Part shown: in pieces, positions 1 through 64,000 of the stretch
Layout: each line of letters begins with the position of its first letter
How positions within the stretch are numbered: the stretch's first letter is position 1
DNA from: Adineta vaga
Taxonomy: Eukaryota > Animalia > Rotifera
Reading direction: 5' to 3'
Assembly (NCBI GenBank): GCA_021613535.1
Contig: CP075492.1
Span: forward strand, 19,406,001-19,470,000
Length of the DNA: 64,000 nucleotides
Position numbers and translations under genes: made by a program
The notes under the pieces: model-generated
Databases searched by the model: none
Told to the model about the DNA's origin: nothing
What the model saw: the letters and a program-made list of their open reading frames with translations, nothing else

Positions 1-1000
1 CTTGTAGTTTGTCCTTTAGAAATGTACGTTGCATATTCTCGATGGTCTTGGTGGGTTGAGGGTAGTGTGTATAGGGTTTGTCGTTAGAACTCAAGTTCAG
101 TTTACTCTGCAATCAGACTTCTAGCTTTATTCAAATGGTAAACTGATGTTATCGTGCTCTCAGTTGAACTCTAAAGGAGCTATCATTATGTGGGGTGGAG
201 CTGTTAGACTTGTGATGGTATAGAAGTTTCGAGACTGTAGTGGTTGTCGGCGCAAAACTGTGCACAATGCCTGGTTTTAGAAGTCAGTTGCTAACGGTAG
301 AATCAAAGATTCCGTAGATGCCACTTCGTCAACGAGAAAAGTGATTATCTAGCTGCCTTCAGTGACATATCTTCTGAATAGTTCGAGATAGAGGCTGAGT
401 ACTGTAAGAACGAAGCATAAAGAGCTAATGTACGAAAGAAATTTGGTTCTCACAACACGTTCCGGAGATCGTGCATGTTAAAAAGCACAGTGTGATCAGA
501 GATTGTTTTCAAGCAGTTGTTGTACAAAGGACGTAATTAAATCGTATTCTTCTGTTATGTGGCACCGGAAAAAGTTTACGAAACACGTTTTAGCTCTTTT
601 ATGGCCATGATATTCTTCTTCTTTATACAAAGGCGCGCATTGGTCGACAGTAACTTCAGAGAACTCAGTTTTACTCAACTATGTTAAAGTCTTGTCAATG
701 GTGGTGTTAGGAGCGATTTGATCCACCTGTTTATGTGGATAGTGAAAGAACTAGAAGATGTCTAAAATCTACCAGTAAGTCGTTTTACGCTCCCGTCACC
801 ATGTACATTATTCTTTGACTGTCTGCCCGTATTGATCTCTGAAATGAATGGAGTACTGTTTTTCGAATACAAACTAATGTTTGATATTTTCAAGCTAGTA
901 TCCAATGAAACAATGCTAGATCGAAGGGCATACATGAATGCGATAGATTATTTCCGGTATCTATGTGTAAGCTTTCGATGAATTGATCTGATAATGAACA
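1..1000 (-). mobile_element. Heavily degraded Penelope-like/Athena-type reverse transcriptase remnant (tentative)
   Basis: Broken minus-strand translation near 30-170 gives ITSVYH...KPYTLPSTHQDH, resembling the TSVYHK...EPYxLPxxSDHP segment that follows the RT domain in PLE proteins. There are many stops and no intact catalytic YxDD was found. Confidence 0.3.
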
Positions 1001-2684
1001 AAATGTTTCGACTCAGTAGTGATGGTTCTTTCAAATCTAGTTAAAATGAATTTATACTACACTTCTCTGATGTGATGACAACAGAAAAGCGAAAAATCAC
1101 GAGGTTGTGAATGTGGTTCAAGAGATAGTTTATAGCCGCACTCAACCCTCACACTGCTGTCTCTTATTTCTCTCAAAAGTTATTTAAAAATATTCACTAA
1201 ACAGATGTTAATACAGCAGTCACATATGATAGAAAAACAGATCTGATCGATATTTTATTACTTCGATATTAATTGAAGTAGAATCAAACGGCGCAGAAAA
1301 CTAGAGCGTTGTGTTTCTATTAGACTGTACACAAAAAAGTTTCGTGAGGCTTGTTATACGATATTCAGAGATCATTGTCACTACTTTCGGATACCTCCCA
1401 ATCTCTCTGAATAAGACTTAGCCTTGAAATATACCATCTAACTTTAGAGTGCATACTGTACTGTGGGTTCAAGTTTCAGGTAAACATGTATAACTTGATG
1501 GAAAAGAGGCATGAGCGTTTATCCTTTTCAAGTTTTTTTATATCTGTCTAAGATACACTGACTGTAAAGGGTTCGAACTGAACAGTGGTTAATCACTTCA
1601 TATGGTTTCCTTGAAAGACGCCTTTAAGGAGATTGTGAGCATGCTAAAGATGTTTTTTCAACATTTTCTGCAAAGTTCAAGTAATTGTTCGAATTCGTTG
1701 CAGGCACCGGAAGGTTTTTTAGTTTCATAGCATTTACACAACTTTTTCTATTTCCTATTAAACGTTTCTGTTTTTCTATAATAGCTTATTTTTCATTATA
1801 TGGAAAGTGATAATTCTCAATATTGAAAGGATGAGTCTTAGGAACATAAAATGTTTGTTCACGTGTCAGGGGTCAAAGGCCAACGACTGAAGGTCAAAGA
1901 TCAAACTTCAAGAGAAAGGTGTGGGTGGAGCTGCGAGTGAAGGTAGGTTATGAATGAAATGTGGATATGGTTGAAGTGAGGGATATTGAATCGCGTGAAG
2001 GGCTGGCGTGGGTTTATTATTGGTGTGGGTGAGGTCACGGATATAAGCGTGGTTGATGACTTGATGGTGGTGTGGGTTAGATATTAGATATGAGTATGGG
2101 TGAGTGGAATATGTGTGACTGAAGCGAGTGACGTGAAGCTAGCTGTGGATCGGTTGTTGGTTTCGATGTTGGTGAGGTGGAGAATGTGTGTTTTTTTTGT
2201 ACTTGATGGGGAGAATGTCACGGATATGAGTGTTGTTGGGATATAGGTGTAACTCCTGTTGGGAATTGGAATGAAGTGGAGGATGTTGGGATGAATGCAA
2301 ATAGAGGTTTGCCTATCGTTCTGGTGGAATTTGAGTGGGAGTTATGAAGATGTGTCGAGCAAAGTGATCGTCTGTGGACTAGATTTTTGAGTTTGCCAGA
2401 GATGCGATTGCAGTCTTTACGTTTCATTATGAAATGATAGGCGTTCTCAAAGAGGTACGGGTATTGCATCAATTAATCCGATGCAATATCGAAAGGTGCA
2501 ACCCTAATCGACGGTCGCGTCCGATCTACAGTAATCGATAGTTTTTAGTCAACTGTCGGGAATGCTGGACGTTTACGTAGACACTGTCACAACTGCGAGT
2601 GTTTTCTTTCAAGACTGAGTCTAGAGCGGCTCGATGGGCCGACGCGTTACTTGTTACTAAGTTTGTTACATACGGCAAGCTATC

Positions 2685-2808
2685 GTTGATGTTGAGGTTG
2701 AGGTGGATGTGGATGACGATGTTGTTGATGTTGAGGTTGAGGTGGATGTGGATGACGATGTTGTTGATGTTGAGGTTGAGGTGGATGTGGATGACGATGT
2801 TGTTGATG
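2685..2808. repeat. 39-bp tandem repeat, about 3 perfect copies
   Basis: The unit GTTGATGTTGAGGTTGAGGTGGATGTGGATGACGATGTT is repeated, giving the 13-aa periodicity of ORFs 2526..2873 and 2599..2811. A third frame on the minus strand reads HPHPPQPQHQQHR. Confidence 0.9.
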
Positions 2809-3278
2809 TAGTGGTTGGTTCTTTTTTGTGTAAAATAGAAACATAAATGAGAGAAAAGGATGTAGTGAGTCATGATTACAACTTGCTATTTGTTCATTTA
2901 TTTACTAAGGATCCCTCAGACCATCTTGACGGTGTGAGTTTGAACGAGGGCGCGGAAGCGTTGTGTGAGGATGAAGGAGGAAGTATTGTCGGTGGGTGCA
3001 ACTGCTGCGCGAGAGTGTCATTAGAGACAGGTTCCTGGTGAGATACTCGTCATGAACTTAGCCTTAAGAAATATTCGAGGCTAGGGTAATGCAAATGGCC
3101 AATATTAGAGCTTCATTTTCGAACAACGAATTAACTCATGTCAATAGTAATTAGATCTAAAACTTTTACAGTACATGCTGAATACCTTCGATAGATTTCA
3201 GTACAGAAAACCATATGGAAATAATGCACCTTTTCTATATTTTAGTTGAATTCTTTCTTGAGATATATGGTAAATATA

Positions 3279-3617
3279 CTAACCAGGCGGCATCCGTGTT
3301 CCAGAGATGACCATCATCGTAGTGGTGTCTATGTTTGCCTGCAAGTTGCTACTTTGATCAAGAATATTGGCGAACAGTTGACAGTTCGAAGTCGATTGTT
3401 GAAAAGTGATTGCTTTGCACTGAACTTGACTTAAACAGTTGCTTCGACACTGTTGGATGTTCCGCGCGGTAAGAGTAGCGAATGGCAAACAAGTGGTGTC
3501 AGCACATTGAAATTGCCATCCATTCATGATCGATAGTATAAATGAGCTACTATCTTGCGCGAGTGTTTGTTCGACAAGAACAAACAAGAGCAAAACTGAA
3601 ACTCGTATCCAAGGCAT
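3279..3617 (-). CDS. Secreted PAN/Apple-domain protein (probably first exon)
   Basis: Internal Met at 3617 begins a signal peptide (MPWIRVSVLLLFVLVEQTLA). It is followed by PAN-type Cys spacing (QQCRSNCLSQVQCKAITF...SNCQLF). The ORF ends at G/GTTAGT, a likely splice donor. Confidence 0.75.
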   Translation of the reverse strand: MPWIRVSVLLLFVLVEQTLAQDSSSFILSIMNGWQFQCADTTCLPFATLTARNIQQCRSNCLSQVQCKAITFQQSTSNCQLFANILDQSSNLQANIDTTTMMVISGTRMPPG

Positions 3618-3929
3618 AACTATTGTAGTCAGACTTGAACTCGCTGAAAAGAATTGTATTCGAGATGAAGTGTGAGTTATCTGCTGCCGGTAGACACCTT
3701 TTATATTTCTTTTTTCCTCTTTCTCTCTTTCTCGTTTTCTATTGCTCTGCATAAGACATTTTTTCTCTCCATTAATATTTTAAGACAAAACTATACCTTT
3801 ATTTCCTCTTTTAATTACTAAATGAAAAAGCATGACGAAATCGGTCCGTTGGTTTCTTTTTCCAATATTTTGAGTAAGCCATGCATTGAAAAATAGTTGT
3901 TTTTCTTCATTACTGTGCAGATAGTCATA

Positions 3930-4295
3930 TGATGCGTCATAGCGTTTTCCCGGAAATTACATGTATTCGGATGTAAGATGAATTTCCCGGAAATCAAAAA
4001 AAACATTTTCCAGAAACTGTTGATAGCTGAATTGGTTATTCTAAACCCAATACACAAAGTTTTCATTAAGGGTGTCACGAAGGGTGATGAGATTTATGTT
4101 TCCTAGCGTAGTCAGAACTATTTTCAAAAAGAATTATACGAACTTTAGTTATAACTGCCATAATAGACATAATGGAAATAATCGAGAATATTCCAATTTC
4201 CATTATGTCCATTATGGTAGTCATACGTAAAGTGTACCATACTGTGGGACAGTTATGACAGAATAGGGCTTCCCGGAAAACGCTATAACGCATCA
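3930..4295. mobile_element. MITE-like element with 26-bp inverted repeats
   Basis: TGATGCGTCATAGCGTTTTCCCGGAA (3930-3955) matches the reverse complement of 4270-4295 with 2 mismatches. There is also an internal inverted CCATAATAGACATAATGGAAAT/ATTTCCATTATGTCCATTATGG pair. Confidence 0.65.
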
Positions 4296-4789
4296 AATCT
4301 TGAATACTCCGTCAACCGATATATGTACGCGAATATCTCTACTTTAAAATCGTAATATGCTGGAACTATCTACCATTTCGTCAACTATAAGTACCATCGT
4401 GTTAGATTTTCAACTTAGAACTAACGATATTTCAAAGCTGATTTATGCAGACATCTGCAAGATACTCTCGAACCCTCAAGATGATGAATCAAAAGAATCG
4501 AAGAATGTGTACATATATTACATCAAAGGATAACGAGAAAAGTAGAGAGCTAACAGAAAAGAAAAGAAAAACGAAGTTCAAATGAGTGGAAGAAAACGCG
4601 TATTTCAAAATGTCGATAATTGATATAAATGAGTAAAGAAAGAATATAATAAAGTTAATGAAAAATAACAAAATAGAAAACAAAATTGTTTTTCATGTCG
4701 AATGTATGCATTTTCACTAGAAAGAAATTCACTATGTATAAGAAGAGAAAAAAGAAATTTTTAACGTTCAATTTGGTGGACGTTTACAT

Positions 4790-5945
4790 TCATTGTGTTG
4801 AATTAGGTGTTTCATTCGACTCCTGGACCGTGAACCTATTTCTTGTTTTTTTGTTTGTATATATTGATATTTGTTCCGCGTCGTAGATACCGATATGTAA
4901 ATCACGTAGACCAGTAGTTTTCGATTTCGGTGTATTTACGGCATAGAATGGAATATTTTCATATTTCAAGATGTTCTTGATTTCATTGATTGTGAACCTT
5001 CTGTCGATATTTTTTATGATAGTTTGATTTTTATAATATCTTTTGGATTGTTTCAATGTGCATGTCTTATTTTGCATACGTTTACGTTTATCTGCTGTAA
5101 GTTGTGAAAATAAAATTTCATCATTTTCTTCATCTTCACTTGTATAGATCGATTCCATGATTTAATAAGAAATCTGTATTTTATTATTCGATTTAAATTG
5201 AAATTTTTTGTTTTTGCATTTCGATAATAATTCTTTCCATAGAGAAACAATCATTCGCTGCATACGTAGTAAGTTATTGCCAGTGTTAGAGCTCCTTTGA
5301 ATTGAAATGAGTTAATGATGGATCCAACCCAATATTAAAATTTTGATTTGTTGAGGTTTTCGATAAATATTCATTAAATTCAACAGCTACTACATCTTGA
5401 AGCGACCACTTATTTGATTTATCTTTTCCTAAACAACTTTCACATTTACAATTATTTGTTGATTAATGAACGTGATGTGTATTACAATAAATTTTAAATG
5501 CGTCTTGTAAATTTATACAACTCATATCATCGATTTGTTCATATGAAAATAATTCAGCTGATGTACCCCATATGAATGTATATTTTTCTTTCGAGAAAAC
5601 CATTTCAAATAATTGTTTGATTTGTTTTGTTCGATTAGACTAACAAGCGATCGATTATTTAGTATTGAGATTTGAAGTTGAATGAGAACTGGTTTGTTTC
5701 CATGTTTAAAAATGTTGATTGATTCAGTATCTAAAGTAAATTCTGACGAAATTGTTGCAGCTTCGAATATTCGTTCTAATGTTTGTTCGGTTGTTTTTCG
5801 ATTGACAAAGTAAAGAATATGGGATAATGGTGTAAATGATGGATATGTTGATGCAAGTTCATGTTTATTACTTTTTCGTTCTAATTTCGAACGAGGATTT
5901 CTTCTTTGATCTCCGGTAATGCTGGATGGAATATTTTCGAGTTGC
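4790..5945 (-). pseudogene. DEDDy-type 3'-5' exonuclease pseudogene, similar to ORFs carried by bdelloid Terminon retroelements
   Basis: Minus-strand fragments read EFTLDTES...PVLIQLQI (ExoI-like), KWSLQDVVAVEFNEYLSK...IGLDP and YAANDC (ExoIII YxxxD). They are interrupted by stops and frameshifts. ORF 4790..5158 is the C-terminal part. Confidence 0.6.
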
Positions 5946-6862
5946 CATCTTGAGATTGTGGATCATGCTATACTCTTAACCCTAACCCACACCCATTTAC
6001 AGTGCTCGCTGAACCTTCGAAACTAATTTGTGATTGTTTTTGTTCATTTCTGATTGTTGGTAATTTACGAGTTACTCGCTTGTAACATGCTTTATGAGCA
6101 TGTTGATGTATGAGACTTTATTCAAATAAGTCAGTTTGATAATACACCTTATATCCCAGACGAAATCTATTCTCGCTTTCTTTCAAATGAATCATTATAT
6201 AAAAACTTTTATGAAGACCAGAAGTCTTTCTACATACTATACATGTTCTTGCTATATATGGCATTTTGATAAATATCTAAAATAAACAAATAAAAGGAAC
6301 GGACTCAACAAAAAAATGGATAAATGACATTGCACATGTCACGTACAGTCTAGTCTATCATTATCACATTGGTCGTCGGTCACTAACACTCATCTGCAAT
6401 GTCTACCAATAAGGTAACAGTCCATAGATGTCGCACACCGAGCTGTTTCATTTTAATTTAGGAAAAAAAACAACATCGTAAAAAAGTCTTATTTTAAATA
6501 AAGCAATTTTCTGCCAAGTTTCAGTTCTAAAAAACGAGTTCCACACCAAAGTGCATAATCTAATCGCCTGATAAATGCACTTTCATCTCTATGTGATAAC
6601 TGACTATTATATAAAAAAAAACTACAATAAATAAAAATACATTGTAATATATAGATGAATTATGATAATCATTTATTATTTATATAATTTAAATAGTCTT
6701 GTTCCGACGTTTGACTGCAAAAGATCTTTTTCCTTTTGTCGTTCTTCATGTGTCTATTGATGAATCACGGCGACAACTTCATTATCGTTATGTCAATAAA
6801 TACGTATATCATATGACAAAAATAAAGAACGCTTTTACTTTGTTAAGAAATTGTTTTTTAAG

Positions 6863-8683
6863 ATGGAAAGCGCAAAACGTATTAAGTGTGAAAAAACGTC
6901 GTTTAATTGTTTACCAAATGAAATTCTTTCGGTGATATTTGAGTATCTATCTGCAAATGATATTATTTATACATTCTTTTTTCTAACTGAACGATTAAAT
7001 AATTTCTTATTACACAATCAACGTTATTTCAACTATTTGGAATTACCAACAGCAGATTTAGATATATGGGAAATCATTTTATCAATAATTGGTTCAAAAA
7101 TCAAATGTTTAAATGTAACAACAACTCATTTATTCTTTCCGTTAAGATATTTTCCAAATCTAAAATCGTTAATGATTTCTTCATTATATGGTTTATCAGA
7201 AGAGAAATTGACATATATCATTGAAAATGATCTATTGAAAAATTTATCTTCATTAAAAATCAAACAAGAAAAGATATTTCCCAATCCATATCTTCCAGAT
7301 AATGTTATTTGTGAAGATAAGATTTTGAAAAAAGTTTTTAATGAAAATAATTCCTTAGAAATATTTGAATATTCATTAATGATACAACTATCTGTCATAT
7401 ATTCAGATACAGATAATTATCAAATCAATTATAATTTAAATTCATTAACATTAGTATTAAGTAGTTTTCGAAGCATATTTGTTATAATTCGATTTACACC
7501 AAATTTAAAATATTTTAATGTTAAAACACGAATACCTTTTACGAATGAACAACAACCAATTGAGAAAACTAATGTTAAATTAAAAGAATTATATTTAACA
7601 TTGAATAAACCTCCTAATAACGATGGTAATCTTCATCTAATAATTGATGGAATAAAACAATTTTCATCCTCATTAGTTTGTTTATCACTCGATTTAGTTG
7701 ATTATTCTGTTCGAGGTATAAATGAATTTCCATTTGATAGTTTACAACTTCCACAATTATTGAAATCAATGAAAGAACTGAAAACATTTCATCTCTACAC
7801 TAAACAACCTTCTTTTCAATATCATAATAATATTGATTTATCACAATTTAAAGATCAATATTGGTTTAAACAAAATTCATCATTTGGAATGCATGGCGAT
7901 TATATTTATACATTACCATTTTATTTCAATAATATTTATGATTGTTTTCAAGATTTTAGTGAAATTAAATCAAATGATTGTAAGATTTTAGAGAGCAATT
8001 CTCGAATATGGTCTAAAGTTAAATCTATTCAATTGCCTAGAAGATGCGGATATGATAGAAATTTTGTAAAAGAACTCAAAATGAAAATGCCAAAGTTAAA
8101 TTTAATTAAATTTGATGCTTATGGGACTTCACCTAAAATTCAAACAGATGATTCATCATCTGAAAATATAGATGTTACATTAGATAATGTAAAGACTATT
8201 CAATTTATTCGAGGATCGATTGAAAATGAAAAAGATTGGATTATTTCTTCATTACCAAATTTAAAACATTTGATTTTATGTGATACAGAAATACCTTCAA
8301 AAGATAGTCAATTAACTCGAATATTAAATGAAAATATTCAACGATTAGATATAGATGCACATTGTCAAATTGAACAATTCATAGAAATAAGTTCTGTTTG
8401 TTTTTCAAATGTTGAAAATATTAATTTTTATTTAAATGATAGTTCAAAAAGTCCTGAATGGTATGCAGAGATTGTTTTGAAAATATTAAACAATTTTCAA
8501 AATTTAAAGATAATGATGATTCGTATTGCTCATCGATGTCACGGAGATGGAGAATTATCTTTTCCTGAAAAAAATTTGACCAAAATTATTGAATATTTCA
8601 ATATGAATGAAATGCATAAAAACTATCAAGTGGAATATATGAAAGAGTACACTTTATTTTTAAACATGTCTTTTCAAAATTAA
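6863..8683 (+). CDS. F-box domain protein with LRR-like C-terminus (expanded rotifer family), intronless
   Basis: N-terminal FNCLPNEILSVIFEYL is an F-box signature, followed by repeated xxFPNLKxL LRR-like units. The ATG is at 6863. Confidence 0.85.
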   Translation: MESAKRIKCEKTSFNCLPNEILSVIFEYLSANDIIYTFFFLTERLNNFLLHNQRYFNYLELPTADLDIWEIILSIIGSKIKCLNVTTTHLFFPLRYFPNLKSLMISSLYGLSEEKLTYIIENDLLKNLSSLKIKQEKIFPNPYLPDNVICEDKILKKVFNENNSLEIFEYSLMIQLSVIYSDTDNYQINYNLNSLTLVLSSFRSIFVIIRFTPNLKYFNVKTRIPFTNEQQPIEKTNVKLKELYLTLNKPPNNDGNLHLIIDGIKQFSSSLVCLSLDLVDYSVRGINEFPFDSLQLPQLLKSMKELKTFHLYTKQPSFQYHNNIDLSQFKDQYWFKQNSSFGMHGDYIYTLPFYFNNIYDCFQDFSEIKSNDCKILESNSRIWSKVKSIQLPRRCGYDRNFVKELKMKMPKLNLIKFDAYGTSPKIQTDDSSSENIDVTLDNVKTIQFIRGSIENEKDWIISSLPNLKHLILCDTEIPSKDSQLTRILNENIQRLDIDAHCQIEQFIEISSVCFSNVENINFYLNDSSKSPEWYAEIVLKILNNFQNLKIMMIRIAHRCHGDGELSFPEKNLTKIIEYFNMNEMHKNYQVEYMKEYTLFLNMSFQN

Positions 8684-9501
8684 ACTTTATCTTTTATCAA
8701 AATATTTTTAATCAAGACGATTTATTGACACTAAGACAATTCGTCATAGTAATATAATTCGATTAACTTAGAGATATATGAATACGATAACTATTAAGTT
8801 TATAGAACATGTTCTATAGAACTAAGATTTATTGATACAACTTAATTGTTCGAATAGATTATTTATTTGTTAAAGATTTAGTAATATAGCAAGATTTTTG
8901 CCTACCGTCACGCTGCTCTTTACGCTTTATCGTCCTCTTATCATCACTAATCTCTTGGATAGTTTTTAGTGTTAAATACGTACGTGCTAAATCGAAACTC
9001 AACTAAATAAATCACTTCTTTATTTAAATTCATATGTTAAGAATCACATAATCTCATTGGGACTAATTGTCTAGTCACCAATTTATTTTCTTAATGGTTT
9101 TCATTTTCATCATCGTATTCATTGTATTAATACTCTACTTTTTAGTAACTGTTTGCAGAAATAATCCATATTAATTTAAAAATCAGTGATAAAAAATGAA
9201 TTTTTGTATAAATCGGTGTGGGTGCGAATATTAGATAGATGTAATACTGACACCCACACCCTTTTTTGATTAATCTGAAACATTTTCTAAGCCACCTGAT
9301 GAGTCCTTTGATGGGCAAAAGACAAACCCGGTCATGACAGTTGCCCAGTTCGATCACTCTGATATTTTACTCAAGAAGTTTATTTCAGAAGTAAAAGCAC
9401 GAGGAAAAAATAAGAAGTATCATTGATAAAATAAGATGTTGTTTAATGATGAGTCCTTTATTTTTAACATCTAATTTTTCTGTTACCAATGTCGTCTGGC
9501 G

Positions 9502-11955
9502 TCATTCGGTCTGTTCTGATGATGATTCACCATTACCTTCTGGACGAGTTGATGGTGGTGGTCGACTAGTTCCTTCAGGTTTTGGAGGTTTTCCTGAACC
9601 TTCGAATTCAGGTTTTCGTCGGTCATCTCTACCTTCGATTTGTGGATGACGTTTACCATGACCTCCTCGGTGAGGATTACCACGACTAATTTGAACGTTG
9701 ACATTCACATTGACATCTAGGTATAAGAAAAAGATATGTAAAAATACCATGAATAGGATGAGAATAACGGTTATTTCCTGATATAAATAGAGGACTGTAA
9801 ACGTCTACGTATTTCTGTTAATCTATTTTATCGTAATCAAAGAATTAGTTGAAAAGAAAATTATACTCGCATTCTCTTAGATTTGGATTACTCAAATGAA
9901 AACTTGAAATTCAGAACGGATCAGATGAAAGTATTACAGTAGTCATAGTAAACTTTGGATCAAAGTATTCTGTATTATCTCTTTCATAATCAGAACTATT
10001 TTATACGATGGAACACAATGAACTATAAGAGAGTTCTTTAACTAAACTGATTCATGACTGTTTATAACAAATGGAACTAAATTCAGTACATATTGTAATG
10101 AATATTATTGGTTAGAGATATTATAAGAATTATTCACCATTATTATCCGAATTCTCCCGTTCATTACTGCGACTTGGCCAATTTTTATCGTCCTTTTCTT
10201 CTCGTTCAGGTTTGCCACCTGGTCGACAATCATCATCGTCTTTGTCTCCAGGTCGTCCACCATCCGGACTAGATCAATAGAGAATAATGTTAAAATAGCA
10301 GAAAGAATAACGAAGATCGTTATCATACCGTGTACCGTTCCATTCTGGACGTGGAGGACGTGTTGGACGTTCACCATCAGGTCTATATCGATCGAAAATA
10401 ATGTGAAAATAATACGAAGAAATGTAAAAAAACACTTTTACCGTGTATCATTCCTTTCTGGACGTGGAGGACGTGTTGGACGTTCACCATCAGGTCTATA
10501 TCGATCGAAAATAATGTGAAAATAATACGAAGAAATGTAAAAAAACACTTTTACCGTGTATCATTCCTTTCTGGACGTGGAGGACGTGTTGGACGTTCAC
10601 CATCGGGTCTATATAAAATAAAAGTTAGAAGTATTGTATAACTTCTTTTTAGCAGTCATTTCTATAAGTCAGGTAAATTGTTTTTCTATACTTGATAGAT
10701 ATCTTCATTGCTTTATATCTATACACTCAAAATAACTAAAATCTTTATTGAAACTATATGTTAATAGACAATGAGATTGATCTTTTTTTATAACTAAAGT
10801 TAGACATCTTTACCGTGATCCATTTTTTTCTGGACGTGGTGGCCGAGGTCGTTTACCACCATTGTGTTCCCCTTCTTCGCTGCTATCTTCATCATTACGA
10901 TCTGGTCGAGGGCGTTTGCCACCATTGTGTCCATCTCGTCCACCTTTTCCAGGTCGATCACCAAACCATTGTGGGCGTTGTTGTGCACTACCACCACCAC
11001 CACCACCAACATGTACGTTCACATTCACGTTCACATCTATGTCAGAGAAAATCAATGTGATTCTATAATACTAAATTGCAGATCTAAAAGAGTTTAAACT
11101 CTTCTGAATTTATGAAAAGAATTAAGACAATAGATTCATCTTCTTTCAAACCGAATACAATAACATCTCTTCATCAAAACTAAACCACTTCTTCTACAGA
11201 TAATAATATTTGCCCAGTAGACTCAGAAAAAGCCATAACAGAAGCGCGTTTTCCACTATGAGACCGTTTCGTTTAACCAAACGTCTCTATTACTGGAAGA
11301 AGACGGAAGGTAGGTAACTAATAATCAACAATTATATACATTTATTCTGAGTATAGAGAATATAAAGTTCCATTCGGTTATCAATAACTACATAGTTAAT
11401 GTTGGAGTACTTATCTTCCTTACTCATGTAAACTTAATCTTTAGATCAGCGTCTAGACGTGAAAACGACTAGCACTTTCTCCAGAGGAGCCGCGACCATT
11501 ATTCGCCTTTGAATACACATAAAAGTTTATACTTTCATACTCTCTATATTCACAATAAATATATATAATTCCTGCTATTATTCATCTACCTACTCTCTTC
11601 ATTAGGGAATGCATATTTATTTTAAACAAAACTCTGTTAGAGTTGAAAGGATGCATAAATTCAATAGCTAATTTACCTTCGTTTTTTTTGCCATTCTCAT
11701 CAGCTCTTTGAAATTGGTGACCTTTGTCATTTTTTTCATGTGGTGGTGAAGGACGTTTCTTAGGACCTCCATATCCTTCATCAGATTCTGATTCTTCTTC
11801 GTGGCTATTTTCTTCACCGGGTTTTGTCCATGGTTTTCTATCTGAACAGTAACAAAAAGCCGCCAAACTACATGGATTTATATAAATCGACTATTACCTT
11901 GGCACTGTACGACCACGATAACACACAAGAGAACAATACATGTAAATTTAAACAT
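9502..11955 (-). CDS. Secreted low-complexity G/P/R/D/E-rich protein, 8 exons, ~317 aa
   Basis: Manually spliced exons are 11955-11898, 11841-11677, 11036-10814, 10608-10555, 10495-10442, 10382-10329, 10268-10138 and 9716-9502. All introns are GT-AG, phases are consistent and the total is 954 nt. The signal peptide is MFKFTCIVLLCVIVVVQCQ. Confidence 0.8.
10329..10610. repeat. 113-bp tandem exon+intron duplication (three 54-nt exons)
   Basis: Three near-identical phase 2-2 exons encode RPDGERPTRPPRPE(R/W)N(D/G)TR and are separated by two identical 59-nt introns. Confidence 0.9.
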
Positions 11956-12596
11956 GTTTTTCAAAATGATTGTAACTGCTCAAAATGAAATCCATTATCG
12001 ATGTATATATATATATACCACTTGTTGAAAAGAAAAGGACATTTTAGTGTGTTTTTTCAACAAAGAAATTTAATACGAATGTCCTTTTAGCTGAAACCTT
12101 TACAAAGTCATAATATCGATGTGTGAACGAACGTAATATTATATCAACTGATTTGATAGCTAATATTATTTTAAGACACATTCAAATATTTTCGTACGTC
12201 ATTATAAATTATGCGAATATTTTAATATTTACTAACAAAATAAAATAGAAGAAAAAGAAGTTTGACAGTCAATAAATATGATACATTTGAAAAATAAACT
12301 CGAAATTTATACTTAGTCTATAATATGAAATAACATCCAAATCCTGCAGAAGGTCGTAGGTACGAAATCATCTAGGTCCATGTGCAAAATTCAATTAACT
12401 TTGATGATGCTTAATTAGAATACTATTAATCTCGCTAATATTCAATATGTACCAACAGATATGCTCAAATTTAACACCATTTATAAACTTACAATTACGA
12501 TGCAAATAAAATCATGATGTATGACTGTACATTAGTGCGACTTTATATCGATAGTGTGGGTTACTAACAGATCTGCACACCCACACCCTCAAGTAG

Positions 12597-12797
12597 TTTA
12601 TTGAAGCGGAAGCATATGAAAATGTTCTGTTTATAATCGAACTAATATTTAACAGATCCATTGATATATCTCAATTTTCTGATTATCCTATGACGAAGAA
12701 GAAGAACTTATCAAACCAGGCGCACCTTTTGTTATCGAAAGCATTGAATATGATTCTGAATGCGGCAAACATCTCATTTATCTGAGTATTATATAAC
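12597..12797 (+). pseudogene. C-terminal fragment of an arginine ADP-ribosyltransferase (ART) domain
   Basis: Translates to AEAYENVLFIIELIFNRSIDISQFSDYPYDEEEELIKPGAPFVIESIEY, an ExE catalytic loop similar to the ART domain at 36350-36480. The N-terminal part is missing and the fragment begins at a telomere-like arm. Confidence 0.65.
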
Positions 12798-13534
12798 ATT
12801 AAATGTTAGCAAAATTCGTAAAATATCATATTATAATCTCTAAAGTCTTTCTTATATCAATAAACCATCTTGAGGGTGTGAATACTTATAAGGACTAAGA
12901 AGAAATACACTCACATACATCCATCTTAAATGCATCGAAAAAAGGAAGAGGAAGTTGTAGCTTTCCATCTGTTCTTTTATGTACGTCTATATTTTTTCTC
13001 ACATCTGCAAGAAATTGCCACATCAACATCAAGTGATAATAATAAACTGAATTCAGTTATTTCGCTCTAATCAAAGATTTATTACTGATATATATTTACG
13101 AAAGAAATCTAATCATGTATCAAATTTTATTCTTATCTTTAAATTTGATATAATGACATTGAATACGAAATTATTTTCTATCACTCTTATTAACATTCGG
13201 AAATCAAATAAATTTTATTATAATAGACAACGATTGTCTATTTCTTAAGTTCTGTCATAATGTTTATATAGTGTTATGTTAAGCAGAAAATATAAAAACA
13301 TTTCTTTTTATAGGGTGTGGGTGTCCGTCTAGAACACACACCCAAATTTATGGTTAAAATATCACTTCGGAAGTATAGTGATGTGTAAAAGCTCGATAAT
13401 GATTATGTAAGCTAAGTATGTCGGGATGATTTTTAAATTTTAGAACACATTTAGTCGAGGATTCTCAGTTTTGAATCTCTTTTTGTTTAATTTTTAAATG
13501 TACTTTGGAAAATTCTAAAATTTGTAGTGAAAAG

Positions 13535-14013
13535 ATGTCTAAGAGCGACGACAGAAGTCTTGCTATTGTGTATTGTCGACAGGGAAAATTCGACGAAGCG
13601 TTGGGAATGTATGATAAAATCTCTGGATATCAAGCTAAGCTGAAATTTATTCTTCAAATACAACTTGAATCTCTTTCATTCGATCATCCTGATTTTGTTA
13701 GTACGTACAATATATTAGGTATTGTACATTATAGACATAAGAAATAAGTATATAGATACGTTAAGTTGGTTTCTGAAAGCTTTAAAATGTCAGCGGATAA
13801 TATTTCGTCAGAATCATTTGAATATTGCAATATCTTACAATAATTTAGCGCTAATATACGCATATGCACATGATTTCGATAAAGCTATTGCTATAGTTTA
13901 GAAACAAACTTTGGAAATACGTCATAAACTATTACCATAGTAGATCATCCTCTTATTCAGAAGACTTGCGGTAATTTTGTTGCCATCTTTTGTGATCAGA
14001 GAAACTACTACTA
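13535..14013 (+). pseudogene. TPR (kinesin-light-chain-like) protein remnant
   Basis: LAIVYCRQGKFDEALGMY...HPDFVSTYNILGIVHY, continuing in other frames as IAISYNNLALIY with stops and frameshifts. Confidence 0.7.
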
Positions 14014-14082
14014 AGCAAGGATCGAAACGCGTCGTATGATGCTTTGAATCTATTTGATGAAATCTCACCCAAACCCATACCC

Positions 14083-14310
14083 AATTATATCTAAACCAAG
14101 TTTTTCTATTTCTTCTTTAATCAAAAATATTTCATAATCTCGATATCTAAATATTGTTATACAGGTTAATTTATGTAAATTTTTGATTAAATATAATATA
14201 TCTGATTGATTTAAAGAACATTCAAGTTGTTCAAGATTGCTAAATACTTCACAGAATCGTTCTAATTGATCTGAATTATTTTTTGTATTGATAAATACAA
14301 AAAATAGTTT
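14083..14310 (-). pseudogene. Fragment resembling the C-terminus of rotifer F-box/LRR-like proteins
   Basis: Minus strand reads DQLERFCEVFSNLEQLECSLNQSDILYLIKNLHKLTCITI. It runs directly into a GGGTATGGGTTTGGGTGAG arm at 14065-14082. Confidence 0.4.
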
Positions 14311-14447
14311 AAATTGTCAGTAAAACTAATTTTTTTATTAAATATTTGAAAAAAAATCTTTAAATAATCAAATAAATTTTTCTCTGAGTCCGAAAAAAGG
14401 TCAATATATAATTTTACGATAAAAAAACCGCCCAGTCTCGAATGTTA

Positions 14448-17400
14448 TCAAGGTGCTGTATAAGTAATTTTTAGATATGGTAAAGCTTGTCCATATCGAT
14501 AGACAATATATTCATGATATTGAAAACCAGCCCCCTGACCATGAACTGAATGATGATTTTGTGGTGCTGCACTTAGAGAATTATTTGTTTGTACTTGCAC
14601 AGATTCAATACCTAATACAACTTTATTATAAAAAATAACACGACGATTTGTAGTTGGATCGGGTGGTGCATAATTATTCGATTTTCGAGGATCATCAGCA
14701 AAATAGGCACCACGTCCTAAATAAAAAACAACGAAAAGTTTGTTTTTTTTTTCTCAGAAGAATTTTTTAACCTAACCCCAAGCTCCAGTAGGCGAAAAAT
14801 ATCGATCATCAAAACCACGATCAATAATTCCTTGAATAGCTTCACCACTTGTTCCATGAAATAATTCACGTTCTTTTGGATCATTTCCTGGACATTCTTT
14901 TGCGATTGTTCGTTTCATATATTCATATAATGCCTCAATATTAGGATTTTTTATTTGTTCAATTGTAATTACTTTCATTCCTGGAATTTTTTTCATTTCT
15001 GTAACAAGATTTTGATACAATAAAGTGGATAATGGATAAGGAACGAGTAATGCATTACAAGTTGATGGTGGATTTGGAATAAATGAAAATGGTGTACCAA
15101 TTTGTGTCCATCCTCTTGCTTTCATTCTATCAATTCGTTCTGCAACTGTTCCTGATGTATTTGGACCATTTTCACCATCAATTGGACGTAAAACTTGAAA
15201 ATTTTTATTTCGAATATTTTCAACGATTGTTTCTAATTCAATTGGATATGTTCCACCTGTTATATCAACACGCATACCTAAATCTTTTGTATATTCACGT
15301 TCTAATGATAAATTACTAACATCAAAATCAATTCGATCATGTGTTAAGGCAATATGTGGTTCAATTAAATCCATTGTAAACGGTCCGGTCTTCGTTTTTT
15401 CATCAACAATAACAACATACCGCCAATCTTGACGAACTGATCTTGCATGAATTTCATAACTATATAATGTATCAAGAAAAGCTTCAATATCAAAGATTTT
15501 CGATTGAGGTAAATGACAATCGAGATCGGCGGGAACAAGTTCTACGGGTAATCTTGGAACTTGACTTGTTGTCGTGGATGATGATATCCATTGATCTGGA
15601 GGTAAATTTGGTGGTCGTGATCGGTGATTTCCAACAACCCAATCTCGAACAAAACCACCTTCTAATCGACAATGATATTGACATACAGCAATCCAAGCAA
15701 CAACTTCCATACGTGTTTCACGTGTTGCATCAGGACCTTTTAAACTTCTCCATCGATCGACTGATGTTCGTTCAGGATCAGTTATATTACCAATTTTCGC
15801 TTCCATATCACGAAATTTATCACGTATTTGTGGTTTTAATACACGAGGTGAAACACCTGAATTTGGATCTCGAATAACTGCACACAGACGAAGCCAAAAT
15901 AAAAATGATCGAAATTCTTTTTCTACAGCTTGATTTTGTGAATCAAGACCTTCAACATTGACTTCAATTGTTCCATTATTTTTATGCATTTTTGTTCGTA
16001 CTTTTACTTGACATTCGGATTCCCATCGCCATCTTAATGGACCAAACAGATCTCCTGGCATACTTGTTACACTCTTCAAATTTCTTGCTAAAGTATCATT
16101 CGCTTGATCAGATGATAAAGTAAAACTATATGATGTTATTAATTGTTGTCGAATATAAAGTTCAGCATTGAGAATATGACCAGATGGTCCATGAAAAACT
16201 AATTTACCATTATTTATATGTATTTGTATATAAGGAAATTGTTGAATTGCTTGTTGTAATATATTATTATTTTTTAATTTTTGTTCTTCATTTTGATTTA
16301 ATTTTAATTCTCGACTAAATGTATATTCTAACCATGAAGATTCAATTTGTCCAACAAATGATAAAATTGCTGATGAACGTATTGCTGTTAAATATCGAAC
16401 ATCTCGTGCTAAAACTAATGAAGCTGGTAATGCACCTTTATTTCCTGTTCTCAATGTTGATGTACGATCAATAACTGCAATTGAACATGGTTCATCTAAT
16501 GAATCTTGTTGTTGATGAATATTGTATTTAACATATTGTTGAGTTTTACCTTGAAGTAATTTTTGTGATGCATAAACTTTATCAGAAAAACCTTTTAATA
16601 AAGCTTTGACGATATTTTCCCAATTTCCCGATTGAATTTGAGCAAGTTCACGATATTCATCGGATAAAGTAAATGCTTTTTCTAAACTTTTATATCGTCG
16701 TAATGCTGCTTTAATAACATGTGCAATAGGAGTTAAACGTTTACTAGCACAAAATCGATCAGGATTAAATTCTTTTGGTGTAACTGCATCACGAACTGAT
16801 AAGACAGTATTCATTACTTGTAAAAGTGTCATAAAATCACCTTCGGAACGTTTATATTCAGCTGGAATTGATTTTAATATAGATGAAGTATTTAGAACCG
16901 ATAATATTGATGATAAAATAATTAAATCACGACCACAACGATATCGTGTTAATGCAGCATGAACAGCTTTTGACATTGATAAAGATGTAAAATCAGGTAA
17001 TTCTGCAATTGATTTACCTAATGAAGTAAAATATTCATTTGGTGAAGGACCAATAAATTCTAGTCGTTGTAATTGTTTAATTGCATCATCAATAAATTCT
17101 CGTTTTGGTTTATCAGGTAAATATTGAATAAAATCACGTAAGTTTGTTCTTAAACGAGATTTTCGTAAAGAAAATTCAATATTAACTAAATCTGATTGAC
17201 ATATTTGTGGTATTGGATATTCTCGTTGTTCACCTGGTAAATAATCATACAATGCATAATATTCTCCTGGTTGTGTTCGACCGAGTCGACCTAATCGTTG
17301 TTTTGTTGTTGATTTTGCTGATTTAATTTCTTCTAATTGTGTTCGTTCTAAAGCTAAACTATATACAGACATATTAATTAAACCTGTATCAATAACATAT

Positions 17401-20400
17401 TTTAAACATGGAAATGTTAACGATGTTTCAGCAACAGTTGTTGAAAAGAAAACACTTCCTTCTTCGATGAATTTTTGTTGTTCAATTGCTGATTGAGATT
17501 GAATAAGTGGATAAGCAATAATAGCACCTTTAGTAAGTTTTTTTAATAATTGACAATTTTCATGTGTATCTTGTGTTGAACTAACAAAACAAAGAATTTG
17601 ATCATAACGATTTCGTTCACTGTAAAGTTTTTGAACGAGATCAAGAAGATTTTCATTCGGTGTTCGATGAATTTTTACAGGATATAATGTTGATAATGAA
17701 GTTAAATTAAATTCTTTTAAAGAACAACCAGGAATATTTCGAAATAATGTTGGAACTGATTGATCTAATGTTGCAGATGATATAATTAATTTCATTTTTG
17801 TATGTAAAGATGGATTTAATTTTAATAAACGAGCAAATAAAGCCAAACATAAATCAATATTAATTGAACGTTCATGAACTTCATCAATAAAAAATACGAC
17901 CGATTTGTTGACATTTGTACTTTCAGTTATGAAATTTACATCATTTAATAAACGTTCTTTTAATAAACCATCAGTTAAATAAAGAATTTTCGCTTTAACA
18001 TTCTTTTCAGCACCACTTACTGCCCATCCACTTATATCATCATTTACCATAGAATTAACACGTTGTGAAATTAAATTACATGGTAAACGTCGTGGTTGAG
18101 TAACAATTACTTTATCATAACCATCGGCAATTAATAATGCCGTAAGAAGAGTAGATTTACCAGAACCAGTTGCCGTTGAAATGGTAACAATCGTATTTGT
18201 TTGAATATGATTTAAAAGATCAATTGATGAATTAAATAAAGGTAATTGTAAAAGAAAACAATGATAAAAGATCATTAATCTTTGTAATAATGATACAATC
18301 ATATAAAAATGTTTTAATTCATAACCTTTATATTTTTTATCTATTTTAAGAATATTTTTAAGTTTATTAATATGTTTATTAAGAATTGAAATTGATTCTT
18401 TATTTGGTATTGTTTTTGTTGATTTTTCTTGTAATATAATATGTTCATGAATAAATTCTTCAAATGCTTTTATTTTTATTTCTTCAATATCATTTGTAAA
18501 TGTTTCATTTTTTAAATAATCATTTGTTAAATCATTAATATCTTTTTCAAAATCTCGTTTTGGATTTTCAATTGAAATATCTAAGAAATTTTTTAATTCA
18601 TCATGAATATATTTAGAAAATTTCTTTATATCATCATTATAATATTCATTAACTAATTTAACTAATGAATTATAATAAGATTTCCAATAAATCATCTTTT
18701 TTGAATGTATTTGTTGAATTAATCTTAAGAATTTTTGAATTTTTTCATTGATTTTTCTATTATAATATTTTTCTATGGAATTTATTTGTTGAATCAGATT
18801 TTCAATTCTTTGAAAAATCTTTTTTAATGTTTCATGATGAATTTGAAAACCTCGAAGAATAATTTGATTTTCATATTGATCATCTAATTCCATTAATGGT
18901 ACATTATCTTGAAAATAATTTTTTAAAGGAAAATCAATTTTTCTCAATGTATTAAAGATTAATTTAAATTTTGAAAGTATTGATAAATTTGATTTCGGTA
19001 AAGTATATGTTCGTGTTAAAATATTTTGTGATGTTTGTTTAATTAAATTTTCATGTGCATTTTTTGTTTTAATTTCAGTTTGTAAACGATCAATTTCTAT
19101 CATTGTTGATTGTAAAATTTCATTATTATGTTCATTTAAATTTTCTAATTGTTCAGCAAGTTGACTTTCTAAACAATTGATTTTCTCTTGTAATTGTTTA
19201 TTTTCAAATTCTAAAATAAATTTTGCTTTTTCTTCTGTATTATTATCTATTGTATGTATTTGTTTCACTTTGATTTGTTCCGGTGGATCATTTAGTTGAT
19301 CAATAGATTCAATTGTACTTGATATTGAGATATCAATATCCATTGCTTGTGAATCATCATGTAATAAATCATCTAAACTCCAAGTACCCATATTTTGATT
19401 TGAAATATTTGTATTATCATCATCATCATCATCAATTGTTTCATTTTCATCTGGAATTTCTAATTCTATTATATCATTTTCATTCTTTGTTTTAATTGAT
19501 TGTTCTAATCGTTTTGTTGTTAAAGGTATTGGATTTGAATTTTGAATCATTTTAAAATTATCTAAAACTTTAATTGTATCTTGATCATTTGATGTATTTG
19601 AAATTAATTTTGGTATCCAACGAAGAAAACCAATGATTGTTTTATCATTATTACTAAATTGAAATTCATAAAGATTACATTTAATAATTCGATTTTCATG
19701 ATAATTTGTATGAAAATTACAATTTAAATCAAGATAACGTCTTCGATAATTCATTGCTTCATCTAATAAAGTATTTCGTTTTGAATCACATGTAAACCAA
19801 CAATTTAATTTGATTTCAAATTTACTATCATAAACAGTTGGAAATGTTTTTGAATCTAATGATGGTGTATCATTTGTTTTCAATTCATATTTAATAAACA
19901 TCAATTGCCAAACACAATGAATATCAAAATAGCTACACTTGAACCTCGACATCGTATCCATGCTAAACTATCTTGATTAGATGGATTTGGTTCTTGATTT
20001 TTTCCACCACGTAAAAATGTCAATAGATTAACATTATATGTACCTCTATTAGAACTTAAATAAGTTGTTGGATTAAATAATTGATTATTCTTTTCTACAA
20101 CAAAAACAGAAGATAAAATATGATGTTCACTGATTGTAAATTCATCCCATTGTAATCCTTCTACTGGTTTATATTCCCAAATACAATTTGTTGGTTTTCG
20201 ATCATAACAATTTAAAACAGGTTCATTTGGTAAAGACATATTCGGGAGATTTGTATATGAAGTGACGAGAAAATCATTAAAGAAATTTTGAATTGCTCCA
20301 TGGAATCTACCATTTTGAATTGGAGTTTCACCTAATTGATTTCTTGAAAAATAATTTGCTCCTTTACTAATTAAATATTTAACAATATCTAAATTATTAT

Positions 20401-21112
20401 TAAAACAAGCAGCATGTAATGCTGTTGAAGCAAATTTTGGATCAGGATTATAAGTAAGATCTGTTCGATTGTTATCATCACTGATCAAAGTAAATGCCAT
20501 TTCACATTCATTTTGAGCATTTACAGAACAACTAAGTGTTTCAATTAAATGTTTTACTAATGGAAGATTATTACTTTTTGAAGCTGAATATAAGAATGTT
20601 GTACCCCAAAAACCTGGTTTATCTTTATATAATGGAAAACGTTTAAGAAAAGTTTCTACTGTTTTTAAATCTCCTTTCAATGCAGCTGGATAAGCACGTG
20701 CAGCTGATAATAAACCATTTAAATCATGTTTAAATGAATACAGAATATTGAGAGTAAGTCCTTCTGTAAATACTTTTTGATTAGAATCAAAATGATATTG
20801 ATATAAATGTTTTTCAATATAACTTGAACATAATTCTGATAATTGTGGTAAAGAATCTCTTAGAATATTTTGAATATCATTTGTTAATGTATTTAATAAT
20901 TCAGCTTCTTCGTTGTCGATCGTAAATGTATTTACATTATTATTTTGAATTGAATTCTCATGTAATGGATAATTCGTAATATTGTCCGTTGTTGTTGTTG
21001 TTGTTGGACGTATTTGTGGCGGTTCTTTTTTTTGTTGTTTTAAAACTTCATCGATTTTTTGAATGATTGAACTTAAACATTGATTTAATCTTGTTTCATC
21101 AACAGATTCCAT
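14448..21112 (-). CDS. Giant multidomain protein: ankyrin repeats - WWE-like - coiled coil - DEAH-box RNA helicase (HA2) - class II nucleotidyltransferase-like domain - PARP catalytic domain. One frameshift at ~19925 and one intron at ~14774-14718.
   Basis: Ankyrin motif is TALHAACFNNNLDIVKYLISKGAN and the WWE-like motif is IWEYKPVEGLQWDEF. Helicase motifs are TATGSGKST, TQPRR, DEVHER, SSAT, STTVAETSLT and QRLGRLGR. NTase-like motifs are EGGFVRD...DLD...DFDVSNL. PARP motifs are LFHGT / GAYFAD / HEYIVY, with the last exon 14717-14448 found by manual splicing. Confidence 0.85.
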
Positions 21113-21776
21113 TCGTGTAATTCAAATATAATCTTTAGAAAAAAAGACCGGTTGAATATTCAGTGGGTAAAAAGAAATCTGTAACCAGAAAAATAATGTC
21201 ATAAAGCTGTTTCATTTGCTTTCTATTTATTCAAAGGTTATCTTTGGTTTTATGTAAAAATTCCAACTTTTTTTTTCTTCTTTGAAGATATATTCGGTGA
21301 AAGGTAAAAAGAAAGGAAAGTTTTTTATATTTTGATGTTTTTTTCATAATGACGAACAGCTATTGTATATGGAGAGGTAAATAAATGGTATTTATACGAT
21401 TAGAAATGTAAATTTTTTATTGAGAAATATCAACGATTCTTCATAAGCTATAGACATAGCTTATTTTGATACAATATTAATGCTGATAGATATTGTAATG
21501 GATAGAGTTCGCTATGATTTTTAATCAATTATAGTAAATCGATGAATATAGAATATATTTCATCCTCACACACTCACACCCACCCTAATGAAAAAAAAAC
21601 AATAATAAAAGAATATTTCAGTTATTTCTTTGGCTAGAAGTTGGTGATAAGCAAAAGATTTCACCTTTTTATTTGACTTAACAGTTATAAGTTTGGTATA
21701 TACAAGACGGGGTGGGTGAGGATGTGGGTGTGAGGATAAGTGTGGATCTGAATATAACACAGACATCCACACCCTG

Positions 21777-21942
21777 CACCTGTCCATCATTCATGAAAAA
21801 CTATATTTGAAAGCACACCATTGGTATGTCCATTAGATTAAAATATTGCAAACCTTCATCTGAGACAAAAAATGTAGAAATTGGTACGAAAAGAAAAAGA
21901 GGCAGACCATTGAAAGCAAAAAAAGCTTTAATGATTCAATGA
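21777..21942 (+). pseudogene. SWIM zinc-finger / AT-hook C-terminal fragment (MULE-type transposase-like)
   Basis: Reads CTCPSFMKNYI*KHTIGMSIRLK...KRKRGRPLKAKKALMIQ*. The SWIM Cys of CKH is mutated to a stop, and the fragment starts immediately after a CCACACCC arm. Confidence 0.65.
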
Positions 21943-22077
21943 TCAGTTATATATATTCCATTTTTTTCTTTTTTTTCTTGCTTAAATATGAAATTAATAT
22001 TGTCATGTAATAAACTATTTATTGTTCGAAGGTTACTGCTAAACCATGTTTTAATTATTGCTCATTCCAATATTTTC

Positions 22078-22140
22078 ATCTTGAGGGTGTGGGCGTGTAT
22101 ATTTCTGCTATCGAATAACCCGCACCCACACCCTCAAGAT
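22078..22140. repeat. Best-conserved telomere-like quasi-palindrome (16-bp perfect inverted arms, unique spacer)
   Basis: ATCTTGAGGGTGTGGG-cgtgtatatttctgctatcgaataacccgca-CCCACACCCTCAAGAT. Confidence 0.9.
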
Positions 22141-22940
22141 ATTTTTTCGTAAATAACAACTTTTGTATCAATTAGAAATTCACATGTCATAAGTGACATT
22201 TCATCTAAATGTGTATGTCGAATTAGATGGAAAAACTTATGAACGTCCACCATTCGAGGCTAAAATATGAAATTCATATGGTTGAGTATAAACTAAGAGA
22301 TATTTCATTAAAATTTAAAAAAAATACGAAGTATTAAATCACAATCAGGATGAGTGTGAGTCTAAGTATTATATACATCTCACACCCACACCCTTCTTCA
22401 CGAAAATTTTTAAGTGACAGCGGGTATAAAGCGTTGATTTCTTTAACGATTCGTATACTTTCAATTACAGTTTTGTTTTGTCTAATAGGTGAAGTTTTTC
22501 ATAAATATAAAAATGGCCCAAATTTAAGAGTAAAATACAAATTTTTTTAACTTTAAATCCCATTTACTTCATATTTTTTTCGCGTTCATAATTTAATGAA
22601 TCTCTTTCATCGATTCTGCAAATTGGATGAGTTTTCGGACAAAATTCAAAAGAATTGGAAATTGCACGATTTGATAGACCACATGAGATCTTACGTAAGG
22701 AATGTTGATGAGATTTTGAATCAAATATCACACCTATACGCGATTTTCATTCTGCTAGTTATTTATTTGTTAATGGGTATTTTTTTCTCGTTCTTTTCAT
22801 TCAGTATATTTGTTTGCACGGTTTTCTTTCTCTCTTTTTTCTCGATGTATATATAAAACCATGGGGTTACCTGCGTCGTACGGTAAATCCAAATCAGTCG
22901 ATTCATTCATTATCAAGCGATAAAAACAACGAAATTTCAC

Positions 22941-23586
22941 ATGACATTGTCATCATTTAAAGCATTTGTAACGCAACGTGGAGGTAGAAGAAATGGTCCA
23001 TGTGCTATAATACTCATTTTAATGTCATATTTTTGTGCAGTTGTTGGACTAATCTTTGGAATCAATGAGTTACGGCAATTGACTTCATATGTAGAACGTA
23101 ATTGCCAAGTTACATCTGTTGATGTAATTCGTTCTTCAAACAAAAAGGGGTGGAGTCCAGCTTGGAATATTATCGTTCTAGGCGAGGGAAGTGAGCGAAC
23201 AACAGAAGTGAAGGATAGAATGATAATGGACAATGCATTTAATCCAAAAAAGTTGGCCTCACTATTTGCAGAAAAGAAAGAGGTAAGAAGGTTTGATATT
23301 TGTTTCAAATCGTTTTCTTTTTTTTTCCAAAAATCAGATTGATCAAATCTATCCATGTTATCGACATCGTGATCACCCCTCAGCTGGGACGTGGGGTTGG
23401 CAATGGACTAAACCATCAACATTAAAAGCCTGTAGTTATCTATTTGGTTTTCTTATATTACTTATTTTGGGAACTGCACTTATGGTACTTAGAAAAATAT
23501 ATCAACGTCAAACAAACCAGGAGAGAGAAGAGATGGAATTAACAGAGCCTCTCGCCACACCACCGCCACCAACTATAGCATCTTGA
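22941..23586 (+). CDS. Two-transmembrane protein with Cys-containing extracellular loop (2 exons)
   Basis: TM1 is AIILILMSYFCAVVGLIFGI and TM2 is YLFGFLILLILGTALMVL. The intron GTAAGA...CAG at ~23283-23337 joins ORFs 22941 and 23293. The stop codon lies inside a telomere-like arm. Confidence 0.65.
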
Positions 23587-23631
23587 GGGTGTGGGTGTTT
23601 TGTGCAGAGGATATACCCACACCCACACCCT
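23580..23631. repeat. Telomere-like quasi-palindrome
   Basis: ATCTTGAGGGTGTGGGTGT-tttgtgcagaggatata-CCCACACCCACACCCT. Confidence 0.85.
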
Positions 23632-23664
23632 AATTTTTTAAAACTTTCACAAATAAAATATTTA

Positions 23665-24000
23665 ATGTCTTCGTTAGACAATCTAATCTCTGCTTTGAAC
23701 ATAACACAAAAATATTTATTTCAAATCGTTTGTCCATTATTATTATTGATTGGTAATGCCGGTTGCATTTTGAATTTAATTGTATTTTCTCGAAAGAATA
23801 TGCGGAAATATCAGTATTCAATCTATTTTATTGCATTTAATTTGGTCAGTCTTATCTATATTAACGTAGCTTAATTAAATTTAATATTGGAAATATGATA
23901 TAGTATTAGTCCAAGTGCTGCGAATCTGATTATTTGTCGTTTACATGTTTACATAAGTACTGTATTGAATTGTTTAAGTCCATTTTACTTAGTATTGGCT
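23665..24000 (+). pseudogene. Truncated rhodopsin-like (class A) GPCR, TM1-TM3 only
   Basis: Reads LLIGNAGCILNLIVFSRKNMRK...SIYFIAFN...ICRLHVYI...LSPFYLVLA with internal stops. It is cut just before the expected SIDR motif by a TGAGGGTGTGGG arm. Confidence 0.75.
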
Positions 24001-24056
24001 TGAGGGTGTGGGTACTTAGTTAAAGAATAGGACTCACACCCACATCCACACCCTCA
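23999..24056. repeat. Telomere-like quasi-palindrome
   Basis: CTTGAGGGTGTGGGT-acttagttaaagaatagga-CTCACACCCACATCCACACCCTCA. Confidence 0.85.
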
Positions 24057-26159
24057 TACTAATGTTCTGATTATCTGTATTACCTTGTATTGTCACTGTT
24101 TGTTCTCTTCTCTTTTCTCTTCTCTTCTCTATAAAAGACGATGTTCTGTATTGTATGAAACACAACTGAAGTATCGCACACAACTGGTGTGTGGCACAAT
24201 GTAGTAAATATCTTATACATAAAGAATAGTAGTGATAACGCTATTCTTCCAGTTTGTCATTGTGATCACAGTTAAATGAAAAGAAATAAAATATGATGCT
24301 ACAGCAGTAACGAAATAATTTGTTATTCCTCTCTTTTTCGTTATACTTTCGTTTAAAATAAATAATATTTAAATATATACAAACTATTAGCAATTCGTAA
24401 AAGATGCCATAAACGAAATATAACAATAAGAATAGCTGAATGTGCAATCACAGATTCTTTGTCAACAATCAGAAAATAATTTTTTGTTGAAAATGAAAAG
24501 ACGGCTTAAAATACATGAAAATAATCTAATTTGTGGTTTTCTTTGTAATTCCAGTGATGAGCAGCGAGTGCATACATTTTTAAAAACAATTCGATCATAA
24601 ATATTGATAAGATGCTGAAGGATCGTGACATTCATACTGACGTTTAATATTATAAAGAAGAATTTCGATTATAACAGATGCACATTCTGCAACGACCAGT
24701 ATAATGATAAAAAGATGAAAAAGAGGATGTTCAAGAACTGATTCAATATGTTTTTGATGAGGATAGTTTTGATTTCACCATCGAGATAAACAATTTGATT
24801 GATTCTTCGGCCGTGAAAGAGTATTAGAAGCGATTTCTATATATGTGATAATCAAATATTACATATGACGTCGATATTTCTTTTTTTACGACCTTGTCTC
24901 AATACAAACGGTAAATGAGAGGGATTTTTTTCTTTCATTCTCTTATAAAAACACGAGTCGTCGACAGCTAAGGCAATTCTTTTTTTGCTTTTTACCAACG
25001 ATTACATTCTTTTTACATAATTATACTCCGGGTTTTTTCCTTTATGATTACAGCACAAGATCTGAAGAAGACGGAAAGAACTAATACAAATAGAAGAAAT
25101 AAATCACATTTGATTTAGAAAGAAAATAACAATTATATTTCTTCGACTGTAGAGAGATGTAGGAGTATATTTCTCTTGCACCCACACTCATACCCTCCAT
25201 ACCCTATACTGAAAAACTCGATTATATTATCAATATAATCTCGCTACAGATATTTAGAACAATTATCAATAAATTCATTAAACTTTTTACACACTTACAA
25301 CTTTCTAATGCAGTACATAGACAAGAAAAACTAAAGAAATAATTTTAAATAACTCCCACTATAAGTATTTTAGATATTCTTTAAATCTTTAACCGAATTT
25401 CATACACAACTATCCGATAAGATTCCCGATTGAATAAGAAAAACGTTTCAAGAACATGAGATGAGGATTATAGTCAACAATATATGACTTAATCATAGAA
25501 GAATAAATACATCATGCTGTAGATATGCATAAACGACATCGATCTCTTCTTTCACTTTCGCATTCGTTCGCAAAATAACATGTATTGTATTTTTTTTAAA
25601 TTTTATACCATTCAAAATATTGCATAGTTTATTGGCTTATTTTCTCGTACATAAAAGTCTTTTAAAAGTGTTCTTGACGTAAGTATAATCATGTTTATAA
25701 TGTTACATCTGATGTTTATGCTTATTTAGCTTATCAAGTTAATGTTAATAAGTCGAATATAATTTGTACAATTTTATTAATTAAATTAATTGAAATTGAA
25801 TATGAATTCATAGAGTCGATCTTTTTCAATTTACATCAATCAAGAGAGTAGGTTTAGGCAACATCCAATCTGCACATATCTATGTTCTTTTTTTTCTAAC
25901 TACATAGAGAATAACGAGAAAAGTAATGTTTTTTATTGTAAAACTACGTTTTCTTTTCTTCTAACATAAACAAATCTGAAAAAATTGACTCTTATTATCA
26001 AATTACTTCTTCTCACCCTCAAATAAATCTTTTTTTATGTGTCACAGTGTAAAACTTACGTGTGAGAGGTGAGCATTTACCCACACTCTCACTACAATAT
26101 ATAAAAAGCTTTTGAAATTTAGATATTTTATATGTATTGTTTTTTTTAGATAAGAAATA

Positions 26160-28184
26160 ATGTTTCCTAATCAAGCATCGGCTCAATTAGAAAATGATGT
26201 TCATATACAAAACATTGATAAAGTTAGAACTGACGATGGAAAAATTTTACATTGTGAACCTATTGTTTTATTTGATGATGATGAAGTTGACGAATTTATG
26301 TTATTGGATAAAATGTTAAATCAGTGCTTGACTTTATATAAAACAAAATTTGCTAAAGATGTATGTTCTCATTATTATAACAATATGGAACCAATCAAAT
26401 CTTGGATAAATGAGATAATGCGTGAAGAGAATATTCCAGATATCAAAACATGGAAAACATTATTTTTACAAAGCAAACATTCATTAACATTTAAATATTT
26501 ACGCTTTCTATCTTCAATGTATCATCTAATATTTCGACTATGTACTGTTGAATTACATCCTGAACATAAATTTATATTTGTTTCTACTAAAGAAGTATTA
26601 GATTTTTCTATTAAGGATACGAAAATTTCTGTTTATGTTCTAACAGAACAAAGCGGTGATTCAACAGAGACAAGACCAGTGAAAGGAATATTTATTACAG
26701 GTGACACTACTTTAGTTTATCTTCATAATCATTTAGAATCTACAATTGATATAAAAATCAAGGTTGATTTATTGAATAAAATTGCATCGTATTATCAATG
26801 TCAAGCTGATAAAATTAATACAACTCATCATTTAGAATCCTTACAACAATGGAATCGTGCACTGAAATATTACAATGATTCGTTAACACTCAATCGTAAA
26901 CATCTCCAAGCAATGTTAGGATATGCTAAATGTTTAATAATGTTAAACAAATACAGTTTAGCTGAGAAATTCTTAATAGAAAATGTTGATGATAAAGAAT
27001 ATTTTCGTGATTCAGAAGAAAGATGGTTTTTATTAGGCGTTTTGAAACGTAAATTAAGGAAGTACGATGAAGCTGAGGTTGCGATTAGAAATGCACTGAA
27101 ATTGCAAAATAATTATGTTGACGCAAAAAATGAATTAGACTTTATATTTCGATTGAAAGAAGAAACGATTAAAAAACGAATTGGAATTTACAAAAGTATG
27201 GCATTACAACATGTTGAACCTAAGTCTGATCAATATAATATTCTTTCTATTGATGGAGGTGGTATAAGAGGATTAATACCAGCTGTATGGATGAGTGAAT
27301 TGGAACGTAGAACTGGTTTAAGTAGCAGTTCAATGTTTCATATGATGGCTGGAACATCAACAGGAGCAATTGTAACTGCTTGTCTTTCCTTACCTGATCT
27401 ATCGAGTATTAGACGACCTCGTTATAGAGCTGCTGATATTGTTGAATTGTACACATTACATTCTGACAAGGTCTTCGCTCGTACATCAAGATGGGAAAAT
27501 CTTTTTGGACTTAAGGCGATCTATGAAGAAAAAGGTAAAAAAGATTTGTTTGAAGAGTATTTTAAGGGTATTCGATTATCACAAGCAATAACTGAACTTA
27601 TTATAACGACGGTTAATTCGGGTAGTAGTGCAACAGAATTATTTCGACAAAGTGATGGCTTGAAGGATCCTAGTCGCAATCATAAATTAAGTGATATTCT
27701 CATGTGTACAACAGCTGCACCAACCTATTTTCCACCTTACAAATTAAGTAATTCTGTTTTTGTCGATGGCGGAGTTCAAGCTAACAATCCAACAATGATT
27801 GCTTATGCTGAAGCGTGTGCTAAAAATATCAATCGTGATAACATTTTTATTCTTTCTCTCGGTACTGGTGATTACGTACCCGATCCATTGAATCCGAATG
27901 CACAGCGAAGTCTTTTATTTTGGGGAAGTAATTCTACTAGCGTATTAAAAGTCATTTTTGATGGTCCACAGAATAATATTGATTATCAATTGAGTAGTAT
28001 ATTAAACACTGATAAGTATCATCGTTGGCAGATTTGGCTTGAAAATCCAATTGTACTGGATGATATACGAAAAGAAACATTGGATTATTTGGTGGAACTT
28101 GCTCATAGTCATTTTGAAGAAATGGATGCTTTCGATAATAATCATCGGTTAGGTAAACTTATCGAACGGTTAAAAACGTATTAA
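26160..28184 (+). CDS. TPR-containing patatin-like phospholipase
   Basis: About 3 TPRs lie at roughly aa 205-330. The patatin catalytic motifs DGGGIRG, GTSTG, AAPTYF and DGG are all intact. The ATG is preceded by a TTTTTTAG acceptor-like site, so upstream exons may exist or may have been lost. Confidence 0.9.
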   Translation: MFPNQASAQLENDVHIQNIDKVRTDDGKILHCEPIVLFDDDEVDEFMLLDKMLNQCLTLYKTKFAKDVCSHYYNNMEPIKSWINEIMREENIPDIKTWKTLFLQSKHSLTFKYLRFLSSMYHLIFRLCTVELHPEHKFIFVSTKEVLDFSIKDTKISVYVLTEQSGDSTETRPVKGIFITGDTTLVYLHNHLESTIDIKIKVDLLNKIASYYQCQADKINTTHHLESLQQWNRALKYYNDSLTLNRKHLQAMLGYAKCLIMLNKYSLAEKFLIENVDDKEYFRDSEERWFLLGVLKRKLRKYDEAEVAIRNALKLQNNYVDAKNELDFIFRLKEETIKKRIGIYKSMALQHVEPKSDQYNILSIDGGGIRGLIPAVWMSELERRTGLSSSSMFHMMAGTSTGAIVTACLSLPDLSSIRRPRYRAADIVELYTLHSDKVFARTSRWENLFGLKAIYEEKGKKDLFEEYFKGIRLSQAITELIITTVNSGSSATELFRQSDGLKDPSRNHKLSDILMCTTAAPTYFPPYKLSNSVFVDGGVQANNPTMIAYAEACAKNINRDNIFILSLGTGDYVPDPLNPNAQRSLLFWGSNSTSVLKVIFDGPQNNIDYQLSSILNTDKYHRWQIWLENPIVLDDIRKETLDYLVELAHSHFEEMDAFDNNHRLGKLIERLKTY

Positions 28185-29027
28185 AAAAATCAATTTATAT
28201 GACTCTTTGTAACTTAGCCTAGATTAATAAAATTCATCAGTGTGAAATTTTGAAAGTAAAGATATAACTATCGATAATTTCAAAATAATTTCGAAAAATA
28301 AATTAGTTCCAGTAATTAAACTATCATTAGGATCTATATCCCATTCCCATATTTCACCAAGCATCAGGGCCTATACTCAACTCTCAGTTTTTATCCACTA
28401 GTAAGATGCACACCCTTCGCTCACACCCACCCTTGAATAAATTAACTACTAGATTTTAATTACATTACCTTACAATAGAGAGATAGCACAGATGTAAATT
28501 ATATAGTATTAAGATCCTCCCATAATATATCACCTTACAAGCAATATCAAGAGGAAATTTTAGCTTGTAATAAACTCAAAAGTGATTCCAACTTTTTTTA
28601 TCGGTGTTCGAAAACATCAAAATTTGTGTAATATTTTAAATATTACTTCTCATAATATTGAATCTCGAATAATCATAAATGCATATAGGTGATCATTTGC
28701 TTTATTAAAAGTCCAGTTTCAGCATTTGTATTAATTTCGTCTATGATGTAGATAAATCCAATGACGTAGTCAGGAGTTTTTGACAAAAAAACATTGAGCA
28801 AGAATTAAAAATAATATCTGAACAGACATGGTCATCAATCGTCTAGTGCATATATCTCCATTAGTTATCTTACTTCTGTCTTCGATTTTCTCAATTATAA
28901 TCCAATGATTATCGTATGTACAATCAAACGTCATAACGAACAAGTAGCTGTCCTTTTCTCCTTTACAGAATGTCCCATCAAAATGAAGTTTTCTTTAAAG
29001 AAAAGTTTAATAACAAAAAGAAAAAAA

Positions 29028-29099
29028 TGCCTCCACGCAGGATCGAACTGCGGACCTCCAGTTTACTAGACTGGCGCTCTACCACTGAGCCATAGAGGC
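29028..29099 (-). tRNA. trnT: tRNA-Thr (anticodon AGT)
   Basis: GCCTCTATGGCTCAGTGGTAGAGCGCCAGTCTAGTAAACTGGAGGTCCGCAGTTCGATCCTGCGTGGAGGCA forms a 72-nt cloverleaf with A/B boxes and an anticodon arm CCAGT-CTAGTAA-ACTGG. It is followed by a Pol III T-run. Confidence 0.97.
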
Positions 29100-30374
29100 A
29101 TGTTGACCAGTGCTTATTTGAGAATGTCTATTTGAAGGAAATTTCAGCGAGATGATTCAATGATAACTAATGATTAACAAACTATTTACAACATTTTCGT
29201 ATGTACAGAAAAAGTTAAGACGGGCTTAGAGATAGAAGTGAAATAATCATTCCTACTCAATATTCGTTGAACTATGTTACTTCGTCGTGAACATGTGTGA
29301 GTTCATGATAAATTAAACTTTTCAGGTCCAATCTGATATAAAAATAAAGAAAGGATTCTGCAGTAAAAACTATAAAGGAAGGAGCGGGTTTTGAATACTA
29401 TAGAGTATAATACAACTGCTTTTATATCAGATATGAATGACGAGATGGTTTTTGATGATATATGAATATTTTTAAGTACAATATTCTCTGCATTCTCTAT
29501 CGAACGAGAAAAGATCTTGATTAATATTAAATTAACATTATTACATTTTAAAAATAAATTTATTAAGTGAAATAATGTTAGTCACATTTCTTTCTCAACA
29601 TATAATTGAAGATATTTCAATAATTACACATGAAAACTACTTTAAGATCATTTCCGAATATCCTTTTGTTAAGATATGCGAAGATCGTGTCAGTGAATAA
29701 ATGTGTGAGGGTTGACTTATATTCATCTCTCAGAAATATCTCTCATTATAATCACTAAAGTACTTCATAATATGTAACACTGTTTTCATCACTTGTTTTA
29801 TCATATTTAAAGACTAAGAAGAAAAAAGGGTGTTGTTTTTATTTTTTGTTTTAGAAAAAAACACAATTTCTATTAAATCAGAACGAAACATGATTTTCAG
29901 TTCGTGATCGTATACAATAGCAGATGACAACTGGTCTGTTAATTCAATAAATTATTTTTCTTATATTACATAAGTTACTATGAATGTTGAAAATAAGTTT
30001 AAAAAAGAGAAAATAATTGTATTTCAGCACTTGTTTCCTTTAGAACCAATTAACAAACTAACTTTAAATATATCTGATTTTAATGACAAAAATTTTCTAC
30101 AAATCATCAAAATATTTCCCAATATGAAAAAGATAGATTTTAACATATATAATGTTGATAATAGAGAGATGAACTTATAAATCTAAAAAGATAAAAATTT
30201 TAATAGTATATCGTCAATTGATTATATAGAATAAAATAATTCACTTCTTATGTGATAATACTCTAATTTTGTATTAAATATCAAATTATAATGAATAATA
30301 AAAATTTATTTTTATCTGTAAATATAAAAGATAAAGTCGACATAAGAAAATTATTTTTTTGTGATTTCAACGCC

Positions 30375-31140
30375 ATGATGAAATTCGAAGGTCTTGCTAA
30401 TGAAATCTTTTATGCAATCTTTGAATATCTTCATCATTTTCAAGCATATGAAATCTTTTTTAATCTTAATCAACGTTTTCAAAATCTTTTCATTAATTCA
30501 ACATATCCAATTCAAATTCAACTTGATTTAATATCAAAATCAACTTTTATTTCGTATTATGAAAATATTATTCTTCCATATCAACATCGAATTCAATTAC
30601 TTCATTTAACAAACCCATTTCACCTTCAATTCTTTTTATCTAACATTTCGATTATTTCCAAATTAGTTCATCTTAAAAGATTAATTATTGACTATATTTC
30701 GTTTTCTCACTTGGAACAGTTTTTTTAATGCTTTATCAGTCTTACCTAATCTTTCTTCATTAATCATTATTTACACGTTGAAAGGAAACGAAAGAAGTCC
30801 TATATAAGAAAAAATCTTCCAACTATCGACATTAAAGTATTGTAAAATATCATTCCGACCCGGATATTACGTATTTCGAAGTGAACCCATATCAATCAAA
30901 GCAAACTCATTTAGTTACATCACACATCTGGTTATCGAAGATGAGTTTCATCTTAATGACTTAATAATTATTCTTTCCAATGCTCCTCAACTTCGTCGTT
31001 TATCGATTAATAAAATATGGGGTAACACTAAGGGATTGATTATTTCTTCAACTATTTCAAATCAATTAACATACGTCAATCTTCATCTTGGATATCTTAA
31101 TTTATCTTTCAACATGGAACGATCGAAACTATTTAATTGC
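30375..31140 (+). pseudogene. F-box/LRR-like gene, frameshifted and 3'-truncated
   Basis: F-box reads MMKFEGLANEIFYAIFEYL. There is a frameshift in a T-run at ~30720, after which it continues as LSVLPNLSSLII...ILSNAPQLRRLSI. Confidence 0.7.
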
Positions 31141-31452
31141 AAGTCGTTGGGAATCACTTATTTCCAGATATATGTTATGTCTCAGAATTTTTAATCTTCA
31201 GTACAAAGCAGCAGTTGTTGCAACTGGGTGGGTGTGGGTGTGGCGTGTTAATGGGTGAGGATATCCCTCCTTCGCTCACACCCATCCCACACCGACACCC
31301 TCAAGATCGTTGTAAATCGCTTAAAATGATATAACACACTCAACATGCTCACCCTCACGCTCAACAAAATGATAAACTGAAGGGATTTCTTTATTTATCA
31401 CATTTCTAGCCTTATTTTCCTAATCGGAGTAATTATTGCACAAAAAATATTG

Positions 31453-31992
31453 CTAGTTCTCATCTGGTGGTAATATCATATCCCAAGTCCAATTATTATT
31501 AGTTAATGGTAATTCAGCTGCTGGTAACGGAGCGTTCAGAGCAAGTTGATCATCAAGAACCCAAGCTAAAGAAATCAATTTAGTTCAGGTATAATATGTA
31601 AGTGCTTTTGTATGACACTAACCCATATCTTCAGTGCAATTAAGACAGTTTGGAGGCAATATCACCGTCACCCACGAAGTAATGCAAATATAATGATAAA
31701 TTGCAGTACATGCAGGGCAGTTTATTGTTAGACTGTTAAGTTCTATGGTCTTCTGACAGTATAAACAGATGCTAAATTAGACACCAAATAGGATACTTGA
31801 TTACGTAGTGATCAAGCACGAAGTCGCACTTACTCTTGAGGAGGTTGCTGGTGTAACTGCTCTTTTGGTTGTTGAGGTGGAGGAGAAGATGATGGCGGAG
31901 GCTAGAATGATGAATAAAAAGAACATTGTATTTTACATTCATTATCTAGATAATCAATATTTATTTACTCGGCTCTGGCCTAGCGCTAGCAT
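31453..31992 (-). CDS. Small spliced C4HC3 (RING-variant/PHD-like) zinc-finger protein, not on the ORF track
   Basis: Four exons joined by GT-AG introns give MLALGQSR|PPPSSSPPPQQP...QD|ICLYCQKTIELNSLTINCPACTAIYHYICITSWVTVILPPNCLNCTEDM|AWVL...DEN*. The first exon is tentative. Confidence 0.65.
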
Positions 31993-32612
31993 TCTATTTC
32001 AACCGAAAACTTATTTAATAAACCCAATTTAGTAATCAAGTTTCTAATGTGTTTCTAAAATTTTCGAAATAAATAAATATCTTTTAATAGATGTAGATTA
32101 AATAGCCATACGTTCTTTTCCGTTTACTTTGTGTTGCGCACGTTATACTTACTAAAAAAATTATTTTTCTTTCATTGACGAAGCAAAAGTCAAAGAATGC
32201 TTACTGTACTATACCACGTGCTGATGATTCGTCTATTTCAGATTTTCGTTTCTATTCAGGACTGTTGCTTTCATAGTAAAAAAACTTTCGTATAAATAAA
32301 ATTCTGACATTTTTTTCTTCTCTACTTTTACTTTTCTTGCTCCTTAAAAGCGAAAGAACTGATATAACTCAACGATAGCTCAAGACTGTTTTTCTTTCTT
32401 CACCGTAGTAGTTGAGTATGTTCTCCATTTTTCTTTTTCCTTCTTCCTTTATCTTTTTATATATATTTGTTTTTTTCTCATAAAAAAAGACGAAGAAAGC
32501 TACGTATTTTATCACATTTTCCTTCTTTTCATTTAACTTTTTCTTTCAGTCTTGTTAGCTGATTAATAAAAGAACTTATTTACTGTTCGCGCGAGAATAA
32601 AAGAATTATAAA

Positions 32613-33350
32613 ATGTCTTTCGTAAAAAGGAACCCATCTCAAACCGCAGCACTGGTGGAAGCTGAAACAAACATTGATCTTTTTAGGCAAGGAGATCTAC
32701 TGTTTTGGAAAGGTGAGTATGAAAAGGCTAAGCAACATTTTCAGGCTGTTTCAAATCAACCATGGATTAGTCCTTCCGCATTAGCTCGATGTCTGAATTC
32801 ACTTGGTGCACTAAACGGCAAACTAAAACATTACAAAGAAGCAATAAATAACTATTGTGAACAGCTCAATATACTATTAAATCTGAACATACCGGATCAA
32901 GAAGAAAACATCGCCAGATGTTATATGTCTATGGGTATGGTTTATTGGTTGGAGCAGCACTACGATCTAGCTATCGAAAAGTACAAAGAAGCACTCTCTG
33001 TTCTTCCGGACTCCGAGTCAGCTTCCAACCTCATCTCAGATATTTATAAAAATATGGGCAATCTGTATACAAAAAAACATGAATTTGCATCAGCCCAACT
33101 CTATTTCGAAAAAGCACTTGACATTGATCGTCACCATCTGAAAGAAGATCATCCAGATTTTGGGCAAACATATGCAAATATTGGAACTATGTACTACACT
33201 AAGCGAGATTACCAACAGGCACTGAATTATTTCGAACAAGCGCGTGAAACGTGGCGAAAGTCACTGCGGTCAAGTCATGTATATTTGCAATCTATGGAGA
33301 AAACCATTTATAATGTTCAAACGAAGCTAGGTATGTATGTGTTAGAATAA
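32613..33350 (+). CDS. TPR repeat protein (kinesin-light-chain-like repeats)
   Basis: About 5 TPR units, e.g. IARCYMSMGMVY and HPDFGQTYANIGTMY. The 3' end has a G/GTATGT donor, so a further exon is possible. Confidence 0.85.
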   Translation: MSFVKRNPSQTAALVEAETNIDLFRQGDLLFWKGEYEKAKQHFQAVSNQPWISPSALARCLNSLGALNGKLKHYKEAINNYCEQLNILLNLNIPDQEENIARCYMSMGMVYWLEQHYDLAIEKYKEALSVLPDSESASNLISDIYKNMGNLYTKKHEFASAQLYFEKALDIDRHHLKEDHPDFGQTYANIGTMYYTKRDYQQALNYFEQARETWRKSLRSSHVYLQSMEKTIYNVQTKLGMYVLE

Positions 33351-35041
33351 CCAATGAAGGAACTTCACAAACAGATAAAATCTGCTTGAGTTGAGTTTTT
33401 GCGTGTAGTGGACCAGTAGTTCAGATAAAAACTCGAAAGCGACTCACGCCATTACTGCTGTGTTATCGAGAAACAAGTGTGGCAATTTTCCCTGAAACCA
33501 ATCGTAAAACATTTTGTCTTATATCTCCGTAGGGAGCATCTTCACAAAAGCGTTAGTTTTCCATTCATATTACGCATGGGTAACGCATTTCAAAAACAAA
33601 AATTTATTAACTACTTTTCAGTTAATTAAATAATGAAATTAAAGTACATAGCGAACGAAGGTAAAATAGAAGATCAAGAAAATCATTAATATGAATAGAT
33701 CTTAAAAACCCTGCTCACCTCAGTCATCGATATATATGAATGGCATTTTGTTTCCAGATATATGAGAACTGCGTTTCGAAAGATATTTCTTAAATTTAAA
33801 GAGTCTTTATTCACAATGTTCTTGGTCAGAATTAACTGGAAACAGTGAAATACAAAATAATTTATATAATCTCAGACTTAATGACGCTTTTAGTATGTTC
33901 TCGAAGATAGCCAATTTTACGATCGTTAAATGTGAACAATAATTACACATAAATATACGCACTATTGTTTGTTACTTTATTACTAGCTTCTATATATTAT
34001 CTCCTGTTTGGTCTCGATCTAGGGCAACATATATTCTAGAAAATGTAAATAAAGTACTCTTATATAGTATATGCGGTACCCAAGTGAATCGGACTCTTTC
34101 AAACTTATGAAGAAATGTATTTAAATGTTCAAACCTTTAGACTCCATGCCCTGGTGATAACGAGATCTCAATGAAGTATGAAGAAGCCCACAAGAATACG
34201 TTCTATTATGCTTTTCACTCAGAGTTATCGACATTTTAGTAAAATTCTAGTCTGCAAGGAGAAAAGTGAATCCTGGAGCCTCGAATCCTTTGGATCATCC
34301 AGATCGTTTTGGATCCTAGGATTCGAAAGGTTCCAGTAGGAACCATCAAAAACCCAGGATCCGATTTTTCCCTTATTTTCTTATATTAGGTTAGATCCTG
34401 TGGATCCTAGGATCTGACATGGTCCGCTTTTTCTCCTCCCTGCAAAAAGGTGAGTAGAGTTTATGAAAAATACTTTCAAACAGATTCGAAAAGGTTAGAA
34501 TTGGCCCTGATGAGGCTTGAGAAGTTATATGGAATATCTCAATTCTGTCAGAAGACAGCGCCACGACTGAACACAGTGTAAATGAAAAGGGTCTGAATAA
34601 GACCGAGCTACTCAGTTTAATTTCGGACTCGATACATAGTTAGTCATATGAAGAAGAAATGTTTATGTAAAAATTAATAAAATGCTCCTTTCATTGTTTT
34701 TTGGAGATCATTTTCATTTTTTCAGCTCCTAGATATGTATTTCTAATACAAATGTTTCTCACAAAGTAATAAGAGTAGCAGAACTGTTTGCTAGCCTAAT
34801 TCATTTAGCACATCATTCATCGAAAACTGTTTTCTTTCTTAGTACTATGGTACATGAAGATATATACGTGTTTCAATCGGTCACGGAAATGTAGTTTTTG
34901 AGTTACAGCAAATATTAACTTTCATCACAGAAATTTGTAGAAAAGCATGTTTTTCAATCATTTCTATAATATGAAAAGCATCATATTGAAATTCACGTAT
35001 AAGTAGCGAAACTTTGAATCTATCACCGGCATTTTCTTTAG

Positions 35042-37390
35042 ATGCGTCAAACAAAAAAACATTATCGTCGAAAAATGATGCAACTATTTGCAAAACTACG
35101 ACAGAAAATCATTCGTACACCGAGAAAACTGAAAATGCTTTACTTGCAGAGTACTTCAGCCTTATACCACCAGCAATACAACAGGAAGAAATACAATCAG
35201 ATTCTGGATTAGACAGTGATGGAGGTGAGTTTGTTCTTTGCATATATATCATCATACGATAACTCGAGTTCGGGTATTCTTTTCAAAGAATCTATATCTG
35301 ATATTAGTGTTGAATCAGAATTAATAGAAGTCGAAGAAAATCTTGAGTACTACACTCTTATATGGTGTGGTAAGAGTGTAAATTCAACAGAAGAAAATCG
35401 TCGAACAAAAGTGGAATTTCGGAAAATAATCAATTTTTTAAAAACATTCGAAACCAATGAAGAATGCAGGACATACATAGAACGATCTGTTGACGAAAAA
35501 ATCGTTCTAATTATATCTGGAAATCTTGGCCAGGATTTGGTTCCTGAAATACACTATCTAGAACAAATCGTTGCAGTTTATATCTATTGTGAAAATATAA
35601 AAGACCACATAGAATGGTCAGCCACCTACGGTAAAGTAAGTTGATCCCAAAGCATATATTTTGGAATAAAAAAACACCTTCATGCTTTTTCAAAGGTAAA
35701 AGCCGTTGTTTTAACAACCAATGATCTCGTACAACGCATTATGGAAGATCAAAAGAGACGAAACAACGTTCGAGAAGAAGAAGTATCTATTAGTATCGTT
35801 AAACCATCTTTCGCCTCGCTCCAAACAACACATCAAAGTATAAAAATTAACTTTCTCTTCTTTCTTTCATACATTGACGTTCTATCAAGAATGGATTTGG
35901 ATTCTCGAGAAGCAATGTATAATGATTTCGTAAGCTTCTGCGAAGATTACTACACCAACAATCGCCCTGATTTAGGGACTTTGAATGATTTTCAACATAA
36001 TTATAGCCCTAGCGATGCTGTGCAGTGGTATACTCGTGATACTTTTATCTATCGTATATTAAACAAAGCCCTTCGTACGGAAGATATCACAGTATTGTAC
36101 AAACTTCGCTTTTATATTGTTGATTTACACCGCCAGTTAATGCAATTACAAATGACACAAGCAAATTTGCAAAAATCTACTTTACATGTTTATCGTGGTG
36201 CACAAATATCTGTCAAAGAACTAGAAGCAATGAAAACTAATACATTAATATGTATGAATAGTTTTTTGTCAGCATCTCACAGCAGAGAAGTGGCCTCAAT
36301 GTTTTGTAATTCGCTTAACGAGAACAATCAGTCGGAAACTTCTGTTCTCTTTGAAATTGAAGCATGTACTCAGCTTAACACATCTATGCCATTTGCTGAT
36401 ATTTCTCATTTAAGTGCTATGGGAGCTGTGGAACAAGAGATATTATTTTTACCCGGATCCGTTTTCACAATAGATGCGATTTCACAAAATGTAGAAAGCT
36501 CATCTTGGACAGTCAAGTTGACATTAGTGGATAGAGAAGAAAATGACTTAGAATCAGCGACAAGATTAGTGAAAAATGAACTGGAAGACAAGGAAACCCT
36601 TTCAATCTTTGGAAATTTACTTCATCGTATGGGAAAATACAAGGAAGCAGAAAGATATTACAAACAACTATTGAATTCATTAAAGGAAAATGATCCTCGC
36701 ATCTCAAAATGCTATACCAGTCTCGGAACAATTAAACGAGAAAAAGCTGATTATAGTAGTGCTTATTCATATTATAGCAAAGCGCTTGAATTCAATATGA
36801 GATTTTCAGCGTCGGATCAAGTGTTAATTGCTAAGGATTATAGAAACATTGGATTAGTAATGAAAGATAAAGCAGATTATGATCGAGCACTCGAAAATCT
36901 GACCAAAGCATTGAATCTGCTTTTGAGTGCAGTAGGAGATGATAATCTTATAACAGCAAGTGTTTATCACAATATTGGTCTTGTGTATGTTGAACTGTAT
37001 GAGTATGAATCAGCTCTATCAAATCTCTACAAATGTTTACAAACTGAAACAAGATTGCTGTCCACGGATCATCCAGAGATAGCTTCTATATTGAATAACG
37101 TCGGTGTAGTGCATTATCTGATGAAAGATTATGATTTTGCTTTGGAACATTATAAGAAAGCATTGTCGATTCAGACGACCAGTACAGAAAAACAATCTGA
37201 TCTTGCAAATACATACATTAACATTGGTCTTGTTCATGCAACTGGCTTCAAAAACTATCCTGAAGCCATCAGCAAGTTTGAGATGTCACTACAAATATTT
37301 CAAAATACACTACCAGCAAATCACCCTTCTATTATCAGAACTCAAAATATTATCCAAAAAACTAAGCAGATCCTCAACAACAAACGATAA
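35042..37390 (+). CDS. NAD+:arginine ADP-ribosyltransferase (R-S-E clade) with N-terminal receiver-like domain and C-terminal TPRs, multi-exon, 5' end uncertain
   Basis: ART motifs are AVQWYTRDTFIYRILNKALR, VYRG, SFLSAS and EQEILF, followed by about 6 TPRs. An upstream exon (EENLEYYTLIW...KIVLIISG...VYIYC) is linked by the intron at ~35636-35695. Confidence 0.85.
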
Positions 37391-39505
37391 TATCGCCAAA
37401 ATTAAAACATTAAAAACCTCTACCTTTGGCAGTTTCAATTGCCTGTATATCTATAAACTCGTTGTCCTCAGAATCATATAAATATAAGAGCTAATAATAT
37501 TTTAATAATTTATTCCTCAACTTTACAAATGATCATATCTATAATTATGAGCGAGCATGAGGGTGTCGGTGTGAGCTGATAGCAAATCCATATGGAGTAA
37601 ATAAGCTATGATAGTCGCTCACAGCATTCTAAGTATTGTGACCAACAGTCAGATTCTATAATGCTTCCGGATTTCGATTCATTGAACATTCGAAATAGTT
37701 CGCTCATCAAAAATACAAAATACTATGCCATTTTCATAGGAAATAGTTCCAAGATTAATTTTAATAATTTGATTGAAAGTGTGATTGGTGTGATGAAGAT
37801 AAAGCTGAGGGCGAGAATGAGAGTGTTGGAGGTCGTTTCACCTGTATGCTAACCCACACCTTCACCCTCAAACGTTTTATAGTCTTTACTCAGTTGCTAT
37901 TATTTAATATCTGAATGAATAATTTGATGACAATAAGCGAAGAAGAGTGTATATGTGATTGTTTCTTTATTTATTTTATACCCATTCTTAAAATTTGATT
38001 CAACTTCATATGTATTGCACTATCAGTTCTTTTTATTTATTACTGGTGTAAGATATCGAAGAACAAGAAGAAATAGATCAATAATTATTAGGTTAAAAAA
38101 TGTAGGTTATAAATATTGAGAACATTTGTAGAATAAATAAAAAGAAAAAAAGAGGGAAAATAATTTGTTCAATGCAATCAATGGTTAATTTGCTAAATTA
38201 TATTCTAATTCACTCATTTATTTATAGTTATGATCAATAAAGAATTCTTACTTAAATTTATTGAGGATGTAGTTGATGGTGTGTAAGAGTTATATGTAAA
38301 CAATCACTCACACCCTAAAGATTTTCAATAGAGAAAAAATTCCCAGCACTCGTCATTCCCGAACTCTTGCACGAAATCGACAAAAAATAATTTTCTTTGC
38401 GAATACCCGGACATGTTGCTAGGTGTTCGGAATGAGTGGTAAGAAATGTAGTTTACCTGTAATTTCATTACATACAGATAGGAGTGAATGTCATTGTTCA
38501 CACAAGCCAGTCTATTCATTTGACTACATACAAGAAAAATATTTTTATATCAAATTCGATTAATGGTGTATAGTTTAAATACAGATCTCGAATTAAGAGA
38601 AAATTTTTAGAAAAATTTTGATCCTGATTATATAATTTTCTTATTTTCATTTCTGTTGTTCCTTCTCTGCTAAATTCTTCGATGCTTATGACCGTAAATA
38701 CTCCTTCGTCCTGTGTCTTCTATATATATATATATATATATAAATGTTTTCATAGTTTGGCAACGTGGTCGAGAAAAGAATACAAGAAATAAAATTTAAA
38801 TGATAACATTCACATACAGCATAGACATCTGACGAAGAGATGTGTGATCTCAACGATACATCAGAATCCGAAATAGTACGTGAAATCAATCCCGTTTTAC
38901 TTCGGTCGCTTTCATTAAAAACTGAAAATAATTTGAATGATATCATCATTATCATTCTAGATCCTCAAAGGGAGACAAGTAAAGATTGTCAACTTCTAAA
39001 AAGCGATCTTCAAAGTATTATATATCCCTTTGTAAAAAGAAAAGAACTAAAAATTTGTATTGTTCATCGTTAATTTTCTTCAGACATTTTTATTGAAGAA
39101 AAAAAATATAGACTTATCATAAGAATAGATTTAAAAAAATGCAATGATTTATATGGATTTTTTCATAATAATTTGATGTTGAGACATATCAATATGATTC
39201 ACCTCTCTCAAACACTTTTTACAGTACTTATAAAAGTAACTTTCGGATAAAATTCTTTTTCAAAAAGTAGAAAAAACAGTAGTTTCTTTTTGAGCTTCTA
39301 TGTTCACATGATAACAAACGATAAAGTGAAATGAAAAATTCAATTAGTAAATCGAATTTCTCAAAAGAGAATCAACAAAATATTGACAAAACTACGTAAT
39401 TGTTATCATTTTATATGAAAAGATAAGAATAATACAAAGCGTATGATGACGATGTGAGAAAAAAAAACAAATTTTTAAAGATAAATTTTTTTCTCATTTT
39501 CAAAA

Positions 39506-40647
39506 ATGTTAAAAAAAATCATATTTTTTTATTTCTTAATTCTTATTATCAAGTAAATTAATTTCTTTTCTTTTGAATTTATAAAAAAATTTGTTTTTTT
39601 CTTTTAGTTTATCAAGTAAATATGATTTTAAAAAGAAAATCTTTTTCTTTTCTATATATTTATTAAAATAGATTCGGAAATATGTTCAACAGCAACATGG
39701 TCAAAAGATGGAATAACAGTTGCAGGTGGAAAAGATTATGGACATAATTTTGATCAATTAGCTCATCCTTTTGGAATATTTCTTGATGATAATGATGCGA
39801 TTTTTATTGCCGATCATGATAATGATCGAATTGTTAAATGGGAACAAAATGCAACAATTGAACAATGGATTGTTGGTGAAAAAGATTCGTATAATCTGGA
39901 AAAATTATCAATATATAGATATATGCCACAAGATATTATTGTAGATAAAAATGGAATAGTTTATATTGCTGATGGAGGATTTAATCATCTTGTTCGTTGG
40001 AATTTAAATGAAAATAAAAGTGAAATTCTTATTGATAATATTCAAATTGTTGGTATTGCACAAGATAATCAAGGTTTTATTTATGTATAAGAATATGCTG
40101 ATAGAACAATAACAAAATGGAATTTTAATGATCAAGAATATGATGGAGAAATGATTGCATCAAAATTACGTCAATCATATTTGATATTTGTTGATGAAAA
40201 TCGTTCAATTTATTCAACAGGATATTTAACTCATCGAATTATTAAAATAATTGAAGAAAATGATGAACCAATTCTTATTGCTGATCAATCAGATCGGTCA
40301 GGCGATGGTTTTGATCAATTTGATGAACCATCAGGTGTTTATGTTGATCAACACAAGGTTCAATTTATGTTGCTGATTCTGGAAATCATCGAATTATGCG
40401 TTGGTTAAAAGATGCTACAAATGGAACATTAATTGCTGGTGGAAATGGTCGAGGTTCTGCGGCAAATCAATTAGATAAACTTGCGGATTTGTTTCTTGAT
40501 CGACAAGGAAATTTATATGTTTCTGATATGATCAATAATCGTGTTCAAAAATTTCCTATTGATAAAAGTTCTTGTCAAAAAAATGAATTGATTTTTAATT
40601 ATCCAAATAAAAAGTCAAAAAAAGTATCAAAGTTTGATCTAAATTGA
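39506..40647 (+). pseudogene. Secreted NHL-repeat (beta-propeller) protein, disrupted
   Basis: Reads ATWSKDGITVAGG...QLAHPFGIFLD...IADHDNDRIVKW and GNLYVSDMINNRVQKF. It has an in-frame TAA at ~40088 and a frameshift at ~40355. Confidence 0.75.
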
Positions 40648-41192
40648 TATTGGAAGTAACAATATACATCATTGCAACTTCGTTTTATATTCTATAGTAG
40701 AAAAGAAAATAATTGAATGATAAAAATCTACTGGACTTCTATTTCATTGTTTTAAACGTAATTGTAGGTATTATAATACTATATAGTAGAGTTTCAAGAT
40801 TGTCAACTACTTTGACGAAGATCCTTGAGAAAAACACGCATAATGTTCTGCTCAAATTATTATAAAGAAACGAAGATTTAGCCTACCATTGAATACGATC
40901 TATTTGATGATAAACCAATTGGAATTCATCGATTTTCTTTCAATACTTCATCATTTTTTGAATAGATCGAGTCTATGAAAATGTATTTGAGTAATTGACC
41001 AAATGCATAAATAAGTCTTTTTATTTTGTTTTTTTAAATCAACATTTTCTTCATATTGAAAGAATTCCAGTAACTGACTTACAAAATATCTAATTTATTC
41101 ATGTTATTATGTAAGAAAAAGAGATAATTACTCGATTATATAGAAATATATATTAACTATTGAAGATTTTATTTGATTTTAATATTAAGAAA

Positions 41193-41620
41193 ATGACAAA
41201 CAATGATAATATAACACAATTTGAAGATCTTTCTAATGAAATTATTTATGAAATATTCAATTTTATAAACTTATTAATTTTTCCAATCATTTATTTTGAA
41301 GTTATTTGATTTTATTTATCACAAAATGTTCATTCGAAAAATCTTATCAAGAATTCTTTTTAATTAAATATTCATCGAATTCGTTCACTTTATATTCTCA
41401 ATCGATGGATTTAAATAAACTTTTTCGTTATTTATCTTTATTACCAAATCTTTTATCATTAATTATTTGTAAATTTAATGAACATTATGATCAATTTATG
41501 GTTTACAATCATCAAAATAATCTTACACATGTTTTTCTTCGATTAAGAGAAATAAATTTTGATCCTTTATATAAAAAATCCTTTTTCAAATCTTCAAGTT
41601 TTAAATTTATCAACACATGA
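41193..41620 (+). pseudogene. F-box/LRR-like remnant
   Basis: TQFEDLSNEIIYEIF followed by broken frames containing LSLLPNLLSLII. Confidence 0.6.
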
Positions 41621-42236
41621 ATAATGAATATCTTAATGCATAATGATGAAAAAATTTAATAAATTATATTATTTCTCATTAATGTTATTTATGATGGTAA
41701 TTAATCTTTTTATTATTTATTTATATATCCTTATCGTTCCTGATGTAGAGTGAGAAAAATAATACAAAAAAAATGAGTTTTTAGTCTATTTTTCGACAGA
41801 TACCACGTAGATCGTTTCTTTTTCACCACATTATTCCTCCTACGTACGATTTGTGTCACCTTTTGGTTCAAATTTATACCAAAATGTGTGACAGAACGAG
41901 ATCTATCTATGATAAGAAAATTAGCGAGAGAAACATCTGAAATACTGCTCAACACTCAATCCATGAATGAAATTTATTTTTCACGACGACATTGGGGTCT
42001 CCTTTGAGTAAGGTCAAAGCTTTGTAGGCATAATATTATTTTATCTTTATAGATATCCATATTCTCATTACGATCCATTACTATCGATAAAATTATTTAT
42101 ATGAAAGAAAAGAAAAGAAAAGAAAGAGACAGAAACTCGTATACATCAGTATATATTATACGTTATCTTACACTAACGTATAATATATATGTATATGTAC
42201 ATTGTTTTTTTTTCTCATTTTTATCTATAGAATACG

Positions 42237-42996
42237 ATGATAGTAAATGTTTCTATTTTGTTCTTTATAGTACTAACAATTGTTAGTTTTTATACATGTT
42301 CCAATGGTATGTTATCATTTGTTCACGTGCAGAACAACTCAAATGTTCAAAAGAAAATAATTACGAAAACTAAAATAAAATTAGATATGCGTCGAATTCG
42401 GCAAACACTTGAACCATTTCGTTCATTATTTAATTCACGAAATACTTATCATAAATATTATAATGAATTTAAAACAAAATGGAATTGTTGTCCTCTACAG
42501 AGAAATTACTTATTCGATATTAGAAATATGCAAAGATATATGGTTGAAATAGCAGATTGTCATTCATTTATCAACAATAAAAAAAAATCATCTTTCAAAA
42601 AAGTGTCAAGCCAGTTTAAAATTATCTGATCCAACACGTAACGATACTCCAAGTTGTGATGGACGACTACTCCGTAATATATCAGATAAATATTCTTTCG
42701 TTGTACAATTATATAATTATACAAAAATATGGTGTGCTGATGGACTTCATCCAATGCTGATCTATTTCAATATAACTCAAATTATTCAATGCGAACAAGC
42801 AATTAGAAAAGGATTAAAACAAACCTTTGAAGACTATGTCATATATGATGCTCTAAGTAGAAATTTACTTCATGTCTATGTATACAATATACATAATTAT
42901 CGTGATTATAATGATCCTCGATTATGGGATGATGAACAAGACAATGAAATGTTTTCATCCACGATCAATATGCATATCGCTGATAATTGTCCATAA
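42237..42996 (+). CDS. Secreted cysteine-containing protein of unknown function (one intron, one frameshift in an A-run at ~42580)
   Basis: Signal peptide is MIVNVSILFFIVLTIVSFYTCS and the intron GTATGT...TTAG lies at ~42307-42384. A frame change in the poly-A joins ORF 42237 to an open frame leading into ORF 42754. Confidence 0.5.
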
Positions 42997-44939
42997 CCGT
43001 TGCAAAATTAGTTTTTATAATATCGTCTCGAAACATACTCTGAAGTTTTATTTGTATTTTACTTACACTTTATATTATCATGCCATCATACTCATATATA
43101 ATCTGGTTGTTTTTGATTACTGTTGACTTCAAGACTAAATATGACTTTCTGTGATCCCTCTGCATTCAAATTATTCTTCTTGGTTTCAAAATATACTTCC
43201 TCTATTTATTGTTTAATTTAAAAAATCTTCTTAAAGTTAGGTAGATTTTACGACATTCTAATTTAGTCTGTTAGAATTGTTGTACAATTTAAAAGAATTT
43301 CCATTATTTCATCGACTTGTTTTATATGTCTTCTAGTATAACTTTTTCATGGTGTATTTACAAAACTAGATTTTACATTTCTTATGTGAAATGTTATTTT
43401 CAACTGGTAGTAGAAGAAAACAGTAATCAAGTGTATAAAACTTGTAACCGAATGCTGTTGGAGAGTCGAGTGGAATACATTGGATCTTGAAGTTGTAAGT
43501 TTTGACAAAATATATCCTACCATGTATATTACGTAATACGTCTATTAATATTTTAATTGTGAACAAATGTGTGAGAAGATAATTAGCATAAGACAAGATT
43601 ATGGTAACATTGAATCTTCTTCTGGAGCTTGCATAGTTCTGACACGATTTCTAAGACTAGAACATGTATATAACATTATAATTTACGATAAAGATCAGTA
43701 TTCGGAAATATAGCTTAAAAGCTTCATGATTTGTTATCTATTACTCTTTTTAATATAAGTTATTTATTTAATTATTAGACATTTGTTTTCTTTGTAAGAT
43801 TTATAGAAAAGTCATTTTAATGGAGATGTATCCTATATTCCATAATGTTGCACATTGTAAGAATCAGTTTCATCGATTCTAGAATTCCTTGATAGAATCA
43901 TAATATCACGAAAAGACTAAAAAGAATTCAAAGACAATTAATGTCATACACATGTAAAAGAGAAACAATCTGTTTATGTCTCATCTCAAAGTATACAGAA
44001 ATCAAAAGAATAGAATGAATCAAATTCGATTATTAGATACGGCATCTATAGTAACGAAAATGTGAACATATTACAGTTTATAATTAAGAATCGATATTAA
44101 AATCTTTCATTAATTTTACTTTTATTTCTATCAAAAGTGACATATATGAATATATATTTGATGAAGAATACGTCAACCTTTATTAGCGACATGTCGTTGT
44201 TAGGGATAACTATTTTTTCCATCGATACAAGATGATTTTAGGATTCTGTTATGACATGATTCATTCGACCTGAACCGGTAGGTATAAGTAAGAGCTTGAG
44301 ACGATCTTCAAAGTTGACTTAGGAACCAGCTCTCAATTCCTCAGGAGAAACCGTCAAAAACACTTTTTTTTAGAAAAAATTCATTTTTAGCATAAATTTT
44401 GCTTGAGTGTCGTTATTAGGGCAAAGTACTGTATTCTAGAGCTAATCCTATTATTGCAATTTCTCCATTTTATATAAATGATCTTGTTTGTACATTTCTT
44501 GGTGTTATAATGGAACACAATCAGAACTCGATATTGTACCGGAAGTTATCTCTGTTTTAGATTATGTTTATTTTGAAACTTATATAGTTATGTCTTTATC
44601 TATTCTTGCTGTTACTATATTTGTATACGTGAAATAGTTGAACTTAATCAAGTAGAGATAGTAATGAATTTTTCTGATTGATTTTATTATCCCGAGTTTA
44701 TCATGATCGTTTCTTAGCTGATGCTTGAACGATAATTTGAACACCCTCTCACCCACTCTTTGAGGCTTTATTTGACGAATAAGAGCAAAGAAAACAAAAT
44801 GAAACAGAAAGAATGGAAGGAAAAGCGGAAGAAGATGAAATATCAATCCGTAATATATATATATATACAGTAAAACTTTTATTAGTGGACACATCTTCAA
44901 AATGATCACCTTGTTAATAGGAGTGCTTAAATTTGCAGT

Positions 44940-47228
44940 TTAACGATTATATATGAAGTTTTGAAATGTAATTCTAATAATATTTGCGGCGGAATTTGCT
45001 TGCTCCCTGGAAATGTTTCGGTTAGTGACAAATCTAATTGAATTTCCACGCCATGGAAAAGATAAAACTCCCTGTTTTTCCAACGAGTTTAATATCAAAT
45101 GTTTATTATCTGCGATGCCATCTAATTCCACAATTACAATGTTTGTTTCTACTTTATTCACTTGCTTACGTGAAACAACTTTAAGTAATTCCACTTCAAT
45201 AAGTTTTGCATGATCATGATCTCGTTGAAGAATTGCCTCCCAGTTTTCATTAAGAGAATATAATGCAGCAGCCGCCATAAAGCCAGCTTGATGAAGGGTA
45301 CCACCGAACCACTTCCTATATATTTTTGCCTTTTCAATACAGTCTCGACTTCCTGCAATTATCGATCCGAATGGCGCTCCCAATCCTTTGGCAAAACACA
45401 TTCCTATACTATCACAGTAGGCAGCTATCTCGTATGGTGTCACATTGCTTGCTATGCAAGCATTAAGAAGTCTTGCTCCATCGATATGAACGATCAGACC
45501 GTGCGCATTTGAATATTCTCTAATTGCTTTAAGCTCTTCGATAGGAAAAACAGCCCCTCCACCTGCATTCACTGTATTCTCTAAAAAGATTAGGGTCGCT
45601 TTGGCATACAAAGGACCCCTTGGTTTAGAATCAATAGCATTCTGAATATCATTCACAGTGATTAAGCCTCTATCTGCACGAATCAAATTTAATGTAACCC
45701 CACCCAAAGCTGCAGTTTGTGCCGATTCATAAAAGTTAATATGATATGAAGCGTCTACGATTACTTCGTCACCTGGTTTGGTATGAACTTTAATTGCAAT
45801 TTGATTAGTCATAGTTCCAGTAGGAATGAATAATGCAGCCTCTTTTCTGAAGAAGAAAGCGCAATAATCTTCTAATTGCCTGACGGTATCATCTTCGTTA
45901 AATGCTGCGTCACCAACTGAGGCAGATATTATAGCGTTTTTCATCCCTTCAGTTGGTAGTGTTAAAGTGTCACTTCGCAGGTCAATTTTGTCTTTGATTG
46001 GAGTTGCTGCCGATCGATACGTCACCTTAAGTGTTAACTTAGATCTATCCACTTCCTCTTTAACGAGAGATTCATTTTCGGACGAAAAGTATGCATTCAC
46101 AGTGTCATACTCTTGCATGATTTGGCCAGCAGAAGGGGCTTCAATTTCGATTAAGGATTTATATTTGTGTTTTTCAGGTAAATTCACGCTGTCAAAAATA
46201 AAGGATTTATTGCGGTCCAATGTCGGTACTAAAATAGCACCCATATATGTAGCGCTCGGTAACTGTACTATTTCAGGTTTAAGTCCTGAATCGATTCGAA
46301 TCATTTGAATTGTTAAATCCACCCCAAATTTTGCTATGAGCTTACTAGCTGCTCCACCACCAGGCCTGGCAGCAATTTCAAGAAAGTAGAATTCTCCATC
46401 TTTTTTGTTTTTTAAGAGTTCGAGGTGAAAGATTCCGTTTGAATAATCGAATCCTTTTGCGATTGAGTTAGTAATCGTTTCAATTTCGACGCGAAGTTTT
46501 GGATCTGAAACAAGAAGTTCAGCTTGAGGTAATCTTTTATTGTAATAATCAAAGCAAGATGGATAATCATGAAAGACTGCAAAAAATTGAACTTTTTGAT
46601 TTTCAACAATTCCATCCACTCTATAAGTTTCACCATCAATAAATTGCTCAACCAAGTAATGTTGTGAATTTATTTCTTGGATAATTTTGAGATCTTCTTC
46701 GTTCGTGAGAATGTGCACTCCTTTAGATCCTGTCTCAGTCCTTGGCTTGAGAACAACTGGCAGGCCCGTGTTTTTCATTAATGAAGTTGCCTCATCTATG
46801 GTAGCGTTTACCATGGTTGATGTGCGTATTCCAACTTCGATTGCACGTTTTTTCATTTGATATTTATCCACAAACAAACTTGCAACACTACCTCTCATAC
46901 CTGTCTGAATATTAAATTCGGTTCGTAAATTTGCAGCAATTTCTATCAGAGCTTCCTTTCTCGGCGACAGTGCAATTGCACTAATTGACCCACGAATAGT
47001 TTTAATTGTTTTCAAGCATGCCACATATTTTTCATATTCGATTGCATCTACTGAACATAATACTGCATCTTTTTCTTTTAGTAATGTCACTCGATCCAAG
47101 TCTTTTTTCAAACAGATAAGATCGATATGATCGAAAGTTGAATCGGTAATTTCTCGTAATGTTCTTGATGAATCATATGAGTCCATCAAAACGACTAAGC
47201 TTGACGTCGAAATGTTTTGCACTATCAT
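44940..47228 (-). CDS. ATP-grasp (L-amino acid ligase-like) domain fused to low-specificity L-threonine aldolase (PLP); bacterial-like
   Basis: ATP-grasp motifs are DKYQMK, PVVLKP...GSKGV, LVEQFIDG and FHLE...FLEIAARPGG. Aldolase motifs are IDLRSDT, PTGTMTNQ, LENT, HIDGAR and the PLP-lysine CFAKGLGAPFGS. The CDS is an uninterrupted 762 aa. Confidence 0.9.
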   Translation of the reverse strand: MIVQNISTSSLVVLMDSYDSSRTLREITDSTFDHIDLICLKKDLDRVTLLKEKDAVLCSVDAIEYEKYVACLKTIKTIRGSISAIALSPRKEALIEIAANLRTEFNIQTGMRGSVASLFVDKYQMKKRAIEVGIRTSTMVNATIDEATSLMKNTGLPVVLKPRTETGSKGVHILTNEEDLKIIQEINSQHYLVEQFIDGETYRVDGIVENQKVQFFAVFHDYPSCFDYYNKRLPQAELLVSDPKLRVEIETITNSIAKGFDYSNGIFHLELLKNKKDGEFYFLEIAARPGGGAASKLIAKFGVDLTIQMIRIDSGLKPEIVQLPSATYMGAILVPTLDRNKSFIFDSVNLPEKHKYKSLIEIEAPSAGQIMQEYDTVNAYFSSENESLVKEEVDRSKLTLKVTYRSAATPIKDKIDLRSDTLTLPTEGMKNAIISASVGDAAFNEDDTVRQLEDYCAFFFRKEAALFIPTGTMTNQIAIKVHTKPGDEVIVDASYHINFYESAQTAALGGVTLNLIRADRGLITVNDIQNAIDSKPRGPLYAKATLIFLENTVNAGGGAVFPIEELKAIREYSNAHGLIVHIDGARLLNACIASNVTPYEIAAYCDSIGMCFAKGLGAPFGSIIAGSRDCIEKAKIYRKWFGGTLHQAGFMAAAALYSLNENWEAILQRDHDHAKLIEVELLKVVSRKQVNKVETNIVIVELDGIADNKHLILNSLEKQGVLSFPWRGNSIRFVTNRNISREQANSAANIIRITFQNFIYNR

Positions 47229-50200
47229 CTAAAAGAACGAAAATGGTTACAGTTTTTTATCTAAATCCTTAGGTTATGGCTATTTCTCGGAGATAGAAGG
47301 GGAGAATGTTGACTTCTTGAATAAACGATCCATATTTCTCTGGTGATAATAATTAATGTCATGGAAAATCTAGCCTACCACTGCAAAAACATATATCAAA
47401 CCGAAACTGTCGGGATTTAGTGCATGTCTACCAGTGCAACGTTCAATAGTCATGGAAACCTCCATTCATTCGTTGTTATCGGCTAATTGATGCATTAGAT
47501 CAACGATAACTATACATATATAGCGTGTTCCATGGGATCCCAAGCACGTTTACATCGAGTTATTAAAAGCCTCAAAATTAGTTTTTCCAAATTCACTAGT
47601 GAGTAGGCATATATTGATCCTGACATTTGCCACGGTTTTGATGTAAAAGCGAAAAACCAGCTTTTTAGAAAGGCTTGTCGTTATGAAAGCTCCTCAGTTA
47701 AGCTACATTTAGGCTACAAAATATCGAGGTTTTGGTAGAGTTTGGACCATATTATAGGGTATATTCTTGTAACGAAAAAAGCTATCAAAAAACTCCATTC
47801 CCAAATATAGCCATATATAGGGTGTTGTAGAGGGTTCAATTCTGAATATTTTTATATCAAAATCCTGAGATAATCGATGTAAACGTAGTTGAGATCCCAT
47901 GAAAAACCCCGTATGTAACAATGAGCGAGAACAAAATAAAAAAATACTGAGAAAAAATACAAAACAACATGATGGGAAGAAGATGGCTGAAATATTCGAA
48001 TGAATAATATGAAAAAACGGGAGAATATTTTGACGATTTTTGATAGAAGAAGCTCTAGGACTGATAGAGCTACGCTTTCCTTTATTTCTTCATATCATAT
48101 TATCGCATCGTTCTCACACAAAACAGTCACTTATTTATCCTTTCGAAAGAGAAAAGGATTATAAAGATAGAATAAAGAATAAGGACAAAGAGCAGAGTAA
48201 GGACAAATATAAGCAGGTGACGGTTTTCACTGATTCGTCACACTCCCGCATGAAAAATGGGCGCTCTCCTGAGCGTCCGCAACATCGAAAAAGAAAGAAT
48301 AATCGAAAAGAATACACAAATAACAGAAGGGGAACACTTCTACTGCGTTCGCTCATAAATAAAACTGCTTACACTCATAGTTTATTAAGGAGATGAAAAG
48401 TCACAAAAAATCACAACAGCGTCCATACATTTGAAATTTGGCGTCAATTGTAAGATCATAACAGATGATGATGTATTGATGATATTGAGTTAGATGTAAG
48501 AAATCCATGAAGATAATGGACGAAGTACCGAGCAATAGAGTGAAATAAGACACCACAGCGTTGTTTGTACAGATGTTATAAGGTAAGCACTTTGAGACTA
48601 CGCGCCGTTGGCTCGACTCTAGCCACCCTTCAGTGCGTTCACTTAAGTTGTATGTGTCATCCGAACAAAAACAAAATGTACGAAACAAAAACCTATTCAG
48701 TATACAGGTATAATATGAGATGAGTGAGTTTGAAAATGTGAGTTATCAGTCAAACTATACTGGTGCATGCCTAATTGACAAAAATATTACACTTGAATTT
48801 CAGAAAGCACATAGAGAAAAGTTTGTTTGATTGAATGATTGACATATCAAATAGAAGACCGTTCTATTACTTCTCGTCAATGGTGTGACCGTATGAACGA
48901 TGTGTTCTAAGAATATCAGTAAATATATATTTTATCAAGCAAGTAATTAACTACAGACGAAATTGATTTCTTGTTTGGTCATCATGAAATGCCTAATTAA
49001 ATTTTTTTATATAGATGAACTTATAGGAACATCGTCGCACTTCAGAAAAAAACTTTTAACACATTAGTTCATAAAATTTGTTGTATAATCTATAACTGCT
49101 TAATGAACAGTAGAAACTTAATTCTCTTCTTTGTATTAAACACATTAATAACACATGATATGAATGATTAATTAAAATATTCAATTTTTTACGCATTGTT
49201 AATACTACAATTGAAATTTGATAAGTGGTCCTGATTCTGACAAAAACGTCTCTTCTTATCTTTGTCAAACTGAATAACATCTCAAGTTATTTTACTTAGA
49301 TGATTTTTTTATTTTCTCATCAAACAAAGTCTTGACAGTTCTTAGCTGATAATAATTGATTGTTTTGTAAAATACAACGAGTAATGAAAATGAAAGAGTG
49401 CATAGATGATGATGAATATTTATACATACTCATATGTTACTGTTGTGCGAAATAAAATAAAGAAAAAAATGGTTCATCTTTGGGATTCAATTAAGTTTGC
49501 TGTTTAAACTCTCATAATCTATTTGTTTTATCCATTTGACACATCTGTATAAATCAATAACCATTTCTTAATAGACAAAGATCAAAAGAATCAGAAATAA
49601 TAATTAAAAGCGCTAATAGTGAACGATATAATATCTTAAACTATTCAAACGAATTAGTTTGACTTTTTTTATCTTTATAAAATAGAAAATTACACTTCTA
49701 AATAGACTTCATCGATTAAGAAAAGTAATTTGTAGATTTGTAGATAGAATGAAAATCAATAAGGATGCAATTAAGTTTTATCTTACTTCAAATTTTTAAA
49801 ACAAGCTTCTTTCTTGAACTACATCAGTCAATTTGAACAGAAAACGTGATTTCGAAAAAAGAGAAAAATTTCTTTTGTTTAGTTTATGTTTTACTGCCTA
49901 TTACTTTTGTTCTCAGAAAAGTTTTTACAATAAGTGAAAGAAAAATGAAAAATGAAAACGCCTCACGGTTTGTTGATCGAATAGAAGTCCGAAATAAAAA
50001 CACATTTACAAAGTCACGCTGATGAGAGTATAACTCATTTTTTCACTGGTTAACCACAGGAAAATATTTCAGTAGATGGCGCGATTAGACGCGATTTTTT
50101 CATAATAGCCGTGATGGGTAGAAAAAAAACGCAGTTAATCACAGTATGTTACATCGCCATTAAGACGCACCGCGGTATATTTGAGTCAATTTATTTTCAA

Positions 50201-51400
50201 AACATGACTGGATTATAAAAACATTTTCTTATCGATTAAAACTAAATTTATCATCATCTTACAACATGGAAAATTGGAAAAAAAACTACGTTGTAAAAAA
50301 TAATGATTTGACGATTCGCAAAGTGTAATAAACCTTTTCTTTTCTGTTTCTTGAAGTGTTTGATAAATCCAAAAAGGATTTATATCTTCGTCAAATACAA
50401 TAAAAACGGGGTTCCTTATACGGTGAAAATTCATAAATCTTTCTTTATGTTTATGAGACCATCATAAACGCTTTTATTGTGGACTATTCCTCACTTTTTC
50501 ACATTGTAGATATATGTGATTCTTCAATCAGAATAGAATATTTTTATTAAATGCTAACAAATGATAATATTAAAATTAATTTTTCAATTTATATGATAAT
50601 AAAGTGCAATTTCAATAAGAACAGTTAGACTTTGAAAATTTGAAGCTACAGAGGCAATAAATCAGATCCATATGAAATGTAAATAAACGTCAACTACACC
50701 TAAGGATTTAGCAGATTGGAGAAAATATGCACATATCGAATACCTTACAGTCGCAGTTAATTCAGATGACTACTTCTAATAATATTCACAAGCTCGTACA
50801 TTATCAGACATAGAAATATACATAAACTTGTCTTGTTAGTCAATAAAATCGAGATGTTTTAACTTTGCCAATAATTTGCATATGTTTTAGTATTAAGATT
50901 TACATATATTTACTGAATTTCAATACCGCACAAAATCGCGGTTTAATATCGACAAATTCTAATAAATCTCTACCTTTTACCAGGTATAATCTTATCAAAT
51001 AAAGTGTGTTTATATACATCAATGATGATAACTATAAAGGATAAATACAATACAATAAATCCTATACAAAGTATACTCTAAATACTGTTATAAGAGAAAA
51101 TCTAAATAAAATTTTAGAAATATCACAAATTGATAAGAAATATTCATGAAGTTATTAAGATTTTACCTTGTATATGATATGAATATGAACTGATGGTTCA
51201 ATGGAATTAGTGAACGACAATCACATGGTAAGGAGTTCGAATTTAACATGCAGCAGATGAATATAAAATAGATAGTGGTATTAAAAGAGTTGTTCGCGGT
51301 GGAAGATGAACGTGTTGATATCGTAGAATAGTGGTGAACATCAGGGTGTGGGTACGTCAGAATGGGGGTAGATACTTCTATCTCTTATCACCCATACCCT

Positions 51401-51700
51401 TTAGAATTTACTTATGTCAACATTGGTGCTCCTGGCAGATGCAACGATGCTTCTATATACACCCGATCAACTTTATCACATGTTATTAAACATCCTATGT
51501 ATCAAAAGCATATTATAACATTAAACAGTATTAAAATACTGTGTCATTTAATCGTCGATTCACATTGTCCATTAGATCGCACCCCTATGAAACCATATTC
51601 TGAACGTCCAGACACGTCAAGGACTTTATCATTATTGAATTTACATTTTAAGTCGGGCGAGATGTAGTGCTGAACGAACTTTTGGTTTGTGAAAAGACTC
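51401..51700 (+). mobile_element. PIF/Harbinger (DDE_Tnp_4, HARBI1-like) transposase fragment
   Basis: LEFTYVNIGAPGRCNDASIY...HLIVDSHCPL...MKPY, starting directly after a CCCCATACCCT arm. Confidence 0.7.
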
Positions 51701-52099
51701 GAATATGATCTTGATAACTCAACTAATATCATCAAATCAACAGCAGTATTAAATAATGGTACAAATACAGTTTAGTCACACCATCTATATAAATAATATG
51801 AACAGTACAGGAAAAACAATTGACTCGCTGATTATCATAACCAATAAGAAGAAAAGAGAGATACCGAATACATATAGATCCCATATGAGAACAAAACAAG
51901 TGAATGTATCACGAACATGGGCTGCTCAATTAATTAACATATTCTCTAATTGAAATCAGAGAACTATTTGATGTAAAAGATGAAGATAATCCAATAATAA
52001 TCAGAACTTTTGAAAACAGAAGGCAATAATTATCAAATAATGAATGATGTTATATAAAAAGCAAGCATTTTCATTACACATTCATAATATTTTTGAATA

Positions 52100-52410
52100 A
52101 GGTTCTTGTGTATAGGTACTATAATTCATTCCAATGAATGGAAAGTTTATGCAGCATTAAAAAATACAAATTTTTATTTACATCGTACAGTAAACCATTC
52201 TATTCATTTGGTTGATCCAACAACTTCTATACATACTCAACTAATCGAGGATACATAGATGCGTTTAACGAGGAAACAAAAAAAAATAGGGTGGACTTGT
52301 TCGAACTTTATTGCCTACATATTTGGAGGAGTTCGTTGGGAGCAGGGTTTTGGTGCTAAAAAATTTCAAAATATAATTATGCAAATTGTTGTAAATTATC
52401 CACTTGCTTG
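52100..52410 (+). mobile_element. Merlin/IS1595 (ISXO2-like) transposase fragment
   Basis: GTIIHSNEWKVYAAL...HRTVNHSIHLVDPTTSIHTQLIE. Confidence 0.7.
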
Positions 52411-52922
52411 ATTCTATTCTTTTTTTCTTAAATAAATATCTCTTGCTTCATATGACATCTATATGTATTGTGTACCTCTCTTTTCTTCTTATTGGTTATG
52501 ATAATCAGCGAGTCAATATTTTTCCTGTTCTGTTCTTCTTATTTTTATAGACGATGTGACTAAACTGCACTAATACTCACTTTTTAATGTGTCTGAGCTC
52601 ATGTACTTTTATTCTGTTTTCACAAAAATTCGATGTTATTGCATACAGCATACCTGGATAGTAACCTTCACTTACATAACAAATATTTGATAAGAGAATG
52701 AAGAATGACGCCCTTTGTCGTCTGTTGACTGTGGGTTTTTTCCAACATTCAACAAAAAAAAACAGAGTCAATAAATAGGAGTCTATGGTCTTTTATATAA
52801 CAACGTGAAGTTGTAAAAATAATTAGTTTCTTCTTTTTCAAAAAGTAGTGGGGTTAGAGGCTAAGAAAACGACGCCTTCAATTATGAGAAATACACTGGC
52901 TAACACTTAGAAGTAGGCAGTA

Positions 52923-53113
52923 CACTCTAAAAAAAGGAGTTTTACCGAACCTGTATCAAGGGGAAGATCGTTTGAGGTTTCGTAGTGATTTACTGAACCG
53001 AAAAACGGTCGGTTGAATGTTCACCGATCGTTTTTTAGTTTGGCAAATCGATACTGAATCTCAAAGAATCTTCCCCTGGATACAGGTTCGGTAAAATTCC
53101 TTTTTTTTACAGT
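52923..53113. mobile_element. Palindromic MITE with CACT...AGTG ends and TA flanks (CMC/EnSpm-like)
   Basis: TA-CACTCTAAAAAAAGGAGTTTTACCGAACCTGTATC...GATACAGGTTCGGTAAAATTCCTTTTTTTTACAGTG-TA. Nearly the whole element is a hairpin. A similar right end recurs at ~57377-57401. Confidence 0.8.
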
Positions 53114-53486
53114 GTAACGATCAGCATAACATATACGGAATACCTTACGTTGATATTCTGTGATTTCTTTATGTTCACGATTGTACATTATTCATTATCT
53201 CAAACGGTTGTATTATATTCTGTTCGGTAAGATGACTTACGTGCATATACGGTTTTTCCTTACTCTATTTGGATTATTACACTAAAAAATATCAAAACTA
53301 TTAAGGAGAGATATAAGTATGAAGGACAGCTGCGATACATAGGTGGTATATGGCCTACAGGGAATATTGAAGGTATCGGGGGTTCAGAACTCAGTTTTCA
53401 AGTGGAAATAAAATGAATAATTATCATAGCAAGTTCTGTTTCAATTTTCTTTACTCATGCAAGTACATGAGTAAGCAGTAATAATA

Positions 53487-54522
53487 ACGGGCGGGCCATA
53501 AATAACCGACCTCTTTGTATTTCTAAGATTTCTCCTCCATTATCCCTATGATTAAAATATCTTCTTTTAACGAAAGATGACGCTTGAAATCCTTTACAAA
53601 GATATGTATGATTGAACTTGCAAGTCATTTTAAATATATTTCACAAAAGATGAAAATTAAAGACATGCAAACAGTTGTAAAAAATAAATATGAAAATGAT
53701 CATGGTCCAGCAAAATTTTTTCGTGATTTACGTGGAGTAGTTTCATTATCAACAATCAAATCATGGATTCAAATGATCAACAAGACTATTAACTGCTGAC
53801 ATGAATATTTCAAGAACAAGTGTAAGACGAATACTGTACAAAGATCTTGATTGTTTTGCGTACAATAAAATAAAACAACCAAATTGACTAATCTTCAGAA
53901 AAGAAAAAGGCTTTTCGCTGATGAAAAATATTTTGATTCGGATGGGGTATACAATGCTCTGAATAACTGTGTTTGGGCATGTGCGCTGAAGGTCTAACAG
54001 TACTGGTGATTATGGAGAATGGGACAATGGATACTGAAAGATACATCAACGAAGTTCTTCCCATTGCTTTAAAATCCGGCAAAAAAATGTTGGAGCTAAA
54101 GTACATACACATCATCTAACCCAAAAATGGTGTGCTGATCATTTTCCTGAATTTACCTTCAAGGACCGTTGGCCACCAAAATCGCCTGACTTATATCGAA
54201 TGGATTACAGTTTATGGAATGAACCAGATGAATCTATGGACTGCGACAAAATCGCAATAAAGGCAACTTTGATAGACCAAATAAAACGTTCGGTGAAAGA
54301 TATTAAACAAGGAAAAAATTTACATTCTCGTAATGCTTTTATTTTACGATTACGTTTAATCCACAAATTAAAAAATGGAGGAGACTATATTCGCTAAAAA
54401 GATATTATTTTGTGCAGAATTTCAAACGCTTTCATTTGATAAAACAAAGTGTTTTAGTCACAAGGATAATAGAGGAGAAATCTCAGAAATACTAAGAGGT
54501 CGGCTATTTATGGCTCATCCGT
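53487..54522 (+). mobile_element. Tc1/mariner DNA transposon, internally deleted and defective
   Basis: It has ~100-bp imperfect TIRs (ACGGGCGGGCCATAAATAACCGACCTCTT... / ...AAGAGGTCGGCTATTTATGGCTCATCCGT) flanked by TA. Transposase remnants include FADEKYF and WPPKSPDL. Confidence 0.85.
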
Positions 54523-57500
54523 TAGTTCAGCATCTAGTTTTATATTTCAATACTAACACAATGCACGTTTGTTGGTATAGATGAAATATTTTCATATGAC
54601 CAACTCTTTGATTACACTCAAAACGATTTTCAATAAAGTATTCATACAAGAGCAAAGATGTGCTATATTTGAATTTTAAGGAATGTTTATGAGCAAATCA
54701 AACATATACTTTAACATGTTGTCAAATAGTAAATCTTGTGTCAAAGTTTTAATCAATTTAGCTGTGTTGCACAAAGCTGCATGGAAACCAAAACGTTAAT
54801 TGTTTATTTACAAAGTATGTTCATCGTACCAGACAGAGTTGTATCCATCAAATGACTATCAAATTTGCACAATTCAACGAAGAATTTGACTTAACCATCT
54901 CAACTATCCGTTGTAATCACTCAAAAAAAAGTAACCTTCGTCATGCTCGTTCACTTCAGCCTCGACTGTAGAAAAGAGAGTCTTTATTTCTACGCAATCT
55001 GTCTTTCTAGGAAGAAAAGGAATATGAGTTCCAGTGTGGGTGAATATAAAACTTAAAAATTCGACCCACACCCTCAAACTATTGACAACCATAGACCCAA
55101 AATCGAATCTATCGATAGTCCTGTATCATACCAGGACCCAAAGGTGCTCCCACAGTATAGTTCAGTTGTGACTTTTGACCTAACACAAACCTACAAACAA
55201 ACTAAAACTTTTTTTTTCATGCCATCCTTTCTACAGCCGAGGGAATTTGTCTCCATATAACATTGTTCACTTTCCTAACAGACAACTATTCTGTTATTCA
55301 AATATTTAACTGTTCAGTTATTTCAGTTACAATCCTTCCGCAGTCTCCGCTCATCCTCACACATAAGATACCTCACCCACATTCTCGAGACAACTCTCGA
55401 GCAATTTATTTTCTATTTAATGCAATCAAATAGTGATGAAAAACAAATACGGTAAGTACAGTGAAGACTAAAATATTACTAAAAAAAAATTATTATTTGT
55501 ATGCAAGGCAATTTATTTCGACAAAACATATCATATTTCCTCGTACAAGAAGTTATCAGCATATATTAACGCTTCATGCATGCATTTTAATTGAAATCTA
55601 TTGCAAATGATTTAAGCTTAAATTCCTCGAAACATCTAAGCTATGTACAAATGAAAGGATCGTCATAAGATTAAATCACAGAAGAATCTACAACATTTAA
55701 TACAAGTCTTAAAAAGCTTGAATGTGTCATAAACAAAATAAGAGGTTTATTCGACAAAAAGAATATGTTTGACTGTATAATTTGAATTTAGTTTAAGTCA
55801 GATTGTCATGAGGAGACTGTATCTTAAAACTTTTACACACAGCTTTAGGTAGAAAATAAGTTCAATACAACACAACAGGCAAAGACTAACTAGAACTTTA
55901 AAAAAATCCATTTTTCAATTCACGAGGAAGTCCGCCAATTGTCAAATTGCTTTCGAGTCAGGAGTACCTGCATAATGTAAGTCCTAATGAGTTATGGATA
56001 CTCTGAAAAGAGTTCTGGTCGCTAGGTTATTACTGTTAAAATACTACATTTTTGTTATATGAAGCACGATGTCGTGGTGTCCCTCAGAAACACCAGAAAA
56101 ACTAAGTTTCGAATTTTGATTATGAAATTGATACAGAAGCAGACCTAAGTGAGATCATTTTATGGTGAAAGTTGCAGATTTTTTATTTGTTCCTGTTCTG
56201 ATCTAAAAGCATTAGAATCTATCGGGAGTATATGAATGATGTAAGAAACATGCTTTTTAGCCGTATTTTAGGATAGAACCAACCAAAAGATTCGAAAGCG
56301 ATTTGACAGTTGGGAACCATCCATCGTTCGTTTAATAGAGTAAGAACAAGGAAGAAATGTATGTTTAGTATTTTTTGTTTTTATCCCTTTAAAAAATAAT
56401 CATTTTTTAACCGGTTGGTGCTTGGGCTGAGTCTCACCATGCCGTAGCCTGATTACGCCACGACATACCCAACAACACAATAATCGCATCAATTGATAAC
56501 ATTTTCTGATGCTTTAAACGATTCACCACTGCGCGTGCAATTAAAATAACTCGACAAAATCCTTTCTTCACCATACTTCATCTGTGTTGATGAAACTTTT
56601 TTTTTCTTCCTTCTTCACTGTTTTTTACGATACACGTGTAGTCTTCTCCTTCAGTATTTGATGACGTCAGTTTAAACTCTAAAACAAATTGGTGCTTGAC
56701 CGAGCCAGAGAGGTCTTCCAATGCTTGCATAGAACGATTTATAGTTCAGCAAAATAAAAAACATTTCGCGGTTAATATACTGAACGTTTTTAAGTTCAGG
56801 AGAGTCCAGAAAGTTCGGCACATGTCAAAGAAAACCATCGGAAGGTTTCGCATGTATCGTGAAAAACTATTGCTAGTTTTGTAATATGTCAACGAAACCA
56901 TGAGATATTAAAGGTTCAGTACATTCCATACGAAACCTTTTATGGCTCTGATTATTACTATGTAGGTTTTAGTAGTGTCACATATCCCGCAGATCGGGGA
57001 TGCACCCTCATTTCTCTCAGGACACGGGTTGGTCTCCAGTGGGATATGCAGTTATTTCCCTCGGAATACGCACCCTTCTTTCAGTCGTGGGGGCAATACA
57101 CCCTTTTTATTTAGAGTGTGGCTCTTGCTATCGCCCGACGTCCCAGTTTGAATAGTGCGTCAGACGTGAGTGTGTGAGGAAAACTCCGACAATAACATGT
57201 GGCAGATGTATTCCGAAATTGTTTCTTACAATACCCTTACGATGGTCAGTAAGATCAGATTTTTTGCCGAACTGAAAATACGATGAATACAAATAAGGTT
57301 TCGTAGCTATGGAGTAGTACGAAACGTTATTCCAGATGGATTTAGAAGATTCAGTAGGGAACCATTTTTGATTTGGGAAAAATCCTTTTTTTTTACAGTG
57401 TATGAGTCATTGGTGAATATGTGGTAAAAAGAACATCCAGAAGAAGAAGAAAAGAAATGGTTTTATCGACAAAGAAATATGATGATGCAATAATTGTGTT

Positions 57501-57570
57501 GGAATATTTCAAGCGAATAAGTATTGATGAATCACTCATGATATCGAACGTGATCATCCAGCAAATGGCA

Positions 57571-57777
57571 GAACCTGTTAGAACCTCGTAGAATCCGTTA
57601 GACCCTGTTAGAACCTCGTAGAACCCGTTAGACCCTGTTAGAACCTCGTAGAATCTGTCAGAACCCAATAGAACCCGTTAAACCCAATAGAACCTGTTAG
57701 AAACTCGTAGAACCCTATGCAACCCGGTAGAACCTGCTAGAGCTCGGTAGAACCTGTTAGAGCCCGGTAGAACCTGT
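57571..57777. repeat. Degenerate ~10-bp tandem repeat (AGAACC(T/C)GTT / AGAACCTCGT)
   Basis: About 20 units with a 30-bp higher-order period, which produces the EVLTGSNGFY repeats in ORF 57393..57668. Confidence 0.85.
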
Positions 57778-59606
57778 CGGTGTGGACCTGGGCGTTGGGT
57801 GAAACCTTGGGTGTTGGGCGAAATTAGGGGGACGAGGGTATGGAGCTACGTTTGGTATGTGGGTGATAATGTGTGAAAATGCATTGGAATAGCATGAGTG
57901 TGAATGTAAATGTGTGAAAGTGGGTGATATAGGACGGGGTGGGTGAGAAAAAGATTTGAATCGTTTCCTCGTATATAAAGTTGCTAGACCAATTCGGCTC
58001 ACTACTGGCAGACGCAGAAAATACTTGTCTTTCACAGTATATGGTAAAGTGAGTCTACACGACGAGCGTTATTTGTTTTTCTTTCGTTCTGACTCAAAAC
58101 AGACGGTATGTGCGTTCGAAACGAAAACATCATTTCTTTGAGTGACGGTAAGAATTTTTTTGTCATCTGAAGTGAGCGAAAGTGTTGTTCCTTAGTTCAT
58201 ACTATACCTATTATTCATCCATTTAAATCACTAATAAAAATACGGTAACCAATTTTAGGTTTCAGATCATAGTTCAAATATTTTCCAGAATGTTCCCAAA
58301 TTTTTCAGAGTTTTTCCCCAGATGCTGTTTGTTTGGTTTCAAAGGTTAAAGCTCAGAGATTGATATTTATAGATTAGTGATTAAAATTACCCCAGTTCTA
58401 AAAGGAGATAAGAGAACAATAGTTGGAAACCGGGAAAGTATGGGCTTCAATTGGATTGATTCATTTTTTTTGTATATAAATGAGCGGCATTTCCCTCGGC
58501 TGAGACGTGTGGCTCACTTGCTACGACCGAGTTTTTTCCCCAGTGTTATTACATAAGCAATTCGAAGAGCATTGCATCATTTCCTTCGTGGTATAAAAAG
58601 GAATATTATGATTCACGATCATTCTTTCATTTCATTCAATTTCAAACGACAAGATTCAAAGGTAAAGAACACAATAAATTCTTATCTTGTTCTTCAGGAT
58701 GAAAAACTTTTTTCCAAGGGATTTTACCAGTGACGTAAACTGGAAAATATCATTTTGCGGCAAAATAGTCTTAAAATGGATGACTAATTTGTTACAAAAA
58801 GAAAAATACATATAAACTATATAAGCAATGCTATGTGCAGCAGTATTGATACCACAGCGGTTAAGGCGGTTTAGGGTGAGGGTATCTTTTATTCAATTCA
58901 CCTTCGCTCTCACCTAAGCCCACAACCAAGCATACCGTCACCCTCAGCATAGTTCCTAGTTGTAAATTTGTTATCAGTTGCCGCCAAATATTTTCTTGAT
59001 TAATCAGACTCGTCTAGTATACGGATAAGGTAAGCGACGTGAAGAGTTTTACTTTTTTATGATAGCTTTTTTATTCCTATAAGAGAAAATAAAATTCTTG
59101 AAGTATGTCACCTTTTCATCATCAAGTTTATTCGCCACTGAATAGACGACGACGCACTTTTTGCGTCGCATCTAATACGTATGCTTTTGGATAAAGTGTG
59201 TAAACCGTGGAATAATACTTACGGAAGAAACAGCACCCGACCAAGGGACGATATAATGATAGTAGCGGCGTAACTAGGAATCGCTGGGTGGGTGACTCTA
59301 TGGTCTTTTTGAATTCTTTCTGAATTCAAAATCACAAACCATAAGCATTTTTTTCCACACAACCCTGGGTATACAGGTCTAAAACAAACAATTGATTCTG
59401 TTTAATGACCGACAGTCATTGTTATATATCCAGATGGTGCAACACACAATTGTTCACATTACTTTTCACGATTCTTATCATTTCACTTGACCATGACCAG
59501 ACATAAATCCAGTACTGTGTTCATAGACTCACCTTAATTCATCACTAGTGATGAAAAATGTGTATACCCAGTTAGATACTTTCACCTTAATCAATTTGAG
59601 AGACTC

Positions 59607-59870
59607 AGGGTCTAAGGGTCTAAAGGGTCTAAAGGGTATAAGGGTCTAAAGGGTATAAGGGTATAAGGGTCTAAGGGTCTAAAGGGTCTAAAGGGTATAA
59701 GGGTCTAAAGGGTATAAGGGTCTAAAGGGTATAAGGGTATAAGGGTATAAGGGTCTAAAGGGTATAAGGGTATAAGGGTATAAGGGTCTGAAGGCTCTAA
59801 GGGTCTAAGGGTCTAAGGGTCTAAAGGTATAAGACCCTTACATCCTTAGACCCTTAGACGCTTTAGACCC
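59607..59870. repeat. 8-9-bp minisatellite (AAGGGTCT/AAGGGTAT) ending in inverted copies
   Basis: About 26 direct units are followed by reverse-complement units (AGACCCTT) from ~59832. Confidence 0.9.
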
Positions 59871-60571
59871 AAAGATATGACGACTTCCGAAGTTATGAAG
59901 GACGAAGGTATGCAGGTGTATATGTATATAATTATGAAGATTCGAAGACTCATGATTTCAGTCGGAAATTATATCTGTTTCTTCTTTTCTTAATTCAGAA
60001 AGAATTCAAATAGACTATTGTATGGGGTGGGTGGGCACTGCTCTACCTGTTTTTGAAAGACGAACGAAGAATAATCGAATCGAACCACGTTTGGATCTAA
60101 TTTTCGGAGGTTTCTGCAGTATATTAAGAATTTTTTCGCAAAGGTCTGAGAAGTTTTCAAAGATTTTTCAGACGTTGGAAGAGTATTATACAAAAATATG
60201 TCAGAATTGTCCATAAACTGGCGAGCAATAAAAGGACATTCTCAAAAATTTGCGGTGTTTTCACTCCAACAGTCCCTCATGGGACACCCTCGAGATCACT
60301 TTGAGGATCGTAAGGAAAAAAATAGTCGATTGAACGAAATTTAGCAATTATTATCGTTCTAGTAATTGTTGCTCTATTCCAAACGACAAATCATGTTCGA
60401 AAATGTATTCCATCCATCGATCAATGAAATATCGTTATAAAAAAATTTGCTTTTTCAGAAATTATCGATGAGTGGGCTGAGCCTACTCATGCCCTATCTT
60501 GTTTACGCCACTAAGTGATAGTCTTTACATTATAGAACTAATATTGTAGATAATCTGCATTTTCTGCCATT

Positions 60572-62175
60572 ATGTCCAAAACGCAGTCTGGCCTCTGTGG
60601 CATTGACGAAAAAATTTGGAAATTCGTTGTCCTCTTTGCATCTTTTTACATCAACTTCAGCGTGGATGGTTATAACTTTGTATTTGGTTACTTGAAGTTA
60701 GAAATCGAAAAACAATACCCACATATTGGAAAACAATGGATTGCACTCATCGGCTCGCTAGTGCCTGGCCTGTATTGTATACTATGTATGTTTTTTCGAT
60801 AGTTAATTTATCTATTCTTATCTATTTTCTATAATAATTAAAGCGCCGCTTGCACCAAAAATTGCAGACAAAATTGGCATGCGACTCACGATAATTATTG
60901 CCGCTGGATTGCAACTTTCAGGCTTTGCATTAGCTTTTTTTAATCCATTTAAATCGAATTATTATGCTGATTTGCTAGCTTTGGGAGTCTTTCAAGGTAT
61001 GTCATTTATTCTTTGTAATTTTGTTATCTGAATATGTAGTGCATCGTATACCATATATTATATATTATATATTTTATAGGAGTGGGATCTGCTCTACTCC
61101 TGACGAATTCAATATCTAGTATTACCAATCGGTTTGAAAAGAAAGGAAAAGCACTGGCTACGGGTTTAGTAACGGCCGGTTCACCTTTTGGTGCAATTTT
61201 CTACGGTTCTCTATTCAAAACATTTCTAGAGGCAACTTCTTTCGGTTGGCGTGGAACGTTAATATTTTTTGCTGGGCTTGCTGCAATGAACATTTTGTGC
61301 GGAATAGTTTTTACCCCTCCTCCAGCAGAAGAATCTAAGCAAATTGAACCCAAATTATGGAACTATAGGTTCTTTGGACTTTTGATTATGACTTCGTTAT
61401 TTATTACGGGCTATTATGTTACACCTTTACTCATACCCGGTCAGGCACGTAACCCCAAATACGGCGTTTCTGAAGGTGTTGCGAACAACATAATATTAGT
61501 CTGGGGCATTTCCAATGGTATTGGCCGCATTTTAGTAGGCTTCATGTCAGACATAAGCTACAACTTAGATCATAAGAAACCATATTTGACATCATTCACA
61601 ATCATCACACTTTGTACAATTATTTGTGCTGCGGCAATGTTTGTTTTTCCGCATGTCATGATCTACGGCAATGTGTCATTCCTTTTACTTCAAATAGTGT
61701 ATGGGTTTTTTGTGGGTAAGCAAAACACATTTTTATAATCTAATAGCTACATAGTCATGTAATAATAGCTGGTGGCATAAGTCTTCGATCTGTCATCTTA
61801 AAAGAGCTGATTCCTGGAAGTGTCTCGAATCCTCTAGCTTGGATGTACTTTAGCGATGGTCTCTTTGTTGTTATAGGATTTTGTTTATCTGGTAAGTTTT
61901 CTCATTAATTGTAAATATTACCTATAATCGACGTTTTCATATTCTTGTGATTAACAGCTTATGTCGACACAATTGCTCCAGTCTGGGCATACAGCTTTGC
62001 TGGTATCTGTTTTGCTTCAGCCGTGGTGTTCATGTTTACACTTCTATCACGGTACTTAGCAGCATATGATAGAATTCGTCGCGACAAAACTAGAAATCAA
62101 GCTGAAGAGGAAGCTAACAAACATGAGATCAAAGAATTGTTAGAACGTCAGAATGTCGATGCTACTACGGCCTAA
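60572..62175 (+). CDS. MFS transporter, monocarboxylate porter (MCT/SLC16)-like, 5 exons
   Basis: Exons are approximately 60572-60785, 60844-60997, 61080-61715, 61769-61891 and 61958-62175. Motifs include IADKIGMR, KALATGLVTAGS, FGWRGTL and GIGRILVGFMSD, with multiple TM helices. Confidence 0.85.
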
Positions 62176-64000
62176 CTCTTTATCACTATAACACTTGGAC
62201 ATATACCGTTATCACTCATATTCAATTTAAATTTATGATACCTATTCCCACTATTTTCCATTTAGCCTTAATTAACTTATCCTAGACAGAAACTACCTAT
62301 AATACATATTGTGATCTATGTAATAAAATTGATCTATATAATGGAGATATAAACCAACTTGCTAATTTCAACGCTTGCTTTTTTAGCAATCGATCTTTGA
62401 TATCTAAACTACTTGAAATACTATGCATAATCTGTTTTTAATTGAGAATGAATATGAAGTTTAGCTTTGCCGACGCATTTCATGGTATTTATTAAAGTAA
62501 TGTAACACACATCAGGGCTCTACGCAAGAGGAAAACAGCTGATTATGAATTCGCTAACCATCCTAATCACCCAATGGGCAAACTTCGCTGTGTTGAAAAA
62601 AAACGAAAGAAGGTCCAATATGTCGTGTTGTCTCTTTCATCGTAGTACACTATCAAAAAATACGAAACAGGAGCAGTGCTGCCATCTCTTCTGCTTTTTA
62701 AGAGTAGGCGTCTGAGAAAACCTGATGAGATATGATATCGACGATGGTAGCATCTTTCAGATTTCGATGATTCTTTTATATGTTATAGGAAGTAGTGAAG
62801 TTAGTGTTACCTGAAATGTTCAGCTCAATCGGATCACTCCTGTATATTATAGAAAAATTTGAAACACAAACAGGTTTTTCTGTATTTTTCATTGCCGGCT
62901 TTTTTTATTTTTCTCGATTTTTCAGAGATTTTTGCGGAATATCCTTGAATAAAGGTGGCCTGTAAATGCGAGTTCCTTCAAAAGCTTTAGTCAATCGAGA
63001 AAAATCCATGAAATATCAATGATAAGATCAACTTTTTTTGTTTTAACACGTTTTTTGACCAAAATGTCGACCCATCCTATTTTCTGCGTCAACAAGCGCG
63101 TGCTCTAATATTTTTATCAGTGATAGAGGACCTCAAGGTCAAGTACAAAGAATGCTCAAAAGTTGTCACTCTTCAAAAACGAAGAAGATTTTGCAAAATC
63201 TTGACATACCATACATATCCAATAAAACGCTCATTTTTTATGATTTTGTCAGTTTTATTTATTATTTACAATCATTATCAACGATTGATCATAAAAATGT
63301 TTTTTTTATTCGTCTAGTACTGTTCTTTCTAAATTGAATCGGTTTGGAACTTCGTATATTATTTTTGTATTGTAAGAAGACATTGAAGTTACTTGCCAAA
63401 ATCTTCACGGAATTGTTGAAATTGAAGAGAATTCCTTTGATATTGTTCGAAGCACTGTCATGTTGTCATTCCAGTGGTCGCTTTTTACACTTCTTATAAC
63501 CTCTGTTATATCTAAATATGTTCACTTGAATCACGATTCTTTCTGATATCATCCCTCGTTCTATAAATTTTTTTCTTTTCATTCTGTGTATTTCTCTATA
63601 CATACGATACATGTCATTTTTGGTATTTACTATTGAATACTTCAGCTCCTTATGAATACATATATAAAGTAACTTGTAGTAACAAAATAGTGTAAAACTC
63701 TATTACTACATTTCAAACGAGATAAACCAAAGCGACATAAATAGCTATCGGCAATCAGCTATTATTAAAACATATCAGGAAAGTTTATATTTCACTCTTT
63801 TATTGCATTATAATTTTATTTCACCGTAACATCTTATTTATCTACTGATTATCTTTTTACAAACATTAGTATTATGTCAATGGAAAAACAGTATTCAAGT
63901 TGTGTTTTTTATGAAAAACAAAAATGCAAGTCGTACTTACGTCAAAAAGGTAAAATTCATCTAGATCTATTTAAATTATCAATGCTCAATGAAGACATTC

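Follow-up and report, generated by a model that had tools for sequence, protein, structure and literature searches.

A predicted single polypeptide joining a DEAH/RHA helicase, a class-II-like nucleotidyltransferase head and a PARP domain in a multi-copy gene family of the bdelloid rotifer Adineta vaga

We analyzed a 64,000-nucleotide stretch of Adineta vaga DNA (the window), in which the minus strand at 14448-21112 is very probably one gene with the architecture described here. The domain order is a variable N-terminus, ankyrin repeats (ANK), two divergent WWE-like modules, a coiled and acidic spacer, a DEAH/RHA helicase, a tandem KH-like module, a nucleotidyltransferase (NTase) head, and a PARP domain (table 1). 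Judged from the sequence, all three predicted catalytic centres (helicase, NTase, and PARP) retain their signature residues. None of the domains is new in kind; what lacks a characterised counterpart in the papers searched is a helicase, a template-independent NTase, and a PARP combined on one polypeptide. The original prediction knew of no characterised protein with the ANK-WWE-helicase-NTase-PARP architecture, and none was found in those papers; the literature searches likewise returned no paper on this architecture, on the multi-copy family, or on DUF5769.

Table 1. Positions of the gene, its domains, and its motifs in the window.
Feature	Position	Strand	Basis or remark
Whole gene	14448..21112	-	start codon 21110-21112; stop 14448-14450
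Variable N-terminal region (aa 1-125)	20738..21112	-	no family assigned; ~31% identity among paralogues
Ankyrin repeats	20258..20737	-	Pfam Ank_2 1.7e-12, 48.2 bits; Ank 1.2e-11, 44.7 bits
WWE-like module 1 (C.WEYK..W..F...AWIRCRGSS)	19937..20245	-	no Pfam match itself; inferred from paralogues
1-nt indel (frameshift), this assembly vs other A. vaga data	19929..19930	-	separates two listed ORFs
WWE-like module 2 (FD..LWQ...W.C...G.IRWIPK)	19542..19928	-	paralogue alignment; second WWE stretch of P0075
Spacer: acidic, coiled, low-complexity, I/K/N/L/E/D-rich	18282..19541	-	least conserved part, ~26% identity
DEAH/RHA helicase RecA1+RecA2, motifs I-VI intact	17262..18239	-	Pfam, phmmer, motifs
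Motif I GSGKST	18150-18167	-	ORF 14772-19961
Motif Ia TQPRR	18087-18101	-	ORF 14772-19961
Motif II DEVHER	17868-17885	-	ORF 14772-19961
Motif III SAT	17766-17777	-	ORF 14772-19961
Motif V TVAETSLT	17415-17438	-	ORF 14772-19961
Motif VI QRLGRLGR	17277-17300	-	ORF 14772-19961
Helicase C-terminal winged-helix / ratchet (HA2) / OB region	16377..17261	-	phmmer alignments to Prp43, DHX8
Tandem KH-like module, without GXXG loop	15867..16349	-	AF2 pLDDT 84.8
NTase head, class-II-like	15102..15734	-	AlphaFold model, structure matches, motif conservation
NTase motif GGFVRD	15642-15659	-	within NTase head
NTase motif DLD	15519-15527	-	within NTase head
Third conserved acidic residue in TMDLIEPH (D1531)	codon 15369-15371	-	within NTase head
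NTase motif DRIDFDVSNL	15309-15338	-	within NTase head
NTase R..KM..RGW helix	15108-15137	-	within NTase head
PARP catalytic domain, N-terminal half	14777..14999	-	triad His 14856-14858; Pfam PARP 0.0013 on piece alone
Intron, 60-nt GT..AG, phase 1	14717..14776	-	skipped in RNA-type X1, X2 contigs; retained in DNA-type X6
PARP catalytic domain, C-terminal half	14451..14716	-	Tyr 14703-14705, Glu 14511-14513; Pfam PARP 4e-9

A single polypeptide of about 2,200 aa had been predicted, and one gene was the reading supported by the continuous ORF, the architectures of homologues, spliced RNA contigs, and NCBI's model. In particular, paralogues, orthologues, and distant homologues (1,950-2,480 aa) carried the same domain order in single ORFs, and the spliced RNA contigs covered the PARP, NTase, KH, and helicase parts; both observations speak against the alternative that the domains belong to separate genes. 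The 1-nt indel at 19929/19930, overlooked in the original prediction, puts the two large ORFs of the assembly, 19901-21112 and 14772-19961, into different frames, in which they overlap. An extra base behind 19929 was present in the sole contig there of the DNA-type run X6 (depth 130) and in one RNA-type X2 contig, and the homologues read straight through the site (...CRGSS-VAN-FDI...). With this base the whole gene comprises 2,201 codons, and the two large ORFs are one exon with no intron between them. A 91-nt GT..AG intron (19856-19946) that would join both ORFs was tried and rejected: the homologues were colinear, just three residues separating the two frames, the stretch was retained in an RNA-type contig, and two runs carried the single extra base.

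The overlapping ORFs in two frames would also be expected of a young pseudogene in which the frameshift is real in this haplotype, as would the NCBI model P0001, whose start lies no earlier in the downstream ORF than Met563. We consider this fairly unlikely, since the indel was the sole disruption within 6.6 kb, the frame-restoring base was recovered from both the deep X6 run and RNA-type data, and dN/dS against the A. ricciae orthologue was ~0.13 (0.11-0.15 for every domain); even with a real frameshift, the helicase-NTase-PARP part could still come from Met563. We conclude that the locus is a genuine, selectively constrained gene and belongs to a multi-copy bdelloid family.

The helicase contained the complete set of DEAH motifs that had been predicted, with I, Ia, Ib, II, III, V, and VI all located within 17277-18167. 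Pfam Helicase_C (2.9e-7) and DEAD (7.2e-6) both exceeded their cut-offs, and phmmer against PDB sequences returned Prp16, DHX8, Prp2, Prp22, and HrpA at E values of 1e-32 to 6e-37. The Prp43 and DHX8 alignments spanned the winged-helix, ratchet, and OB parts (query residues 493-571, chain residues ~505-661); the Pfam HA2 and OB models gave no score in the window protein, and HA2_N matched the Euglena homologue at 0.0014. Motifs I-VI and the winged-helix-ratchet-OB arrangement are common to the rotifer protein and to Prp16, DHX8/Prp22, Prp2, Prp43/DHX15, HrpA, and DHX36 (E 1e-25 to 6e-37); unlike the rotifer protein, these enzymes have no NTase or PARP domains.

Behind the helicase we observed a tandem KH-like module, overlooked in the original prediction, whose predicted structure contained the type I KH fold (beta-alpha-alpha-beta-beta-alpha). 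The model of this two-unit module matched KH domains generally at Z 8.3-7.0 (rmsd 1.7-2.9 over 58-67 residues), with those of MEX-3C, PNPase, FUBP1, Nova, and PCBP2 at Z 8.3-7.8, and Foldseek gave a match to the tandem-KH proteins Krr1/Pno1 (E 2e-5); Pfam KH_DTX3L matched weakly (0.021). The modelled segment had no GXXG loop between its helices 34-42 and 45-52, and nucleic-acid binding is therefore not implied by the KH-like units.

The segment between the KH-like module and the PARP domain had been predicted to be an NTase with the class II signature. The strings on which this rested were found at residues 1431, 1477, and 1543 of ORF 14772-19961 (window 15671, 15533, and 15335), and the AF2 model of the segment (pLDDT 84.9, pTM 0.83) adopted the pol-beta NTase fold, with class II heads as the nearest solved structures. 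Foldseek placed tRNA-processing enzymes of class II in each of its first 10 ranks (E 3e-4, probability 1.0), followed by other pol-beta NTases. A wide search with VIA-align placed class II heads at Z 8.7, 8.1, and 8.1, values of 8-9 only just exceeding the stated background of 7-8 for this tool; in a second look, ranks 1-12 were all class II heads (Z 9.4-7.5, 153-164 residues aligned), and FAM46 was the next family (Z 7.5). The head fold is shared with CCA-adding, A-adding, and CC-adding enzymes and bacterial poly(A) polymerase I; the strand-GG-helix with ..RD.., the DxD strand, a third acidic strand, and D-F-x-x-N-L follow one another as in these enzymes, at comparable distances. Across 15 NTase homologues down to 24% identity, G36, F38, R40, D41, and D82 were invariant, G37, D80, and D146 were kept in at least 90%, and position 132 was always D or E.

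The fold and the GG..RD, DxD, and DF..N motifs, conserved in deep homologues, accordingly upheld one part of the class II prediction, whereas class II membership proper was not sustained. Pfam PolyA_pol (PF01743) had no match at E<=10 in the NTase segment or in 32 homologues, and a six-frame genome scan with this model found four other loci, none of this family, namely the CCA-enzyme genes of A. vaga itself and one divergent head protein. Searches against PDB sequences with phmmer and with two profiles gave nothing relevant for the NTase segment. In hhalign comparisons with the A. vaga CCA-enzyme heads, the family reached a probability of 6-9%, with only the GGxVRD helix aligned; removal of a 30-35-aa insert, which separates the GG helix from the DxD strand, raised this to 64% (E 6.5e-5) and paired GG, RD, and DxD, this edit being guided by the hypothesis. 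Compared with motif B (RRDFTxNA) of class II enzymes, DRIDFDVSNL kept D-F..N-L at the expected distance, 64 aa after DxD, with RR missing and no confident hhalign alignment. The rotifer head also differs in having no neck, body, and tail of the kind that hold tRNA and select the nucleotide, and in being embedded in a multidomain protein of 2,200 aa: PolyA_pol_RNAbd had no match, the neck being marked by motif D (EDxxR), and only ~90 residues lie between the head and the PARP domain.

Other profiles gave weaker signals for the head. DUF5769 (PF19073) scored 20.4-20.7 bits (E 4e-4), under its gathering cut-off of 26.1 bits, and such sub-threshold matches, running from the third strand to the DF..N region, occurred in 28 of the 32 homologues; a genome scan with PF19073 found no match in A. 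vaga nor in the control genomes and is hence uninformative. Matches to PHROGs were weak only, phrog_1614 ('nucleotidyltransferase') being found in 15 of 32 members with a best E of 0.001. A profile search for stand-alone NTase relatives yielded only rotifer gene fragments among the 120 matches listed. The conserved metal-binding carboxylates and GG loop suggest that the head is probably catalytic. As its reaction we tentatively propose RNA 3'-end nucleotidylation, to which we give somewhat less than even chances.

The NTase subtype recurs in giant viruses, in fusion proteins with RING, F-box, or BTB domains. The GVMAG protein L007:2770-3900, a moumouvirus 'NT pol-beta-like superfamily protein', and mimivirus L685 carry the same subtype and share with the rotifer head GGFVRDW, the insert, DxD (DIDIY in L007), and an R..KM..(K/R)GW helix. 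An hhalign comparison with a giant-virus NTase-RING protein gave 91.5%, insert included, and Foldseek against BFVD returned proteins of giant viruses labelled 'NT pol-beta-like' or 'Poly A polymerase head' (E 3e-8); the atlas gave TM 0.60. The viral proteins differ in being 200-470 aa long and in having neither helicase nor PARP. In the atlas, the feature neighbours of the NTase were Gad2/PolyA_pol-head clusters, and phage Gad2-type NTases scored 0.95, a link made through language-model features and not through alignment; Gad2 has been described only as a predicted NTase that counteracts Gabija (bioRxiv 10.1101/2023.05.01.538930).

The PARP domain is divided by a 60-nt intron that is also spliced in the NCBI model P0001. 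As predicted, its H-Y-E triad was intact, with Y and E in the separate exon. The two exon pieces, scanned apart with Pfam PARP (PF00644), scored 18.7 bits (below the cut-off) and 36.7 bits (above it); the contiguous orthologues P0005 and P0001 were taken as stand-ins for the complete domain, and P0005 reached 54.3 bits. The best sequence match of the P0005 domain was tankyrase (8e-19), and in the orthologue alignment H in ELFHGT, Y in GAYFADD, and E in YHEYIVY aligned with H, Y, and E of tankyrase-1; the triad alone does not prove poly-ADP-ribosylation. Tankyrase (PARP5a/b) likewise combines N-terminal ankyrin repeats with a C-terminal H-Y-E PARP, but the rotifer protein has no SAM domain and places ~1,600 residues (WWE, helicase, KH-like, and NTase) between ANK and PARP. 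PARP14, PARP9-DTX3L, PARP12, and ZAP/PARP13 resemble it in WWE, C-terminal PARP, and KH-like modules, and PARP14, PARP12, PARP10, and PARP15 were significant PDB matches of the catalytic domain. In contrast to these antiviral and macro-type PARPs, the rotifer protein has an H-Y-E triad matching tankyrase best, no macro domains or CCCH fingers, and a helicase and NTase that are absent from PARP14, PARP9-DTX3L, PARP12, and ZAP/PARP13.

The predicted WWE domain was undetectable in the window's own sequence, and the two WWE-like modules are assigned through aligned paralogues. Pfam WWE (PF02825) had no match at E<=10 on the two segments of the window, and WWE profiles had none among PDB sequences; Pfam WWE matched 6 of 20 aligned paralogues (best 2e-7), and P0075 scored 1.1e-10 with two stretches. 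The second WWE had been overlooked in the original prediction.

The family comprises ~13 diverged loci per haploid A. vaga genome and many in other bdelloids, and the helicase-NTase(-PARP) core is also present in Euglena and other protists; cluster look-ups returned taxon names for Euglena and one MMETSP transcript. Among 22 paralogues, median identity was 62% for RecA, 58% for the NTase, and 56% for PARP, compared with 26-47% elsewhere, so that conservation is highest in the three predicted enzymatic domains. The occurrence of the family outside rotifers and the sharing of its NTase subtype with giant viruses had also been overlooked.

We propose, with rather more confidence than doubt, that the protein works as a single-chain, three-enzyme, nucleic-acid-directed machine for RNA 3'-end tagging and ADP-ribosylation in surveillance. 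The DEAH/RHA core would engage a single-stranded 3' RNA tail and move 3'->5' as its relatives do, and the KH-like pair and NTase head, placed right after the helicase OB, may add untemplated nucleotides to the captured 3'-OH as a tag or block. The PARP domain could place ADP-ribose on itself, on its neighbours, or on phosphorylated RNA ends; this mark would be read by the two WWE modules for clustering or autoregulation, and the ankyrin repeats with the fast-evolving N-terminus and spacer might provide paralogue-specific partners. TRAMP consists of the Mtr4 helicase, the Trf4/5 poly(A) polymerase, and the Air1/2 RNA binder, which cooperate on RNA 3' ends. The same logic of helicase, RNA binder, and template-independent NTase would here lie on one chain; this is an analogy only, since TRAMP comprises three separate polypeptides, its helicase is of the Ski2 type and its NTase of the Cid1/Trf type, and it lacks a PARP; the Trf4 core stood on the NTase fold list at Z 4.7. 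The leading candidate role is defence, with the protein surveying RNA of foreign or selfish origin (viruses and transposons); we see about even odds for it. A wider reading, speculative and rather unlikely, is that of an ancient eukaryotic innate-immune effector family, extending from Euglena to bdelloids, possibly with horizontal transfer into rotifers, which would capture foreign RNA with the helicase, mark or block its 3' end with the NTase, and raise an ADP-ribose signal read by its own WWE modules, while giant viruses and phages (Gad2-like) use the NTase module on the opposite side of the arms race.

Several other functions were weighed against this proposal. A housekeeping function in RNA processing or decay, as a TRAMP-like or DHX-type cofactor in fused form, would agree with a helicase closest to spliceosomal and ribosome-biogenesis DEAH enzymes, a tandem KH fold closest to Krr1/Pno1 and exosome/PNPase KH domains, purifying selection on all domains, and expression in ordinary RNA data sets. 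We regard it as unlikely in view of the many diverged paralogues and the fast evolution of the N-terminus, WWE, and spacer; moreover, named animal records came only from bdelloids, and the family is therefore not a conserved core factor, and proteins of conflict and signalling typically carry PARP, WWE, and ANK. The nearest viral relatives, by their fusion to RING, F-box, and BTB, hint at a protein-directed rather than RNA-directed role, and the coupling of the rotifer NTase to PARP and WWE, the weak KH_DTX3L match, and the missing tRNA-holding body and tail point the same way; the NTase-like domain might then be a ligand-binding or protein-modifying module (e.g., protein AMPylation, or nucleotide or ADP-ribose binding) in ADP-ribosyl/ubiquitin signalling. 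This appears quite unlikely given that the metal-binding carboxylates and GG loop are invariant or nearly so, that the NTase lies directly behind an RNA helicase and KH-like units, and that MenT/TglT-type toxins, which appear on the fold lists too, have tRNA ends as their target.

Synthesis of a nucleotide second messenger upon RNA binding by the helicase, in the manner of OAS or cGAS, had been suggested in the original prediction, and the pol-beta fold is indeed common to OAS2, cGLR, and CdnE (Z 4.9-5.1). We find it highly improbable: class II heads scored 3-4 Z units higher with 50% more residues aligned, no receptor domain was evident, and cyclic or 2'-5' oligonucleotides are not known to us as products of any class II-type head. 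It is very unlikely that the protein is a PARP of the DNA-damage or desiccation response, with a helicase acting on DNA, R-loops, or G-quadruplexes in the genome repair for which bdelloids are noted. DHX36 and DHX9, DEAH/RHA enzymes that unwind DNA structures, were among the helicase matches, and A. vaga PARP genes are among radiation-induced and spaceflight-repressed genes, with the ADP-ribosylation GO term enriched (PMC12220480); however, none of the papers found identifies this family, Pfam revealed no DNA-break-sensing modules (zinc fingers, BRCT, WGR, or PBZ), and the KH-like modules and class II-like NTase suggest RNA.

If the activities proposed for the surveillance machine are real, the protein would offer a compact model for the coupling of RNA capture, RNA-end modification, and ADP-ribosylation. 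It also gives a cellular context to an NTase subtype otherwise found in giant-virus proteins and, by feature similarity, in phage Gad2, and fits into the picture of bdelloid rotifers as animals with expanded families of genome-defence genes. For the reference annotation, the analysis points to a truncated gene model and to what is probably a 1-nt error or a frameshift allele. In public records, proteins of the family are named only 'PARP' or 'RNA helicase', and their NTase domain is unannotated there.

The gene under study is encoded in an AT-rich window (GC of about 30%) by two ORFs in different frames that overlap by 61 nt and by a short last exon (see the table). The gene was searched as pieces, and contiguous orthologues were used where a whole domain was needed. 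Contigs from four public runs were placed on window 14300-20299. The 60-nt intron preceding the last exon was absent from the contigs of the RNA-type runs X1 and X2, with a shorter flank of 158 letters, but was present in the deep DNA-type run X6; therefore, we concluded that the gene is transcribed and that its PARP domain is completed by splicing. The NCBI protein model I4U23_016986 has the identical junction for this intron. At the ORF overlap, a 91-nt intron joining the two ORFs was rejected, because homologues are colinear over this stretch, where ...WIRCRGSS in frame 1 and FDI(H/Y)C... in frame 2 are separated by exactly three residues, and because one additional base behind 19929 was found in the sole X6 contig spanning the overlap (depth 130) and in one X2 contig. 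Together the two ORFs make up a single exon, in which the assembly carries either a frameshift allele or an error of 1 nt. With the extra base at 19929/19930, the predicted product of the 2,201-codon gene has 2,201 residues. I4U23_016986, which is 100% identical to the downstream ORF, starts at Met563 of that ORF and lacks the N-terminal 960 residues; the missing base at 19929-19930 probably explains this internal start.

Coordinates of the gene parts, neighbouring ORFs and related loci
Feature	Location	Positions	Strand	Length or remark
ORF 1 of gene	window	21112..19901	minus	403 aa
ORF 2 of gene	window	19961..14772	minus	1,729 aa
Last exon	window	14716..14451	minus	short; 3' of 60-nt GT..AG intron
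TPR-patatin ORF	window	26160-28184	plus	674 aa
TPR-type short ORFs	window	13505-13901	plus	
Further ORF	window	6851-8683	plus	610 aa
A. vaga stand-alone head protein	L004 (G000:C3:2900734-2904075)	1069-2181	minus	371-aa frame
Giant-virus NTase-RING protein	L007 (IMGVR_UViG_GVMAG-M-3300021958-28_000001)	2770-3900	plus	377 aa
Interrupted gene, GC-rich eukaryote	L006 (JGI 3300050206 contig)	6811-7765		PARP exons called as 177-aa gene
A. ricciae orthologous locus	L009 (CAJNOJ010000608.1)	1-7995		

The ankyrin (ANK) repeats matched Pfam with an E value of 1.7e-12, and the ~230 residues C-terminal to them form two modules with a W..W/F...R.(I)R pattern. The WWE domains of the original prediction had no Pfam match in the window's own sequence, but 6 of 20 aligned paralogues matched Pfam WWE (best 2e-7), and the paralogue P0075 did so in two places (1.1e-10); we regard the two modules as putative divergent WWE domains, called by homology. 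They are followed by a 420-residue spacer rich in I, K, N, E and D, the least conserved part of the protein. The helicase contains the complete set of DEAH/RHA motifs and matched Prp16, DHX8, Prp2, Prp22, HrpA and Prp43 with E values of 1e-30 to 6e-37, over the winged-helix, ratchet and OB parts. For residues ~1205-1365, a weak match to KH_DTX3L was the only Pfam result; the AlphaFold model of this segment (30 homologues; pLDDT 84.8) has two beta-alpha-alpha-beta-beta-alpha units and resembled the KH domains of MEX-3C, PNPase, FUBP1, Nova and PCBP2 (Z 8.3-7.8) and the tandem-KH proteins Krr1/Pno1 (Foldseek E 2e-5), and the GXXG loop was absent from both modelled units. The final exon matched Pfam PARP (4e-9). 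The contiguous PARP domain of an orthologue was nearest to tankyrase-1 (8e-19) and next to PARP14, PARP12, PARP10 and PARP15; its H, Y and E align with the tankyrase triad, and the window carries the identical three residues, as had been predicted.

The nucleotidyltransferase (NTase) strings that had been quoted from the sequence were found in place. The segment had no match to Pfam PolyA_pol, its profiles had none among PDB sequences, and its match to DUF5769 stayed below threshold (20.7 bits; cut-off 26.1), as did those of 28 of 32 homologues. The pol-beta fold proposed in the original prediction was recovered in a confident AlphaFold model (32 homologues; pLDDT 84.9, pTM 0.83), in which the order helix-strand-GG-helix...strand(DxD)...strand is that of pol-beta NTases, and class II enzymes (CCA-adding, A-adding and bacterial poly(A) polymerases) led the structure searches. 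In Foldseek, the ten top PDB matches (E 3e-4, probability 1.0) all belonged to a single set of tRNA-processing enzymes of class II, followed at lower ranks by FAM46, Cid1, CCA-adding enzymes, TglT, TUTases and pol lambda. A Foldseek-independent aligner placed 3wfo, 3aql and 3h37 on top (Z 8.7, 8.1 and 8.1; 153-161 residues), with the pol-beta fold in nearly all of the remaining 47 rows. In a second structural comparison, class II enzymes occupied ranks 1-12 (Z 9.4-7.5), ahead of every other NTase family. The Z values of both comparisons exceed the aligner's stated background only modestly, and their weight comes from the homogeneity of the lists, the longer class II alignments and the motifs. 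Across 15 homologues, down to 24% identity, G36, G37, F38, R40, D41, W42, D80, D82, F129 and D146 were invariant or nearly so, and position 132 was D or E in all 15; the conserved residues are those of the GG loop and the DF..N motif, the pair of metal carboxylates and a third acidic residue, which lies on the following strand. When the family-specific 30-aa insert was removed, hhalign paired GG, RD and DxD with their counterparts in the A. vaga CCA-enzyme heads (64%, E 6.5e-5); with the insert kept, only the GG helix was aligned (6-9%). Taken together, the modelled domain is a class-II-like head whose active site is predicted to be intact; it lies outside PolyA_pol as defined and is without the neck, body and tail domains that class II enzymes possess. 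A six-frame PolyA_pol scan of the A. vaga genome gave four other loci, none of the helicase-NTase-PARP family. A stand-alone divergent PolyA_pol-head protein was also observed in A. vaga (locus L004; Pfam 9.6e-7; motif GGAIRD...DID), distinct from the CCA-enzyme genes and from this family.

The same NTase subtype was found in viruses. In the ESM Atlas feature search, the domain adjoined, with a score of 0.95, phage clusters that are labelled 'Poly A polymerase head' and Gad2; Gad2 is known solely as an anti-Gabija protein and is a predicted NTase. A shape search returned Nucleocytoviricota clusters (TM 0.60), and 58 viral proteins in BFVD matched at E<=1e-3; first among them were those of moumouvirus ('NT pol-beta-like'), fadolivirus (RING), tupanvirus, mimivirus (L685) and pithovirus ('Poly A polymerase head'). 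By pattern scan of viral contigs, we found a protein from a giant-virus MAG (L007) that combines the subtype (GGFVRDWI, insert, DIDIY as DxD, YDFSVN and a KM..KGW helix) with a C-terminal RING-H2, and hhalign aligned the rotifer family to it at 91.5% over the GG-insert-DxD part. Among the structure matches, sister proteins of this NTase in mimivirus-like viruses carried F-box and BTB domains.

A word search gave 87 long homologues, most of which are 2,000-2,260 aa long and carry ANK, helicase and PARP, and all named ones were bdelloid (Adineta, Rotaria, Didymodactylos); A. vaga has about 13 loci of the family. An exhaustive profile search gave 243 representatives at E<=1e-3, including a Euglena gracilis transcript with helicase and NTase and an MMETSP transcript with helicase, NTase and PARP. 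Also among the 243 were distant homologues of 1,950-2,480 aa with ANK, helicase, NTase and PARP, from contigs whose GC contents are 23%, 52% and 62%; in one contig the PARP exons lie behind introns. Sources of distant full-length homologues include SRR24210337, SRR28580348 and JGI 3300050206. On the contig of a distant GC-rich eukaryote (L006), the gene caller stopped a helicase-NTase protein at a (TG)n-repeat-filled intron and made a separate gene of the PARP exons; the true gene is probably helicase-NTase-PARP too. The literature search found no paper on the helicase-NTase-PARP family. In a comparison of 22 full-length paralogues, conservation was highest in the three enzymatic domains, with median identities of 62% (RecA), 58% (NTase) and 56% (PARP) and 26-47% elsewhere. 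Compared with the A. ricciae orthologue, dN/dS was 0.11-0.15 in the C-terminal part of the helicase, the KH-like segment, NTase and PARP (dS ~0.8). The A. ricciae locus consists of four overlapping reading frames and an N-containing stretch, so its public 1,727-aa model is probably incomplete as well.

In order, the protein would present WWE readers and ANK repeats upstream, an RNA helicase, KH-like units, a template-independent NTase head and a PARP domain, and by this anatomy it is best read as a candidate RNA-end-directed surveillance enzyme. It resembles TRAMP in its helicase-plus-tailing logic, and PARP14, PARP12 and DTX3L-PARP9 in its WWE-PARP-KH logic. A role in conflict or defence is favoured, because the family has expanded into numerous paralogues whose peripheral regions evolve fast, and viral proteins share its NTase subtype; rival readings are a housekeeping RNA factor, a DNA-damage PARP and, for the copy in this window, a pseudogene. 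For the NTase, the alternatives to RNA tailing are messenger synthesis and an NTase-like module that binds a ligand or is directed at proteins.

Elsewhere in the window, the 610-aa ORF had no Pfam match at E<=0.001. Several short ORFs lie directly downstream of the 3' end of the gene; they contain TPR_10/TPR_12-type repeats and look like pieces of a TPR gene. Located 5 kb upstream of the gene, another ORF encodes a protein in which TPR repeats precede a patatin-like phospholipase domain (Pfam Patatin 8.4e-28), an architecture typical of conflict/immune proteins.
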